Shown here piece by piece: positions 1 through 64,000 of a stretch of 64,000 bases of DNA. A program made the position numbers and the translations under genes. Each line of letters starts with the position of its first letter. The stretch's first letter is position 1. Under the pieces are notes generated by a model. That model was not told the origin of the DNA. It made no database searches and saw only the letters and a program-made list of their open reading frames with translations. The DNA is taken from positions 2,594-66,593 of the forward strand of contig JAZQAB010000011.1 in the NCBI GenBank assembly GCA_045545055.1, read 5' to 3'. Origin of the DNA: Clostridia bacterium. Lineage in GTDB: Bacteria > Bacillota > Clostridia > UMGS1883.

Positions 1-1905
1 CGCTACTGCCATGTACGCGGAGTGCGTGTTTTGCTTGCCCTTAATACGCTTGTGCCCGACAAAGAGCTTTCAGATTTTGAAATTTCCGTAAAAAAAGCTG
101 CCAAAGCAGGAATAGACGCAATTATCGTACAGGATTTGGGCTGTGCAAAAATTGCAAGGGCAGTATGTCCCGATTTGCCTATTCATGCCAGTACTCAGCT
201 GACATCGTGTAATAAATATGATGTAGAAGCTCTTCAAAATATGGGCTTTTCCCGAATTGTTCTTTCGCGTGAGCTTTCTGAAAAAGAAATCAGCCGTATT
301 TATACTGCCACAAATGCAGAGCTTGAAGCTTTTGCACATGGAGCACTTTGTATCAGCTTTTCGGGAAAATGCCTGATGTCCTCTTTTATCGGAGGAAGAA
401 GCGGAAACCGCGGTATGTGTGCCCAGCCCTGTAGGCAGATGTATTCATGTAAGAATAAGAAGGGCTACCTTTTAAGCCCCAGAGATTTGTGCCTGGCAGA
501 CGACCTTGAGAGAATGCATGAGGCAGGTGTAGTCAGCTTTAAAATCGAGGGTAGAATGAAAAGTCCCGAATATGTAGCATCGGTAACAAATGTTTACAGA
601 AAATACCTTGATTCATTTTCACGCCTTAGCCGCAAAGACGAGGAAAGGCTTGAAAAGGTTTTTGTTCGGGGAGACGGTTTCACCAAAGCATACTTTGCAG
701 AAAAAAACACTCCCGAAATCATGAATTATTCCATAAGTAACGATAATTTGTCCTCCCGTGCCGATGCGTCCGTGCTGAAGGAAGCACGTGCTTCTTTCAG
801 GGAGGGTACAGAGAACAAAAAAATCAGCGTGAATGCAGTTTTGACTATAAAATACAATGCACCCTCAACGCTTACCCTGACCGACGGAAAGCACAGCGTT
901 ACCGCTATGGGAGCCGAGGGTGAAAAGGCAATTAATGCCCCTCTGCCCAAGGAGCGTGCTAAGTCGCAAATCGGAAAAATGGGGCAAACCCCCTTTGTGC
1001 TTAACCTTTTTGGCTTTGAAGCAGATGACAATATAACGCTTCCCGTATCTGAGCTTAATAGCCTCAGACGTGAGGCTTGTGAGCTTCTTATAAAAAAACG
1101 CGGAGAAATTCACAAGAGAGATGTTTTTTCTTTTGAATATCCGAAGGTGAAAAACAAGGAGATGGTTAAGCCTTCAGTCGTGGCTCAAATCAGAACAAAG
1201 GAGCAGTTTTTTGCCGCAGAAAAGGCAGACCGTATACTGATTCCTCTTTCTCTTTGGAATGAAATTACTCCCGATGAAAGATGCTTTGTGCTTTTGCCGC
1301 AAGTGGTTTGTGACGACGATGAAATAATTGCACAGCTTTCAAAAATCCCCAAGAAATACGGTGTATATGCGTCAACTCCGGGTATGCTTATGCTTGCAAA
1401 AAATCAGGGGAGAAAAACCTGTGCCGACTGGAGCTGTAATATATATAACAGCGTAAGTGCCAATGTCTTTTCTGAAATGTGTGACGGCATTACCCTGTCC
1501 CCCGAGCTTTCGCTTGGTGAAATAGGGGAAATAGTATCAAGAACAAATTCTCCTTGCGAAATACTTTGCCACGGATATCAGAGCGTTATGACAAGCAGGG
1601 CATGCCTTATCCGAGGTATCACGGGAAAGTGTGATTGTTCTTTCCCCATAAAAATTAAAGATAAAACGGGTGCGGAATTTACAATATTGGGAGATAAGGA
1701 CACTCATCTTAATACTGTTCTTAACTCACGCCCCACCTTTATGGCGGATAAAATGAAAGACGTGTATAAAACAGGTGTAGAGGGGATTCGCCTTGTCTTT
1801 ACTACCGAAAACGGGGCAGAAACCTCCAAAACAATAGATATGTACAAAGGTAAAACACCCGTGGTGAAGCCACCGCTTTTCACAAGGGGATATTTACTAA
1901 GTTGA
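1..1905 (+). CDS. U32 family peptidase (collagenase-like), 5' partial
   Basis: The reading frame is open back to nt 1 (RYCHVRGVRVLLALNTLV matches the U32 N-terminal 'VKVYVTLNTLV' region), so the gene starts upstream of the window. The 627-aa ORF has U32 hallmarks (AHGALCISFSGKCLMSS, Cys-rich centre). Confidence 0.8.
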   Translation, partial: RYCHVRGVRVLLALNTLVPDKELSDFEISVKKAAKAGIDAIIVQDLGCAKIARAVCPDLPIHASTQLTSCNKYDVEALQNMGFSRIVLSRELSEKEISRIYTATNAELEAFAHGALCISFSGKCLMSSFIGGRSGNRGMCAQPCRQMYSCKNKKGYLLSPRDLCLADDLERMHEAGVVSFKIEGRMKSPEYVASVTNVYRKYLDSFSRLSRKDEERLEKVFVRGDGFTKAYFAEKNTPEIMNYSISNDNLSSRADASVLKEARASFREGTENKKISVNAVLTIKYNAPSTLTLTDGKHSVTAMGAEGEKAINAPLPKERAKSQIGKMGQTPFVLNLFGFEADDNITLPVSELNSLRREACELLIKKRGEIHKRDVFSFEYPKVKNKEMVKPSVVAQIRTKEQFFAAEKADRILIPLSLWNEITPDERCFVLLPQVVCDDDEIIAQLSKIPKKYGVYASTPGMLMLAKNQGRKTCADWSCNIYNSVSANVFSEMCDGITLSPELSLGEIGEIVSRTNSPCEILCHGYQSVMTSRACLIRGITGKCDCSFPIKIKDKTGAEFTILGDKDTHLNTVLNSRPTFMADKMKDVYKTGVEGIRLVFTTENGAETSKTIDMYKGKTPVVKPPLFTRGYLLS

Positions 1906-1965
1906 TTATGGCGTTGCCATTGGGCAAATTTAACTGTTTCAAAAATTTACCGGGGAGGTGGCAAA

Positions 1966-2796
1966 ATGCTTGATGACAGCTTCAGAATAAGGTACAAGGC
2001 GGTTCCTGTCGCAATAAGTGAACAGCACAGCTTTTATCCTACAAAGCTTCACAACCACAGTGAGTTTGAGATGCTTTTTATAACCTCAGGCTCGTGCACT
2101 GTACGTATAGCGGACAGGGAATATTTTGCAGAGTGCAATGATATAATTTTCATAAATCCAATGGAGGTTCATGAGGTCAGCGTAAATTCAGACACCCCCT
2201 ATAGTCACAAGTGTATGTGCTTTGATATTTCCATGATAATGAATAATCCTGTTTCCGAGAATCTGAAAAATGAGTGCACAAGTGTAGCCCATATAATAAA
2301 AGGTTATACCGAGCACGGCACTTATCTTGGAGAACTGTTTGAGAAAGCATTTTCGGAAGTAAAAAATGAAGGTAAAACCTTTGCAATGGAGGTAGCTGCA
2401 TATATAACATTGATGTTTTCGTATATTCTTAAAAATTCACTTATAGATGCAAAAAGGGAAAGTCCAAAGGAAAGTGAGTTTTGCGGTGAAATTCTGGAAT
2501 ATATAAGAAACCATTACGGGGAGAATATAACCTCCGCTCATGCGGCAGAGGCTTGCTTTTTAAATCATAGCTATTTTTGCAGAAAATTTAAAGAGAATTT
2601 TGGAATCAGCTTTTCAGCCTATATTAACAGGTACAGAATATCGGTTGCACGGACAATGCTTGAGGAAAATGCAGAAAATATATCGGAAATTGCAGAGATG
2701 TGCGGCTTTGATACTCCCACATATTTTTCCAAATGCTTTAAAGCCCATGTGGGCGTTCTTCCCGTAGAATACAAAAAAGGTAAAAGAAGTTCATAA
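1966..2796 (+). CDS. AraC family transcriptional regulator (cupin + HTH)
   Basis: The N-terminal domain is a cupin-like sugar-binding domain. The C-terminal part is an AraC-type double HTH (ISEIAEMCGFDTPTYFSKCFKAHVGVLPVEYKK). Confidence 0.8.
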   Translation: MLDDSFRIRYKAVPVAISEQHSFYPTKLHNHSEFEMLFITSGSCTVRIADREYFAECNDIIFINPMEVHEVSVNSDTPYSHKCMCFDISMIMNNPVSENLKNECTSVAHIIKGYTEHGTYLGELFEKAFSEVKNEGKTFAMEVAAYITLMFSYILKNSLIDAKRESPKESEFCGEILEYIRNHYGENITSAHAAEACFLNHSYFCRKFKENFGISFSAYINRYRISVARTMLEENAENISEIAEMCGFDTPTYFSKCFKAHVGVLPVEYKKGKRSS

Positions 2797-2826
2797 AAAC
2801 GGTCAATGCCGTTGTAACACTTAAAT

Positions 2827-2870
2827 AACCTCCCGTGATATAATTGTCATGAAAGGGAGGTTGTTTTATT
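2827..2870 (+). promoter_or_regulatory. RBS-sequestering hairpin before the 2871 gene
   Basis: aacctccc (2827-2834) pairs with gggaggtt (2855-2862). The 3' arm is the Shine-Dalgarno GGGAGG. A T-run and the ATG at 2871 follow. Confidence 0.3.
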
Positions 2871-4271
2871 ATGAAAAAAATTGCAGTTGTTTATGGAGAA
2901 GTAAAAACACCAATTCAGAAAAAAGCACTGGAGCAAATATCTTCTATCGTCTTAGAGCAGACAATGGAGTATCCTGCTTGTGTCAGGTATACCGATTTAA
3001 AAGAAAAGGAAAATTTCAGGTGCATCTATATAGGTACTAAAAAGGATAATCCCTATATAGCAGAACATTCACAAAAAATACTGTCTCAAAAGGAAGAATA
3101 TTATATTAAGGTGACCCCGGACAGTGTAATAGTCGAGGGATATGATGATGCAGGCGTGCTTTACGGTTGTATAGATTTTTATAATAAGTATATAGTAAAA
3201 TATGAAAACCAAGATACAAGGGGTGCATATTTTAAAGATATACTTAAGAATGAAAAAATGCCCGAATTTGAGTTATCCTCAGCACCCTCGGTGAAAAACC
3301 GCGGAATATGGACATGGGGGCATGTCATTTATAATTACAGAGGCTTTATAGACAATATGATGAAGCTTAAAATGAATACCATAATCATATGGAACGATTT
3401 TGTTCCCGTAAATGCAAAGGAAATGATTGATTATGCCCATAGCTGTAATATAAAGGTGATATGGGGATATTCATGGCTCTGGGATACAAAATGTGCCAAG
3501 GTCAATATGGATACAATATACGACGGCATAGATTCAATTTTGGAAAAATTTGAAAAGGAATATAAAGAATTAAATGTTGACGGAATCTATTTTCAGTCTT
3601 TTACCGAACTTAATCAGGAAAAAATCGGGGATGTGTTGGTTGCCGATGCGGTAACAAAATTTGTCAATACAACAGCGGAAAAGTTTTTCGGAAAATTCGG
3701 AGAAATGGAGCTTCAGTTCGGAATCCACGCAACATCGGTTAAGGAAAAGCTTGAATATATTAAAAATACAGATCCGAGAATAAGGCTTTACTGGGAGGAT
3801 TGCGGTAGCTTCCCCTTCGATTATGATCCGCAAAAAATCGATAAATACGATGAAACGAAGGCTTTCGTAAAAAAGACTGCTCATCTGAGAGACAATGAAA
3901 AATACGGTGCTGTAACAAAAGGACTGGTATATCTTGATTGGGGTGAGTTTGAGCATCTTGAGGGTTCATTTTATCTTGGAAAATGTTCAAAAAAGGTAGC
4001 CAAAAACCGTATAGAACGAAAAAACAGAATATGGCGATATATACAGGCACAATGGATTGCCAATGCGGACAAAGCATATGATATGTTTAAGACTATGTGT
4101 GACGAATGCTATGGTGATTTATACATTACAGCATTGGTTGAAGACGGTATGTTTGAAGAAAATATCATGTACCCTGTGGCACTTTATTCCGAAATGCTAT
4201 GGGATACTGATTGCGACTTTAAGGAAATGATGAGCAGTGTTGCCCTCAGAAGCTACGTAGAATTTGCGTAA
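2871..4271 (+). CDS. hypothetical protein, putative glycoside-hydrolase-like (GH20b/NAGLU-like N-domain + TIM barrel)
   Basis: The ORF is 466 aa with a strong RBS. The N-terminal alpha/beta region (VIVEGYDDAGVLYGCIDFY) resembles the GH20 domain-2/NAGLU N-domain fold, followed by a barrel-like region. The function call rests on pattern recognition only. Confidence 0.5.
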   Translation: MKKIAVVYGEVKTPIQKKALEQISSIVLEQTMEYPACVRYTDLKEKENFRCIYIGTKKDNPYIAEHSQKILSQKEEYYIKVTPDSVIVEGYDDAGVLYGCIDFYNKYIVKYENQDTRGAYFKDILKNEKMPEFELSSAPSVKNRGIWTWGHVIYNYRGFIDNMMKLKMNTIIIWNDFVPVNAKEMIDYAHSCNIKVIWGYSWLWDTKCAKVNMDTIYDGIDSILEKFEKEYKELNVDGIYFQSFTELNQEKIGDVLVADAVTKFVNTTAEKFFGKFGEMELQFGIHATSVKEKLEYIKNTDPRIRLYWEDCGSFPFDYDPQKIDKYDETKAFVKKTAHLRDNEKYGAVTKGLVYLDWGEFEHLEGSFYLGKCSKKVAKNRIERKNRIWRYIQAQWIANADKAYDMFKTMCDECYGDLYITALVEDGMFEENIMYPVALYSEMLWDTDCDFKEMMSSVALRSYVEFA

Positions 4272-4283
4272 GGGGGGCGTCTT

Positions 4284-5432
4284 ATGAATTATAAAAAGGA
4301 ATTAAAAAGCATCCTCAGATTCTGGCTTGATAACAGCATAGATTACGAAAACGGGGGAATATATACCTGCCTTGACCGTGAGGGTAATATTTACGGTACT
4401 GAAAAAAGTGTATGGTTTCAGGGAAGAGCCCTATGGACTTTTTCAAAAGCATATAGTATAATAGAGAAAAACCCCGAATATATCAGAGCGGCAAAAAACA
4501 TATACGAATTTTTACCAAAATGTACCGATACAGACGGCAGAATGTTTTTTACCGTGACTAATGACGGCAAGGAACTTCAGAAAAGAAGATATTATTTTTC
4601 TGAAACCTTTGCGGCAATCGGTTGTGCGGAATACTACAGAGCAACAGGTGATAATAAGGCACTTTCGGATGCGGAAAAATATTTTGCAGTAGCATACGAA
4701 TGTTTTAAGGGGATAAGGAAAAACGCCCCTAAGCTTAACCCTGAAAATTGTGATATGAAAGCACTTTCTCCTGTTATGATTATGCTTTCAACCGCACAAA
4801 CAATGCGTAGCATTGCAGGGGAAAAGTATGATGATATCGCCAAAGAATGTCTGTCGGAAATTTTAAACGGCGGATTTCTCACGGAGAAAGCACTTTTGGA
4901 AAGTGTAAGCGGTAATGGTGAGTTTGTAAATTCTCCCACAGGAAGAATCGTGAATCCCGGACATAGCATGGAGGCGGCTTGGTTTCTCATGCTTGAGGGG
5001 ATTATTACTGAGAATAACGAAGCGGTTTTAGCAGGTAAAAAAATTATTGATATTACCTTTCCGCTGGGTTGGGACAAAGAGCACGGCGGAATTATCGCAT
5101 TTACAGATGTATGCAATAAGCCTCCCGTTCAGCTTGAGTGGGATATGAAGCTATGGTGGCCGCAGTGTGAAACCATTATTGCACTTTCTCTGGCATACGC
5201 AATTTTCAAGGACGAAAAATATAAGAAAATGCGTGATAAGGTTGAAAAATATTGTCAAGAGCATTTTATAGACAAGGAATATGGAGAATGGTACGGCTAT
5301 TTGCACTATGATAACAGTGTATCCACAACGCTGAAAGGAAATATATTTAAGGGACCATTCCATATTCCGAGGCTTTATATGCTTATGTCAGTTTTGGAAG
5401 AGGACGCAAACCTTGAGAGGTATTACAGATAG
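4284..5432 (+). CDS. N-acylglucosamine 2-epimerase (AGE) family epimerase/isomerase
   Basis: The N-terminus is typical of the AGE family (LRFWLDNSIDYENGGIYTCLDREGNIYGTEKSVWFQGRALWTF). Length of about 380 aa is typical of this (alpha/alpha)6-barrel family. Confidence 0.8.
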   Translation: MNYKKELKSILRFWLDNSIDYENGGIYTCLDREGNIYGTEKSVWFQGRALWTFSKAYSIIEKNPEYIRAAKNIYEFLPKCTDTDGRMFFTVTNDGKELQKRRYYFSETFAAIGCAEYYRATGDNKALSDAEKYFAVAYECFKGIRKNAPKLNPENCDMKALSPVMIMLSTAQTMRSIAGEKYDDIAKECLSEILNGGFLTEKALLESVSGNGEFVNSPTGRIVNPGHSMEAAWFLMLEGIITENNEAVLAGKKIIDITFPLGWDKEHGGIIAFTDVCNKPPVQLEWDMKLWWPQCETIIALSLAYAIFKDEKYKKMRDKVEKYCQEHFIDKEYGEWYGYLHYDNSVSTTLKGNIFKGPFHIPRLYMLMSVLEEDANLERYYR

Positions 5433-5443
5433 GAGTGATTTAA

Positions 5444-6268
5444 TTGAAATTAACATATCTTGGAACTGCCGCTTCAGAGGGCTTTCCGGCAGTATTTTGT
5501 AACTGTGAACATTGTAAAGAAGCAAAAAAATTAAAAGGTAAAAATATCAGAACACGGTCGCAGGCAATAATCAATGATGATTTGCTTATAGACCTTCCTG
5601 CTGATACATACAGCCATTTTTTAAATAATGACATTGACGGAGACAAAATAAAATATCTCATTGTGACACATTCCCACCAAGACCATTTTTACCCGAAAGA
5701 GCTTGGTATGCGTCACGGTGCGTTTGCCCATGATATGTATGTTGACAGGCTAAAGATGTATTGCAGCCATGGAGCATACGACTTGATGAATGAAATCTCC
5801 AATATAAAAAGATACACCGTTGATTTTGAAGCACTCAGTCCTTTTGATACGGTTGTGTTGGGAAACTACACCGTCACAGCACTTCCTGCACGCCATTTTG
5901 ACGGTGACGGGGCGTTGTTTTACATAATAAATGACGGCACAAAAACTGTTCTGTACGCACACGATACGGGTTATTTTTACGATGAGGTTTTTGATTTTAT
6001 AAAAGACAATAATTATATATTTGACTTAATAAGCCTTGATTGTACCAATATTGATATTCCTATTTCCGATGAGGGTAATCACATGGGGCTTGAAAATATT
6101 GAAAGACTCGTCAAAAGGCTTTGGGAAATCGGCTCGGTAAATGAAAAAACAATAAAGGTAATTAATCATTTTTCTCACAATGCCGCACCCATACATCATA
6201 AGTTGGAAGAACGGGTAAAGGATTACGGCTATATAGTATCGTATGACGGCATGAGAGTGGAAATATAA
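5444..6268 (+). CDS. MBL-fold metallo-hydrolase
   Basis: HxHxDH motif (VTHSHQDHF). The N-terminus is PhnP/MBL-like (LTYLGTAAS). Confidence 0.8.
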   Translation: MKLTYLGTAASEGFPAVFCNCEHCKEAKKLKGKNIRTRSQAIINDDLLIDLPADTYSHFLNNDIDGDKIKYLIVTHSHQDHFYPKELGMRHGAFAHDMYVDRLKMYCSHGAYDLMNEISNIKRYTVDFEALSPFDTVVLGNYTVTALPARHFDGDGALFYIINDGTKTVLYAHDTGYFYDEVFDFIKDNNYIFDLISLDCTNIDIPISDEGNHMGLENIERLVKRLWEIGSVNEKTIKVINHFSHNAAPIHHKLEERVKDYGYIVSYDGMRVEI

Positions 6269-6283
6269 AGGAGGATAAAAAGT

Positions 6284-6910
6284 ATGAAAATTTTGTTTCA
6301 GGGAGATTCTATTACAGATGCAGGGCGTGCAAGAGATAATGACGTTAATGTAGGAATGGGCTATCCGCTGCTTGTAAAAGCAAATCTGGGCTTTGAAAGA
6401 CCGGGGAAATATGAATTCATAAACCGTGGAATAAGCGGCAACCGCATTGTAGATGTCTATGCACGTATGAAAAAAGATATCATAAATATTAAGCCTGACG
6501 TAATGAGTATATTAATAGGCGTGAACGATGTGTGGCATGAATTTGGCGAGGAGCCTAACGGGGTAGACGCAGATAAATATTACAAAATATACGAAATGCT
6601 TATTGAGGAAGTAAAAGCTGCACTTCCCGACATTAAGATTATTATAATAGAGCCGTTTGTTCTTCGCGGGTCTGCCACCGATGCAAAGTGGAATAGCTTT
6701 GAACCTGAAGTTAAGAAACGCGCTGAAATGGCGAAGAAAATTTCTGAAAAATACAGCTTGCCCTATATTCATCTTCAGAAAGGCTTTGATGAATTGTCAG
6801 AAACTACGGGTACAGGATATTGGTTGAGAGACGGAGTTCACCCCACGGCTATGGGGCATGAATATATTAAAAACGAATGGATTAAGAAATTCAAAGCCTT
6901 GGGACTTTAA
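6284..6910 (+). CDS. SGNH/GDSL hydrolase family esterase
   Basis: GDSIT block I at the N-terminus (ILFQGDSITDAG). Block V is DGVHPT. Confidence 0.8.
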   Translation: MKILFQGDSITDAGRARDNDVNVGMGYPLLVKANLGFERPGKYEFINRGISGNRIVDVYARMKKDIINIKPDVMSILIGVNDVWHEFGEEPNGVDADKYYKIYEMLIEEVKAALPDIKIIIIEPFVLRGSATDAKWNSFEPEVKKRAEMAKKISEKYSLPYIHLQKGFDELSETTGTGYWLRDGVHPTAMGHEYIKNEWIKKFKALGL

Positions 6911-6922
6911 TTTAGCACTTAG

Positions 6923-6958
6923 CGGATGTAAAAATTTGTATTTTTACATCCGTTTTTT
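6923..6958 (+). terminator. intrinsic terminator
   Basis: cggatgtaaaaa...tttttacatccg hairpin followed by TTTTTT. Confidence 0.7.
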
Positions 6959-7016
6959 ATGGAAAATGTTTGCAAACGGCTTGAGGATATGATAACATAT
7001 ACTTATATGATTTTAT

Positions 7017-10000
7017 TTGAAAGAAGGAAAAGTCGTGAAAAAGAAATTTCTGAGTTTCATGTTGGCTTGTTTGATGGTAATAACTGCGGTTTCGTTACCT
7101 GCAAGTGCAGAAACCGGCGAAATTACAGAAGGCAACGCCACAGGGGGTGCAGGCAACGCAAGTGGCATTGTATCAGGTGGTACAGGTAGCGGTGCTTATG
7201 GAGGCACAGGCAGCGGCACAACCGTCGGTCCGGACGTCGGCACAGAAGATGATACCGAGGGTGATGCTGCCCTTTCGGGTACAATAGGTTCAGTCAACTG
7301 GGTTATAGAACCCGGTACGTCTGCTACAGGCGGAGGTCAGCTTGTAATAAGCGGTAGCGGCGAAGTTCCTGATTACACCATAGATAATCCTGCTCCATGG
7401 GCAGAGAACAGGAATAATATAAATGAAATTTACATAGAAGAAGGAATAACGGGGATAGGCGATTTTGCATTTTATGGATTAAAATACGTTCACTTCCTTT
7501 CAATTCCCGAAACCCTTGAAACAATCGGAAATGGTGTATTTGCAGGAATATCCTGGCTGTCCGAGATTAAAATAGCCGAGGGAAACAAGTTCTTTTGCGA
7601 GAAAGATTCTGATCTTTTAAGTAAGGATAATAAAACCTTGATTTTAAAAACTGCAGATAATAGTGACAACGTTTATTTCCTTCCGGAAAGTGTAACTGCC
7701 ATCGCTCCGTATGCATTTTATATGAACACTGTTCTTCGCAAGGTTTTTGTGGGAAATCAGCTTGAAAGCATCGGTGAAAGTGCTTTTGCTCAATGTAATG
7801 AAGATATTGTCCTTTATTATACCGGAACAGAGGCAGAATGGAACGAGAAAGTAGTTGTCGGGGAAAATAATGGAAGCATTTCCTCAATCGTATATGAAAG
7901 CAAAAGAGTTTCGGCAATAACACTCAGCAGCTCTGAGCTTGAACTTAAAACAGGTGAGAGTGCTGTGCTGGAGATAACTCCCATACCCCAAGATGCCTCA
8001 ATTACAGATGTTATCTGGACAGTTGATGATTACAATATCGCATCTGTTACAGACGGAACAGTGCAGGCAGTAAATGCAGGTATAACGACTGTTCGTGCTA
8101 CAAGTAAGGACGGCAAATATGTTGCAAAATGTAAGGTGTGCGTTAGTGCAAAAGGAAATCTGACAACTTCCGTAGCATGGGAGGTTTCGCCCGATTTAAA
8201 GACTCTTACGGTAAGCGGAAGCGGGGAAGTTCCGGATTATTCAGGAACCGGATATGCACCGTGGGAAATGTACCGTCAGAATATTGAAAAAATAGTTGTG
8301 GAAAACGGCATTACAAAAATAGGTAATTACGGCTTTGCAGAAACAAAGTGCCGTGAAGTGATTCTTCCCGAAGGGCTTATTTCTATCGGGAAAAGTGCGT
8401 TTTGTTTCAGCGAAAATCTTGAAAAAATAAACTTTCCGTCGGGACTTGCAAGCATTGGCGGAAGTGCCTTTTCAGCTTGTACAAAAATAGAATCGGTAAA
8501 TCTTCCGGATACTGTTACATATATTGGAGAGCATGCGTTTAATAACTGCGCAAAAATGGTATCTCTCCGTCTTCCGGAAGCAATTGAAAGCATACCAAAC
8601 GGTACCTTCAATTGTTGTCAGAGTCTTAAGGCTGTTAAAATTCCCGACAGTGTAAAAACTATCGGAAACTATGCATTCTGTGCGTGCAACGGGCTTGAAA
8701 CTGTCGTGATAGGTTCGGCGTTGGAGAGTGTTGGGTATGGTTCCTTCTATGACGTGTCCTTGCTTGAAAATGTTTATTACACAGGAACAAGCGAAAGCTG
8801 GGGTAAGATTTCTTTTGAAGGGGATAACGATAGCATACAAAATGCAAGCATAATATACGGCTATGAGCCTGTTACAAAGGTTCAGCTTGATAAATCCGAG
8901 CTTTTGATGAATGTTAAGGATACAAAGAAGCTTTCTGCTTTGTTTACACCTGAAAATGCCTCAATGCCCTACGCTATGTGGTCATCGTCAGATGAGAGTG
9001 TTGCCGTTGTTGATGCAGAGGGTAATGTTACTGCAAAAGCCAGGGGAACTGCACAGATTACGGCTACAGCAATATGTGAAAATGTCAGTGCAAGCTGTAG
9101 CGTTGTAACGGAAAACGTACCTGTTACAGGTATGGTTATTGAAGAAACAAGTGTAGATATGATTAAAGGTGAAGAGTATCAGCTTACACTTATATTTTCC
9201 CCTGAAAATGCGACAAACAGAAACATAAAGTGGACTTCCGATGATGAAGACGTGGTAGTAGTTTCAGGCGAAGGCTTACTGGAAGCTGTAGGCGAGGGAA
9301 CTGCAATTGTTACCGGTGTTACCGAGGAGGGAGAATATACAGATTCGGTAAGTGTAACAGTCAGGGAAACCATTGCAGAAGGTGTTTTAGACGGTGGTAT
9401 TACATGGAGAATCAACTTTGACGGCAATCTGACTGTAGGAGGAACGGGTGAAATGCCCGACTTTTATCCTACCGAGGTTGATAATGATTCCACCGGAAAC
9501 GGGACTGCAGCGGGCGGTTCTACAGATAAGGACAATTCCGCATGGTCTGAAACACTTGCTCCATGGTTTGATTACAGCGAGAAAATTAAAACCGTAACGG
9601 TGGAAGATGGAATAACAAGTGTTGGTGATTATGCATTTGCATATTTGTACAGTCTGGAAAACGCATATATTGCATTTACTGTGACCGACATCGGAAAGAA
9701 TGCATTTGAAAACAGTGCACTTATGAATATTTTCCTTCCCGAATCAGTTACTTCGATAGGAGAGAGGGCTTTCGCCTATAATCACAGACTTTCTTCTGTT
9801 TATCTGCCTTCAAATCTTAAAACAATCGGAAAGAATGCGTTTGAGGGCTGTTGGGGAATTACAGGTATTACACTTCCTCAAAGTCTTGAAAGCATAGGCA
9901 GCTATGCCTTTTCAAGCACGGGCATAAACTATATCAGCATACCCCAAAGCGTAAAAACAATAGGTGAGGGTGCCTTTGCAAGAATGTCAAGCCTTGGCAG

Positions 10001-12887
10001 TATTGTTGTTGAAAGTACGGAGTCGTCATTTACAGTGTACAATGAAATTTTGTATGATAAGGATATGACAAGGTTATTATGTAGCCCGTCTTATGCTTCG
10101 GCAGGGCATTGCGAACTGCCGTCAACAGTGAAAAAGATTGATGCAGGTGCATTCAGCAATAACTATAATCTAAATAGTATAGCACTTCCGCAAGGACTTA
10201 CAACAATCGGTGATGAAGCCTTTTCAAGCTGTAGTTCCTTGGCTTCAATTTTTATTCCCGACAGTGTAACGACTATAGGAAAGAGTGCCTTTTCTTCTTG
10301 CGGATTCAATTATTTCAATGTACCCGAAGGGGTAACGGAGATTAGTGAAGGTATGCTGTCAAACTGCTGGAATCTGCAGAATGTTTATATGCACGATTCC
10401 GTAACAAAAATCGGTGCCAATGCTTTTTCGGGAAGCCCTCTTTCAAATAATTTTACATTCCCGAAAGGAATTAAAGAAATAGGAAGCCATGCTTTTTCAA
10501 ACTGTCAGATAGGCGGCGATGTTAGGCTTCCCGAGGGACTTGAAAAAATCGGAGAAAGAGCATTTATGCACTGTCTGAACATAAATCAGGTTTATATTCC
10601 TGCAAGCGTTATCTCTATCGGAGAATCAGCGTTTGTGTGTGATAATCTATTCAGAATAAATGTAGATGAAGGAAACAGTGCTTATACGGATATAGAAGGA
10701 GCTTTGTATAATAAGGAGCTTACTTCAATCCTTTCATATCCTGCCTCTAAAATGGGCACCTTTGTTGCTCCGGATTCAATTAAAAGGGTTGAAAGCGATG
10801 CGTTTAACCGTTCCAAATTGTCAAAGGTTATACTTCCCGATGGAGTAACATATATCGGCAACAATGCATTTTCACAGTGTCCTAATCTTGTGAGCATACG
10901 CATTCCCGATTCTGTTACTTCAATGGGATATGACGTGTTCTCCAATAACGCACTGTTAAGAAGCGTTGGTTTGCCTGCCGGAATCACAAAGATTCCAAGC
11001 AGTACGTTTAATAACTGTGCTATGCTTGAAAGCGTTACTCTCGGCAAAAATGTTAAGACAATAGAGTGGAATGCGTTTTATAACTGCATGAATCTGCGTG
11101 TGATAAAAATAAGCTCAGCACTTGAAGAGATAAAACCCTATGCATTTTCTCAGGCAAATAATCTTTCTGAAATTATTTATGAGGGTAGTGCTGAAAGCTG
11201 GAGCAATATAACCATAGGCGAGCAAAATGATGCTTTAAGCACTGCTCGGTTAACTACCGATGCCAAGTTTGTGCTCGGAGTTACACTTGATAAGAAAAAC
11301 GTAAATCTTAAAATTGGAGATACATTGCAGCTTGCTGCCGTGACCTCTCCCGAAGCTGTTACAGATACACTTGTGTGGAATTCGGAAGATATCCTTGTAG
11401 CAAGTGTTGAAAATGGACTTATAACCGCAGAAGATGCCGGAAATACGACAGTGACAGTATCTTCTTCTGACGGCTCTTATATTGACTACTGCAACGTAAG
11501 TGTATCTACGGAGGGAAGCATCGGTGAAGGCATTAAATGGAGCCTCAGTGACGGTGTACTTACCGTAAGCGGTGAGGGAGAAATTCCCGATTACGATGAA
11601 GCCGTGAGCAGAACATTGGCAGGAGCTCCTTGGTCGGATTACAGAAAAATTATTAAAACCATAATTATTGGCGAAGGAATAACTGCAATTGGAAATAACG
11701 CCTTCCGTGATAACTGGAATGCCGAAAGCATCGTGATTTCTCAGACAGTTCAGTCAATAGGCGACAGAGCCTTTGCAGTGTGTGAATCTGTTAAAGAAAT
11801 TAATATTCCCAAAAATGTAAAGTCGATAGGAGAAGAAGCCTTCGAGGGAATGTGGGAGCTTAAAGGCTTCAAAGTTGATGCGGGAAATGAGCATTTTTCA
11901 GCACAGGACGGAGTTCTCTTTAACAAAGAAAAAACAGTGCTTCTCGCATATCCTATGGAAAAGCAGACAGAAATGTATAAAATCCCCGCAGGCGTAAAAG
12001 AAATTGCGGATTCTGCACTGCGGAGAAATCAGTATCTTCAGGTTGTGGTTATGCCCGAAGGACTTACCTCAATTGGAGCATACGCATTTGCTGATATATT
12101 CAGGCTTCGCGGAGTGATTATGCCTGCAAGTATTAAAAACATCGGACAGGGCATATTTATAGGAAGCGCGCTGAATGTAATTGTATATGGCGGAAACGAC
12201 GAGGAATATGAAGAGCTTATTTCGCAGACAACGGATAATCTGGGATTGCCTGCCGCAGTGCATGTTGTATATAATTCCACTATGCCCGTGAACGGTGTGA
12301 TGAACGAGCCTATAATTGAAAACGGGCAGATTAAAGTAAATGTATGGTTTGAAACAATGTTTGAGGAGTGCAAGGTAATATTTGCCGTATATGATGAAAA
12401 ACACAAGCTTGTAAAAACAACTATGCAGAATGTTTCTGATGAAACAACGGCAATTCCTGAATTCCGTGCAGATGTTGAGGGCGAGGCTCTTGGATATACT
12501 GTTAAGGTATTTTTCTGGGACAAGTCAAATTCAATGAGAATTCTCGGAAAACCCCTTGAATACTATATTAGTCCTACTATTGACGTTGATGAAGTTCTTG
12601 AGTCGCCGCATGATTATGTGAGCGGTCAAACAGTTACCAAGATTTATGAATCTCCCGTAGGAACAAAGTTGGAAATAACCTTTGATGAATTGACAGAAAC
12701 AGAGGAAAATGTTGACTTTATCTACATTTACGACGAAAAGGAAGAACTTGTCGGCAAATACACCGGAACTCAGCTTGCAGGGAAAACTATAACAATTCCC
12801 GGAAGAAAAGTTATAATAAAGCTTACAAGTGATGAAAATATTGCTAAATATGGCTTTAAGACATCAAAGATAGTAGTATACAAGTAA
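7017..12887 (+). CDS. giant cell-surface protein with BspA-type leucine-rich repeats and Big_2 domains
   Basis: The likely true start is the GTG at 7035 (VKKKFLSFMLACLMVITAVSLPASA signal peptide, RBS aaggaaaag). A Gly/Thr-rich linker follows. Many ~23-aa LRR units carry the I..IG..AF..C motif. At least four Big_2-like Ig domains are interspersed (e.g. VTGMVIEETSVDM.., VLGVTLDKKNV..). Confidence 0.85.
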   Translation: MKEGKVVKKKFLSFMLACLMVITAVSLPASAETGEITEGNATGGAGNASGIVSGGTGSGAYGGTGSGTTVGPDVGTEDDTEGDAALSGTIGSVNWVIEPGTSATGGGQLVISGSGEVPDYTIDNPAPWAENRNNINEIYIEEGITGIGDFAFYGLKYVHFLSIPETLETIGNGVFAGISWLSEIKIAEGNKFFCEKDSDLLSKDNKTLILKTADNSDNVYFLPESVTAIAPYAFYMNTVLRKVFVGNQLESIGESAFAQCNEDIVLYYTGTEAEWNEKVVVGENNGSISSIVYESKRVSAITLSSSELELKTGESAVLEITPIPQDASITDVIWTVDDYNIASVTDGTVQAVNAGITTVRATSKDGKYVAKCKVCVSAKGNLTTSVAWEVSPDLKTLTVSGSGEVPDYSGTGYAPWEMYRQNIEKIVVENGITKIGNYGFAETKCREVILPEGLISIGKSAFCFSENLEKINFPSGLASIGGSAFSACTKIESVNLPDTVTYIGEHAFNNCAKMVSLRLPEAIESIPNGTFNCCQSLKAVKIPDSVKTIGNYAFCACNGLETVVIGSALESVGYGSFYDVSLLENVYYTGTSESWGKISFEGDNDSIQNASIIYGYEPVTKVQLDKSELLMNVKDTKKLSALFTPENASMPYAMWSSSDESVAVVDAEGNVTAKARGTAQITATAICENVSASCSVVTENVPVTGMVIEETSVDMIKGEEYQLTLIFSPENATNRNIKWTSDDEDVVVVSGEGLLEAVGEGTAIVTGVTEEGEYTDSVSVTVRETIAEGVLDGGITWRINFDGNLTVGGTGEMPDFYPTEVDNDSTGNGTAAGGSTDKDNSAWSETLAPWFDYSEKIKTVTVEDGITSVGDYAFAYLYSLENAYIAFTVTDIGKNAFENSALMNIFLPESVTSIGERAFAYNHRLSSVYLPSNLKTIGKNAFEGCWGITGITLPQSLESIGSYAFSSTGINYISIPQSVKTIGEGAFARMSSLGSIVVESTESSFTVYNEILYDKDMTRLLCSPSYASAGHCELPSTVKKIDAGAFSNNYNLNSIALPQGLTTIGDEAFSSCSSLASIFIPDSVTTIGKSAFSSCGFNYFNVPEGVTEISEGMLSNCWNLQNVYMHDSVTKIGANAFSGSPLSNNFTFPKGIKEIGSHAFSNCQIGGDVRLPEGLEKIGERAFMHCLNINQVYIPASVISIGESAFVCDNLFRINVDEGNSAYTDIEGALYNKELTSILSYPASKMGTFVAPDSIKRVESDAFNRSKLSKVILPDGVTYIGNNAFSQCPNLVSIRIPDSVTSMGYDVFSNNALLRSVGLPAGITKIPSSTFNNCAMLESVTLGKNVKTIEWNAFYNCMNLRVIKISSALEEIKPYAFSQANNLSEIIYEGSAESWSNITIGEQNDALSTARLTTDAKFVLGVTLDKKNVNLKIGDTLQLAAVTSPEAVTDTLVWNSEDILVASVENGLITAEDAGNTTVTVSSSDGSYIDYCNVSVSTEGSIGEGIKWSLSDGVLTVSGEGEIPDYDEAVSRTLAGAPWSDYRKIIKTIIIGEGITAIGNNAFRDNWNAESIVISQTVQSIGDRAFAVCESVKEINIPKNVKSIGEEAFEGMWELKGFKVDAGNEHFSAQDGVLFNKEKTVLLAYPMEKQTEMYKIPAGVKEIADSALRRNQYLQVVVMPEGLTSIGAYAFADIFRLRGVIMPASIKNIGQGIFIGSALNVIVYGGNDEEYEELISQTTDNLGLPAAVHVVYNSTMPVNGVMNEPIIENGQIKVNVWFETMFEECKVIFAVYDEKHKLVKTTMQNVSDETTAIPEFRADVEGEALGYTVKVFFWDKSNSMRILGKPLEYYISPTIDVDEVLESPHDYVSGQTVTKIYESPVGTKLEITFDELTETEENVDFIYIYDEKEELVGKYTGTQLAGKTITIPGRKVIIKLTSDENIAKYGFKTSKIVVYK

Positions 12888-12907
12888 TATGAAAGGATGA
12901 ATTTCCG

Positions 12908-13261
12908 ATGAAAAGAGTTTTTAAACTCCTCACAGCGGCAGTAATCACGCTGTCACTCATATTTTCACTTTCAGCGTGTGGCAGTAAGAAGGTTCCAAAA
13001 AAGGAAATTGATTATGATCGCATGATAGAAAGCTTTGTACCCGATTCATTTAATACCAAGTCCCTTGCAGTGGGTGAGGTAGACGGACCGCAGGCGCGTA
13101 TATGGCTTGAGAGCGGAATGGGAACGGTGTATACAAGTAATGACAAAGTGGTTACTATTTCCGATCTGGGTAAGGTCACGGCTGTAGGCACAGGTAGTGC
13201 ATATGTGGTAATCACGGGCATGGGCGGTATGTTTGAGGTTTATCGTTACGACGTATATTAA
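12908..13261 (+). CDS. lipoprotein with Big_2-like domain
   Basis: Signal peptide with lipobox (LIFSLSAC). The C-terminal part is Big_2-like (KVVTISDLGKVTAVGTGSAYVVITG). Confidence 0.6.
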   Translation: MKRVFKLLTAAVITLSLIFSLSACGSKKVPKKEIDYDRMIESFVPDSFNTKSLAVGEVDGPQARIWLESGMGTVYTSNDKVVTISDLGKVTAVGTGSAYVVITGMGGMFEVYRYDVY

Positions 13262-13336
13262 TAGAGAAATTTATGCATATTCTCTTGTTTGAGGAAAATT
13301 AATTAAATTAAATAAACAAAAGAGAGGGTTATCAAA

Positions 13337-13894
13337 ATGAAAAAAAGAATTTTATCACTCATTCTTGTGTCAGCAATTGGTTTGTGTCTGTGTGCCTGTG
13401 ATGATGATGACAAAATTATACTTCCGACACCCGAACAGGCAATCAATCAGGCAAAAGGTACGATTAATACCTTATCCGAACAGGCCGATGCAAGAGATAT
13501 GAGAAGAACACAGTTGATTGAGCAAAACAAGGTAAAAATAAAAGGTGACGCAACCTTTTCATTGCCTAAAGCAGACATCAAGCTGAATGCATATTCCATA
13601 ATTCCATGGGAGTCGTTGGGACAACCTCAAAAGCAGATATACTTCCTCTATGATTTCATTAATACTGATGAAGATGACAGATCTCCATCAAGTGTACAGG
13701 TTGTAGCATATCAGGATGGTGTCAGACTGGACGGAGCTATCTATTTTGACGACAACGCTGCGACCATGATTAAAAACGGGGTATCAATCAGTGTAGCATC
13801 AGCCTTTGTTCTGAACAATCTTGAAAGTGACGTACAGGTTAAGTTTGAAAACTACGGCGAGGAAAGCGAAGAATATACTGTAAAAATTAAATAA
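13337..13894 (+). CDS. lipoprotein, DUF4352/DUF5067-like
   Basis: MKKRILSLILVSAIGLCLCAC lipobox. The fold is beta-rich and there is no catalytic motif. Confidence 0.55.
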   Translation: MKKRILSLILVSAIGLCLCACDDDDKIILPTPEQAINQAKGTINTLSEQADARDMRRTQLIEQNKVKIKGDATFSLPKADIKLNAYSIIPWESLGQPQKQIYFLYDFINTDEDDRSPSSVQVVAYQDGVRLDGAIYFDDNAATMIKNGVSISVASAFVLNNLESDVQVKFENYGEESEEYTVKIK

Positions 13895-13900
13895 GCAGAG

Positions 13901-13945
13901 AAAGCAAAGAACCCAATCCGTTGGATTGGGTTCTTTGCTTTCTTT
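13901..13945 (+). terminator. intrinsic terminator
   Basis: aaagcaaagaacccaatcc / ggattgggttctttgcttt hairpin followed by a T-rich tract. Confidence 0.6.
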
Positions 13946-13963
13946 ACCGTATAAGAATTTGTG

Positions 13964-14036
13964 TAATTTAATCGCGAGCTATCAATTATGAATTTAGTCA
14001 GAACGCGACATGGGTGAAGCGGCACGCTTCTTATTT
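13964..14036 (+). repeat. structured intergenic repeat element, copy A (subtype 2)
   Basis: Sequence is aatcgcgag..tttagtcagaacgcgacatgggtg followed by the gaagcg-gca-cgcttc hairpin and ttattt. The P1 stem is tcgcG/Cgcga. The hairpin (14016-14030) directly abuts the stop codon (14031-14033) of the convergent minus-strand gene. Confidence 0.7.
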
Positions 14037-14657
14037 ATAATTTTTAACCAATTCTTTATATTGCTTATTATATTTCATTTTATATCCTAAAATAAGTTCA
14101 GGGGAGAATTTTTCTCTGTTTTGTTCAACAAGCTCTTGAGCGAGCTTCTTTGAAATATTCAAAGAAAATTTTTTGCCGTGTGCTGTACAGAAAATCATGT
14201 TTTTATTTGTGGTTGTAGCACCGGTGCCGGTATCATGGGTAGTGGTTTTTCTTAAGTAAATCCAAAGAATTTCCTTATAGGAAAATACGCAAAATGGACT
14301 TGAAACGGAAAAGAATTTGTCTCCGCAGATAACTTTTCTCATTTTGCCAATGGTTTGACCTTTATCTAAATCATCTGAAACTTCATTAATTGAAATCCCC
14401 GAATCTTCAAGGATTTCAACACATTTTAAAATGTTTCGTCTGAATCCGAAATATACAACAACGCTGACAATTAACAAAAGTCCCGAAGCACCAAGTAAAG
14501 CAGTTGTGAGGTTAGACGTTATCGCAGCATTTAGTAAAAAAGAGACAACTAATAAAATCACGGATATAATTGTTATGTTTTTCCAAATGTTTGCCGACTT
14601 TACCTTAGACTCAATTTTTTTCTTCATAAAAGCACCCCTTAAGAATAAATTGAACAC
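14031..14657 (-). CDS. hypothetical membrane protein (2 TM + cytoplasmic PH-like domain)
   Basis: The N-terminus has two hydrophobic segments. The probable start is the second Met (MKKKIESK). There is no recognisable catalytic motif. Confidence 0.5.
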   Translation of the reverse strand: MFNLFLRGAFMKKKIESKVKSANIWKNITIISVILLVVSFLLNAAITSNLTTALLGASGLLLIVSVVVYFGFRRNILKCVEILEDSGISINEVSDDLDKGQTIGKMRKVICGDKFFSVSSPFCVFSYKEILWIYLRKTTTHDTGTGATTTNKNMIFCTAHGKKFSLNISKKLAQELVEQNREKFSPELILGYKMKYNKQYKELVKNYK

Positions 14658-14743
14658 ATTATATCATATATTTGGTGAAAATGTCAATAAATGGCAGTTA
14701 AAAAATGACAGATTTTATATTCAGAGATTTTTTCCTATTTCTA

Positions 14744-14772
14744 TTGACAACATATATTTTCCATGCTATACT
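14744..14772 (+). promoter_or_regulatory. sigma-A-type promoter of the GntR-ABC operon
   Basis: TTGACA (14744-14749), 17-nt spacer, then TATACT (14767-14772). Confidence 0.5.
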
Positions 14773-14799
14773 AACTGTATTAGTACGAGTAATACAGTT
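14773..14799 (+). promoter_or_regulatory. putative GntR (YtrA-type) operator palindrome
   Basis: AACTGTATTA-gtacgag-TAATACAGTT is a perfect 10-bp inverted repeat. It lies immediately downstream of the -10 and overlaps the transcription start of the regulator's own gene. Confidence 0.35.
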
Positions 14800-14813
14800 A
14801 AGGAGGTGAATCA

Positions 14814-15191
14814 ATGATAAGCTTAGATTATAAGGACGGAAGAACTCTTCACGAACAGATTGAGCATGGCTTTCGTGAATTAATAATCGGCACAGTACTG
14901 AAAGCTCACGAGCAGCTTCCATCGGTGAGGGAGCTTTCCATTTCTCTTACAGTAAATCCCAATACAGTGCAAAAAGCGTATAAAGAGCTTGAAACAGCAG
15001 GGTATATCTACAGTGTTAAGGGAAAAGGAAACTTTGTAGCACCTCAGTTCCAGGCTAAGGACGAGAAAAGAATAGCGGGGCTTTATGATGAGATTACATC
15101 GGCTGTCAAGGAGCTTATGTATCTGGGTGAAACAAAAGAAGAAATAAACAGTCTTATAAACAATATTTATTCAGAAAGGGAGGAAGGATAA
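14814..15191 (+). CDS. GntR family transcriptional regulator (YtrA subfamily)
   Basis: GntR winged HTH (LPSVRELSISLTVNPNTVQKAYKELETAGYIYSVKGKGNFV). The short effector domain and the following ABC genes fit the YtrA architecture. Confidence 0.8.
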   Translation: MISLDYKDGRTLHEQIEHGFRELIIGTVLKAHEQLPSVRELSISLTVNPNTVQKAYKELETAGYIYSVKGKGNFVAPQFQAKDEKRIAGLYDEITSAVKELMYLGETKEEINSLINNIYSEREEG

Positions 15192-16090
15192 TGATTCAGG
15201 TGTCCTCGGTAACAAAATACTTTGATAATTTTAAAGTGCTTGACGATTTTTCTCTTGATGTGAAAAAGGGTACTATATATGGCTTGATAGGACCCAACGG
15301 AGCAGGTAAAACCACCGTGATAAATCATATTAACGGCGTTTTGAAGCCCGATTGCGGCAATATTTACATAGATGGTGTAAGAGTTTATGAAAATGAGCAA
15401 ATAAAGGAAAGAGTGCTGAATATTTCCGATGACTGGTTTTATTACAGTACGTATACAATTAAGCAAATGGCACGCTTCTATGCGGATATTTATAAAAATT
15501 TCAGCTTTGAGCGTTATAATGCAATAGGCGAAATCTTTAAAATCAATGAAAAAAGGCAGATAAGGAAGCTGTCTAAGGGTATGAAAAAGCAGGTGGCATT
15601 TTGGCTTACTCTTTCTGCAATGCCCGATGTCCTCATTTTGGACGAGCCGCTTGACGGACTTGACCCTGTTATGAGAAAGCAGGTTCTTAATCTTGTTATT
15701 GCAGATGTAAGTGACCGTGATTTAACGGTGCTGGTATCCTCGCACAATCTTCGTGAGCTTGAAGATATATGTGATTGGGTAGGAATTATCCATAAGGGTA
15801 AAATGATTGCACAAAAGCCGCTTGATGATTTAAAGGGCAGTGTTCATAAGTATCAGATGGTGCTTGATGAAGAAGCGGCACAAAGGCTTTCGGATTCGGG
15901 CGAGGTGCTGCATATTTCAAGAACGGGCTCGGTATACAGTGTAATTATAAGGGGCGATGCACAGCTCACCTATGACAAAATGAAAGAGCTTTCACCTCTT
16001 TTGTGTGAGAGAATCAGCCTTACACTGGAAGAAGTTTTCATTTATGAGTTGGGAGGTCTGGGATATGATTTCAAAAACATTATTTTTTAA
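15191..16090 (+). CDS. ABC transporter ATP-binding protein
   Basis: Walker A is GPNGAGKTT. The signature is LSKGMKKQ. Walker B is LILDEP. The start overlaps the GntR stop (ATGA). Confidence 0.85.
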   Translation: MIQVSSVTKYFDNFKVLDDFSLDVKKGTIYGLIGPNGAGKTTVINHINGVLKPDCGNIYIDGVRVYENEQIKERVLNISDDWFYYSTYTIKQMARFYADIYKNFSFERYNAIGEIFKINEKRQIRKLSKGMKKQVAFWLTLSAMPDVLILDEPLDGLDPVMRKQVLNLVIADVSDRDLTVLVSSHNLRELEDICDWVGIIHKGKMIAQKPLDDLKGSVHKYQMVLDEEAAQRLSDSGEVLHISRTGSVYSVIIRGDAQLTYDKMKELSPLLCERISLTLEEVFIYELGGLGYDFKNIIF

Positions 16091-18110
16091 CAAAGGAATA
16101 TATAAATCAACTCTCCGCAGATATTTGTGGGGAAGTGTACTCTACTTTATTCTTCTGTTTATGATTACGGGAATGTCAATTCTTTTAAATTATGACACGG
16201 AGCAGATGTTCCTTCCCTCAATAGGCAGCGAGGTATCACTTATTTTGCGTAACGAATATATTCTGCTTCCTACGCTTCTGGCAATTGTAGTGCCCACGGT
16301 TGTAGGGCTGATGATATTCAGATTTATTCATTCAAAAAAGACATCAATCTTTGTGCACAGTCTGCCTGTGAAAAGGGAAGCAAACTATATTTCAACGGTA
16401 ATGGCAGCTTTTACGCTTATGGGAATCCCTGTGATGCTCAATGCTCTTGTATTGATGATAATTTCACTGTCGGGATATGCACACCTTTTTGGTGTTGGTG
16501 ATTGTATCACATGGATGCTTTTTAATCTGTTTGCACTGTTTATTATGTTTTCCTGTGTTTGCTTTGTGGCATCTATAACGGGAAACAGTTTTGCCATGAT
16601 AGTTCTTAATATAATCTTCCATCTTTTTGTTCCATTGCTTGTTGCAGGGTTTGAGAGAGTGTCAAGCATTTTCCTTCACGGCTTTGCAAATGACAGTTTA
16701 TTGATGACAAAAGTGACAGATGCAAACTTCCCCGTGAAGCTTATGGAGGTAGCCTCTTCGTGGACTTTCAGAGCACAGGAAGCCTTTCATATTCCAAAAG
16801 CAGCATTATTTCTCGTTGCGGCTGTAATTCTTTATATCCTCGCAGGATTTCTTTATAAAAAACGCAGAATGGAAACTGCGGAGGAGGTGGCGGGCTTTAA
16901 GTGCCTGAATCCGATTTTCAAGTATCTTATTACATTTATGGGAGCTATTGCTGCATTTTCGATTTTCAGCCCTTCTATGAGCGACAGCAGCTTGGCATTT
17001 TGGTGCGTTATTGCCATTGTAAGTGCAGTTATATATTTTGGCAGTGAGATGCTTCTAAGAAAATCACTTCGTGTCTGGAACTCATATAAGGGGTATCTTG
17101 GATTTGCTATAGCCTTTGCCGCCATGCTTTGTATATTTGCATTCACAAGCTTTTTCGGATTTGAAAGCCGTATCCCGGAAAAAGAGGATATTTCAAAGGT
17201 CGCATTCTATGACTATTATTATGGAGAAACCCCATACCTTGCAAATGATGAAATTATTGCAAAAATGCAGGAATTTCATGCAAAAATGACTGAGAGAAAA
17301 GAAACTGTAAACAAATATGATTCCGATACGTATATTCATTTTGAATATATACTGAAAAATGGAAACAAGCTTCATCGCAGATACGGGGTTTCAAATGACG
17401 AGCTTCACGAAATTATGAATGAAATGTATAAGAATCGGGAATATAAGCAAAGAAGCGAACGTGTGTTTAATAAAATGAAGTCCATCTATACCATAAACAT
17501 ATACGGCAATGAGCATGAAGAAATAAAGGATGACGCTAAAAAAGAAGAGCTCCTTGAGTGTATTAAGAAAGATATGTTAAGTCTTGACTACAATGAAATA
17601 CATAACAGCGGTTGGAATATATCTGTTGAGATTGAATATGTATCCGGAAAAATTGATAATAGCAACCGCTACAATTATCGTATAGAAACAAACCAAAGCG
17701 GCGAGAGGGAGCGTGTTTATATCAATTACATCAGAGTGGATATAAACGCAAACTTTGAAAATACCCTTGCGTGGTTTATCGAAAACGGATATTGGGAAAA
17801 GTTTGCTATAAAAAATGACGGCATCATGTATATCTGTAAGGATTATACACAGCTACCTTTTGTCCGTGGAAAGGAGTTTACGGGGGAAATTTCCGAAGAG
17901 AAGGAAAAGAGAATAATAAAGCTCACCGCTCCCGAAGATTTGGAAAAAATAATTAACTACGCACACTTTGAAAAACAGGCATATATAACAGAGCAGGAAC
18001 GCTATGAGGTGTACCAGGTATTAGATACCTCGTCTTTGGATTATCGTAACATAACCTCGTTGTCGAAAAAAGAGCTTATGAGACTTTTCCCCGACAAGTC
18101 AGTAAAATAG
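16065..18110 (+). CDS. ABC-2-type permease with large C-terminal extracytoplasmic domain
   Basis: The likely start is the ATG at 16065 (MISKTLFF), which overlaps the ATPase gene end. About six TM helices in the first ~330 aa are followed by a ~350-aa soluble domain. Confidence 0.6.
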   Translation: MISKTLFFNKGIYKSTLRRYLWGSVLYFILLFMITGMSILLNYDTEQMFLPSIGSEVSLILRNEYILLPTLLAIVVPTVVGLMIFRFIHSKKTSIFVHSLPVKREANYISTVMAAFTLMGIPVMLNALVLMIISLSGYAHLFGVGDCITWMLFNLFALFIMFSCVCFVASITGNSFAMIVLNIIFHLFVPLLVAGFERVSSIFLHGFANDSLLMTKVTDANFPVKLMEVASSWTFRAQEAFHIPKAALFLVAAVILYILAGFLYKKRRMETAEEVAGFKCLNPIFKYLITFMGAIAAFSIFSPSMSDSSLAFWCVIAIVSAVIYFGSEMLLRKSLRVWNSYKGYLGFAIAFAAMLCIFAFTSFFGFESRIPEKEDISKVAFYDYYYGETPYLANDEIIAKMQEFHAKMTERKETVNKYDSDTYIHFEYILKNGNKLHRRYGVSNDELHEIMNEMYKNREYKQRSERVFNKMKSIYTINIYGNEHEEIKDDAKKEELLECIKKDMLSLDYNEIHNSGWNISVEIEYVSGKIDNSNRYNYRIETNQSGERERVYINYIRVDINANFENTLAWFIENGYWEKFAIKNDGIMYICKDYTQLPFVRGKEFTGEISEEKEKRIIKLTAPEDLEKIINYAHFEKQAYITEQERYEVYQVLDTSSLDYRNITSLSKKELMRLFPDKSVK

Positions 18111-18173
18111 CACCTGTTCCTGAAAGAGACTGAAGGATTTTAAATAAACAAGGAAATATAGGCTCTATTTGTA

Positions 18174-18202
18174 TTGACAAAGCATTTCATTAAAGGTATA
18201 AT
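18174..18202 (+). promoter_or_regulatory. sigma-A-type promoter
   Basis: TTGACA (18174-18179), 17-nt spacer, then TATAAT (18197-18202). Confidence 0.5.
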
Positions 18203-18223
18203 TAAACAGATGTATAGTATTGG

Positions 18224-18263
18224 AGACACATCAACTTTAGGAAGTTGGTGTGTCTTGATTTTT
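18224..18263 (+). promoter_or_regulatory. leader hairpin + U-tract (possible attenuator) upstream of GDPD
   Basis: agacacatcaact / agttggtgtgtct is a 13-bp stem with one G.U pair, followed by tgattttt. It sits between the promoter and the RBS aggagg. Confidence 0.3.
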
Positions 18264-18282
18264 AGGAGGTATATAAAAAGGC

Positions 18283-19026
18283 ATGAACACTGTTAAATTT
18301 GACAAGAAAAACGTAATGGTGATTGCACATCGAGGTTTAAGCGGAATTGAGACGGAAAATACAAACTCTGCTTTTGTTGCTGCGGGAAACAGAAGCTACT
18401 ATGGTATAGAAACCGATATTCACGTTACTCCCGATGAAAAATTCATTGTAATTCATGACGAGCTTACGGTGAGAGTTTCCGATACCGTTGTAAATGTAGA
18501 GGAAACCCCTTACGATGAGCTTAGAAAAATCCGCCTTAATAATATCTGCAAATATGACAAAGAGGGAATTTGCAAAAACGATATAAGGGAAGATATTATT
18601 CTCCCTAACCTTGCTGAATATGTAGGCATTTGCCGAAAATACGAAAAGAAGTGTATTCTTGAGCTTAAACGCCGTTTTGAGACAAAGCATATAAAAATGG
18701 TTATTGAGGAGCTTAAAACTCTTAACTATCTTGAAAATGTAGTGTTCATTTCCTTTGATTTTGATAATCTTGTTGACCTTCGTGAACTTCTTCCCGAGGC
18801 TGAAATTCAGTATCTTGTATATAATTATGATGCAGACGTCAGAGAAAAGCTTAATAAGTATAATTTTGAGCTTGATATTAAGCACACAGCACTTACTCCC
18901 GAGGTTATAAACGAAGTTCATTCCGACGGGCATAAGGTAAACTGCTGGACAGTCGATGATAAGGAAGACGGCGAAAGACTTGCAGCTTGGGGCGTAGACT
19001 ACATAACCACCAATATACTTGAATGA
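18283..19026 (+). CDS. glycerophosphodiester phosphodiesterase
   Basis: GP-PDE family motifs (VIAHRGLSGIETENTNSAF; HVTPDEKFIVIHDE). Confidence 0.8.
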   Translation: MNTVKFDKKNVMVIAHRGLSGIETENTNSAFVAAGNRSYYGIETDIHVTPDEKFIVIHDELTVRVSDTVVNVEETPYDELRKIRLNNICKYDKEGICKNDIREDIILPNLAEYVGICRKYEKKCILELKRRFETKHIKMVIEELKTLNYLENVVFISFDFDNLVDLRELLPEAEIQYLVYNYDADVREKLNKYNFELDIKHTALTPEVINEVHSDGHKVNCWTVDDKEDGERLAAWGVDYITTNILE

Positions 19027-19066
19027 TATAATTTTATTTATAAAAACTAAACGAGGAGCGATAAAA

Positions 19067-22000
19067 ATGAAAAGAATTTTGTCAACCATTCTCGCAATGA
19101 TAATTGCACTTTCATGTGCATCATTTACGGCATTTGCCGAAAGTGACATCAGAATCGTAATCGACGGGGAATACAAAACCTTTGATGTAATGCCCGTTAT
19201 TGAAAATTCCCGTACCCTTGTACCTATGAGAGGCATTTTTGAAACTTTGGGTGCAGTGGTAAATTGGGACGAGGATACACGCACCGTTATGGCGGCAAAA
19301 GGTGAAACCGTTGTAATGCTGCAGATTGATAACAAAACAGCATGGGTAAACGGTGAAGCAAAGGAGCTTGACGCTGCCGCAAAGCTTTTGGAGGACAGAA
19401 CAATGGTTCCTATTCGTTTTGTTGCAGAAGCTCTTGGCTGCAAAGTAGAATGGGACGAAGCACAAAGGAGGGTTTTTGTGTATTCTGAAAATGACCATCA
19501 GAAGGGCTTTGAAGCTCTTAACGGTAAAAAGGTGATTGTAATAGGAAACTCACATACCTATTACGGAAGACCCGTTATAAGCGTATCTAACAAGAAATAT
19601 ACGCTTGCGGACAGAGTAAATAACAAAGGCGGTATTTATCAGCTTTGTAAGGCAAACGGAATTGATGTATCGGTTACAAACTGGTGCTTTGGAAGTCACG
19701 GACTCAGCCAGCTTTTCGGCGGAGAGCCCTGCAACCTTGAGGGTGGCTGCAAGGGCGTAGTGCACAAGGATTACCTTACAGACAATAACTATGACTATGT
19801 AATAGTACAGCCCGGTGTGGGAACAAATTCCATAAAGAATCTTCAAAATGATTTTGATACCATAATCAGCTTCTTTAAAGAAGGTAATCCCGATACGAAG
19901 TTTATTCTTTTAAGCCCTCCCACACAGTACGGATATAACGCAACCGGCTATCCTTATCCCGATATGCTCAGCCAGTACGATGAAATCGAGAAAAAAGGCG
20001 TACAAATCTTAGAGTGGGGCAAAATTGTAGATTATGCAATCAGACATGGTGTACCCGGCACAGATACAGTATTCAATAAAAACAGCTTCGCTGTAAAGGA
20101 CGGCTATCATCCGAACCTGCTTGCCGGATATGTACTCAATGTAATGATTTACTGCACAATTACCGGTGAAAAAGCAGTGGATCAGCCCTACGGATTCTAT
20201 CTTGATCAGGCATTGGCTCCCGATTTTGACCTTAAAGGCTTCAACGACTTTTATTATGCCGACGGAGAAAGCGATACAAACTCCGATGAAATATTAAAAT
20301 CAGAGAAGGATATGAATGCAATCGCCGCATTTATTGACAGCTATATGGACGGAACTTACAAAGAACCCGAAAAAGTAAGTGCAAAAGAAATCCTTGACGG
20401 AAAACGAATCCTCTTTATAGGCAATTCCTTTATCTACTACGGAAGAACCGTAGCATCAGTTGGAAAATCTGATCTCAGCATAGAGGGCAGAACAGATACA
20501 AAGGGTGCTTTCTATCAGCTTTGTAAGGCAAACGGAATAGATGTTGAGGTTATAAATATGACCTTTGGTGCACACACCCTCGGCGATATTATGAGCGATG
20601 CTTGCCCCAGAACAAATGACAAATGCTACGGCAAAAATCATATGGAAAATCTCACCGATAAGAAATTTGATTATGTAGTATTTTCTCCTGCATCCGGTGA
20701 TAAGCAAGCAGCGGCATTTGAAGAAGACTGCGACAAGCTCATGAGCATTTTCCGCGAGGCAAACCCCGATGTGAAGTTTGTATGCCTCGGCAATATCGGT
20801 GCATACGGCTTTAATTCATATAAGCGTGATTTCCCCGGAATCAGTACATATTACAAAGCCTTGGAGAAGAAAGGTGTAACCATTGCCGATTGGGGCGGAC
20901 TTGTAAAGGCAATCCTTGACAAAAAATTTACCGACAGCCGTTTTACACAGGAATATACAAATACAACCTTTGTGAACACAAAGGATAATTACCACCCTAA
21001 CCTCCTTGCAGGCTATCTTACAACGCTCTTTACCTACTGTGCAATCACAGGGGAAAGTGCTCAGGGTCAGCCCTACGGCTTCTATAAAGACGAAACTCTT
21101 GCACCCGTAATCGATATTCCGGGCTACACTGAATTTTATTACAATGGCGGAGACGCAGATACAAACTATCCGGAAGTTTTTGAATCTGCCTCCGACATGG
21201 CGGCACTGCAGACTCTTGTTGACCGCTATATAAGAGCAGGGCTGTTCCGCAATCTGGAATATACGAATCCCTCTGCAGAGAAAAAGGCACAAGAAGACCT
21301 TATCGCACAGGGAACAGGTCCTATGAACGGAAAGAAAGCAATTTTCATAGGCGACTCCAACGTATACTATGGCAGAGCCGTTGAAGCAAGAAGCAAGAAA
21401 AACGAGCTTAGTGAAAGACAGAATGACAAGGGTATTTTCTACCACATCTGTAAAGCTAACGGCAGTGAACCTCTTATTACCAACTGGGCATACGGAAGCC
21501 ATGGTTGGTGGGCACTGTTTGACGGACATCAGTGTACCACAAACAATACCTGTAAGGGTATAGACCACGAGGCACAGCTTACCGACCGTAACTATGACTA
21601 TGTATTCCTTGGACTTACTCGAAGTGCTACCGACGAGGAAAAGCTCGACTACTATATGCAGCACATCACAAAGCTTTTCCGCGAGGCAAATCCCAATGTG
21701 CAGATTATTGTCCTTGCACCTACTATGATTTATGGAATCAATGATACAGGTGTAGTGCGTCAGGGGACAATCGATGCTCTTAAAACTATGGAAGAAAAGT
21801 ACAACGTAAAGGTTTGTGACTGGGGTAGAATTGTTCGTGATATTCTTGACGGAACTGTAAAGGTTCCCGGAACAACGCAGGAATGGGTGAAGAATACATT
21901 CGTTGTTAAGGATGCAAAGCACGTAAATCTCCTTGGCGGATATATGACTGCTCTTATGGCATACTGTGTGGCAACAGGAGAAAAGGCAGAGGGACAGAAT

Positions 22001-22183
22001 TACGACTTCTTCAAGGATACTTCTCTTGCTCCCATAATCGACGTACCGGGCTATGTTGATTATTACTATCAGAACGGTGATGCCGACAGTAATTTCCCCG
22101 AAATTCTTGCATCGGAAACTGAAATGCGTGGTATTCAACAGCTTATTGACAAATACATCGCTGAAAAGCCTTACAAAAATTGA
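19067..22183 (+). CDS. secreted protein: copper-amine-oxidase-like N-domain + three tandem SGNH-hydrolase-like repeats
   Basis: Signal peptide MKRILSTILAMIIALSCASFTAFA. A Cu_amine_oxidN1-like pair (TLVPMRGIFETLGAVVNWDE / TMVPIRFVAEALGCKVEWDE) follows. Three ~290-aa repeats then each open with GKK.I.IGNS..YYGR..., carry CKANG.(D/E) and end YHPNLLAGY....YC.ITGE.A.GQPYGFY. Confidence 0.6.
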   Translation: MKRILSTILAMIIALSCASFTAFAESDIRIVIDGEYKTFDVMPVIENSRTLVPMRGIFETLGAVVNWDEDTRTVMAAKGETVVMLQIDNKTAWVNGEAKELDAAAKLLEDRTMVPIRFVAEALGCKVEWDEAQRRVFVYSENDHQKGFEALNGKKVIVIGNSHTYYGRPVISVSNKKYTLADRVNNKGGIYQLCKANGIDVSVTNWCFGSHGLSQLFGGEPCNLEGGCKGVVHKDYLTDNNYDYVIVQPGVGTNSIKNLQNDFDTIISFFKEGNPDTKFILLSPPTQYGYNATGYPYPDMLSQYDEIEKKGVQILEWGKIVDYAIRHGVPGTDTVFNKNSFAVKDGYHPNLLAGYVLNVMIYCTITGEKAVDQPYGFYLDQALAPDFDLKGFNDFYYADGESDTNSDEILKSEKDMNAIAAFIDSYMDGTYKEPEKVSAKEILDGKRILFIGNSFIYYGRTVASVGKSDLSIEGRTDTKGAFYQLCKANGIDVEVINMTFGAHTLGDIMSDACPRTNDKCYGKNHMENLTDKKFDYVVFSPASGDKQAAAFEEDCDKLMSIFREANPDVKFVCLGNIGAYGFNSYKRDFPGISTYYKALEKKGVTIADWGGLVKAILDKKFTDSRFTQEYTNTTFVNTKDNYHPNLLAGYLTTLFTYCAITGESAQGQPYGFYKDETLAPVIDIPGYTEFYYNGGDADTNYPEVFESASDMAALQTLVDRYIRAGLFRNLEYTNPSAEKKAQEDLIAQGTGPMNGKKAIFIGDSNVYYGRAVEARSKKNELSERQNDKGIFYHICKANGSEPLITNWAYGSHGWWALFDGHQCTTNNTCKGIDHEAQLTDRNYDYVFLGLTRSATDEEKLDYYMQHITKLFREANPNVQIIVLAPTMIYGINDTGVVRQGTIDALKTMEEKYNVKVCDWGRIVRDILDGTVKVPGTTQEWVKNTFVVKDAKHVNLLGGYMTALMAYCVATGEKAEGQNYDFFKDTSLAPIIDVPGYVDYYYQNGDADSNFPEILASETEMRGIQQLIDKYIAEKPYKN

Positions 22184-22201
22184 TCAAAGGAAGATAACAG
22201 A

Positions 22202-23356
22202 ATGTATAAAGCAGTATTTGAAAAAATAGACGAGCTTTTTCCCAAATATGTTAAAGTATGGGAAGATGTGTGCAATATTGAAAGCCCTACAAACTGCAAA
22301 GAAGGCGTTGACAAGGTTTGTAAGTACTTTACGGATATGGCAGAAGAACGAGGCTGGGATATTGAAATATCAAAGCAGGAGGTAGCAGGCAATGCGGCTT
22401 GTATTACAATAAATTCAAATGCAAAGGAGCCTCATGTTTGCCTTTCCGGACATATGGATACCGTTCACCCTATAGGATTTTTTGGTTATCTCCCCGTGAA
22501 GCTTCAAGGGGACAAAATCTACGGCCCCGGAGTAATCGATTGTAAAGGCGGATGCGTAAGTGCGTTCCTTGCCATGGACGCATTATGGCAATGCGGGTAT
22601 AATAAACGCCCCGTAAAGCTGATACTTCAGTCGGACGAGGAAACGGGAAGTAAAACCAGCGGAAAGAAAACTGTGGAATTTATGTGCGAAAAGGCGAAGG
22701 GTGCAGTAGCCTTTTTGAACGGTGAAGGTTGTCCGGTGAATAAAAAATGGACTGCGGCGATTCAGCGAAAAGGAATCCTCAGATACCGTTTTAAAATAAC
22801 AGGTAAAGCGGCACATTCCTCAGCATGCTATGACGGAGCAAACGCAATAGCAGAGGCGGCACATAAAATTCTTCAGCTTGAACAGATGAAGGATAAGGAA
22901 GGACTTACTTGTAACTGTGGAGTAATCGAAGGCGGTATAGTAGCAAATACAGTTGCGGAGGAATGCAGCTTTCTTGCCGATATTCGCTTTGCAACCATAG
23001 CTCAGATGCAGCAGGCAGAGCAGGAGGTAATGAGAGTAGCAAACACCACCTATGTTGAAGGCTGTTCTTGCGTGGCTCAAAAAGTCAGCGACCGTCCTCC
23101 CATGGAAAAGTCCGAAAGGAATATAGAGCTTTTAAGTAAGATTAACGCTGTTATGGAAAAATGCGGATTTGACTCCATAAAAAGCGAAAAAAGAAACGGC
23201 GGCTCAGATGCGGCATATATAACCGGCATCGGTGTTCCCTGTCTTGATAATATGGGAATCCTCGGCGGAGGAATCCATTCTGCAGATGAATTTGCCGTTA
23301 TATCCTCCCTTGCCGAAGCTGCGAAGATTATGGCGGCAACAGCAATGGGAATCTAA
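22202..23356 (+). CDS. M20 family metallopeptidase (ArgE/DapE/CPG2-like)
   Basis: The M20 metal-binding residues are present (SGHMDTVHP; DCKGG; SDEETGS). Confidence 0.8.
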   Translation: MYKAVFEKIDELFPKYVKVWEDVCNIESPTNCKEGVDKVCKYFTDMAEERGWDIEISKQEVAGNAACITINSNAKEPHVCLSGHMDTVHPIGFFGYLPVKLQGDKIYGPGVIDCKGGCVSAFLAMDALWQCGYNKRPVKLILQSDEETGSKTSGKKTVEFMCEKAKGAVAFLNGEGCPVNKKWTAAIQRKGILRYRFKITGKAAHSSACYDGANAIAEAAHKILQLEQMKDKEGLTCNCGVIEGGIVANTVAEECSFLADIRFATIAQMQQAEQEVMRVANTTYVEGCSCVAQKVSDRPPMEKSERNIELLSKINAVMEKCGFDSIKSEKRNGGSDAAYITGIGVPCLDNMGILGGGIHSADEFAVISSLAEAAKIMAATAMGI

Positions 23357-23377
23357 TGTAAATATTAAGTAAAGAGA

Positions 23378-23428
23378 GACCATAGCAAAAGCTATATTTA
23401 TACCTTTTGCTGTGGTCTGCTTTTTTGC
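23378..23428 (+). terminator. intrinsic terminator
   Basis: agaccatagcaaaag / cttttgctgtggtct is a 15-bp stem followed by gcTTTTTTg. Confidence 0.7.
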
Positions 23429-23519
23429 AGTATAGGAATTTGCGTAAATTTAATTCGCATGAAACTGTGTTCGTGCAATGTTCGGGTGCGACGAGGGTGA
23501 AGCGGCACGCTTCTTTTTT
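23425..23519 (+). repeat. structured intergenic repeat element, copy B (subtype 1)
   Basis: Sequence is ttgcagtataggaatttgcgtaaatttaattcgcatgaaactgtgttcgtgcaatgttcgggtgcgacgagggtg followed by the gaagcg-gca-cgcttc hairpin and TTTTTT. P1 is tcgcA/Tgcga. It is nearly identical to copy D. Confidence 0.75.
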
Positions 23520-23552
23520 GTAAAAAAATACGTAAAAAATATTAATTTCGTA

Positions 23553-23581
23553 TTGAAAAGTGAATTTTTTTGAGATATAAT
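23553..23581 (+). promoter_or_regulatory. sigma-A-type promoter of the decarboxylase operon
   Basis: TTGAAA (23553-23558), 17-nt spacer, then TATAAT (23576-23581). The leader contains the hairpin gtgagcaaa/tttgctcac. Confidence 0.45.
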
Positions 23582-23667
23582 ATGTTATAATGGGAAAAAT
23601 TTTGAAAGTTAGCCATAAAGTGAGCAAATTTTGCTCACTTGTGCTAAAAAAGGTAGGAGGTACAATC

Positions 23668-25146
23668 ATGAGTTCAATGGAAAAAGTGTCCGACCTTCTT
23701 GCCAAAAAGGCTGAAATTGCTCTTGGCGGCGGTAAGGAGAAGCAGGACCAACAGCGTAGCAGCGGCTCTATGACAGCGAGAGAGCGTATAGACGCACTTC
23801 TTGATGAGGGCAGCTTTGTGGAAATCGGTGCATTTGTTTCCGCACGTAATGAAGAAACTGCGGCAGACGGTGTTATCACCGGTTACGGCAGCATCGATTC
23901 AAGATTGGTGTACGTTTATTCTCAGGACGTAACCGTTTTAGGCGGCAGCATGGGTGAGATGTACGCTAACAAAATTAACAAAATCGTCGATATGGCGGCA
24001 AAGATGGGTGCTCCCGTTATCGGTATGCTTGACTCTAACGGGGTAAGGCTTTCCGACGGCCCCAGAGTACAGCGTGCAATGGGCAGAGTGCTTAGTGCAT
24101 TTGCAAACATCAGCGGTGTAGTTCCCAACATCAGCATAGTGTTTGGCAACTGTGCAGGCGGAAGTGCAATTGCGGCGGCAATGAGCGATTTTGTTATTAT
24201 GAACAAAAAAACAGGAAAAATGTTTGTAACAGGTCCCGACATTATAGAGGCAACCGAGGGAAAAGCTCCTGAGGTTGATGCAAAGGGAAGTGTTAATAAA
24301 AACGGAAACGCACATTTTATCGGAGAAGACGACCTTAGCTGTATCGCAATTACCAAGCTTCTTCTTTCATACATTCCTTCAAATAACCTTTCAGATGCAT
24401 TTCAGTTTGAAACTATGGACGACCTTAACCGTCCTTGTGAAATTCTCAATGAGATTGATTCCATTGAAGATGCAAGGGTTGTTATTGCGGAAATTGCCGA
24501 TGACAAAGCCTTCTTTGAAATTCAGGCAGACTATGCCGAGGAGGCGTCAATCGGTTTTATCAGAATTAACGGCAGTGTAGTGGGCGTTATTGCAACAAGC
24601 GGTGACGAAATTTCAAGCCGTGCCGCACAGAAGATGGAAAGATTTGTACGCTTCTGCGACTGTTATAATACACCTATTCTTACAATTACGGACGTTTCAG
24701 GCTTCAAGGCAAGTGCAAGTGAGGAAGCGTGGGGACTTGCAAGAAAGAGTGCCGAACTCATGTATGCATTTGTTGAGGCAACAGTTCCCAAGGTTAACCT
24801 TATTACAAAGAAAGCATACGGCACTGCATACACCCTCATGAACTCAAAGCAGGGCGGTGCAGACCTTATCTTTGCGTATCCCACGGCTCAAATGGCACCC
24901 CTTCCTCCTGCGGCAGGCGTAGGCATGCTTTACAGCGAAAGACTTAAAGCAGGGGAAAGCCGCGAAGCTCTTGAAAAAGAATATATCGAAACAGAAGCAT
25001 CAATTTACAATGCAGCTCGTCTTGGCTGTGTTGATGATATAATTGTTCCTTCGGAAACCAGAGTTCGCATTGCGGCGGCTCTTGAAATGCTCAGGAGTAA
25101 GAGAGCCGGTGCTATATCCAAAAAGCATGACAATCTGTCGCTGTAA
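23668..25146 (+). CDS. mmdA: methylmalonyl-CoA carboxyltransferase, 12S-type alpha subunit (MmdA/PccB family)
   Basis: The probable start is MSSMEKV, which has an RBS aggagg. Similarity to Propionibacterium transcarboxylase 12S runs end to end (TARERIDALLDEGSFVEIGAF; GGSMGE; VTGPDIIEATEG; C-terminal SKRAG.ISKKHDNL). Confidence 0.8.
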   Translation: MSSMEKVSDLLAKKAEIALGGGKEKQDQQRSSGSMTARERIDALLDEGSFVEIGAFVSARNEETAADGVITGYGSIDSRLVYVYSQDVTVLGGSMGEMYANKINKIVDMAAKMGAPVIGMLDSNGVRLSDGPRVQRAMGRVLSAFANISGVVPNISIVFGNCAGGSAIAAAMSDFVIMNKKTGKMFVTGPDIIEATEGKAPEVDAKGSVNKNGNAHFIGEDDLSCIAITKLLLSYIPSNNLSDAFQFETMDDLNRPCEILNEIDSIEDARVVIAEIADDKAFFEIQADYAEEASIGFIRINGSVVGVIATSGDEISSRAAQKMERFVRFCDCYNTPILTITDVSGFKASASEEAWGLARKSAELMYAFVEATVPKVNLITKKAYGTAYTLMNSKQGGADLIFAYPTAQMAPLPPAAGVGMLYSERLKAGESREALEKEYIETEASIYNAARLGCVDDIIVPSETRVRIAAALEMLRSKRAGAISKKHDNLSL

Positions 25147-25159
25147 GGGGGAATAGCAA

Positions 25160-25528
25160 ATGGACTTTAAAAGAAACGACCTTATTCTTGAAGGACTTGC
25201 TTACACCGTAATGGGAATTCTGATAGTGTTTATGATTCTTGTAATCATAATGGCAGTTATAAAAGCAATGGCAGTTATAAGCGGTGAGAAAAAGCCAAAG
25301 AGTAAGCAGAATTCTCTTGCGGATACAACCGTAAAGGAAGAAGTGCAGGCTGATGAAGCTCCCGAGACAGTGCAGAACGATGGCGAGCTTGTTGCAGTAA
25401 TTACTGCGGCTATAGTTGCCATGATGGGACAAACTACATCAGGGCTTGTTGTTCGTTCATATAAGAAGATAGACGGCGATGCATGGAATAAGGCAGGCCG
25501 CATGGATATTCTTGATAACAGATTATAA
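25160..25528 (+). CDS. OadG-family gamma/delta subunit of Na+-translocating decarboxylase
   Basis: A single N-terminal TM helix (LEGLAYTVMGILIVFMILVIIMAVI) and a short charged tail, as in OadG. Confidence 0.6.
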   Translation: MDFKRNDLILEGLAYTVMGILIVFMILVIIMAVIKAMAVISGEKKPKSKQNSLADTTVKEEVQADEAPETVQNDGELVAVITAAIVAMMGQTTSGLVVRSYKKIDGDAWNKAGRMDILDNRL

Positions 25529-25551
25529 GGAATATAAGGAGGAAATTAATC

Positions 25552-25914
25552 ATGAGAAAATTTATTGTTAATGTAAATGGTAATTCATATGAAGTTGAGG
25601 TAGAAGAGGTAGGCGGAGCATCTGTTCCCGTAGCGGCTCCTGCAGCAGCTACCACAGTTACTGCACCTGCAGTAGCTCCCAAGGCGGCAACCGCACCTGC
25701 AGGCGGTGCCCCTGTTAAGGCTCCCATGCCCGGAAACGTCCTTGATATTAAGGTTTCAAACGGTCAGGCAGTTAAGAAGGGCGATGTTCTTGTAATTCTT
25801 GAAGCTATGAAAATGGAAAACGAAATTTCAGCTCCGCAGGACGGTACGGTAACAGTTGTTGCCACCAAGGGTGCAACAGTTAACACAGGCGACATTTTGG
25901 TTACTCTTTCTTGA
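25552..25914 (+). CDS. biotin carboxyl carrier subunit (1.3S-like)
   Basis: An N-terminal VNVNGNSYEVEVEE region and an Ala/Pro linker precede a biotinyl domain whose lysine sits in EAMKMENEI. It resembles transcarboxylase 1.3S closely. Confidence 0.8.
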   Translation: MRKFIVNVNGNSYEVEVEEVGGASVPVAAPAAATTVTAPAVAPKAATAPAGGAPVKAPMPGNVLDIKVSNGQAVKKGDVLVILEAMKMENEISAPQDGTVTVVATKGATVNTGDILVTLS

Positions 25915-25949
25915 TTGAAAACACAAACTAAGAAATGGAGTGATTAAAG

Positions 25950-27185
25950 TTGTTGGATAAATTGATAACCGGTTTTACTCAGTTTTTCGGTAATACCGGT
26001 ATAGCAGAATTGTTTAATATGGCGGATTTTGGAGGAATTAAGGCTGTTTGTATGCTTGCAATTGCTTGCTTCCTTCTTTATCTTGCAATTGTTAAAAAAT
26101 TTGAACCGCTTCTGCTTCTTCCCATTGCATTCGGCATGCTTCTTGCAAATTTGCCGCTGGGAAACGTTATGCATCCGGAGCTTTTCTTAGGTAATGAAAT
26201 TGACTACGGAAAAGTTCTGCATGACGGAGGACTGCTGGATTTATTGTACTTAGGTGTTAAGCTGGGTATCTATCCTCCGCTTATTTTCCTTGGTATCGGA
26301 TGTATGACGGACTTTGCACCTCTTATTTCCAATCCAAAGAGTATTCTTCTCGGTGCAGCGGCACAGGTAGGCGTATTTATAACCTTCCTCGGTGCAATTC
26401 TCCTTGGTGCATTCCAAATCGGCGGCTTTGGTGCTGACGGCAGTATGATTACCATCCTGAAGGAAGCGGCATCAATCGGTATTATCGGCGGTGCAGACGG
26501 TCCCACGGCAATTTATGTTACAAAGACCCTTGCCCCGGGACTTCTCAGTGCAATTGCCGTTGCAGCATATTCCTATATGGCACTTGTTCCTGTAATTCAG
26601 CCGCCTATTATGCGAGCACTTACAACCAAAAAGGAACGTATGATTGTTATGGAAAATCTTCGCCCCGTAACCCAGCGTGAAAAGATTGTTTTCCCTATTG
26701 TAGTTACACTGGTTGTGGTTCTTTTGGTTCCCGATGCGGCTCCTCTTGTGGGTATGCTTATGCTTGGTAACCTTATGAAGGAAAGCGGTGTTGTTGAAAG
26801 AATCAGTAAGGCTGCACAAAACGAGCTTATGAATATTATTACAATATTCCTTGGCGTAACCGTTGGTGCTACTGCTACAGCAAGTACCTTCCTTACACCT
26901 AAAACAATACTTATTATATGCTTAGGACTTTGTGCATTTGCGGTAAGTACTGCGGCAGGCGTGCTTTTCGGAAAGCTTATGTGTAAGCTTTCCGGCGGAA
27001 AGATTAATCCTCTTATCGGTAGTGCTGGCGTTAGTGCAGTTCCAATGGCAGCACGTGTATCACAGAAGGTAGGACAGGAAGAAAATCCTGCAAATTTCCT
27101 GCTTATGCACGCAATGGGACCAAACGTTGCAGGTGTAATAGGCAGTGCCGTTGCAGCAGGTGTGTTCCTAGCCCTCTTTAAATAA
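25950..27185 (+). CDS. Na+-translocating decarboxylase beta subunit (OadB/MmdB/GcdB family)
   Basis: A polytopic membrane protein of about 400 aa with OadB-like Gly/Ala-rich helices ([10 protein letters not shown]; NLMKESGV). Confidence 0.75.
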
Positions 27186-27206
27186 TTAAGAAAGGAAATA
27201 ATTATC

Positions 27207-28613
27207 ATGGAAAATAAAAGACCGGTAAAAATTACCGAAACAATTCTTCGTGACGCACATCAGTCGCTCATTGCCACCCGTATGACAACCGACGAAATGC
27301 TGGGTGCGGTAGAGCTTCTTGATAAGGTGGGCTTTAATGCACTGGAAGCATGGGGCGGTGCTACCTTTGATAGCTGTCTTCGTTTCCTCAAGGAAGACCC
27401 TTGGGAAAGACTCAGAAAAATTAAAGACAAGGCAAAGAACACTCCCATTCAGATGCTTTTCCGCGGACAGAATATTCTCGGATACCGTCATTACGGTGAT
27501 GATGTTGTAGAATATTTTGTGCAGAAGTCAATTGCAAACGGCGTTGACATCATCAGAATTTTCGACGCACTAAACGACGTTCGTAATCTTCGTACAGCCA
27601 TTGAAGCTACAATTAAGGAAAAAGGTCATGTTCAGGCGGCTATCTCTTACACAATCAGCCCTGTTCATACCAATGAAAACTTCATACAGCTTGCCAAAGA
27701 CCTTGAAGGCATGGGTGCAAGCTCCATCTGTATTAAGGATATGGCAGGACTTCTTACCCCCTACAATGCGTATGACCTTGTTAAGGGCATGAAGGAAGCC
27801 GTTAAGATTCCCATCGAGCTTCACACTCATTATACAAGCGGTATTGCGTCAATGACATACCTCAAGGCTATTGAAGCAGGCGTGGATATTGTTGACTGTG
27901 CCATGAGTCCTCTTGCAATGGGTACAAGCCAGCCTGCAACCGAGCCTATGGTTGCAACACTGCAGGGAACGCAGTTCGATACAGGTCTTGACCTTAATCT
28001 TCTCAGTGAGATTGCAGATTATTTCAGACCTATCCGTGAAAGATATATTGAAAGCGGCACTCTTAATCCCAAGGCACTTGCCGTTGATGTAAATACACTT
28101 AAATATCAGGTTCCCGGCGGTATGCTTTCAAACCTTCTTTCACAGCTTAAACAGCTTGGTGCAGAGGATAAATTCCAGGAGGTTCTTAAAGAAATTCCCC
28201 GTGTTCGTGAGGACGCAGGCTATCCGCCTCTTGTAACTCCCACCAGCCAGATTGTCGGCTCACAGGCAGTGTTTAATGTGGTTCTGGGCGAAAGATACAA
28301 GAACGTAACCAAGGAATTTCGTGGACTTGTAAAAGGCGAGTACGGCAGAACTCCCGTGGAAATCAGCGATGCTTTTGCAAAGAAAATCCTCGGTGACGAA
28401 AAGCGTATTACAGGCAGACCTGCTGATGAAATCCCCGCAGAGCTTGATAAGTTCAGAGGCGAAATCAGCGAGTTTATCGAGCAGGACGAGGATGTATTAA
28501 GCTACGCACTTTTCGGTCCTGTTGCTACAAAGTTCTTTGAATTCCGTCAGGGTCAGAAATATAAAATCGACCCCACATTAGGCGACAAGGAAACAAAGGT
28601 TCATCCTATGTAA
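27207..28613 (+). CDS. pyruvate/oxaloacetate carboxyltransferase, 5S-type subunit (no biotin domain)
   Basis: Near-colinear similarity to transcarboxylase 5S / OadA N-domain (ITETILRDAHQSLIATRM; FRGQNILGYRHY; QVPGGMLSNL; QIVGSQAVFNV). At 468 aa it lacks a C-terminal biotinyl domain. Confidence 0.8.
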   Translation: MENKRPVKITETILRDAHQSLIATRMTTDEMLGAVELLDKVGFNALEAWGGATFDSCLRFLKEDPWERLRKIKDKAKNTPIQMLFRGQNILGYRHYGDDVVEYFVQKSIANGVDIIRIFDALNDVRNLRTAIEATIKEKGHVQAAISYTISPVHTNENFIQLAKDLEGMGASSICIKDMAGLLTPYNAYDLVKGMKEAVKIPIELHTHYTSGIASMTYLKAIEAGVDIVDCAMSPLAMGTSQPATEPMVATLQGTQFDTGLDLNLLSEIADYFRPIRERYIESGTLNPKALAVDVNTLKYQVPGGMLSNLLSQLKQLGAEDKFQEVLKEIPRVREDAGYPPLVTPTSQIVGSQAVFNVVLGERYKNVTKEFRGLVKGEYGRTPVEISDAFAKKILGDEKRITGRPADEIPAELDKFRGEISEFIEQDEDVLSYALFGPVATKFFEFRQGQKYKIDPTLGDKETKVHPM

Positions 28614-28614
28614 C

Positions 28615-28692
28615 AAAAAGAAGCGTGCCGCTTCACCCATTTCGCGTCCCAACTAAATTTCAAGCGAAAATATGTTGCTCGCGATTAAATAC
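28615..28692 (-). repeat. structured intergenic repeat element, copy C (subtype 2, minus orientation)
   Basis: On the minus strand it reads tatttaatcgcgagc..tttagttgggacgcgaaatgggtg followed by the gaagcg-gca-cgcttc hairpin and ttttt. The hairpin (28620-28634) lies 6 nt from the stop (28611-28613) of the convergent plus-strand gene. Confidence 0.7.
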
Positions 28693-28710
28693 GCAAGTTT
28701 CTATACTGTA

Positions 28711-28758
28711 AAAAAGACTGTAGATGTAAAAACGAGTTTTTTACACCTACAGTCTTTT
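28711..28758 (+). terminator. hairpin + T-run between repeat copies C and D
   Basis: aaaagactgtagatgtaaaaa / tttttacacctacagtctttt is a long imperfect palindrome followed by TTTTTT. Confidence 0.6.
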
Positions 28759-36625: not shown

Positions 36626-37885
36626 GTGGAATTTGTAACTAAAATAGAAAGAGAACTTGAGGCAGATGTGGTTGTTGTAGGTGGTGGCACATCGGGAGTT
36701 TTTGCAGCAATTTCGGCTGCGAAAACAGGAGCAAAAACAATTTTGGTTGAGAAAAACAGCGTCCTTGGCGGAACAATGACAGTTGCAAATGTAAATTTCC
36801 CGGGATTGTTTTTTGCATGGGGAAAACAAATTATCAGCGGACCTTGTTGGGAATCCATCGAACGGACTATAGCACTTGGTGGAGCACAAATGCCCGAAAT
36901 TTCATTTAAACCCGTAAAGCATTGGCATGAACAAATAAGATTAAACAGATTTGTATACATAAATGTATTGTTTGAAATGTGTAAAGAAGCAGGGGTTGAA
37001 ATTATATGCAACAGCATGATTTCAGATATAATCAGAGATGATAATTATTTAAAACTGATTGTTACTGATAAAAATGGTTTGTGCCTAATTAAAACGAAAA
37101 CGGCAGTTGATGCAACAGGAGATGCAACTTTAACTCAATTAGCAGGCTACCCAGTTGAAAAAAGTCCAAAACAGCAACCTGCAACTTTGCAGAATCACAT
37201 CTCGGGGTATGATTTAGATGAGGGGATAGAAGAGGAAATCAGAGAAAAGTTTGATACAGCAAACCTACCTGAATATATCACCGCGAATCGTGTTATTGAC
37301 TTTCTTAGAATCAATAAAATTGATATGCATATCCCGTGCGTTGATGCTGATACCTCACAAGGAAAAACACGTCTGGAGCAAAGGGCGTTTTCACAAACTC
37401 TAAGCTTGTATAAGTTTTTAAGAAGCATACACGGACTTGAGAATTTGGAAATAGATTTTATAGCCGAAGAAACAGGCGTGCGTGAAACGAATCGCATCAT
37501 AGGAGAAAATACAATTATTGCAGAGGATTATATTAATGGTATTTTCTACCCTGATTCGATATGTTATGCGTTTTATCCAATAGACAGACACGTTATGGAT
37601 AAAATTGAAAAGGTATATCATAAAGAAAATGTAGTGCCTAAAATACCATATTCAGCATTGATTCCCAAAAATTCCAAACATATCCTTTGTGCCGGACGAT
37701 GCATTGCTTCGGATACATATGCAAACAGTGCTGTTCGGGTGGAGGCTACTTGCATGGCTACAGGTCAGGCTGCCGGCTGTGCAGCAGCAATAGCAGCCAA
37801 ACGCAATATTAGCGTGCAAGGGGTTTCGTATACTGAATTGAAAAATGCGTTAAAAGCTATTAATGCCATCGTGCCTGAAAAATAG
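36626..37885 (+). CDS. FAD-dependent oxidoreductase
   Basis: GTG start at 36626 with RBS aaggag. Rossmann dinucleotide motif VVVVGGGTSGVFAAISAA. FAD_oxidored-like family. Confidence 0.7.
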   Translation: MEFVTKIERELEADVVVVGGGTSGVFAAISAAKTGAKTILVEKNSVLGGTMTVANVNFPGLFFAWGKQIISGPCWESIERTIALGGAQMPEISFKPVKHWHEQIRLNRFVYINVLFEMCKEAGVEIICNSMISDIIRDDNYLKLIVTDKNGLCLIKTKTAVDATGDATLTQLAGYPVEKSPKQQPATLQNHISGYDLDEGIEEEIREKFDTANLPEYITANRVIDFLRINKIDMHIPCVDADTSQGKTRLEQRAFSQTLSLYKFLRSIHGLENLEIDFIAEETGVRETNRIIGENTIIAEDYINGIFYPDSICYAFYPIDRHVMDKIEKVYHKENVVPKIPYSALIPKNSKHILCAGRCIASDTYANSAVRVEATCMATGQAAGCAAAIAAKRNISVQGVSYTELKNALKAINAIVPEK

Positions 37886-37932
37886 TACTGTTTTTTGTAT
37901 ATTTAAAGAAAAAACACCAATACTGTTATTGG

Positions 37933-38154
37933 GTGATTGATATGGAAGAAAGACCAATAATTGAAAGAAACGATTCTCCCGATAAGGACTCTTTCTATGA
38001 TAAGCTGATTGATGCAGATGCAGTTATATCGGCTACGGAGTGTACCGGGCTTATGTACAGACCTCCGCAGAATGAAAATGAGGCGGAAAGCTACAGCGAT
38101 ATATACACCGTGCCGCAGGTAGCCAATGAAGCAGAAAAAGAACTAAGAAAATAA
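37933..38154 (+). CDS. small acidic hypothetical protein
   Basis: A 73-aa ORF with a weak RBS, followed immediately by a terminator. No motif was recognised. Confidence 0.3.
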   Translation: MIDMEERPIIERNDSPDKDSFYDKLIDADAVISATECTGLMYRPPQNENEAESYSDIYTVPQVANEAEKELRK

Positions 38155-38197
38155 AATAAAGGAATTTGCCTGTCAGTTGGCAAATTCCTTTATTTTA
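38155..38197 (+). terminator. bidirectional intrinsic terminator
   Basis: aataaaggaatttgcc / ggcaaattcctttatt is a 16-bp stem flanked by T/A runs. Confidence 0.7.
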
Positions 38198-38999
38198 TGG
38201 CAATTATAACTCTATCATTTTGTCCATAATCCTTGTGAAGCTCTACAGATGAAAAATCCTTTAATAAGTTTTTCACAGCTTCGCCCTGGTCATAGCCAAT
38301 TTCCAAAGCCAGCATACCGCCTGTGGAAAGTGCTTTATATGCCTTTTGGGCAATTACTCTGTAGAAATCAAGACCGTCACTTCCACCGTCAAGAGCAAGA
38401 CATGGCTCATACTCACTTACTTCAAGCGTGGGAACAATACTGCTTTTGATATAGGGGGGGTTTGAAACAATGATGTCGTAGTTTTTCTCTATTCTGTCCG
38501 TCATTATATCGAGTTTAAAAATTCTGACCTTATCTTCAATATTATTAAGCACGGCGTTTTCCCTTGCCGCCTTCATTGCGTTTTCAGAAATATCCGTAAG
38601 GTCACATCTTGCATCATCAATAAATTTCACAAGGGAAATTCCTATGCAACCGCTCCCCGTGCATAAATCAAGAATCTCAGGAGCGTGAAAAGTGCATTTT
38701 TCAATGATTTTTTCCACAAGACATTCCGTGTCGGGGCGGGGAATAAGCGTATCCTCATTCAGCTTAAAGGGAAGCCCCATAAATTCCTTTTCACCTAATA
38801 TATATGCCACAGGCACACCCTTTGCCCTTTTCTCGATGTAGGCATCGAAGGCTTCTTTTTGAGCATGGTCGGGGTTTTCAAAAATCAGTGCGGCGTTTTC
38901 CTTATTCATGGCCTTGGCTAAAAGCACCCTTGCATCGAGCAAAGGAGTTTCGCTGCATGAAAGCTTTTTTGCCGCATCATTTAAAAGCTCTCTTACCAT
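38190..38999 (-). CDS. prmC: release-factor glutamine N5-methyltransferase
   Basis: NPPY motif (IVSNPPYIKSS). SAM-binding motif LDLCTGSGCIG. HemK/PrmC architecture. Confidence 0.8.
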   Translation of the reverse strand: MVRELLNDAAKKLSCSETPLLDARVLLAKAMNKENAALIFENPDHAQKEAFDAYIEKRAKGVPVAYILGEKEFMGLPFKLNEDTLIPRPDTECLVEKIIEKCTFHAPEILDLCTGSGCIGISLVKFIDDARCDLTDISENAMKAARENAVLNNIEDKVRIFKLDIMTDRIEKNYDIIVSNPPYIKSSIVPTLEVSEYEPCLALDGGSDGLDFYRVIAQKAYKALSTGGMLALEIGYDQGEAVKNLLKDFSSVELHKDYGQNDRVIIAIK

Positions 39000-39937
39000 T
39001 TGTCGTCCTCTTTATTGTCCGTAAGAACTGCTTTCATAGAAGTAATTGCAACCTCAAGCTGGCTGTCGTCAGGTTCACGTGTGGTTATTTTTTGAAGCAG
39101 CATACCGGGCTTGCTTATAACGCAAACAACCCTGCTCTTGCTTTTTCCTGCCCAGCGGATTACCTCATAGCTAAGTCCTGCCACAACCGGCAGCAGAAGA
39201 AGCCTCAGCCCCAGCCGTATCCATATATTGCTCCATGAAATAAAGGAGAAAAGAATAATGCTTATAATCATTACGAACACAAGAAAGCTTGTTCCGCACC
39301 TTGGATGAAGTCTTGACATACCCCTTGCGTTTTCAACGGTAAGGTCAAGTCCTGCCTCGTAGCAAAAAATGGTTTTATGCTCTGCACCGTGGTACTGGAA
39401 AACTCTTTTTATATCCTCCATTTGTGAAACAAGAATAACATAGCCTAAAAATATACTGATGCGGATAACACCCTCTATCAATGTCTTTAAAAGGTTATTA
39501 TCTATAGCATCACCAAGGAGAAAGCCCGTTATCAGATTGGGCAGAAAGAAAAACAGCCCGATTGAAAAAATAAGAGATATGAAAAGGGAGAAGTAAATTA
39601 CAATATCCTTAATCTTATCTCCGAATTTACGGCTGAGCCACTTATCAAATTTCGACTCGGATTCTTCCTCCTCCAAATCCACAAATTCAGCACTCCACAT
39701 AAGTGCACGGGTGCTTGAAATCATAGAATCAAAAAAGGCAAAAACGCCCCTTACAATCGGAATTTTGTTTACGTGATATTTTGTTACCAAAGAACTTACC
39801 GCACGCTTGTCAAGTACTATTTCTCCGTCGCTTTTTCTGACTGCCGTGGCAATTTCCTTGGGCCCTTTCATCATTACACCCTCCATAACGGCACTTCCGC
39901 CGATAGAGGTGATATGCTCCTTTTGTTCTTTAGCCAT
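38993..39937 (-). CDS. DUF1385 (YqhQ-like) membrane-associated protein
   Basis: A conserved DUF1385 core (GGSAVMEGVMMKG...HGAEHK) and C-terminal TM helices. It shows the usual synteny upstream of prmC. Confidence 0.65.
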   Translation of the reverse strand: MAKEQKEHITSIGGSAVMEGVMMKGPKEIATAVRKSDGEIVLDKRAVSSLVTKYHVNKIPIVRGVFAFFDSMISSTRALMWSAEFVDLEEEESESKFDKWLSRKFGDKIKDIVIYFSLFISLIFSIGLFFFLPNLITGFLLGDAIDNNLLKTLIEGVIRISIFLGYVILVSQMEDIKRVFQYHGAEHKTIFCYEAGLDLTVENARGMSRLHPRCGTSFLVFVMIISIILFSFISWSNIWIRLGLRLLLLPVVAGLSYEVIRWAGKSKSRVVCVISKPGMLLQKITTREPDDSQLEVAITSMKAVLTDNKEDDKW

Positions 39938-40224
39938 AATGATACACTCCTTTCCCAACTCGTCCCGAAGGGACATATTGCATTACGAAGTAATATATCG
40001 CACCGCAAGGTATATCGCAAATTCTGTCAGGAATTTATATCGCTGATTTCATCTTCGATGAAATCATTATACCATACCGCATAGCCTATTTCAATAGTTT
40101 GACCGCCTAAAAAGTTAAAAAAGATAACAATTAGATTACAATTATGTGTACATACTTGTAATAGGAAAAAAATAGGTGTATTATAGTAAACAGGAGAACT
40201 ATATATACGAAATGGAGAAAAGCT

Positions 40225-41475
40225 ATGAAACTGCCTTGGGAGAAAAAACATCTTTGCTGGGGAATAACTGCATTCCTCACAATAATTGCAAGCATTTTAT
40301 TTTATATGGTGCTTCAGCGTTGGAGCGTGGTTTCGGGAGTGCTGGGGATAATCACAAGCAGCCTTGCCCCCATAACCTACGGTCTTATTCTGGCGTACCT
40401 TATTAATCCGCTTTTAATTTGGATTGAGAACGGTATTGTTTTCCCTGCAGTATCAGCCGTTTCCAAGAAAAAGAACAGGCGTATACATAATATATCGAGA
40501 ATGATATCCTTGACTTTGGCATGGTCACTTGCCGTTGCGGTTATATATGCACTTCTGGCGTTGGTACTTCCCGAAATTACGGAGAGCATAGAATCGCTTA
40601 TTGCAAGTGTTCCCGAATATGCAAGTCATGCTATGGAGTGGGGCGGAGATATTATAAAGAAAAACCCTGCAATTCAGGCGTTTTTACTTCAGTTAATTGA
40701 AGGTTTTTCGTCCAATGTTGAGAGCATTACGTCCAAGCTGCACGAAATATTGCCGAATATAGATACTTTTCTGGCAGGGATTACAAGCAGCCTGTATAAT
40801 GTCGTTTCCGTGATTTTAAATGTTCTTATCGGTGTTATTGTATCGGTGTATGTTCTTAAAGATAAAGAAAAGTTCACGGCACAGTCGAAAAAAATACTTT
40901 ACAGTGTGTTGCCTATCGAAAAAGCAAATAACGTTATTGCCCTTTTCAGAATGACCCATGATAAATTCGGGAATTTTATCACAGGCAAGATTTTTGATTC
41001 GCTGATAATCGGCGTTATATGCTTTGTCGTAACGACTATTTTCGATATGCCGTATCCGGCACTTATCAGCGTTATAGTAGGCGTTACAAATGTGATTCCC
41101 TTTTTCGGACCTTTCATCGGAGCAATTCCCAGTGCACTGCTGATTCTTTTTGCCGAACCGGGCAAATGCATAGGATTTATAATATTTATAATTCTCCTTC
41201 AGCAGTTTGACGGAAACATACTGGGACCGAAAATTCTCGGAAGCTCCACGGGCATTTCAAGCTTCTGGGTGCTTTTCTCAATTCTTGTGGGAAGCGGACT
41301 ATTCGGAATATGGGGCATGGTTTGCAGTGTTCCGATTTTTGCGGTAATATATAATTTAGTGCGTGAGGGTTGTCATGATTCACTTACTAAAAAAGGTGTA
41401 GATTATTCCTCCGAAACCTACGAAAAAATAGACCATATAGATGAGCATACAAAATCCCCCGTGTGGTTTGAATAA
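40225..41475 (+). CDS. AI-2E family transporter (UPF0118/PerM-like)
   Basis: Eight TM segments and a conserved C-terminal block (TNVIPFFGPFIGAIPSALLIL). Confidence 0.75.
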   Translation: MKLPWEKKHLCWGITAFLTIIASILFYMVLQRWSVVSGVLGIITSSLAPITYGLILAYLINPLLIWIENGIVFPAVSAVSKKKNRRIHNISRMISLTLAWSLAVAVIYALLALVLPEITESIESLIASVPEYASHAMEWGGDIIKKNPAIQAFLLQLIEGFSSNVESITSKLHEILPNIDTFLAGITSSLYNVVSVILNVLIGVIVSVYVLKDKEKFTAQSKKILYSVLPIEKANNVIALFRMTHDKFGNFITGKIFDSLIIGVICFVVTTIFDMPYPALISVIVGVTNVIPFFGPFIGAIPSALLILFAEPGKCIGFIIFIILLQQFDGNILGPKILGSSTGISSFWVLFSILVGSGLFGIWGMVCSVPIFAVIYNLVREGCHDSLTKKGVDYSSETYEKIDHIDEHTKSPVWFE

Positions 41476-41496
41476 TATTACAGAGAGGTAGAAAAA

Positions 41497-41949
41497 ATGG
41501 CTGAACAACTTTTATCCAAGGTTCTTACATTCTTCTTTGTTTTGATAATATACCTGTTTATTTTCGTTATAATCCGTATGATTTATATGGATATACGAAT
41601 TATGTACAAGAAAAAAACGGGCAATATGGCAGATGCATATCTTAAGCTTATAAATCTCAGGCGAAACTTAGATTTTTACGTGGATGAAAGCTATGAAATT
41701 TCTGACAGTGAAATTATCGGCAGAGGTAAAAAGTGCGACATCCGTATTGCCGACAGCTATCTTTCCGCAAAGAACAGTCGTATTTTCAAGCACGGCGGAA
41801 AGTTTTATATTGAGGATTTGGACAGTACAAACGGAACATACTTAAACGGTGAGCCGTTGGGGGATATGGCGGTTGAGCTGTTAGACGGCGATAAAATTTC
41901 ATTGGGCAGGTCAAAATTTCTCTTTGTACTGCCTAAGAGGGATAAGTGA
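41497..41949 (+). CDS. FHA domain-containing membrane protein
   Basis: An N-terminal TM helix is followed by an FHA domain (IIGRGKKCDIRIADSYLSAKNSRIF..STNGTYLNGEPL). Confidence 0.75.
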   Translation: MAEQLLSKVLTFFFVLIIYLFIFVIIRMIYMDIRIMYKKKTGNMADAYLKLINLRRNLDFYVDESYEISDSEIIGRGKKCDIRIADSYLSAKNSRIFKHGGKFYIEDLDSTNGTYLNGEPLGDMAVELLDGDKISLGRSKFLFVLPKRDK

Positions 41950-43199
41950 TTATGAATAAAAAAACTCTTGATATAAGACCGCTTTTTCTGCTTCTTCTCC
42001 TTAATGCTTTGGGGATAATGGTTTTGTTTATTAATGGAAATGAAGCATCACATGACCTTTTGGTGCTCTCAAGCATTATGTGCATTGTAAGTATTATTGC
42101 GTATGTAATTATTGCAAAATTAAAATTGGGAGACCCCTATCTTTTTATTATAGTTTCCATGCTTTCATCGGTGGGAATTATTATGGTTTCTCAATTAAAC
42201 AGTGCTGCAGGAAAAAAACAGCTTATATGGTACATCGTGGGTGTGGCGGCATTTTTTGCGGCATTGTGGATATATCGTATGCTTAACAAGCGGCTTAAAA
42301 AGCTGACACTTATTTATTACATGGGTGCGGTGGCACTTTTCGTGGCAACGCTTTTGTTCGGAACAAGAATCCATGGTGCAAAAAACTGGCTTTTTGGTGT
42401 ACAACCTTCTGAGTTTATAAGGATTTTATATGTAATGTGTCTTGCGTCGGTTTTTTTTGAACCAAAAGGCAGGGGCAAAAAAAAGCAGCTTTCCAAGCCT
42501 GAGAAATGGAAAAAGCTTTTTATATCTGCATTTATAGCAGGTACATCTGCCATTTTTCTGCTTCTTCAGAAGGAACTGGGAACGCTTCTTGTGTTTGGAA
42601 TTGTCTACCTTGTCTACCTGTATGTTTATGGGGACAGTAAGCCGTTCCTTGTACTTAATATCCTTGCGGTTGTTGGGGCGGCTATGTTTGCGGTAACGGT
42701 ATTTTCTCATGTACAGGAGCGTGTAGTGGGCTGGCGTGACCCGCTGGGGACATATGAGAACGAAGGCTATCAGATTTCTCTGGCTCTCATGGCTGTTGCC
42801 TCGGGCGGATTCAGCGGCAGAGGAATAGGAAACTCACTTCCGGGAAACCTTTACGCCCTTGAATCCGATTCGATTTTTGTTGTTATTTGCGAGGAATTGG
42901 GACTTATGGGCGGATTCGCCGTGTTGATGCTCTACTTCGTTCTTGTTTACAGAGGGTTTAAAATAGCACTCTCTACAACAAATCCGTTTAATAAGGCGGT
43001 AAGCGTGGGGCTTAGTGTGGCAATAGGTATTCAAACCTTTATTATCGTGGGCGGTATTACAAACTTAATTCCCCTTACGGGTATTACGCTTCCCTTTATC
43101 AGTGCAGGAGGAAGCAGTATGGTATCGACTTTTATGATAGTAGGAATGCTTCAGGCAATCAGCTCAATGAAAGGAGAGACCTCGGATGAACTTGAATAA
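41946..43199 (+). CDS. FtsW/RodA/SpoVE (SEDS) family peptidoglycan polymerase
   Basis: Ten TM helices and the SEDS conserved loop (SDSIFVVICEELGLMG). Translationally coupled with the FHA gene. Confidence 0.85.
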   Translation: MIMNKKTLDIRPLFLLLLLNALGIMVLFINGNEASHDLLVLSSIMCIVSIIAYVIIAKLKLGDPYLFIIVSMLSSVGIIMVSQLNSAAGKKQLIWYIVGVAAFFAALWIYRMLNKRLKKLTLIYYMGAVALFVATLLFGTRIHGAKNWLFGVQPSEFIRILYVMCLASVFFEPKGRGKKKQLSKPEKWKKLFISAFIAGTSAIFLLLQKELGTLLVFGIVYLVYLYVYGDSKPFLVLNILAVVGAAMFAVTVFSHVQERVVGWRDPLGTYENEGYQISLALMAVASGGFSGRGIGNSLPGNLYALESDSIFVVICEELGLMGGFAVLMLYFVLVYRGFKIALSTTNPFNKAVSVGLSVAIGIQTFIIVGGITNLIPLTGITLPFISAGGSSMVSTFMIVGMLQAISSMKGETSDELE

Positions 43200-44631
43200 G
43201 CGTATTATCCGTGCAATGACACTGCTTCTTTCTCTTTTCTTTGTGCTAATGCTTCACCTGAATTATTTTATAATATTTGAGTCAAGGGAGTATGTGGAGG
43301 ACGTCCATAATCCCAGACTTTATGAGGTTACCCGCGGAACGATTTACGATAGAACAGGGGAAACCATTTTGGCAAAGAGCGAGGGAGAGGGAAATCTCCA
43401 AAAGCGTGTCTACCCCTACGGTAAGCTGTATGCTCATGTAGTGGGGCATTTCAGCAGAGAGTATGGCAGAAGCGGACTTGAAAAGGAGTATGACAGCTAT
43501 TTAAGTGCAAACCCCACGATGCTCAGTGTCCTTTACGAAAAGGGAAAGAATGTTGAAAACAAAGGACAGGACTTGTATCTGACTATTGACCATAATCTGA
43601 CCTCTCTTGTGGATAAAACAGTAAAAAATCGTTTCGGAGAGAGAAAAAACGCAAATGTTATTGTAATGAATCCCAATACGGGGGAGGTTTACTGTGCTTA
43701 TTCGTCAAAGGCTTTTAATCCAAATATTGACGAAATGAAAAAGGTCATAAGCACGGGCGGAAAAATTGATTACCGCTTTGATGCTGTGAATAATCAATTC
43801 TGCCCCGGCTCTACATTTAAAATAATAACTGCGGCAGCGGCTATTGATAACGGGCTTGAGGACTATGAGGTAATGGACGAAACAGGCTCAATTAATGTAG
43901 GCGGTGCAGTGTTTGGAAATGACGGCTCAAAGGCAATGGGGAAGACCGATATGCGAAAAGCAATCGTCAAATCAAGCAATGTTTACTTTACCGATATTTC
44001 AAAGGAAATAGGTAAGGAAAATATGATTGAAAGCCTTGACAAGTTTCTGGTAACGAAAAAGCTTCCTTTTGATGGGTTAAATACGATAGAAAGCGGTATC
44101 ACGATATTAAGCAGGGAAGGAAATTCAGTTAAAACCGTCAATCTTGATGATTGCGACACTGCGGCAATGGCATCGATTGCTTTCGGGCAGGAGCCTGTAA
44201 AGTTAAGCCCCCTTCATATGGCTTTGGCAGTGTCGGCAATAGCAAATGACGGAAAAATTCCTGTGCCATACCTTGTAGAAACCTCAAGACGCAATAGCAA
44301 GGTGGACTACAGTGCGGAAAGAGCCGTTTTGTCAAGAGGCTGCAGCGAGCGTGCCGCACGTCTTATAAGGACATATATGGTTGATTGCGTTGAGGAAGGA
44401 ACGGGGAGAAGTGCAAGAATCTCAGGATTTAAGTTCGGTGGAAAAACGGGTACGGCTCAGGTAGAAGGAAAATCCTCGCACGCATGGTATGTCGGCTTTG
44501 CTCCTGCAAATAATCCGCAGATTGCATTCTGCGTAATGGTGGAAAACGGAGGCTACGGCGGAAGCACTTGCGGACCGATTGTAAAGGAAATTATTAAATA
44601 TTGCAGAAACAGTGACCTTATAGCAGAGTAG
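43186..44631 (+). CDS. class B penicillin-binding protein (PBP2-type transpeptidase)
   Basis: The SxxK (STFK), SSN and KTG(T) motifs are all present, and there is an N-terminal TM anchor. Confidence 0.85.
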   Translation: MNLNKRIIRAMTLLLSLFFVLMLHLNYFIIFESREYVEDVHNPRLYEVTRGTIYDRTGETILAKSEGEGNLQKRVYPYGKLYAHVVGHFSREYGRSGLEKEYDSYLSANPTMLSVLYEKGKNVENKGQDLYLTIDHNLTSLVDKTVKNRFGERKNANVIVMNPNTGEVYCAYSSKAFNPNIDEMKKVISTGGKIDYRFDAVNNQFCPGSTFKIITAAAAIDNGLEDYEVMDETGSINVGGAVFGNDGSKAMGKTDMRKAIVKSSNVYFTDISKEIGKENMIESLDKFLVTKKLPFDGLNTIESGITILSREGNSVKTVNLDDCDTAAMASIAFGQEPVKLSPLHMALAVSAIANDGKIPVPYLVETSRRNSKVDYSAERAVLSRGCSERAARLIRTYMVDCVEEGTGRSARISGFKFGGKTGTAQVEGKSSHAWYVGFAPANNPQIAFCVMVENGGYGGSTCGPIVKEIIKYCRNSDLIAE

Positions 44632-44635
44632 AATA

Positions 44636-44676
44636 GTAGAAAAGAAGTAATCAGCCGATTACTTCTTTTCTACTAT
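44636..44676 (+). terminator. bidirectional intrinsic terminator
   Basis: agaaaagaagtaatc / gattacttcttttct hairpin between convergent genes. Confidence 0.65.
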
Positions 44677-45579
44677 TGCCTTTATTGAGGAGCAATATTC
44701 TACGGGACTCAGCCCCGTTACTTTTTTAAATTGTCTTGAAAAATAATGAATGCTTGAATAGCCTAAAATGTAGGAAATCTGAGATATGTTGTAATTATCC
44801 TCACGCAGATATTTTTTAGCAAGGTCTATTTTTAAATTTATAAAATACTCCATAATGGTCATGTCAAAGGTGTTACGGAAGACGGTAGCAATCGTAGTTT
44901 TGTTAAAACCACTGTAACGAACCAACTCATTTATGGTTATGTTTTCTGTAATATGATCTACCATATAGTTAACAAGCATATTGCAAAGGGCACTTTCACG
45001 GTTAATGCTCATTTGTGAACGGGAAAGAGATGCTGCAGTTCCTCTCAAAAAAGAGATGAGAAGCTCTGCTATGTATTGCTTCACCAATTGCTCGGAGCCT
45101 AATATTGCTTCCTTTTTTCTTGTAATTTGTGTGGTGTACGGATTGTTAAGCGGTGTTGAAAATGCACCCGTGTACTCGGAAATAATTTTAGAAATAATTG
45201 TTTTATGCTCCTGCCCCACGGTCAGCATTTTGTCTTCAAAAAAGCTCATATCGGGAGAGGTACATTCAAAGGAGATAATCGCCACGTTGTTTGCAATTTG
45301 AGGGGAACAGTGAAGGGTGTGCCATTGATTGGGCTTATGGAAAAAGATATTTCCCTGTGGGAGTATAAATTCCCTGTCCTCCGCAAAAACAGTAATGTCG
45401 CCCTTATCGGCATAAACAGCTTCCCAGAAATCATGAGCTTCACCCTCAAATTTAAAATTTGCGGGATATTCAAAATAATGTACGCTGTAAAGCTTACCGA
45501 TATTTATAGTAGTTCTAAGCTTAGCTCCGTGGTACTTTTCCATATCATCGCCTCCATTCTCACTATAGCATGAAAGCAT
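44659..45579 (-). CDS. AraC family transcriptional regulator (cupin + HTH)
   Basis: The C-terminus is an AraC HTH (YSSIHYFSRQFKKVTGLSPVEY). Confidence 0.8.
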   Translation of the reverse strand: MLSCYSENGGDDMEKYHGAKLRTTINIGKLYSVHYFEYPANFKFEGEAHDFWEAVYADKGDITVFAEDREFILPQGNIFFHKPNQWHTLHCSPQIANNVAIISFECTSPDMSFFEDKMLTVGQEHKTIISKIISEYTGAFSTPLNNPYTTQITRKKEAILGSEQLVKQYIAELLISFLRGTAASLSRSQMSINRESALCNMLVNYMVDHITENITINELVRYSGFNKTTIATVFRNTFDMTIMEYFINLKIDLAKKYLREDNYNISQISYILGYSSIHYFSRQFKKVTGLSPVEYCSSIKAIVEKK

Positions 45580-45732
45580 TAAAAAATCAATGATAAAAAT
45601 GCAAAAAAAATATGTTTTTGTGCAAATACTTTTTCTGTAAATTATGTATAATAAAATAAAGATAGATATAAGGCATACTTTAATACATAGTTTTCATTAT
45701 TTGCAGGTATATAGAGAAGGAGATAGAAAACA

Positions 45733-46467
45733 ATGAAAATTTATAAGGCTAAAGATTACAATGACATGAGCCGAAAGGCGGCAAATATCCTTTCCGCACA
45801 GGTAATTATGAAACCCGATGCGGTTTTAGGTCTGGCAACAGGCTCAACCCCTTTGGGTGCATATTCTCAGCTTATTGAATGGTACAAGAAGGGCGATATC
45901 GATTTTTCACTCGTTACTACAGTGAACCTTGACGAATACAAGGGGCTTACAAAAGACAATTCTCAGAGCTACTACAGATTTATGTGTGAAAACTTTTTTG
46001 ACCACATCAATATTGATAAGAAGAATGTCAATATACCTGACGGAACGCAGGAAAACAGTGACATTGAGTGTGAAAGATATAATAACGTAATCCGCAGTGT
46101 CGGCGGAATTGATATGCAGCTTTTAGGAATAGGCGGGAACGGACATATAGGATTCAATGAGCCGGGCTGTGCTTTTGAAACAGAGACTCATTGCGTAAAG
46201 CTTACGGAAAGCACAATTAATGCAAATTCCAGATTTTTCAATTCTATTGACGAAGTTCCCAAGGAAGCATATACAATGGGTATTAAGAGCATAATGCAGG
46301 CAAAGAAGATTCTTCTTATAGCCTCGGGTGAGAACAAGGCAAAGGCTTTGTATGAAGCAATCTGCGGACCTGTTACTCCTAAGAATCAGGCGTCAATACT
46401 TCAGCTACATAACGATGTGACGATTGTTGCGGATGAAGCGGCACTCTCTCTTATGAATTGTATATAA
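45733..46467 (+). CDS. nagB: glucosamine-6-phosphate deaminase
   Basis: NagB signature (LATGSTPLGAYSQL; IGGNGHIGFNEPG). About 244 aa. Confidence 0.85.
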   Translation: MKIYKAKDYNDMSRKAANILSAQVIMKPDAVLGLATGSTPLGAYSQLIEWYKKGDIDFSLVTTVNLDEYKGLTKDNSQSYYRFMCENFFDHINIDKKNVNIPDGTQENSDIECERYNNVIRSVGGIDMQLLGIGGNGHIGFNEPGCAFETETHCVKLTESTINANSRFFNSIDEVPKEAYTMGIKSIMQAKKILLIASGENKAKALYEAICGPVTPKNQASILQLHNDVTIVADEAALSLMNCI

Positions 46468-46503
46468 TAAAAACATAGAGTATATATAAAGGCGGTGTTT
46501 TAC

Positions 46504-47352
46504 ATGGGCAAAGATGCAACACTTGTTGTTATGGCTGCCGGAATGGGAAGCCGATTCGGTGGACTCAAGCAGCTTGAGCCTATCGGACCGGGGGGAGAGG
46601 TAATACTTGACCTTTCTGTTTTCGATGCACAAAAGGCAGGCTTTAATAAAGTTGTTTTTATCATTCGCAGAGATATAGAAAAGGATTTTCGTGAAATAGT
46701 GGGAAGCAGAATAGAAAAGAGAATCAAGACGGAATACGTTTTTCAGGATATGGAGAAGCTTCCCTCAGGCTTTACTGCTCCCGAAGGAAGAACAAAGCCG
46801 TGGGGAACAGGTCACGCAGTGTATTGCTGCAAAGACGTGGTGAAGGAGCCTTTCGCTCTAATCAATGCAGATGACTATTACGGACAGAGTGCATTTAAGA
46901 CCATTTACGATGAATTAACTTCATCAGACTTAACCTGTATGGTAGGATATAAGCTGGGAAATACTCTTACCGAAAACGGCACTGTTGCACGAGGCGTGTG
47001 CGAGGTAGAGGGTGATGTGCTCAAAAGCATAACCGAGCATACCTCACTTGATAAAAACAGTGGTATTCCGCTGAATACTACTGTTTCCATGAATATGTGG
47101 GGACTAAGACCTGAGATTTTTGACCGCGTAGAAGCAGACTTTGTAAAGTTTTTGGAAAACCTATCAAATCCCATGAAAGATGAATTCTATATCCCCTTTG
47201 TAATCGACCGTGCCATAAAGGAAAATGGCGAAAGGGTAAAAGTTCTCACAACCGAAGAAAAATGGTACGGCGTTACTTACCGTGAGGATAAGGAATCGGT
47301 AGTAAGTGCCGTTAAAAAGCTTTTTGCGGAGGGAATATACGATGGGATCTAA
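46504..47352 (+). CDS. sugar-1-phosphate nucleotidyltransferase (MurU/GlmU-N-like)
   Basis: An NTP_transferase G-loop (LVVMAAGMGSRFGGLKQL). RBS aaaggcgg sits 8 nt upstream of the ATG at 46504. Confidence 0.6.
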   Translation: MGKDATLVVMAAGMGSRFGGLKQLEPIGPGGEVILDLSVFDAQKAGFNKVVFIIRRDIEKDFREIVGSRIEKRIKTEYVFQDMEKLPSGFTAPEGRTKPWGTGHAVYCCKDVVKEPFALINADDYYGQSAFKTIYDELTSSDLTCMVGYKLGNTLTENGTVARGVCEVEGDVLKSITEHTSLDKNSGIPLNTTVSMNMWGLRPEIFDRVEADFVKFLENLSNPMKDEFYIPFVIDRAIKENGERVKVLTTEEKWYGVTYREDKESVVSAVKKLFAEGIYDGI

Positions 47353-48433
47353 CAGCTACAATCTTAAAGAAATACTTGCTAAATTTAATATTGATACCAA
47401 TATAGAGCTTTACGGAAACGGACATATTAACGATACATACCTTTGTGAGACCTCTCCCAGGTTCATTTTGCAGAAAATTAATACAAATGTCTTCAAGGAC
47501 CCCGGTGCCGTTATGGAGAACATTTATAATGTAACACGCCATGTAAGGGAGAAAATAAAAGAGGCAGGCGGAGAACCTGACCGTGAAACTCTTAATGTTA
47601 TCCCGACAAAGGCAGGAGAAATTTATTATACTCATCCTGACGGTGCGGCATTCCGTATGTATAAATTTATTGAACGTTCCGTAAGCTATGACGTTGCAGA
47701 GCGTCCCGAAATTCTTACCTATGCAGGAGAGGCGTTCGGAAAATTTCAGAGAATGTTAAGTGATTTCCCCGCCGAAAAGCTGCATGAAACCATTGTGGAC
47801 TTTCACAATACACCCGTGCGTGTAAAGCAGCTTCAGGAAGCTGTGAAAAATAATATCTCCGGAAGACTTGACTGTGTCAAGGATGAGGTTAAGTTTGCAC
47901 TTGATTACAGCAGATATTCGTCGGAAATTACCGATGCGATGGAATCGGGAGATGTGCCGCTCAGGGTAACTCATAATGATACTAAGCTCAACAATGTTCT
48001 TTTTGATGATAAAACTGATGAGGGCGTTTGCGTAATAGATCTTGACACGGTAATGCCCGGCTCACTTTTGTATGATTTCGGTGATGCACTTCGCTTCGGA
48101 GCCTCCTCCTGTGTTGAAGATGAAACTGACCTTAGTAAGGTGTATTTTGACCTTGATAAGTATGAAGCGTTTGCAAAGGGCTTCCTTGGCGAGGTTGGAG
48201 CAAATCTTACTAAAAAAGAGGCACAGCTTCTTCCGCTTTCCGCACTTCTTATGACATATGAGTGCGGAATAAGATTCCTTGCAGACTATATTAACGGCGA
48301 TACATATTTTAAAATACACAGGGAGCACCATAATCTTGACCGTGCAAGAAACCAGTTTGCACTGGTAAAGGACATAGAAAGAAAGCTTCCCGAAATGGCA
48401 CAAATTGCTCAAAAGTATATTAAAAAAGTGTGA
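47342..48433 (+). CDS. anomeric N-acetylhexosamine 1-kinase-like (APH-fold; NahK/AmgK-like)
   Basis: The start overlaps the upstream stop (ATGGGATCTAA). An aminoglycoside-phosphotransferase-fold Brenner motif (HNDTKLNNVLFD) and IDLDT are present. The N-terminus is NahK-like. Confidence 0.6.
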   Translation: MGSNSYNLKEILAKFNIDTNIELYGNGHINDTYLCETSPRFILQKINTNVFKDPGAVMENIYNVTRHVREKIKEAGGEPDRETLNVIPTKAGEIYYTHPDGAAFRMYKFIERSVSYDVAERPEILTYAGEAFGKFQRMLSDFPAEKLHETIVDFHNTPVRVKQLQEAVKNNISGRLDCVKDEVKFALDYSRYSSEITDAMESGDVPLRVTHNDTKLNNVLFDDKTDEGVCVIDLDTVMPGSLLYDFGDALRFGASSCVEDETDLSKVYFDLDKYEAFAKGFLGEVGANLTKKEAQLLPLSALLMTYECGIRFLADYINGDTYFKIHREHHNLDRARNQFALVKDIERKLPEMAQIAQKYIKKV

Positions 48434-48510
48434 TTGAGTTGAACCGACCCCCAAAAAGTTAGACCAAAAATCTCACGATTGGGCGGTCGGTTCAAGTATC
48501 ACACTTTTTT
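48423..48510 (+). terminator. long imperfect hairpin, bidirectional terminator
   Basis: aaaaaagtgtgat..gaaccgaccc / gggcggtcggttc..atcacactttttt. Convergent genes sit on both sides. Confidence 0.6.
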
Positions 48511-48535
48511 AATATGTTTTTTTCTTTTATCCTTT

Positions 48536-50752
48536 TTAGGAATTAAGGACATCCTTATATTTTTTCCCGGCGTGTTCTTTATTCAGGAGTAAACGTGAGT
48601 TAAGCTTGATTACATCTTCGGGCGTCATCATTTTAAAATAGAAATATACCAGGCGTCTTATTCTGTCTGCGTTTATATCCGAATGAATAGGGGAGAGAAT
48701 GTAGCCGTTGCCGCCCTCCTGAGCATATTCCTCAAACATACAGATAATCATATTTGCAAAGTCGGTAATAAAACTGTCTTTGTCGGGAATTTCAGCACCG
48801 AACATCTGCTTTGCCAGTGTATACTGCGTATGGGCATCGACAGAGGAAGTATGTCTTTGTAAAAACCAATTATGCCAATATATGAATTTTATTGCCTCAA
48901 CCAGTGCCGTAGCAATGTATTTAAGCGAAAATTCTTCGCCCTTTACCCAATGAGAATATGCCGTTTCGCAGGCTTTAAGCACCCAGAAATAATATCTGGA
49001 ATCATATTCGTCGGGAGAGAGTGTTAAGATGCTTGAGGACGGCAGCTTAATCATATTTGTGACGGTGTCCCATTTGATTTTATCAAAAAGAAATCCGTTT
49101 GCAATATCAAGCATAGCACCTACGTCGCCTGCGGCAGCCTTTCGTTCCAACTTCACATAATCCATGTCCAGCATCAAATCCTGCCTTGTAAAGGCATTGC
49201 ACCATTTGCCGTAAAACCTGCGGCTTCTGTTATAATAATCGGGATCGAGCATAGGAGCATTTTTGCCGCCCTTTCCGTCTGTCATTATTTCAATAAAAAC
49301 CTTGGAAATGGGCTTAATAAGAGACAGAGCCTCCGTTACATCTCCGGCAGTCGGTTCGATTGCGTTCTTCTTCCAATGGGAGCCGAGGTTTCCGAGTTTA
49401 CGAGCCTTATGCATATCCGAGCTTTGTGCGGTGCTCAAATTTCCGTTCTTGAGTATTAAATTAATTTTACCAATCAAGTCAAGGTCCTCGGAAAACAGAT
49501 TAAATTTGGCACAAAGGTTATCGGCAACATACTCAAGAGCCTGCCTGACAGAATTAAGAGCGAGTCTGAAATTATTTTCACCGGATTGAGCTTCGGCATC
49601 CCGGATAAATGAAAATAAGGCGGGATGCTCTTTTTCAGGATTGGTTTCTGCTGAGGTGCCTTCTATATTTTTAAAGGAAACAGCTTTAATATCCGGAAGG
49701 ATATTTCTCTTATAGGAATTTTTTTCGGTTTGATTCTTAGCGGTTGCAATTACTGTTGAGCTGATTGACTGCATCAAGGCGGAAAAGTCTTCTTTTGTTA
49801 TTCCTTTTCCGTCGGGATGAGCATGCCATATGTCGATTACTCTTTTAACTGCGTTTACATAAGAACTTCTCACAACTTTTGCTGAAACAAGCTCTTCAAG
49901 CAGCAAGGTGGTCTCTTTTACCTTTCCGTCCTGCTTAATATCTATGCCGTTAAGCTTGCATATCCTTCTTGTACAGGTCACTGCCACTGCCTGTAATGTC
50001 TTTATCGCCTCGTAAGGCTTATTTTGCTTCATAAAGCTTTTAGCCCTTGAATAGTCCTTGTCGATGGAATTTAAGGCTTGTGCATCCGGGTTCACCGCCA
50101 ACTCCTTCTTTGTCGCCTTTTCGGCATTAACTTTGGCTTCCTTTTGCCGCATAGCTTCAAAAGTACATGGAACGCTGTTAATATTTTTTCCCGATGCACG
50201 CTCTTTAAACAGCTTGAAGATAATTCCCATTGAAATAAAGTATGTTTTTATATCGTAGTCGGAGACAATGCAGGTACCGTCTTCGTATTTGTCAATAAGT
50301 GCAAGTACGCCGTTTACAACATTCATCTGGTCAGGCTTAAAAACAGTGCCCTTTAAAAGCTGTGCTATCTCAAAAATATCCTTTCCCTGTGTATCCAAGG
50401 AGGATTTTTTACAAAACCAAACAAGAATCAGATTGAACATTGTACTCAGATGCTTGAAAGGAACCTTGAAATCTTTCACGGAAGAATTTCGGGAATTCTC
50501 ATTGTGATAGGTGTTTTTTGCATCCGCATATACTTTGGTTATATTCCGGAATTGAGTGTTTATCCGGTCTGTGCAGTTTACTGTATAGATTCCGTCTGTA
50601 GGGCGAATATATACATATACAGAATAGTTCGGTATATCATAGTTGTGCTTGACGGTGTGCGGACAATAAATATTTTTTTCAACAGCAGCCGGCACAGAAG
50701 GATGATTGCTTTCGGATAAAAGAGCGTTAAATATCTTTTTTAAAACAGACAT
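48536..50752 (-). CDS. orphan 738-aa hypothetical protein with central DUF4145/HEPN-like domain
   Basis: A large ORF with no signal peptide. Residues ~380-480 (ALNSVRQALEYVADNL...DMHKARKLGNLGSHW) match the DUF4145 pattern with an Rx6H motif. A second possible Rx5H lies at VKRVIDIWHAH. The rest is unassignable. Confidence 0.5.
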   Translation of the reverse strand: MSVLKKIFNALLSESNHPSVPAAVEKNIYCPHTVKHNYDIPNYSVYVYIRPTDGIYTVNCTDRINTQFRNITKVYADAKNTYHNENSRNSSVKDFKVPFKHLSTMFNLILVWFCKKSSLDTQGKDIFEIAQLLKGTVFKPDQMNVVNGVLALIDKYEDGTCIVSDYDIKTYFISMGIIFKLFKERASGKNINSVPCTFEAMRQKEAKVNAEKATKKELAVNPDAQALNSIDKDYSRAKSFMKQNKPYEAIKTLQAVAVTCTRRICKLNGIDIKQDGKVKETTLLLEELVSAKVVRSSYVNAVKRVIDIWHAHPDGKGITKEDFSALMQSISSTVIATAKNQTEKNSYKRNILPDIKAVSFKNIEGTSAETNPEKEHPALFSFIRDAEAQSGENNFRLALNSVRQALEYVADNLCAKFNLFSEDLDLIGKINLILKNGNLSTAQSSDMHKARKLGNLGSHWKKNAIEPTAGDVTEALSLIKPISKVFIEIMTDGKGGKNAPMLDPDYYNRSRRFYGKWCNAFTRQDLMLDMDYVKLERKAAAGDVGAMLDIANGFLFDKIKWDTVTNMIKLPSSSILTLSPDEYDSRYYFWVLKACETAYSHWVKGEEFSLKYIATALVEAIKFIYWHNWFLQRHTSSVDAHTQYTLAKQMFGAEIPDKDSFITDFANMIICMFEEYAQEGGNGYILSPIHSDINADRIRRLVYFYFKMMTPEDVIKLNSRLLLNKEHAGKKYKDVLNS

Positions 50753-50767
50753 GGTAATTTCTCCCTT

Positions 50768-51661
50768 CTATACTATTACCGAGAATGCACGGGGAATATT
50801 AACTATTTCGGCAAAGGATAATTCTCCGCCGTATTCACCGTCAACCGTCCATTTAATAGGTTCATCGCATTCAAAAGTAACCTTTGATGCCTTAAAGCTT
50901 ATAATATTTTCTGTTTTTTCTATGTTTCCTGTCACAAAAGCTGAAAGAATATTCTGATAACCGAGAGCATTTTTCGGCTTTTTAATAAGAAGCACTTCAA
51001 AAAGACCGTCATTTAGTGAAATGGTAGCACCTAAAGTATGCTTCATTCCCGCAATCTGGAAGGAATTGCTCACCGCACCCAAGATGAAATCATCTTCAAT
51101 AACAACATCGTCAAATTTAACCTTTGCATGTATAACCTTAATTGAAGAAAGCTGGCGTATTCCCTCAATAATATATGCCATGTGCCCGAAAATATTTTTA
51201 AATTCCTGAGAGGTGTCATAGGAAACCGAGGTAAATGCACCAAAAGCCGCAACATAAGCAAAATGCTTATCGTTCATTTTACCTGCATCGCAGAAGAAGG
51301 GACTTCCCTCTACAACCATTTTTGCCGCTTTGCGGACATCGGTGGGAATACCTATAGTTCCTGCAAAATCGTTTGTGCTTCCTGAAGGCAGATATGCCAG
51401 CTTGGGTCTTTTTTCAGGCTCAACACACATCAGGGCACTGACAGCTTCATTCAACATTCCGTCGCCGCCGCAGACAGAAATAACCTCGTATTCTGCCATA
51501 TGCTCTTTAATATATTCATAGCCGTCTTTAGCACATTTTGTAGGGTGGAGTGTAATACAATAATCGTGTGAAGAATATATATCTATAATATCCGAAAGAT
51601 AATGTTTTATCTGAGCTTTGCCGCTTACAGGGTTATAAACGAGTAAAAGTTTCTTTTCCAT
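50768..51661 (-). CDS. diacylglycerol kinase family lipid kinase (YegS/DagK-like)
   Basis: DAGK_cat motifs (LLVYNPVSGK; VCGGDGMLNEAV). Confidence 0.8.
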   Translation of the reverse strand: MEKKLLLVYNPVSGKAQIKHYLSDIIDIYSSHDYCITLHPTKCAKDGYEYIKEHMAEYEVISVCGGDGMLNEAVSALMCVEPEKRPKLAYLPSGSTNDFAGTIGIPTDVRKAAKMVVEGSPFFCDAGKMNDKHFAYVAAFGAFTSVSYDTSQEFKNIFGHMAYIIEGIRQLSSIKVIHAKVKFDDVVIEDDFILGAVSNSFQIAGMKHTLGATISLNDGLFEVLLIKKPKNALGYQNILSAFVTGNIEKTENIISFKASKVTFECDEPIKWTVDGEYGGELSFAEIVNIPRAFSVIV

Positions 51662-51879
51662 AACGCAGCTCCTTTCCGGTCAAACAACAAGGGTCAGAAT
51701 CTTATTGTACTATACAATATTATACTCTTTTTTACGATAAATTCAATATGCAAACGTAAAAATTTGCTTTTTTCGGCATATTATACCCAAAAATAAATAA
51801 AATAGTCTTATATCGGTATTGCATTTTATCTAAGTCCGTGGCATAATATAATAAATGATATTGAGAGGAGATATAGAAT

Positions 51880-52347
51880 ATGAGATATGAAGAAATTATC
51901 GAATTTGTACAAAAAAATCTAAAAAAGACTGCTGCCAAGAAAATTGAGAAGCACATAGCTGTTGAATTTGATATTTACGGAGAGGGCGAGGGAGCATTTT
52001 ACGTAGAGGTTAATGACGGTGCTATCACAGTTGAACCCTACGAATATTACGACCGTGACGCTAAGGTTTATATTACAGCCGATGAGCTTGTTAAGCTTGT
52101 AAACGGAGAAAAGACTCCCGAAGAAAGCTTTGCAGAGGGAATTTTGATGATTGAGGGAGATATTGATGCCGCACAGGAGCTTATTAAGCTTGTGAAGGCT
52201 CCCGTAAAAAAGGCAGCGTCAAAGCCTGCCGCAAAGAAAACAGCGGTAAAGAAAGCTCCTGCAAAGAAAGCTGTTAAGGCTGAAAAGGCAATTGTAGAAG
52301 ACACTAAAAAGAAAAGCTCAAAGGTAGCAAAGGACATTAAGAAATAA
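51880..52347 (+). CDS. SCP2 sterol-carrier domain protein with Lys/Ala-rich histone-H1-like tail
   Basis: An SCP2 fold (DGAITVEPYEY...ADELVKLVNGE) is followed by KAPVKKAASKPAAKKTAVKKAPAKKAVKAEKA. Confidence 0.65.
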   Translation: MRYEEIIEFVQKNLKKTAAKKIEKHIAVEFDIYGEGEGAFYVEVNDGAITVEPYEYYDRDAKVYITADELVKLVNGEKTPEESFAEGILMIEGDIDAAQELIKLVKAPVKKAASKPAAKKTAVKKAPAKKAVKAEKAIVEDTKKKSSKVAKDIKK

Positions 52348-52378
52348 ACCCTGCAATCTGCTATGTCTTTACTTTTAT

Positions 52379-52576
52379 AAAAGGGTCTGTAGCAAAATGT
52401 ATAAATATGCACAAACAACAACCGCAGGGGCGACAACGCCTCCCTTGCCTAAAGGGAGGTGGCAACCGTAAGGTTGACGGAGGGATTCCCGGTCGTCCGC
52501 AGGCGGATAATATCCGCCCCTACAGCGGTAAATTCTATTTTGATGCATAAGTATTAGTTTTGCTACAGACCCTTTT
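52379..52576 (+). repeat. 198-bp element with perfect 19-bp terminal inverted repeats (MITE-like / candidate structured RNA)
   Basis: aaaagggtctgtagcaaaa (52379-52397) and its exact reverse complement ttttgctacagaccctttt (52558-52576) flank a GC-rich interior. The interior has nested hairpins (cctccctt/aagggagg; ggcggat/atccgcc). Confidence 0.4.
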
Positions 52577-52664
52577 TAGTATATAGAAATTTGCATTCCC
52601 ATACAGTAAAAGACATTTGATTTTTGACCTGCAAAAATCCACCTCAATTTTCAATTTTCCACTT

Positions 52665-53591
52665 TCAATTTTCAATTTGCAAAGTCTCAATCGCCCGAAG
52701 AAGCTCAGACAGCTTTTCTGTGCGGCGAACAGTCTTAAGAACTTTTTCTTCATTAGGGAAATTCCACATCATAAACAGCCATATTTCCTTTAATTTGTGC
52801 ATTGTAAAATGGTCGGAGGAAAGTATAGCGTTATATTTATCGGCAAGAATGTGAGTGAATTCCACCATTTCTTCCGTAGTAATTCTATCTCCGCCCTTGA
52901 TTTCACGCATGAGTGCGGGGTTTGCCACAGCTCCTCTGCCAAGCATGATGTGGTTTAAACGGGGATATTTTTCTTTGATTTTCATATAGTCGTCGCTTGT
53001 GAATATATTTCCGTTGTAGCAAACGGGGGCACGGCTTTTGTTATACGCTGTCTGAAATGCCTCATGATTTATTTCGCCTTTATAAAAATCCTCACGGCAT
53101 CTGGGGTGCACAATCAATTCCTTAATGGGGTAGCTGTTATAAAGCTCTAAAATTTCATCAAATTCATCGGGGGAGTAAAAGCCGATTCTTGTTTTTATTG
53201 ATATATCAATATGGCTTTTCTCAAAAATTTCATCAAGAAAGCTTTTAAGAAGTTCTTTTTCCCGAAGAAGACCGCTTCCACGTTTTTTATTCACAACAGT
53301 TCCCGACGGACAACCCAAATTCAGATTGATTTCATCGTAGCCGTATTCCTTAACCTTTTGGGCAAATTTTATGAAGGACTCGGAATTATTTGTAAGTGTC
53401 TGCACAATGGGTTTGATAACACTATTATTTTCGGGAAGCATATCCTTAAAACCTTTTCTCCCGATTTTGGTGTTATCGGACGGGGAAATGAAGGGAGTAT
53501 AATATCTATCGCAACTGCCAAAATATTCTGCATGTGTGTTTCGATATACATATGATGTAATACCCTCAAGGGGAGCAAATGATAGTGTCAT
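52665..53591 (-). CDS. dus: tRNA-dihydrouridine synthase
   Basis: Dus family TIM barrel (LAPLEGITSYVYR; catalytic region NLNLGCPS). Confidence 0.8.
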   Translation of the reverse strand: MTLSFAPLEGITSYVYRNTHAEYFGSCDRYYTPFISPSDNTKIGRKGFKDMLPENNSVIKPIVQTLTNNSESFIKFAQKVKEYGYDEINLNLGCPSGTVVNKKRGSGLLREKELLKSFLDEIFEKSHIDISIKTRIGFYSPDEFDEILELYNSYPIKELIVHPRCREDFYKGEINHEAFQTAYNKSRAPVCYNGNIFTSDDYMKIKEKYPRLNHIMLGRGAVANPALMREIKGGDRITTEEMVEFTHILADKYNAILSSDHFTMHKLKEIWLFMMWNFPNEEKVLKTVRRTEKLSELLRAIETLQIEN

Positions 53592-53631
53592 AGAAATAAT
53601 CCTGCCTTTTTCTTCTGTATCTTGATTATAT

Positions 53632-53662
53632 CAAAAAAGCTGTGGAAAGTCCACAGCTTTTT
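53632..53662 (-). terminator. groEL terminator
   Basis: aaaaagctgtggaaagtccacagcttttt palindrome 5 nt beyond the groEL stop. Confidence 0.7.
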
Positions 53663-53666
53663 GATA

Positions 53667-55307
<1,641 letters not shown>

Positions 55308-55319
55308 TCACTCCTTAAA

Positions 55320-55616
<297 letters not shown>

Positions 55617-55821
55617 CTAAAAAATGATAAACAAATGTACTTGCCCGTTTTCCTTTTGTAGGGATGGGGCTTGCTCCATCCGAAAAAATACAAGTTTAAC
55701 AAGCATATAATATATAATAACATATTTGAAAAAATTTGCAACACTTGTGAGGAAAAATTTTCTTTTAATTCATAATTTGAGGAAATTTCCCATAATCTGT
55801 GGTAGAAAGGTTGTGAATAAA

Positions 55822-56394
55822 ATGGAAAAAAGAATACAGCTTCTTCAGCTTGCTGATATCGGCAAAGGAAGTGCCATGATAACTCCCGAGCGTGTTGAAA
55901 TTGAAATAAGCGGAATTAACGGAAGTCTGAAAGCCTGGCTTATAGGGGGGGAGGCAGTACCGATTGGAAATATTGTGGACGGAAGACTGAGAAAAGAAAT
56001 TAATACTACAAAACACAGCGGAATTCTGATTACACAGGGCGGAAGGCAGATGCTTATAGGAAAATACGGCGAAGTCGCCGTGGAAATCAAAGAGAAAAGC
56101 ATGCCTTTTGATATTCCCGGGTTTAAATGGAAGAAAATCGAATCAAAAAATTATAACGATTTGTGCCGTGAGCTAAGATTTATTATCAGCAATAAAGATG
56201 TTTATGATAATTATAAAAAGTATGGTCATTATTGGGTGGGTGAGGGAGAAGGTGCGGCAGCGGTGGCCCTCCAATACAGCGAGAATGAGCCAAATCCTTT
56301 GGAGTTTCTGGGAAAAGTGAAATTAACAAAAAACGGCTATGCTATAGTATGTGTGGACAAAAAAACAAAAAAGCTTTACTTTCCCGAAACATAA
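55822..56394 (+). CDS. hypothetical protein
   Basis: The probable start is MEKRIQLL with RBS aaagg. The longer annotated frame upstream runs through the groES promoter region. No motif was recognised. Confidence 0.5.
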   Translation: MEKRIQLLQLADIGKGSAMITPERVEIEISGINGSLKAWLIGGEAVPIGNIVDGRLRKEINTTKHSGILITQGGRQMLIGKYGEVAVEIKEKSMPFDIPGFKWKKIESKNYNDLCRELRFIISNKDVYDNYKKYGHYWVGEGEGAAAVALQYSENEPNPLEFLGKVKLTKNGYAIVCVDKKTKKLYFPET

Positions 56395-56436
56395 AAATGC
56401 GACACTTTGGGGACTGTCCCCAAAGTGTCGCATTTT
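56393..56436 (+). terminator. bidirectional intrinsic terminator
   Basis: aaaatgcgacactttgggga / tccccaaagtgtcgcatttt is a 20-bp palindrome. Confidence 0.7.
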
Positions 56437-56444
56437 GCGGATAA

Positions 56445-57797
56445 TCACCTTTTCTTCAAATATAAATCGGGGTCTACGGGAATGTCATTACTTACAATTT
56501 CAAAATGGAGATGTGGCCCCGTAGACCTCCCCGTGTTTCCGCTCAGGGCAATTTGCGTGTTTGCCCCCACGCTTTGCCCTGCTTTTACATTAATTGTACC
56601 AAGATGAGCATATGCTGTGACAACCCCATACCCGTGGTCGATGCGTACTAAGTTCCCGTAAGTTCCTCCGTCACCGGCATATATAACCCTGCCGCACTCT
56701 GCCGCTATCACGGGCGTTCCCTCCGGAACTGCGATGTCAATTCCCTCATGCATTTTTCCCCAACGCTCGCCGTAGGGGGAGGAAATCACCCCCTGCAAAG
56801 GGTAGAACAGCCCCGTTTTCAGGACGTCCTTTTCCTTTGTTCCCACACGGACAACCCTTGAAACAGGGGTAACGATGACATTTTCCGAAAGAATCCTTCT
56901 TGATTGGGGCATGCCGTTTTCATAAACTGTTTCTGCCTCTATCTGTGCCTTACCAACTTTTCCCTCCGTTACGGTAACGGCTTCGCCTATATAAAGGGAA
57001 TTGTCCTGTGTGGACTGTGTATCAAAAGGAATATTTTGACTTTCCGTTGTATTTACCACACTTATTACTCTCACATTATTGCTGCTTTGAAGAAGCAGAC
57101 TGCACTTTTCAGAATCCGAAATGCTGTCACTTCCCACAATGTTTGTTTTATATGTTATATTGGTAGTAATTTTTGCATCTGAGTCAACGCTGCATTCCAG
57201 AATATATTTCCGGACAACCTCCTCTGCCGTAGCCTTATCCTTGGCAGTAAAAATGGCTGTATCATCAGAATAAACCGTGCAGCCCCGTTTAAGCTTAGGA
57301 GAGCTTAAAAGTAGACTGTCACGAAGCGTATTTCCGTTTTTTATGTTGCTGCGTAAGCAAATCGTGGGTGCGGTGATAAATTGCAACTTTACATCATGTA
57401 TATTTTTTGAAGATATGAACCTCACAGCATTGTCAACCGCACTTTCATAGCTTGCCGTTCCCGAAGTCACCGCAATCTGTTTTCCATTATAATATATACC
57501 TGTCCCGATAGTAAAAAATCCGGAAAAGACCGACACGCAGCATACACATATTCCCAACGACAACACGTGCTTTGTAAAATTATGAAAAACAACGCCGCAT
57601 TGCTCTTTGCACTCTGCTATAAATGAAGAAATCGGAGCTGTGAAAGCGTTTATGTTAAATTTCCTTCTGCGAGGGAGTGTCCTTGTCTGCGTTTTGGGGA
57701 CTGCTTGCCCAAAAGGAGCTATGATGAATCCGCCGTGTCTTGGATGTTCTGCCTGCATAAAAATTCCTCCTTTGTCAGAATAAATATATGCCTGCAA
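56445..57797 (-). CDS. M23 family peptidase (LytM-type) with N-terminal TM anchor
   Basis: The C-terminal M23 motifs are intact (HEGIDIAVPEGTPV; GNTGRSTGPHLHFEI). Confidence 0.75.
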   Translation of the reverse strand: MQAYIYSDKGGIFMQAEHPRHGGFIIAPFGQAVPKTQTRTLPRRRKFNINAFTAPISSFIAECKEQCGVVFHNFTKHVLSLGICVCCVSVFSGFFTIGTGIYYNGKQIAVTSGTASYESAVDNAVRFISSKNIHDVKLQFITAPTICLRSNIKNGNTLRDSLLLSSPKLKRGCTVYSDDTAIFTAKDKATAEEVVRKYILECSVDSDAKITTNITYKTNIVGSDSISDSEKCSLLLQSSNNVRVISVVNTTESQNIPFDTQSTQDNSLYIGEAVTVTEGKVGKAQIEAETVYENGMPQSRRILSENVIVTPVSRVVRVGTKEKDVLKTGLFYPLQGVISSPYGERWGKMHEGIDIAVPEGTPVIAAECGRVIYAGDGGTYGNLVRIDHGYGVVTAYAHLGTINVKAGQSVGANTQIALSGNTGRSTGPHLHFEIVSNDIPVDPDLYLKKR

Positions 57798-57945
57798 AGG
57801 AGGAAACAGAACCTTAATTTCCCTGAAAACCGCTTGAAAAACAAATAAACATGATGTATAATGACATGGAAGGCATAACCGTTTGAGGTCTTGCCTTTTT
57901 CACGTTTATTATATTATTTTTTGGGAAAAATATCAATAATAAAAA

Positions 57946-58755
57946 TTGGGAGATGATCGATTGTATAAAATCACAGTAGGAATATTGGAGGATTTTAGAG
58001 GGCATCTGTTTAACGAGGAAAGAGCCGAGGCAACAATAAACAAATATCTGCGTGATGTAAAAGCCTTCGTAAAATGGCTCGGGGGAAAAAGGGCTACGAA
58101 GCAAGCGGTGTTGGAGTATAAGAGAACGCTTGTGGAAACACATTCTCCCTCCAGTGTTAATTCAATGCTCTCCTCACTGAATATGTTTTTCAAGTTTTTG
58201 AAAAAAACCGATCTTCAGGTTAAACTGCTCAAAATCCAGAGAAACATATTTGTCGACAGGGAAAAGGAGCTTAGTAAGGAAGAATATGAGAAATTGCTTC
58301 GGGCAGCAAAGAGTAAAAATAACGAGAGACTTTATCTGTTGATGCAGACAATCTGTTCAACGGGAATCCGTGTTTCTGAGCTACAGTTCATTACCGTAGA
58401 AGCAATAATGAGAAAAGAGGCATACATTAACTGTAAGGGAAAACACCGCCGTGTGCTTTTGCCGCAGGGCTTGTGCAAAATATTGTCCGCATATATAAAA
58501 GAAAGAAAAATCCAAAGCGGAAGTATTTTCGTAACGAAAAGCGGCAAACCTCTTGACCGTAGTAATATCTGTCACGATATGAAAAAACTGTGCAACGATG
58601 CAGGCGTTTTGCCGAGTAAGGTTTTCCCCCATAATCTCAGGCATTTGTTTGCACGAACCTATTATTCGATAGAGAAGGATATAGTGCGTCTGGCAGATAT
58701 TTTAGGACATTCGGGAATTAATACTACAAGGATTTACACTATGGAAGCAGTATAA
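57946..58755 (+). CDS. tyrosine-type site-specific recombinase/integrase
   Basis: The C-terminal catalytic box is present (HNLRHLFARTYY...LGHSGINTTRIYT, carrying R, H-x-x-R and Y). The N-terminus has a SAM-like core-binding domain. The start is TTG/ATG-uncertain. Confidence 0.8.
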   Translation: MGDDRLYKITVGILEDFRGHLFNEERAEATINKYLRDVKAFVKWLGGKRATKQAVLEYKRTLVETHSPSSVNSMLSSLNMFFKFLKKTDLQVKLLKIQRNIFVDREKELSKEEYEKLLRAAKSKNNERLYLLMQTICSTGIRVSELQFITVEAIMRKEAYINCKGKHRRVLLPQGLCKILSAYIKERKIQSGSIFVTKSGKPLDRSNICHDMKKLCNDAGVLPSKVFPHNLRHLFARTYYSIEKDIVRLADILGHSGINTTRIYTMEAV

Positions 58756-58904
58756 TGTAAAGGGCATTGAACAGATGTGTTCTTTACCTAATACATTATA
58801 TATGGCTACGGCTCATTTGCGATAAATTGAAAAGTGGTTATATATAAACAAGGCGGTGATAACCCTAAACTTGAAACCATAACCACAAACCAATTTTATC
58901 ACGA

Positions 58905-59303
58905 ATGGAGGTCAAAAACAAGATGAAAGAGAAATTTGTTAAAAACGGCATTGAGTATCTAAGACAAGGAGACTACATACCAAACTTAACCGTACCCGAT
59001 GAAGCTACATACAATATCGGCAAGTACGGAAACCTACGCAAAAGGTTTTTGAAAGAGCATCATAAGTCATTATATACCATAATGTTTATGAATGGCTCAT
59101 TGTTAAAGCACCTTGCAGAGATAGATGAAACCTGTCATAGCACCCTAAAAGATATGATGTCAAAAATGGCAGAGCAAGAAGGTGTTACGGAACAGTTAAA
59201 GGCAACAGACCAAATGGCTTGGGTACAGAAAATGAACTCAATCAAGCACAGAGCGGAAGAATTTATACTCTCGGAATATGTATATGTAATGGAGGGTGCG
59301 TAA
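58905..59303 (+). CDS. tnpV: TnpV family transposon-encoded protein
   Basis: NGIEYLRQGDYIPNL..IGKYGNLRKRFLKEHHKSLY..HLAEIDETCH..ATDQMAWVQKMNSIKHRAEEFI matches the TnpV pattern of Tn4451-like Clostridial elements. Confidence 0.55.
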   Translation: MEVKNKMKEKFVKNGIEYLRQGDYIPNLTVPDEATYNIGKYGNLRKRFLKEHHKSLYTIMFMNGSLLKHLAEIDETCHSTLKDMMSKMAEQEGVTEQLKATDQMAWVQKMNSIKHRAEEFILSEYVYVMEGA

Positions 59304-59617
59304 TGAATTTTATAGAAGAATTGTATTATGGGAATATAAATCCCAATGAAAAACGCTATAAAAAAGCTACACCCTACGACAAGGCATTAATCACATTTAC
59401 CGCTAACGAGGACAAGCTGAAAGAAGCATTATCCGGCGAACACTTGAAACTATTTAATGAGCTTGTAAATGCAAGTGATGAAATAAGTGCTACAAGTGGA
59501 GTTGAAAACTTCAAAATTGGCTTTAGGCTCGGTGTTAAGATGATGTGCGATAGTTTATTGTTTGAGGAAAACAAAGTATTCAAAGATGTTATAAAAAATG
59601 GAGGTTTTGAGCAATGA
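59303..59617 (+). CDS. conserved mobile-element hypothetical protein
   Basis: The start overlaps the tnpV stop (TAATG). MNFIEELYYGNINPNEK is a motif recurrent next to TnpV in Firmicutes elements. Confidence 0.45.
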   Translation: MNFIEELYYGNINPNEKRYKKATPYDKALITFTANEDKLKEALSGEHLKLFNELVNASDEISATSGVENFKIGFRLGVKMMCDSLLFEENKVFKDVIKNGGFEQ

Positions 59618-60177
59618 AAAAATTATTAATGGTTTTAATCACTATATCTATAATAGCAAGTGCAGTTACAGTAAATGCTGCTCTCGTTCCGAGAGAATCA
59701 GCACCCTGTAATACAACGGAGCACCAAATCATAGTTGCAGAAAGTTTTATCAGCGGAATTTTGGACGAGGTTAAAAATGGTATGGGATATGCTGATGCAA
59801 GAGCTAAATCAAACCGCATATTTTTCAATGCTTGGCTTAACGGACAGACAAGCGGTTATAGCTACGGAGAAATGACCGCTATTGCAAATAACGCAATATT
59901 CCAATACAGAGATATGTATTTAAGACCTAATTTTTACATAGAGAATGAAGAAAAGGTCAGAACGATAATTGCAGATGTTATCACACAGTACGCAAACGGA
60001 GAGATTGACCATGCGAAAGCTGAATTTAACGCAAGAGTGAAAATCTATCAGTCTGTCAATCCTGCATTTAACCCCGATGAAGAATTTGCAAAAGACACTT
60101 GCTACCGTGATATACCGTCAGTTGATAATAGCTTATTTACCATAGCAAGAAAGCTGATTTTAGAAACTAAAAAGTAA
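59614..60177 (+). CDS. secreted hypothetical protein (element cargo)
   Basis: Signal peptide MKKLLMVLITISIIASAVTVNA. Translationally coupled to the upstream gene. Confidence 0.55.
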   Translation: MKKLLMVLITISIIASAVTVNAALVPRESAPCNTTEHQIIVAESFISGILDEVKNGMGYADARAKSNRIFFNAWLNGQTSGYSYGEMTAIANNAIFQYRDMYLRPNFYIENEEKVRTIIADVITQYANGEIDHAKAEFNARVKIYQSVNPAFNPDEEFAKDTCYRDIPSVDNSLFTIARKLILETKK

Positions 60178-60300
60178 GTCATATCTTATCCTATCATATC
60201 CAAAATGTGAAAACACCCCTTGCAGACTTCAAAATCTGCAAGGGGTATTTAGTATAATCAACAAATTTTTATGTATCAGCCGTAAATATTGGAAAACATC

Positions 60301-60329
60301 TTGAAAATTATCGAATTATGGTGTATAAT
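60301..60329 (+). promoter_or_regulatory. sigma-A-type promoter inside the element
   Basis: TTGAAA (60301-60306), 17-nt spacer, then TATAAT (60324-60329). Confidence 0.4.
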
Positions 60330-60676
60330 GTGTATTGTCGGAGAAATCCGATAAGGCAAGATTTTCTTAACGGTGTAATTCACCGGCGGTTGTGCCACCT
60401 TTACATACAGGTTTTTATACCGAGTTTATGAAAGGGGGTATGCTTATGAAAAGTAAGCATTTTGCTAATGGTAAAAAAATTGCTATTTGCGATTTTAGAG
60501 ATTATCATGCTTTTGATAATTTTCTCCATAAAAGCAGAGTAACCGCCTTCGCCAAAAGTTCGGTTACTCTGTAATCTGATCTGACGGCACAACCGTTTGA
60601 GGTCTTGCCTTTTTCTATAATTATTATATACTCTAATTCTTATTTTGTCAACAGAAATAGTGAAAGTTTTACGATT

Positions 60677-60718
60677 TGCACAAAACTATGGGATTTTCAA
60701 TAGTTTTGTGCATTTTTT
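60677..60718 (+). terminator. bidirectional intrinsic terminator
   Basis: tgcacaaaactat / atagttttgtgca is a perfect 13-bp stem followed by TTTTTT. Confidence 0.7.
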
Positions 60719-61619
60719 AATCCTTGTTTTTCTTCCTCGTCTTATACACATTATATCTGTTCTTACATTGGGTGCTGCAAAATACAGCATTAGGACGGCT
60801 TGCGATATATACCTCTTGACAATGCTTGCAAAGTCGAAGCGGATTTTTTTCATCGGTCAAAGATGTGCTGAACATAAGACGAATAACATTTGAAAGTGAG
60901 TAAAAATCCCATACAAGAACAGGCTTATCTTCTTTAAGTGCTATATGATATGTCGGTGCAATTCCGTCATATACCAAAATACTACGCTGATATAACTGCT
61001 TTTGTTCATCTGTAAGTGTTGCCTTATCATCATAAAATATTGTACTTGTTATAAATGTAAATGCCCAATCCTTAAACTGCATTTTTATCCAATCCAAAGG
61101 CTCGGCATATAGCTTTTGCAGACATAGTGCAAATGCCATTGGCTCATTACTTAATGTAAGGGCAAGTGCCATAGAACCTACATCACCGCCGACATCCCAT
61201 CTGCTCTCTTTGCCGTTTTTTGAAAGCTCCGGTTTTTCAAAGGGGAAGAAATATCCCAAATAGCTGAATGTGTTCATACTTTCATCTTCGATAAACGGAT
61301 TTTTTGTTAAATATACAGCATCATAATCCATAAAAGACGGTGTTGTGGGAATTGCAGTCATAATTCCAAGCAAACCGAAATCCTTAACGAATTTCATTAT
61401 AGCCTTATCTATCTTTTTTTCATCTTCTCTTGCAATAAGCATTTTTCCGATGTTTATAGCTCCTACTACAAGCTGTTCGGAAACATCAAAAGGTTTATAC
61501 ATTGTTGGTGTTGCGTTGCTTTTGGGTGTAATATAATCAACACCGTTGTCTGCTTTCTTTATTTCATAGTCAGAGTATTTAACCCAAATTGATTTAGTGT
61601 TTTCAAATATATTTTTCAT
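60717..61619 (-). CDS. hypothetical protein with C-terminal zinc-ribbon (CxxC...CxxC)
   Basis: The probable start is MKNIFENT, with RBS aggagg on the minus strand. The C-terminus is CKHCQEVYIASRPNAVFCSTQCKNRY. Confidence 0.5.
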   Translation of the reverse strand: MKNIFENTKSIWVKYSDYEIKKADNGVDYITPKSNATPTMYKPFDVSEQLVVGAINIGKMLIAREDEKKIDKAIMKFVKDFGLLGIMTAIPTTPSFMDYDAVYLTKNPFIEDESMNTFSYLGYFFPFEKPELSKNGKESRWDVGGDVGSMALALTLSNEPMAFALCLQKLYAEPLDWIKMQFKDWAFTFITSTIFYDDKATLTDEQKQLYQRSILVYDGIAPTYHIALKEDKPVLVWDFYSLSNVIRLMFSTSLTDEKNPLRLCKHCQEVYIASRPNAVFCSTQCKNRYNVYKTRKKNKD

Positions 61620-61833
61620 AATCAGCCTCCTGTATGTTTCGACTAAATATATAAACGGAATCGGTATTTGCCCCTGCTTTGAGGGCAAATACCATTTCTT
61701 TTTAAATTGCAGTAAAATGTACTATTCATAGCTTTTACCTCGTATTTGTATAATCTACATTTATTAGTTTTTATCGTAAATTGAGCACGCTTAATAGACT
61801 TGCTCATATAATTTTCTTTTTCATTTTTTGGCA

Positions 61834-62553
61834 TTATTTGCTTTCTTCATTTTCAATATTCAATTTTTCTCTCAGTTTTTCTTCGTATCGTTTCAAAAAT
61901 GCCCGTTCTGTAATCGTGAAATCGTGATGCTGCTTTGCTTCATCAGAGGAAAGATATTTATATATCTTATCCTGTATTATGCCAATCATCTTTGCCCATT
62001 TTTTGCGGATATTTTTATCGGTACAGCCTTCGAGCTTTGCATATTCCGAATTACTGTAGCCTTCTATTGCTCTGTAATACAGAAGCTCTTTGTATGATGG
62101 CTTTAAATCCCGTAATATCTCATACAGATATTTTTCAGTCATATGCTCTTGGATTTCATATGGGGAGTCATAAATTATCTCCAAGAAATTCCCCTTGAAC
62201 GCTTGCCGGAGCATATGTATGTTAGTAGCAAAGTTAGTGCCTATTGCTGCACCGAGTTCAAGAGGAAAATCCTCGTCATTGCGGTAAATCTCGTGATAGC
62301 GTTCCTTGCGTTCACGGTTACTGTCAAGTCTGTTCCATTGCTTTATAACTTCTTTAAAATCTTTTTCGGTTACAGCACTTTCTTCAAGTCTTTTGAGAGC
62401 TTCCGCTTCAATATCTCGTTTGAGCATTTTATGGTGTGGACTTACGATTGCAACATCGGTTTCAGATTGTGAAACAGCGGCATTTTCAAAATCAGCCTGT
62501 GTTTGTGGCTGCTTATGCATTTTGATATTCTTTTTGCTGTCCATAGAATACAC
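61834..62553 (-). CDS. sigma-70 region-4-like HTH protein (mobile-element regulator)
   Basis: YKELLYYRAIEGYSNSEYAKLEGCTDKNIRKKWAKM resembles the sigma r4 / ECF-type HTH. The rest of the protein is a charged coiled region. Confidence 0.45.
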   Translation of the reverse strand: MYSMDSKKNIKMHKQPQTQADFENAAVSQSETDVAIVSPHHKMLKRDIEAEALKRLEESAVTEKDFKEVIKQWNRLDSNRERKERYHEIYRNDEDFPLELGAAIGTNFATNIHMLRQAFKGNFLEIIYDSPYEIQEHMTEKYLYEILRDLKPSYKELLYYRAIEGYSNSEYAKLEGCTDKNIRKKWAKMIGIIQDKIYKYLSSDEAKQHHDFTITERAFLKRYEEKLREKLNIENEESK

Positions 62554-62739
62554 CGCTTAATCACCTACTGTCAGTTAAAATGTTAAATTTTCAAAGTACA
62601 ATTTAAAAAGGTTCCGTTTTACCCCTTGAATTTCTCCTATATACAGAGGGGTGTAATATGTTTAATTTCAAAACATATTATCATAAGTATTATATACTAT
62701 TCTCTCTGATTTGTCAATAGTATTGGAGGAATTGAAATT

Positions 62740-64000
<1,261 letters not shown>

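Follow-up and report, generated by a model that had tools for sequence, protein, structure and literature searches.

HEPN RNases need two HEPN domains for their composite active site. Only recently have single-gene RNases with a HEPN domain of the DUF4145 type been shown to act in immunity, namely RAZR, BxaP and Ishtar, where the part of the protein outside the HEPN domain sets what is sensed. RAZR, a ring-activated zinc-finger RNase, is a latent enzyme that is activated by oligomerisation, with abortive infection as the outcome; its residues R146 and H154 are spaced as R-x7-H, and their substitution by alanine abolishes defence (PMC13017515). BxaP consists of DUF4145 followed by an all-helical C-terminal domain and is a lone defence of the abortive-infection type (PMC10799925). 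The anti-plasmid proteins Ishtar1/2 carry an N-terminal HEPN domain (DUF4145 or DUF3644) and a C-terminal domain (bioRxiv 10.64898/2026.07.06.735840). Regulators are also found among inactive HEPN proteins, MtlR being one example (PMC3710099), and fusions of DUF4145 were listed in the survey of Anantharaman et al. (2013).

We analyzed a gene for a protein with a DUF4145 domain in a stretch of 64,000 nucleotides from a Clostridia bacterium (contig JAZQAB010000011.1), here referred to as the window. The gene is rarely seen and is a genuine ORF, and an earlier note on this DNA was right about the 738-aa reading frame, which starts with ATG, as well as about the housekeeping neighbours. Upstream lies dagK, whose product contains DAGK_cat and YegS_C, and the other neighbours, an APH-family kinase gene, an NTP-transferase gene and nagB, are housekeeping genes too. 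The GC content of the gene (0.38-0.44) is no different from that of its flanks, and a scan of the whole window against Rfam found no RNA family. The gene and its borders are as follows.

48536..50752, minus strand: 738-aa ORF with ATG start, stop codon included (ORF list)
50761..50767, minus strand: ribosome-binding site AAGGGAG, 8 nt ahead of the ATG and right behind the dagK stop (sequence read directly)
48425..48507, no strand assigned: long imperfect inverted repeat between convergent 3' ends (RNA fold)

The stop codon of dagK occupies 50770-50768 and the ATG of the HEPN gene lies at 50752, so that only 15 bp separate the two ORFs. No terminator-like site was found by a minus-strand scan of this junction. 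The HEPN gene therefore looks co-transcribed with dagK and is probably expressed from the transcript of that gene. It had been described as isolated from dagK and flanked by strong terminators; the isolation does not hold, with the gene's own ribosome-binding site directly behind the dagK stop and nothing terminator-like between, and of the two terminators only the downstream one is left, as a stable hairpin. The hairpin has a folding energy of -41.6 kcal/mol (z -6.55), and none of 200 shuffled sequences folded as stably. It overlaps the kinase gene of the plus strand at its stop codon and is a probable bidirectional terminator. A sister genome has a short, different hairpin at the corresponding place.

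The earlier note had suggested looking for presence and absence of the gene among strains. The comparison showed a variable gene, which the closest relatives lack at the collinear locus and whose homologues lie in unrelated contexts. Universal conservation, which would have counted against the note's reading, is thereby not seen, and this check came out in favour of that reading.

48421..50767, no strand assigned: one-gene indel, in place of which the closest relatives have 86 bp (blastn)

The segment is 2,347 bp long here against 86 bp in those relatives, and exactly the HEPN gene is absent from all eight collinear contigs of the nearest relatives (83-92% nucleotide identity). Exact-match look-ups with the dagK and kinase proteins of the window returned nothing; the relatives came from a homology search. 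When three of these loci (L011, L012 and L013) were compared with the window by blastn, homology stopped at 50768, in the dagK stop, and restarted at 48420, within the final codons of the gene for the kinase. The gene tables of the eight contigs agree, dagK and the kinase gene being convergent neighbours there. A more distant relative likewise has dagK and no HEPN gene, and linkage of the HEPN gene to dagK is confined to this genome. The gene is thus accessory, and loss in the relatives may account for the pattern instead of gain here. We saw no mobile-element scars.

The product is a cytoplasmic, all-helical, four-domain protein of an accessory single-gene module. A domain census with family HMMs gave the order psiHEPN-psiHEPN-HEPN(DUF4145)-C domain, and the AlphaFold2 model of all 738 residues is all-alpha, with a mean pLDDT of 90.1 and a pTM of 0.57, at which the placement of the domains relative to each other is uncertain. 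The domains, called N, M, H and C below, and the predicted active site are as follows.

50195..50560, minus strand: N domain, degenerate HEPN/DUF4145-like (aa ~65-186; hhalign)
49760..50071, minus strand: M domain, second degenerate HEPN/DUF4145-like (aa ~228-331; hhalign)
49265..49636, minus strand: H domain, DUF4145-type HEPN with catalytic residues intact (aa 373-496; Pfam and Foldseek)
49376..49411, minus strand: predicted RNase active-site helix H448-K-A-R451-K-L-G-N455-L-G-S-H459 (column counts, 71 members)
48539..49264, minus strand: C domain, conserved, compact and mostly helical (aa 497-738; AlphaFold2 and family alignment)

The H domain bears out the DUF4145/HEPN core that had been claimed from the sequence. 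The Pfam family DUF4145 (PF13643) hits residues 393-478 at E 2.3e-7, and the score of 31.2 bits exceeds the curated threshold of 23.1. The structural check that had been suggested gave the same answer: Foldseek against the PDB matched the predicted model to the four-helix fold of the HEPN structures 2q00, 1wol, 2hsb, 5yep, 1o3u and 3o10 with probabilities of 0.97-1.0, reaching 1.0 for several crystal structures. The target TM of these matches is 0.6-0.79, and which of the three HEPN-like copies was aligned is not reported; their E-values are weak (0.17-2) because the query was the whole 738-aa model. In the 71 family members that were aligned, the active-site columns are nearly constant (H448 in 64, R451 in 67, N455 in 70 and H459 in 69), and R403 and E407 are likewise conserved in 67-68 of them. 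The motif is H-x2-R-x3-N-x3-H, whose core, R-x3-N-x3-H, recurs in 67 of the 82 proteins of the family. The conserved pair had been taken for an Rx4-6H motif; it is in fact R451-x7-H459 (RKLGNLGSH), outside the canonical spacing. The active DUF4145 RNase RAZR also has R-x7-H, so this spacing is the DUF4145 form of the motif and no sign of inactivity.

The N-terminal third had been said to have no recognisable fold, which proved wrong: the first 345 residues are two degenerate HEPN copies (hhalign 96-97%). The N region matches the profile of the DUF4145 region with a probability of 95.7% (E 1.1e-8, 114 aligned columns), and the M domain matches the DUF4145 profile with 97.0% (E 9.9e-11, 100 aligned columns). 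In the N domain the catalytic positions are lost, with R replaced by L, N replaced by D and the H falling at a gap, and it has a conserved motif of its own, QMNVVxG, with Q142-M143-N144-V145-V146-G148 invariant. A homologue with four HEPN-like copies (P0044) keeps the catalytic motif solely in the copy that adjoins the C domain.

The C domain is predicted with high confidence when modelled by AlphaFold2 (pLDDT 93.5, pTM 0.92) and consists of nine helices with only isolated bridge residues. Y507, G515, L535, A551, F554, R586-Y587-Y588, W590 and A594 are invariant. Neither Pfam nor the PDB sequences gave a match for this domain, and no fold match was found in the PDB (best probability 0.14) or among the viral structures of BFVD (best 0.12). 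We considered whether it is an array of Sel1 repeats and rejected this, as a single 25-residue stretch, KLERKAAAGDVGAMLDIANGF, resembles a Sel1 hairpin (hhalign 3%, E 0.013) and Pfam finds no Sel1 there. We propose that the C domain is a sensor or regulatory module. Sequence searches of the PDB that started from the protein, the family profile or the C-domain profile turned up nothing but noise (14-3-3, ribosomal protein S20, designed proteins), and PADLOC, NCBIfam and PHROGs gave sub-threshold or generic matches to the query, with none significant in PADLOC. Among the weak matches are AbiEii (5e-4, on a linker) and TfpZ (0.11), and a match to phrog_1305, 'DNA binding protein', spans the DUF4145 region.

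The protein had also been called an orphan. This holds for a word-based search, which yields two homologues, and fails for an exhaustive one, which yields 85 cluster representatives. Five weak matches to long proteins, each in several stretches (P0078, P0082, P0083, P0085 and P0086), were dismissed as spurious; the four of them that were scanned are fibronectin-III/T9SS proteins. In about 70 of 86 cluster representatives the C domain stands behind a HEPN domain, and this H-C family of about 70 protein clusters, in which C comes after the HEPN domain in every case, is mostly from Bacillota and gut metagenomes. Among 71 relatives, 59 match DUF4145 and 9 match the HEPN family PF05168, while the PADLOC candidate PDC-M16A is matched by 25 and the PADLOC PD-T7-4 model weakly by only one. 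The architectures vary: one member (P0067) has TIR, a degenerate H domain that has lost the HEPN motif, and C; others have Sel1 repeats with H and C, or a zinc ribbon with C; and across the wider H-C family the fusions include Sel1, zinc ribbon, TM2, SH3_3 and TIR. Such domain swaps are of a kind typical of defence proteins.

Homologues occupy five unrelated genomic contexts, in which orthologues adjoin AraC, a two-component system, or dapA/dapB. We examined AraC as a conserved partner and rejected it: the AraC upstream of P0001 is 35% identical to that of the window, and sister genomes keep AraC without the HEPN gene, so proximity to AraC is no evidence of a functional link. Phages carry the family as well: three contigs of IMG/VR and about 21 from human-gut metagenomes share one roughly 95%-identical context, in which the gene lies beside a sliding-clamp family of phages and further PHROG families. 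About 21 of the 27 loci in the metagenome census fall into this one (pro)phage context, which limits what the census can say about contexts. No defence gene, restriction system, integrase, antitoxin or other partner lies next door in the window or in the homologue loci examined (L001-L007 and L036), a small sample of about eight independent contexts. The usual guilt-by-association evidence is thus missing, and the idea of a small defence islet finds no support, with no known defence gene, integrase or partner adjacent and no significant PADLOC match.

Defence or abortive infection is the most likely function. We lean, somewhat beyond even chances, towards a single-gene latent HEPN RNase acting in conflict with phages or mobile elements in the manner of abortive infection, a role established for the DUF4145 proteins RAZR and BxaP. 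Since two HEPN domains are needed and one copy here is catalytic, activity should require H-H pairing across at least two molecules. Such pairing would form the composite RNase site. The C domain, which alone accompanies the effector throughout, would sense a phage or mobile-element trigger, and the degenerate N and M copies would sit in or mould the surface through which the active copy dimerises, keeping the enzyme off until the trigger arrives. The trigger would permit H-H pairing, after which indiscriminate RNA cleavage would stop translation in the infected cell. The regulatory roles of the N, M and C domains are ones that we infer and propose here.

A stronger version of this reading is doubtful. 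The C domain might be an undescribed sensor fold that defines a new modular immune family whose effectors can be swapped (an active HEPN in most members, TIR in P0067). In the subfamily of the window, the two fossil HEPN copies would be decoy partners within the molecule and prevent the catalytic HEPN from dimerising until a phage or mobile-element trigger is bound by the C domain. If true, this would be autoinhibition by pseudo-dimerisation, which is not described for HEPN defences.

It is rather improbable that the protein belongs functionally with the dagK operon and works as a physiological RNase or RNA-binding regulator, serving, for example, membrane or lipid stress or RNA turnover and not immunity. 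The tight link to dagK, with a start 15 bp past its stop and no terminator between, would suit such a role, as would the purely housekeeping neighbourhood, the lack of any homologue in a defence-island context and the precedent of inactive HEPN regulators such as MtlR (PMC3710099). However, the linkage is seen in this genome only, dagK of the nearest relatives lacks this neighbour, and orthologues sit beside quite different genes, AraC, a two-component system or dapA/dapB. The intact catalytic motif, the carriage of the family by phages and the TIR-swapped member also speak against it.

We give a similarly low chance to the gene being cargo of a phage or mobile element, used for competition between elements, for superinfection exclusion, or as a toxin under control in cis whose degenerate HEPN copies form a built-in antitoxin, with no host-adapted defence. 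The commonest family member in metagenomes is borne by a (pro)phage of the human gut beside replication genes, the indel is a clean one of a single gene, and HEPN toxins with separate antitoxins are known from HEPN-MNT, to which the fold matches 5yep and 6m6u belong. Against this, the 2.35-kb segment and its flanks hold no phage, integrase or transposase genes, the composition of the gene is native, and no flanking direct repeats are evident in the junction sequences. In practice the cargo reading overlaps with that of a latent RNase of the abortive-infection type.

The last alternative starts from the M domain, where R304-x5-H310 (R304-VIDIW-H310) and also R304-x7-H312 occur in a true DUF4145 homologue and on the equivalent helix. 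A Cas13-like enzyme, in which this Rx5H segment and the DUF4145 motif would each mark a catalytic HEPN domain of the same chain, is nevertheless very improbable, as R304, H310 and H312 are conserved in none of eight orthologues, the Asn of the motif is absent, the N domain lacks all three residues, and the two Rx4-6H matches in the 738 residues compare with 1.75 expected by chance. The second Rx5H segment of the earlier note thus exists, 147 aa upstream, at a chance-level count and unconserved; its tandem-HEPN arrangement stands in so far as hhalign finds three HEPN-like copies, of which only one is catalytic, and not on the grounds of Rx5H.

With two fossil HEPN copies, the subfamily of the window is a natural test case for how inactive HEPN domains regulate their active counterpart. 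Should a defence role be confirmed for the family, the C domain would count as a new sensor domain, and the clean one-gene indel would be at hand for experiments.

Compared with known systems, the protein shares single features with several. HEPN-MNT type II toxin-antitoxin systems have an adjacent antitoxin gene for a minimal nucleotidyltransferase (MNT), whereas no MNT gene is adjacent here; the nearby NTP_transferase (46495..47352) is a 285-aa protein of the sugar-nucleotidyl-transferase type on the other strand, and its gene also occurs in relatives without the HEPN gene, the L011 copy being an 89-aa remnant. Like Cas13-type enzymes the protein has several HEPN-fold domains in one polypeptide, but Cas13 builds one site from two catalytic HEPN domains, while here one of three copies is catalytic and there is no guide-RNA apparatus. 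Since only one of the three HEPN-like domains has the catalytic residues, the protein does not contain two active HEPNs in the manner of Cas13. The H-C family contains exactly the fusions of Anantharaman et al., so it was glimpsed at the level of architecture in 2013; their survey defined neither the C domain nor the degenerate HEPN copies nor the order psiHEPN-psiHEPN-HEPN-C, and tested no function.

The Ishtar1/2 proteins are likewise single-gene, widely scattered combinations of HEPN and a C-terminal domain, but their C domain has five to seven beta-strands and three helices, whereas that of the window protein is almost all helical. BxaP, compared by description only, resembles the window protein in joining DUF4145 to a helical C-terminal domain. 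It differs in lying within BREX or type I restriction loci, neighbours that the window gene and its homologue loci lack, and in a C-terminus described as HEAT-repeat-like, a fold that our C domain does not match at useful probability. RAZR is small and senses through a Cys4 zinc finger at its N-terminus, whereas the window protein lacks a zinc finger and has two degenerate HEPN copies ahead of the active one and a 240-aa C domain behind it; its N-terminus is a degenerate HEPN, with no Pfam match to a zinc ribbon and no match to PADLOC PD-T7-4. With RAZR/PD-T7-4 it shares the single gene, the DUF4145-type HEPN effector and the R-x7-H spacing, R146/H154 in RAZR and R451/H459 here.

The gene lies exactly where the earlier note had placed it, and its 3' side is marked by a second feature:

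48536..50752, minus strand: ORF of the HEPN gene, ATG start, 738 aa (the query protein)
48425-48507: long imperfect inverted repeat of 83 nt, between the convergent 3' ends of the HEPN gene and an APH-family kinase gene

The inverted repeat (-41.6 kcal/mol, z -6.55 in RNA folding) is the strong terminator-like structure expected downstream; it extends over the kinase stop codon. The same note had a terminator separate the gene from dagK, and this part was wrong. The upstream neighbour is a dagK-like gene with DAGK_cat and YegS_C domains, whose stop codon (50770-50768) is directly followed by AAGGGAG and, 8 nt further, by the ATG of the HEPN gene, and the terminator scan found no minus-strand terminator-like site between the two. 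Because of this arrangement, the HEPN gene is most likely carried on the dagK transcript, as read from the sequence. The best promoter-like site of that transcript is at 51746-51719 (10/12 matches).

We then consider the locus in relatives. When the neighbouring dagK protein was used as a query, a protein 98% identical to it was obtained from eight contigs; one of them, 196 kb long, belongs to MAG GCA_017451505.1 ('Clostridia bacterium'). All eight are collinear with the window at 83–92% nucleotide identity, in the common order GroES, GroEL, Dus, SCP2, dagK, then convergent kinase, nagB, AraC, PBP, FtsW and FHA. The interval from dagK to the kinase gene is 86 bp in all eight contigs versus 2,347 bp in the window (48421-50767), where it contains the HEPN gene, the long hairpin and nothing else. 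In a more distant relative (dagK 84% identical), SbcCD follows dagK and the HEPN gene is absent as well, thus the gene is not universally conserved. A dagK-linked physiological role, as an RNase or in RNA binding, would suit the probable shared transcript; dagK stands without the HEPN gene in all these relatives, and we regard such a role as unlikely.

The last codons of the kinase gene are altered at the indel junction. A different, short hairpin, GGAGGAACTG...CAGTTCCTCC, occupies this place in the sister genome (8911-8941 of the sister MAG contig, L011); the inverted repeat, which stands in the window instead, came or went along with the HEPN gene. Several other differences were observed nearby. 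In the nagB/sugar-kinase cluster, the NTP_transferase gene is intact in the window (46495..47352, plus strand, 285 aa), and the sister MAG has lost 531 bp of it (window 46568-47098), leaving a remnant ORF of 89–93 aa (L011 10049-10318), so that the sugar-salvage operon appears decayed in relatives. Sister genomes have an Acyl_transf_3 gene (348 aa, L011 12217-13263) between AraC and the penicillin-binding protein; it is missing from the window (44621-44633), a second one-gene indel less than 6 kb from the first. Between Dus and SCP2, sister genomes have a 170-aa gene with faint DUF1707 similarity (L011 6671-7183); in the window this place is taken by an unrelated stretch of 317 bp (52367-52683). 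The SCP2 sterol-carrier-like protein (51880-52347, plus strand) has a Lys/Ala/Pro-rich, histone-H1-like C-terminal tail (KAPVKKAASKPAAKKTAVKKAPAKKAVKAEK...), unusual for an SCP2 domain protein. Rfam gave no family at gathering score over the whole 64-kb window, thus no tRNA, rRNA or riboswitch match, upstream regions of the sugar and cell-wall operons included.

When 1.84 billion cluster representatives were searched exhaustively and without a profile, 85 relatives were obtained, 30 of them below 1e-30; a word-based search had given just 2. Full-length orthologues share 32–44% identity with the query and are found in these contexts:

adjoining an AraC regulator, in a Candidatus Ornithomonoglobus MAG
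adjoining an MJ1673-family gene
adjoining a phosphate two-component system
adjoining dapA/dapB

Another, shorter member of the family has surface-protein genes and an ECF-sigma fusion on its flanks. The AraC directly upstream of the closest orthologue, P0001 (L003 9025-9906 / L001 1084-1965), shares 35% identity along its whole length with the window AraC (44659-45579), which lies 3 kb from the HEPN gene. Since sister genomes retain this AraC and lack the HEPN gene, the resemblance is probably coincidence or distant synteny. Moreover, a 733-aa member (L008 7527-9728; also L009 and L010) was found in viral sequences of IMG/VR (three contigs) and in human-gut metagenomes (about 21 contigs, among L017-L042), in one context that is roughly 95% identical throughout. 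Its neighbours belong to a phage sliding-clamp (DNA polymerase processivity-factor) family, a nucleotidyltransferase family and further PHROG families. The C-terminal extension of this member matches phrog_8741, for which no function is known. These contexts indicate that it is carried by a (pro)phage common in human-gut metagenomes. Judged from absence at collinear loci, unrelated homologue contexts and phage carriage, the HEPN gene is accessory and mobile on evolutionary time scales; its GC (0.38–0.44) is the same as that of its surroundings. Roughly eight independent contexts included no recognisable defence island and no recurring partner gene. Leftover mobile-element cargo, used in element-against-element competition or as a cis-controlled toxin, would agree with phage carriage and is improbable to a similar degree as the dagK-linked role.

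The DUF4145 core proposed for the protein centre was confirmed by Pfam (PF13643, aa 393-478, 31.2 bits; curated cut-off, 23.1). In a 71-member alignment, the helix H448-x2-R451-x3-N455-x3-H459 is almost invariant (64, 67, 70 and 69 members, respectively), and R403 and E407 of the first helix are likewise conserved. The spacing is R-x7-H rather than the canonical Rx4-6H assumed before. The family alignment was used for an AlphaFold2 model of the whole query, which has high confidence (mean pLDDT 90.1) but an uncertain domain arrangement (pTM 0.57). Foldseek against the PDB matched the model to classical HEPN structures at probability 0.97–1.0 and target TM 0.6–0.79, including 2q00, 1wol, 2hsb, 1o3u, the HEPT toxin 5yep and the sacsin HEPN 3o10, so a HEPN fold is predicted; the E-values are weak because the whole 738-aa model was the query.

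Two regions ahead of this H domain are homologous to DUF4145 by hhalign:

aa ~65-186: N region, probability 95.7%, E 1.1e-8
aa ~228-331: M region, probability 97.0%, E 9.9e-11

The protein architecture is therefore psiHEPN-psiHEPN-HEPN-C. None of the three catalytic residues remains in the N copy, which has an invariant motif of its own, QMNVVxG; in the M copy the catalytic positions are variable. The tandem HEPN once suggested thus exists as homology, though no more than one copy can be catalytic. The second Rx5H segment is present as R304-VIDIW-H310; however, two Rx4-6H matches against 1.75 expected for such composition is the chance level, and neither R304 nor H310 is kept among eight full-length orthologues. 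Two active HEPN domains, as the tandem copies might suggest, are thus highly improbable.

We ran HMMs of the four regions over all relatives. The constant unit is H directly followed by C, in about 70 of 86 representatives. Many members begin with H and have C-terminal extensions, some carry 4–12 Sel1 repeats ahead of H-C, and nine, query included, have the N-M-H-C form. One relative (P0044) has four HEPN-like copies and keeps the motif only in the copy adjoining C; another (P0079) has a zinc ribbon and C with no detectable H. The 500-aa P0067 joins an N-terminal TIR domain (E 1e-20) to an H copy that has lost R/N/H and to C; here the effector appears to have been exchanged, with C kept constant. 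These fusions match those listed for DUF4145 in Firmicutes (Sel1, zinc ribbon, TM, SH3, TIR) by Anantharaman et al. 2013 (PMC3710099), so the H-C family was already seen, but not dissected, in that survey. The PADLOC candidate model PDC-M16A matches 25 of 71 members and PD-T7-4 weakly matches one; the query matches neither.

The earlier view that both termini have no recognisable fold fails for the N-terminal regions, which are degenerate HEPN, and stands for the C-terminal 240 aa, which match nothing in Pfam or PDB sequences. Modelled alone, this part has a confident fold (pLDDT 93.5, pTM 0.92). Structure searches matched it to nothing in the PDB (best probability 0.14) or in BFVD, a collection of predicted viral structures (best 0.12). 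A single short Sel1-hairpin-like stretch was not significant. Weak multi-stretch phmmer matches of aa 563-636 to long proteins (E 3e-6 to 6e-4), of which all four that were put through Pfam showed fibronectin-III and T9SS sorting domains, were judged compositional or spurious. Because effectors swap around a constant module, as in immune proteins, the family pattern argues for C as a sensing or regulatory part.

The observed basis for a mechanism is an intact DUF4145 HEPN, two degenerate copies, a constant C, accessory distribution, phage carriage and a TIR-swapped relative. In HEPN RNases, a pair of HEPN domains makes up one composite site, and a DUF4145 protein can be a latent RNase that assembly activates (PMC13017515). 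We lean towards the query being such a latent RNase: C would detect a trigger, at least two molecules would have to pair through their catalytic H domains to become active, and translation would stop with an abortive-infection outcome. The N and M copies may mask the H dimer face or else scaffold assembly. We infer a defence role, which the neighbourhood does not support. The case is worth an experiment, because a one-gene indel with clear catalytic residues is easily tested.

Single-gene HEPN/DUF4145 conflict RNases are already a known kind. The query shares the R-x7-H spacing of RAZR (R451/H459 against R146/H154), a DUF4145 protein in which mutating R146 or H154 abolishes RNase-dependent phage defence (PMC13017515), but it has no zinc finger and is not a RAZR member. 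BxaP and Ishtar are also DUF4145 defences encoded by single genes, and their C-terminal domains are unrelated (PMC10799925; bioRxiv 10.64898/2026.07.06.735840). The query belongs to neither, being without BREX or restriction context and HEAT-like match in the first case, and with a C domain that is not beta-rich in the second. Three things are new: first, the psiHEPN-psiHEPN-HEPN-C architecture; second, the recurring pattern in which the HEPN copy adjoining C is the sole one predicted to remain catalytic; third, the C domain itself, a confidently modelled fold without relatives in Pfam, PDB or BFVD.

Follow-up and report, generated by a model that had tools for sequence, protein, structure and literature searches.

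Direct repeats around a clostridial tyrosine recombinase gene probably belong to type I toxin-antitoxin-like modules that overlap a Tn4451-like element

When short direct repeats flank a recombinase gene, they are routinely taken for att sites. In a 64,000-nucleotide stretch of Clostridia bacterium DNA (UMGS1883; contig JAZQAB010000011.1), referred to here as the window, a direct repeat of 29 nt with one mismatch (57873-57901 and 60587-60615) brackets a tyrosine recombinase gene, and an earlier note made from the letters alone had described a 2.7-kb integrated element ending in these repeats. Do the repeats mark the ends of an element, or do they belong to something else? The repeat is as near-perfect as described. 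The match can be extended to 33 nt with two mismatches (57869-57901 and 60583-60615), and its exact 24-mer core, AACCGTTTGAGGTCTTGCCTTTTT, starts at 57877 and 60591; it was absent from 100 dinucleotide shuffles, even when up to 3 mismatches were tolerated. Pfam bore out the tyrosine recombinase, TnpV, and small protein that the note had placed between the repeats, the small protein belonging to DUF6809, and the adjoining M23 peptidase gene is also where the note put it. The best explanation of the locus, to which we assign a high probability, is a joint one: the repeats of a type I toxin-antitoxin (TA)-like module overlap a Tn4451-like element that is inserted in a resident int gene. The genes and the junction are as follows.

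56445-57797, minus strand: M23/G5 peptidase gene, immediately left of the repeats (Pfam)
57946-58755, plus strand: Xer-like tyrosine recombinase (int), probable start 57961 (Pfam Phage_integrase, E = 9.7e-27; NCBIfam)
58744-58745, no strand: GA dinucleotide, left junction (attL crossover; identity switch in four independent int backgrounds)
58746-64000, plus strand: visible part of an integrative mobilizable element, running off the window (same gene order in relatives L128, L129, and L131-L135)
58905/58923-59303, plus strand: TnpV (PF14198, E = 2.9e-40)
59303-59617, plus strand: DUF6809 protein (PF20648, E = 2.5e-22)
59614-60177, plus strand: 187-aa predicted secreted all-helical protein (N-terminal signal-like helix; no Pfam family)
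60717-61688, minus strand: conserved element protein of about 300 aa with a C-terminal zinc-ribbon-like motif, probable start 61622 (weak NinG/HNH-like matches only; syntenic in all copies)
61834-62553, minus strand: sigma-70 region-4-like protein (sub-threshold matches only: Pfam Sigma70_r4_2, E = 6.8e-5, 22.9 bits, cutoff 25.7; NCBIfam sigma70-ECF, E = 2.1e-6, 27.5 bits, cutoff 42.9)
62740-62922, plus strand: TnpW (PF14202, E = 1.6e-13)
62937-64000, plus strand: large serine recombinase of the TnpX/TndX type, N-terminal 354 aa, running off the window (family matches)

The int gene was found in the same place in relatives. The order M23-int-TetR...NrdR is conserved in relatives without the repeat, and in five related contigs (M23 83-85% identical) int lies beside M23 in the same order, with the 24-mer absent throughout those loci. 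Nucleotide identity of the window int is 78-92% with the int genes beside M23 in L049, L123, and L124 and falls to 40-70% with those of L110 and L039. In unoccupied relatives, int ends in ...RIYTMETGDVHRVQIQRLGLLIC*, while in the window this native C-terminal tail is replaced by Ala-Val-stop from the inserted element. Judged by this synteny, the window tyrosine recombinase is a resident chromosomal gene, and 57869-58745 is vertically inherited chromosome. The interval between the repeats is chimeric.

The change of origin can be placed at a GA dinucleotide five codons past the catalytic Tyr codon of int, where the identity between the window and its relatives rises from about 45-73% before to 85-100% after. 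From 58746, this 85-100% identical DNA follows four unrelated int backgrounds, and by that measure, the sequence onward is mobile-element DNA. The conserved left end, GA followed by AGC(A/G)GTATAATGTAAAGG, is present in the window, and matching right junctions, in which ...TAT is followed by GA, are found in L131, L134, and L135. These three loci hold full elements with GA at both junctions, and the split resident int resumes exactly past the right one. Each of the nine observed junctions falls within an int gene. The bases just upstream of the crossover are variable (ATG, ATA, GTT, or TCG), and only the GA is identical. Insertion appears to be specific for two conserved motifs of tyrosine recombinase genes, ..RVSE.. 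and ..YTME.., and to fall in their catalytic-motif codons.

Over 61694-64000, the window is 93.5% identical to L130 at the nucleotide level. Beyond the part visible in the window, the elements of relatives continue with (ParM-like), DUF3847, MobA/MobL relaxase, cargo, and their own int, which lies about 100 nt from the right end, for a total of about 14.5 kb. In L071, a Mob/Pre-like gene, recognized by eye, stands in place of MobA_MobL, and L133 shows tandem or nested accretion of elements. Full-length homologs of the serine recombinase have 620 aa, are up to 99% identical, and combine Resolvase, Recombinase, Zn_ribbon_recom, and DUF4368 domains. The 187-aa protein is present in all element copies; its homologs form 1,842 clusters, all unnamed, and its AF2 model (pLDDT, 84) gave no fold match against the PDB. 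It had been taken for a secreted cargo protein. The signal-like helix stands, but the protein, by its distribution, belongs to the conserved core of the element. The cargo slot follows it and holds the TA module here and AbiE or Gabija-like genes in other copies.

Judged by its gene set and junctions, the element at GA 58744-58745 is a Tn4451-like integrative mobilizable element. Its serine recombinase would excise it as a circle, the joint of which would create a TTGACA-17-TATAAT promoter reading into tnpV, and the circle would reinsert at GA within the conserved motifs of tyrosine recombinase genes. Reconstruction of the circular joint from relatives gave TTGACA-17 nt-TATAAT in two element variants; the window shows only the -10 half (TATAAT, 58751-58756). 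The right end of the window element would lie beyond 64000 and read ...TTGACA(N11-12)AT followed by GA, then the displaced int tail AACAGGTGATGTTCAC, and then the TetR gene.

What, then, are the repeats? Using exact 24-mer matching, we found the core at at least 118 loci in uncultured Clostridia, with several copies per genome and almost all without any window gene. The surroundings of the core, compared across loci, indicate that the repeat is the conserved part of an RNA-level module. By this comparison, the 29-bp repeats are the invariant 3' tails of two copies of a small toxin/antisense-RNA module and not element ends; the right repeat is part of a complete module, and the left repeat belongs to the same module minus the toxin. 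The parts of the two copies are listed below.

57834-57862, plus strand: toxin-type promoter TTGAAA-17-TATAAT of the remnant module (scan, 11/12; aligns with the complete-module promoter of L049)
57869-57901, plus strand: left repeat, hairpin 2 (57872-57895) and T-run of the toxin-deleted remnant (three-way alignment with L049)
57908-57936, minus strand: orphan antisense (antitoxin-type) promoter TTGATA-17-TATAAT (scan; orthologous sequence in L049)
60301-60329, plus strand: toxin mRNA promoter TTGAAA-17-TATAAT of the complete module (promoter scan, near-consensus, 11/12)
60336-60615, plus strand: predicted toxin mRNA, about 280 nt (MFE fold with 5'-3' closure and paired SD)
60337-60352, plus strand: predicted 5' hairpin of the toxin mRNA
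60353-60362 and 60385-60396, plus strand: leader segments a and b of the toxin mRNA, predicted to pair with the mRNA 3' end
60395-60402 and 60431-60439, plus strand: predicted anti-SD and SD of the toxin mRNA
60440-60460, plus strand: predicted toxin mRNA hairpin after the SD
60468-60542, plus strand: putative toxin ORF MVKKLLFAILEIIMLLIIFSIKAE, 24 aa, hydrophobic (26 aa if TTG at 60462 is the start; frame conservation)
60535-60571, no strand: hairpin 1, bidirectional terminator common to the toxin mRNA and the antisense RNA (stem in 116 of 116 copies)
60583-60615, plus strand: right repeat, invariant hairpin 2 (60586-60609) and T-run (repeat match; module comparison)
60527-60616, minus strand: predicted antisense RNA of about 90 nt, putative antitoxin (placed from promoter and terminator)
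60623-60651, minus strand: antisense-RNA promoter, perfect TTGACA-17-TATAAT (scan, 12/12)

At the RNA level, the right repeat is predicted to end the toxin mRNA and to form the hairpin with which the antisense RNA begins. The left copy equals the L049 module minus about 225 nt, with the leader, toxin ORF, and hairpin 1 gone, and in a three-way alignment of L049, the left copy, and the right module, the deletion is internal and clean, with GGCA microhomologies on both sides. Its orphan antisense promoter has lost the terminator and is directed at the M23 gene.

Two other histories of the interval have to be weighed against this account. The 2.7-kb element of the earlier note, with its own tyrosine integrase and with attL and attR derived from a 29-bp attB, would suit a recombinase gene bracketed by repeats and a hairpin that, as an imperfect palindrome with 9-bp arms and a 6-bp spacer, resembles a tyrosine-recombinase core site; L049 likewise has the 24-mer directly upstream of int. 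We consider it largely refuted and scarcely tenable, because int adjoins M23 in five related contigs that lack any 24-mer, the sequence origin between the repeats switches at 58744, and the left copy is accounted for by deletion inside a full module. Moreover, an int homolog is nearby in only 5 of the 118 loci with the 24-mer (L039, L049, L105, and L110; none in L071), and the other copies of the TnpV block (L039/L128, L110, L105, L134, and L135) have the 24-mer once and never upstream of int. The note had itself named single repeats and syntenic chromosomal genes as evidence against its proposal, and both M23-int synteny without the repeat and TnpV blocks with one 24-mer were found. What survives of that proposal is the mobile, Tn4451-like identity of part of the interval; the 2.7-kb unit, the reading of the repeats as attL and attR, and the role of int as the element's integrase do not, int being only 45-73% identical where the DNA downstream is 85-100% identical. 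A different history, that the larger element was integrated by its own right-end tyrosine recombinase or entered via homologous recombination between int genes, is rather unlikely. Every junction seen lies inside an int homolog, and the element's int occupies the usual integrase position close to the right end. However, a crossover identity of GA only fits a serine recombinase and not the 6- to 8-bp overlap of tyrosine recombinases, the junction falls at the same base in int genes that share only 45-73% identity, which speaks against homologous recombination, and both the joint promoter and the tnpV/tnpW/tnpX gene set match Tn4451. The serine recombinase is probably the one that acts on the element.

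The module to which the repeats belong, about 350 nt long, has an architecture that is constant across loci: promoter, structured leader with masked ribosome-binding site, ORF, terminator, hairpin, and convergent promoter. The invariance of hairpin 2 is partly a matter of construction, since the loci were ascertained by exact 24-mer match. The antisense promoter is perfect in 105 of 122 copies and scores at least 11/12 in 118 of 122, at a fixed distance to the hairpin in all, while control windows almost never reach 10/12 or more; by consensus match, it is stronger than the toxin promoter. A hydrophobic ORF of 20 to 27 aa is kept in 99 of 116 copies, and in 98 of these 99 its C terminus is basic, with K or R within the last four residues. 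The remaining 17 are toxin-less orphans, a common form, and retain the antisense part. The frame of 60468-60542, with an ATG or GTG start, is kept in all E-type modules, and the peptide it encodes has 24 to 26 aa across relatives. The strong internal promoter of the earlier note is the one at 60301-60329, but the 44/48-aa frame that it was said to drive (60440-60574) is not the conserved one.

In every one of the 116 copies, the stem of hairpin 1 runs without a gap for 7 bp or more (median, 12 bp); 50 different arm pairs occur and show compensatory changes, and the mean MFE of -19.0 compares with -10.5 after shuffling. Two motifs of the leader, GCGGTTATGCC and AAGG(C/T)AAGA(C/T), are conserved though they lie outside the search pattern, and in four cases (the window, L102, L067, and L087) they covary with the 3' side; these are few events, and some copies (L079b and L107) have mismatches. 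All 86 complete modules close 5' to 3' in the MFE fold, and the SD is mostly paired, with a mean unpaired probability of about 0.17. The antisense RNA folds into hairpin 2 and hairpin 1 at -30.9 kcal/mol. The genes around the modules vary widely (the largest cluster among 837 ORFs has 8), and tandem module arrays (L012, L079, L104, L068, and L116) have identical flanks around differing toxin/hairpin-1 cores. Rfam scans (E ≤ 1) covering the window region and six loci had a single hit at the modules, to the BsrG model at one locus (E = 0.37). Searches of the module peptides against Pfam and NCBIfam gave no relevant match, one peptide hitting Class_IIIsignal (PF04021) below threshold (E = 0.027), nor did the peptides match known toxin families, including Fst. 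No match to the module was found in phage and plasmid collections. The family is spread widely among uncultured Clostridia of gut and rumen and is apparently undescribed.

By sequence, the module has a small ORF of <60 aa with a charged C terminus, a cis antisense gene, and a predicted translationally masked mRNA. Its architecture is that of a type I TA system, with RNA ends and function predicted. Known hallmarks of such systems are multicopy patchy spread, orphans, an antisense promoter that outdoes the toxin promoter, a masked SD with 5'-3' locking of the mRNA, and residence on mobile elements (the T1TAdb paper, PMC8594479; a review, PMC6563280). In the proposed mechanism, the near-consensus promoter would yield an mRNA of about 280 nt encoding the hydrophobic peptide, and the leader would pair with the mRNA's own 3' end (hairpin 2), the ribosome-binding site being masked. 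The perfect-consensus convergent promoter beyond hairpin 2 would drive an antisense RNA of about 90 nt that stops at the shared bidirectional terminator and is complementary to the toxin mRNA 3' end and last codons. Pairing of the two RNAs would lead to mRNA decay, with no peptide made while the module is present, and carrier DNA would therefore be stabilized by it. Counting against this explanation, blocking the mRNA 3' end in silico left SD accessibility unchanged, and the start codon of the window module type lies about 28 nt past the SD, behind a hairpin.

It is also conceivable, though distinctly unlikely in our judgment, that the module is not a TA system. It would then be either the gene for a small membrane peptide regulated by antisense RNA in cis or simply a strong bidirectional terminator/promoter insulator. 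Short hydrophobic peptides can act as regulatory subunits, which counts for this reading, and toxicity is inferred for peptides that match no known toxin family. The multicopy, patchy occurrence in unrelated contexts, the frequent toxin-less orphans keeping the antisense part, the antisense promoter exceeding the toxin promoter, and the masked SD in a 5'-3'-locked mRNA argue against it, as does the position in a mobile-element cargo slot that elsewhere holds AbiE or Gabija-like genes. The conserved hairpin might instead serve additionally as a DNA recombination site (attC- or dif-like) at which Xer-like recombinases move or shuffle cassettes, an idea we hold to be very improbable. The tandem arrays with identical flanks and different cores would suit it, as would a palindrome-like hairpin 2 that is extremely conserved compared with hairpin 1. 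However, the duplication boundaries lie outside the hairpin, the shared sequence including about 60 nt past it and the whole leader, a pattern that fits unequal or homologous exchange. Most loci have no linked recombinase, and the three-way RNA pairing of antisense hairpin, mRNA 3' hairpin, and leader already accounts for the conservation. A dual hairpin, both RNA pairing element and DNA site for Xer-like cassette capture in an integron-like system of type I TA cassettes, is equally doubtful; the Tn4451-like element inserts in genes of that Xer-like family. In a milder variant of this reading, the toxin-less chromosomal copy beside int would supply antisense RNA against the module of the incoming element and so disarm it, in the manner of an anti-addiction device.

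Under the preferred reading, type I TA-like modules overlapping a Tn4451-like element, the locus illustrates that a multicopy, sequence-invariant RNA element can mimic att repeats, a point that applies beyond this locus. It also offers two testable objects. One is a large type I TA-like family in uncultured Oscillospirales-type Clostridia, whose RNA ends can be predicted cleanly and in whose 5'-3' lock the 3' partner is what the antisense RNA targets; to our knowledge, type I systems in Clostridia have so far been known essentially only from Clostridioides difficile. The other is a Tn4451-like mobilizable element with a tyrosine-recombinase-gene target and a swap-in cargo slot (TA, AbiE, or Gabija-like). 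Both are relevant to the spread of mobile DNA and defense genes through gut and rumen communities. They belong to known kinds and establish no new principle.

In par (Fst/RNA I-RNA II of Enterococcus faecalis pAD1), repeats make both RNAs complementary at their 5' ends. The present module shares with par the convergent toxin and antitoxin RNAs, the shared bidirectional terminator, and repeats that link the 5' leader to the antitoxin region, but here it is the 3' end of the same mRNA to which the leader, similar to the antisense RNA, is complementary. With bsrG/SR4 and txpA/RatA of Bacillus subtilis, it has in common a small hydrophobic toxin, a convergent antisense RNA over the mRNA 3' end, and prophage or mobile DNA as location (PMC8594479). 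It differs in having no sequence or covariance-model similarity to them (apart from the one BsrG hit above), in its shorter peptides (20 to 27 aa), and in a toxin leader that carries a second, same-sense copy of the antisense 5' hairpin. The C. difficile type I systems (CD0956.2/RCd10 and others) are likewise convergent, hosted by Clostridia, and associated with mobile DNA (PMC6563280), whereas their toxins have 34 to 59 aa and are unrelated in sequence to the present peptides. As in hok/sok and aapA/IsoA (PMC6733600), the full-length mRNA is closed by 5'-3' pairing (predicted here) with the SD masked; those families are Gram negative and their antisense RNA acts at the 5' region, while the present one covers the 3' partner of the lock.

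Among mobile elements, Tn6104 inserts in traG of Tn5252-like ICEs via a serine recombinase (PMC5704250, Table). The present element resembles Tn6104-type IMEs in its apparently site-specific insertion, probably by a serine recombinase, in a conserved gene common on mobile elements, which allows the tandem or nested accretion seen in L133, but its target is an Xer-like tyrosine recombinase gene, for which we found no example as an IME target in the literature examined. Tn4451 crosses over at a 2-bp GA (PMC5704250). It needs only TnpX and forms a promoter at the circular joint (PMC5704250; Lyras and Rood, 2000, cited in PMC13023037). The present element shares with Tn4451/Tn4453 of Clostridium perfringens and C. 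difficile the TnpX-type large serine recombinase, TnpV, TnpW, the GA crossover, and a mobilization relaxase; the -35/-10 promoter at its joint, as reconstructed from relatives, would be a further likeness. Unlike them, it spans about 14.5 kb instead of 6.3 kb, has its joint upstream of tnpV and not tnpX, carries a MobA/MobL relaxase in place of the MobV-type TnpZ, and adds a tyrosine recombinase, ParM-like and sigma-like genes, and the variable defense/TA cargo slot. Tn4451 uses many GA sites with low target specificity, whereas insertion of the present element is apparently restricted to the two int motifs. Given its MobA_MobL relaxase and its span, the element is therefore a relative of the Tn4451/3 group rather than a member of the group proper.

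The direct repeat described in the earlier note is present: 57873-57901 and 60587-60615 differ at one of 29 nt, extending the match to 33 nt brings the mismatches to two, and an exact 24-mer common to both, AACCGTTTGAGGTCTTGCCTTTTT, starts at 57877 and at 60591. In 100 dinucleotide shuffles the 24-mer did not occur, even with up to 3 mismatches allowed. The genes between the repeats are also as described, namely, a tyrosine recombinase gene (int) and genes for TnpV (E = 2.9e-40), a DUF6809 protein, and a 187-aa protein with a signal-like N terminus, as are the near-consensus internal promoter at 60301-60329 and the M23 peptidase gene directly to the left. To the right lie genes for a ~300-aa protein, a sigma-like protein, TnpW, and a large serine recombinase running off the window. 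The reading of 57873-60615 as a single 2.7-kb element bounded by att sites and carrying its own recombinase did not hold. We conclude with high confidence that the interval is a chimera of three parts, a chromosomal spacer with a decayed RNA module, a resident recombinase gene, and 1.9 kb from the start of a larger Tn4451-like element, and, just as firmly, that the supposed att repeats are two copies of one RNA element.

A scan of one genome per species found at least 118 loci with the exact 24-mer; among the matches listed, all were in uncultured Clostridia/Oscillospiraceae metagenome-assembled genomes from gut and rumen, often several per genome. When the loci (L numbers below) were lined up on the 24-mer, those among the matches listed shared one architecture throughout:

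Part 1: promoter, at the upstream end
Part 2: leader containing AAGG(C/T)AAGA(C/T) and GCGGTTATGCC
Part 3: anti-SD/SD hairpin
Part 4: hydrophobic ORF of 20 to 27 aa with a basic end, e.g., MDNEYIISFMIILLLLVISIKK and MGKYILRIIFLIIVFLIALTKKVR
Part 5: variable hairpin (hairpin 1) between an A-run and a T-run
Part 6: spacer of ~20 nt
Part 7: GGCAT plus the 24-mer, forming the second hairpin (hairpin 2), with a T-run
Part 8: promoter on the minus strand, at a fixed 8 nt

The forward promoter usually reads TTGAAA-17-TATAAT. Among the matches listed, 105 of 122 copies have a minus-strand promoter with the perfect sequence TTGACA-17-TATAAT, and 118 of 122 have one scoring 11/12 or better; random 50-nt windows of the same loci almost never reached 10/12. 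The hydrophobic ORF is kept in 99 of the 116 copies examined among these matches, with K or R within the last four residues in 98 of the 99, and 17 of the 116 are toxin-less or truncated orphan modules. In the same matches, hairpin 1 has an ungapped stem in every copy (116/116; median, 12 bp) built from 50 different arm pairs, such as ATAACGC/GCGTTAT, ATAGCCC/GGGCTAT, ATGACCG/CGGTCAT, and GTAACCG/CGGTTAC; since so many arm pairs keep the stem, its variation is compensatory. When the antisense region was aligned with MAFFT and folded with RNAalifold, hairpin 2 alone was recovered because the length of hairpin 1 varies, and a per-sequence stem search was used instead to detect hairpin 1. The genes around the listed loci show extreme diversity, the largest cluster among 837 ORFs having 8 members. 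From this organization, we infer that the module is a toxin-antitoxin pair, whose antisense RNA would act by pairing and decay. Tandem modules occur at L012 3700-4360, L079 7340-7990, and L104 7160-7830; their promoters, leaders, and 3' flanks are near-identical and their toxins and terminator hairpins come from different subfamilies, which suggests that the central part may be exchanged when the conserved flanks recombine.

The leader motifs of part 2, read as reverse complement, give both arms of the 3' hairpin. In each of the 86 complete modules, the minimum-energy fold of the full-length transcript closes the 5' leader onto the 3' end, and both segments are paired in 68. The pairing covaries: C rather than T before the 24-mer (window and L102) goes with G rather than A in the leader, further two-sided changes occur in L067 and L087, G-U intermediates in L104b and L021, and one mismatch in each of L079b and L107. 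The folds thus predict that the module also has a hok/aapA-like 5'-3' lock. In silico, the SD is mostly paired (unpaired probability of ~0.17, with or without the 3' end blocked), and antisense binding did not change its exposure. In the subfamily of the window's module (60440-60468; also L104, L110, L072, L039, and others), a conserved 7-bp hairpin, ATGCTTA-TGAAAAG-TAAGCAT, lies between the SD and the conserved start codon; if it folds, the SD and the start would be no more than ~7 nt apart, and it may be a structure-dependent initiation device. The apparent conservation of MLMKSKH is due to this hairpin.

The right copy in the window is complete:

60301-60329: toxin promoter
~60336-60615: predicted mRNA (~280 nt)
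60385-60396: leader segment b, predicted to pair with the 3' end
60468-60542: ORF
60535-60571: hairpin 1
60586-60609: hairpin 2
60651-60623, minus strand: antisense promoter
60616-~60527, minus strand: predicted antisense RNA (~90 nt)

The 44/48-aa ORF proposed earlier as the product is in the wrong frame: L049 lacks that start, the C terminus would run through the variable hairpin, and the conserved frame is the hydrophobic one, with an ATG or GTG start. On either side, the left copy can be aligned with a complete module that L049 (M23 83% identical) has between M23 and int. It has lost the ~225 nt from leader through toxin ORF to hairpin 1, between two GGCA microhomologies, and has kept its promoter, hairpin 2, and antisense promoter. 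A second, weaker direct repeat (57825-57863 and 60292-60330; 39 nt, 74% identity) corresponds to the toxin promoters of both modules and supports their common origin. The orphan antisense promoter of the left copy, TTGATA-17-TATAAT (57908-57936, minus strand), faces the M23 gene (56445-57797). Its terminator hairpin, still in place in L049, is gone, and so the promoter, aimed straight at M23, may contribute to M23 transcription.

Five contigs reached through M23 homologues (83 to 85% identical) have the order GroEL-GroES-188-aa protein-M23-int-TetR-92-aa protein-~1,400-aa protein...NrdR-RpiB-TsaD-TsaE, and the 24-mer is absent throughout them with up to 4 mismatches allowed. The recombinase gene is hence a resident one. 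In a sliding comparison, window 57942-58744 is 78 to 92% identical to the M23-adjacent int genes and 40 to 70% identical to the int of L110 and L039; from ~58744 on, its identity to L110 and L039 is 93 to 100%, and it has no relation to the chromosomal relatives. The switch falls at the same base in four int backgrounds (window, L128 [=L039], L110, and L129) that are only 45 to 73% identical to one another, and on this ground an origin of the junction by homologous exchange between int genes was rejected. The conserved left end is GA followed by AGC(A/G)GTATAATGTAAAGG, with GA at 58744-58745; unoccupied int genes end in RIYTMETGDVHRVQIQRLGLLIC and a stop, and occupied ones in YT(M/I/V)EAV and a stop. 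Exact-protein lookups with the secreted protein, M23, GroES, and the 100%-identical M23 cluster (P0001) gave no match, and a metagenome scan with M23 found just two contigs, distant and short. The Xer-like target int genes and the element's own int usually lie beside very large SLH/Flg_new/Big-domain surface-protein genes, a hint that they may natively take part in surface-protein variation:

L123, 3177-9867
L131, 1080-4934
L129, 1-982
L134, 14774-20743

The whole element was read from contigs reached through homologues of the serine recombinase (620 aa, Resolvase + Recombinase + Zn-ribbon + DUF4368). From the left GA, it carries TnpV, (DUF6809), the secreted protein, a cargo slot, the ~300-aa protein (minus strand), the sigma-like protein (minus strand), TnpW, and the serine recombinase, and then (ParM-like), DUF3847, a MobA/MobL relaxase, a second cargo slot, its own int with native tail, ~100 nt, and the right GA; its size in L135 is ~14.5 kb. 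That int genes are the insertion sites is confirmed at the right junctions. In L131, CCCTTGACAAACATCGTAT and GA precede the tail that was displaced from the resident int (ESGEEHMRQLQRLGLLRC, stop); in L134 and L135, the element occupies a second site, after GIRVSE, and the resident int resumes exactly (ELCYITVE) past TTGACAAAATGTTTAT and GA. In both variants, joining the right end to the left end in sequence reconstructs TTGACA-17 nt-TATAAT across the joint. At the left end (58751-58800), an imperfect palindrome, TATAATGTAAAGGGCATTGAACA / TGTTCTTTACCTAATACATTATA, overlaps the -10 half of this joint promoter; a recombinase or a repressor could bind there. L133 5375-21851 holds two such elements in tandem, the second at the YTME site in the first's own int.

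The first cargo slot (60178-60716, between the secreted-protein and ~300-aa genes) is a cargo hotspot:

Window, L128, L110, and L133 to L135: toxin-antitoxin module
L131, 6182-7845: AbiEii
L129, 2229-7823: AbiEii plus OLD/TOPRIM and UvrD-like (Gabija-like) genes

We are highly confident that the slot in the window carries, by coincidence, another copy of the module family found in the chromosomal spacer. The secreted protein (59614-60177) belongs to a very common family without a name (1,842 clusters), in which 90% or more of the homologues aligned have two conserved cysteines; its confidently predicted, all-helical structure had no fold match in the PDB. Only 58746-64000 of the element is visible in the window, of which 61694-64000 shares 93.5% identity with L130; in L130, DUF3847 and MobA/MobL come next. 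A 380-bp stretch from the start of the ~300-aa gene to the end of the sigma-like gene (61507-61886) is 92.7% identical to L129 15760-16140, a second site there, downstream of the relaxase gene. If the insertion model is true, ~9 to 10 kb past 64000 there should be a right end of CCCTTGACAAA(N7-8)AT and GA, and then the int tail that was displaced, AACAGGTGATGTTCACAGGGT, and the gene for TetR.

In plasmid and phage collections, the serine recombinase and int had weak matches only and the module had none; IMG/VR contains just two exact 24-mers. Rfam has no family for the module (sole match, BsrG at one locus, E = 0.37), and its peptides were not recognized by Pfam or NCBIfam. A 2019 review of Clostridia lists type I systems essentially only for C. 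difficile, with toxins of 34 to 59 aa (PMC6563280), whereas the peptide predicted here has 20 to 27 aa. The 5'-3' mRNA lock of hok/aapA is, by predicted fold, shared. Tn4451/Tn4453 have a 2-bp GA crossover for which TnpX is sufficient, and their circular intermediate forms a promoter (PMC5704250; Lyras & Rood 2000, by its title as cited in PMC13023037). The GA junctions of our element match this crossover; its joint, as reconstructed from relatives, would form such a promoter, of which the window shows the -10 half (58751-58756), and its serine recombinase, rather than its int, would do the cutting.
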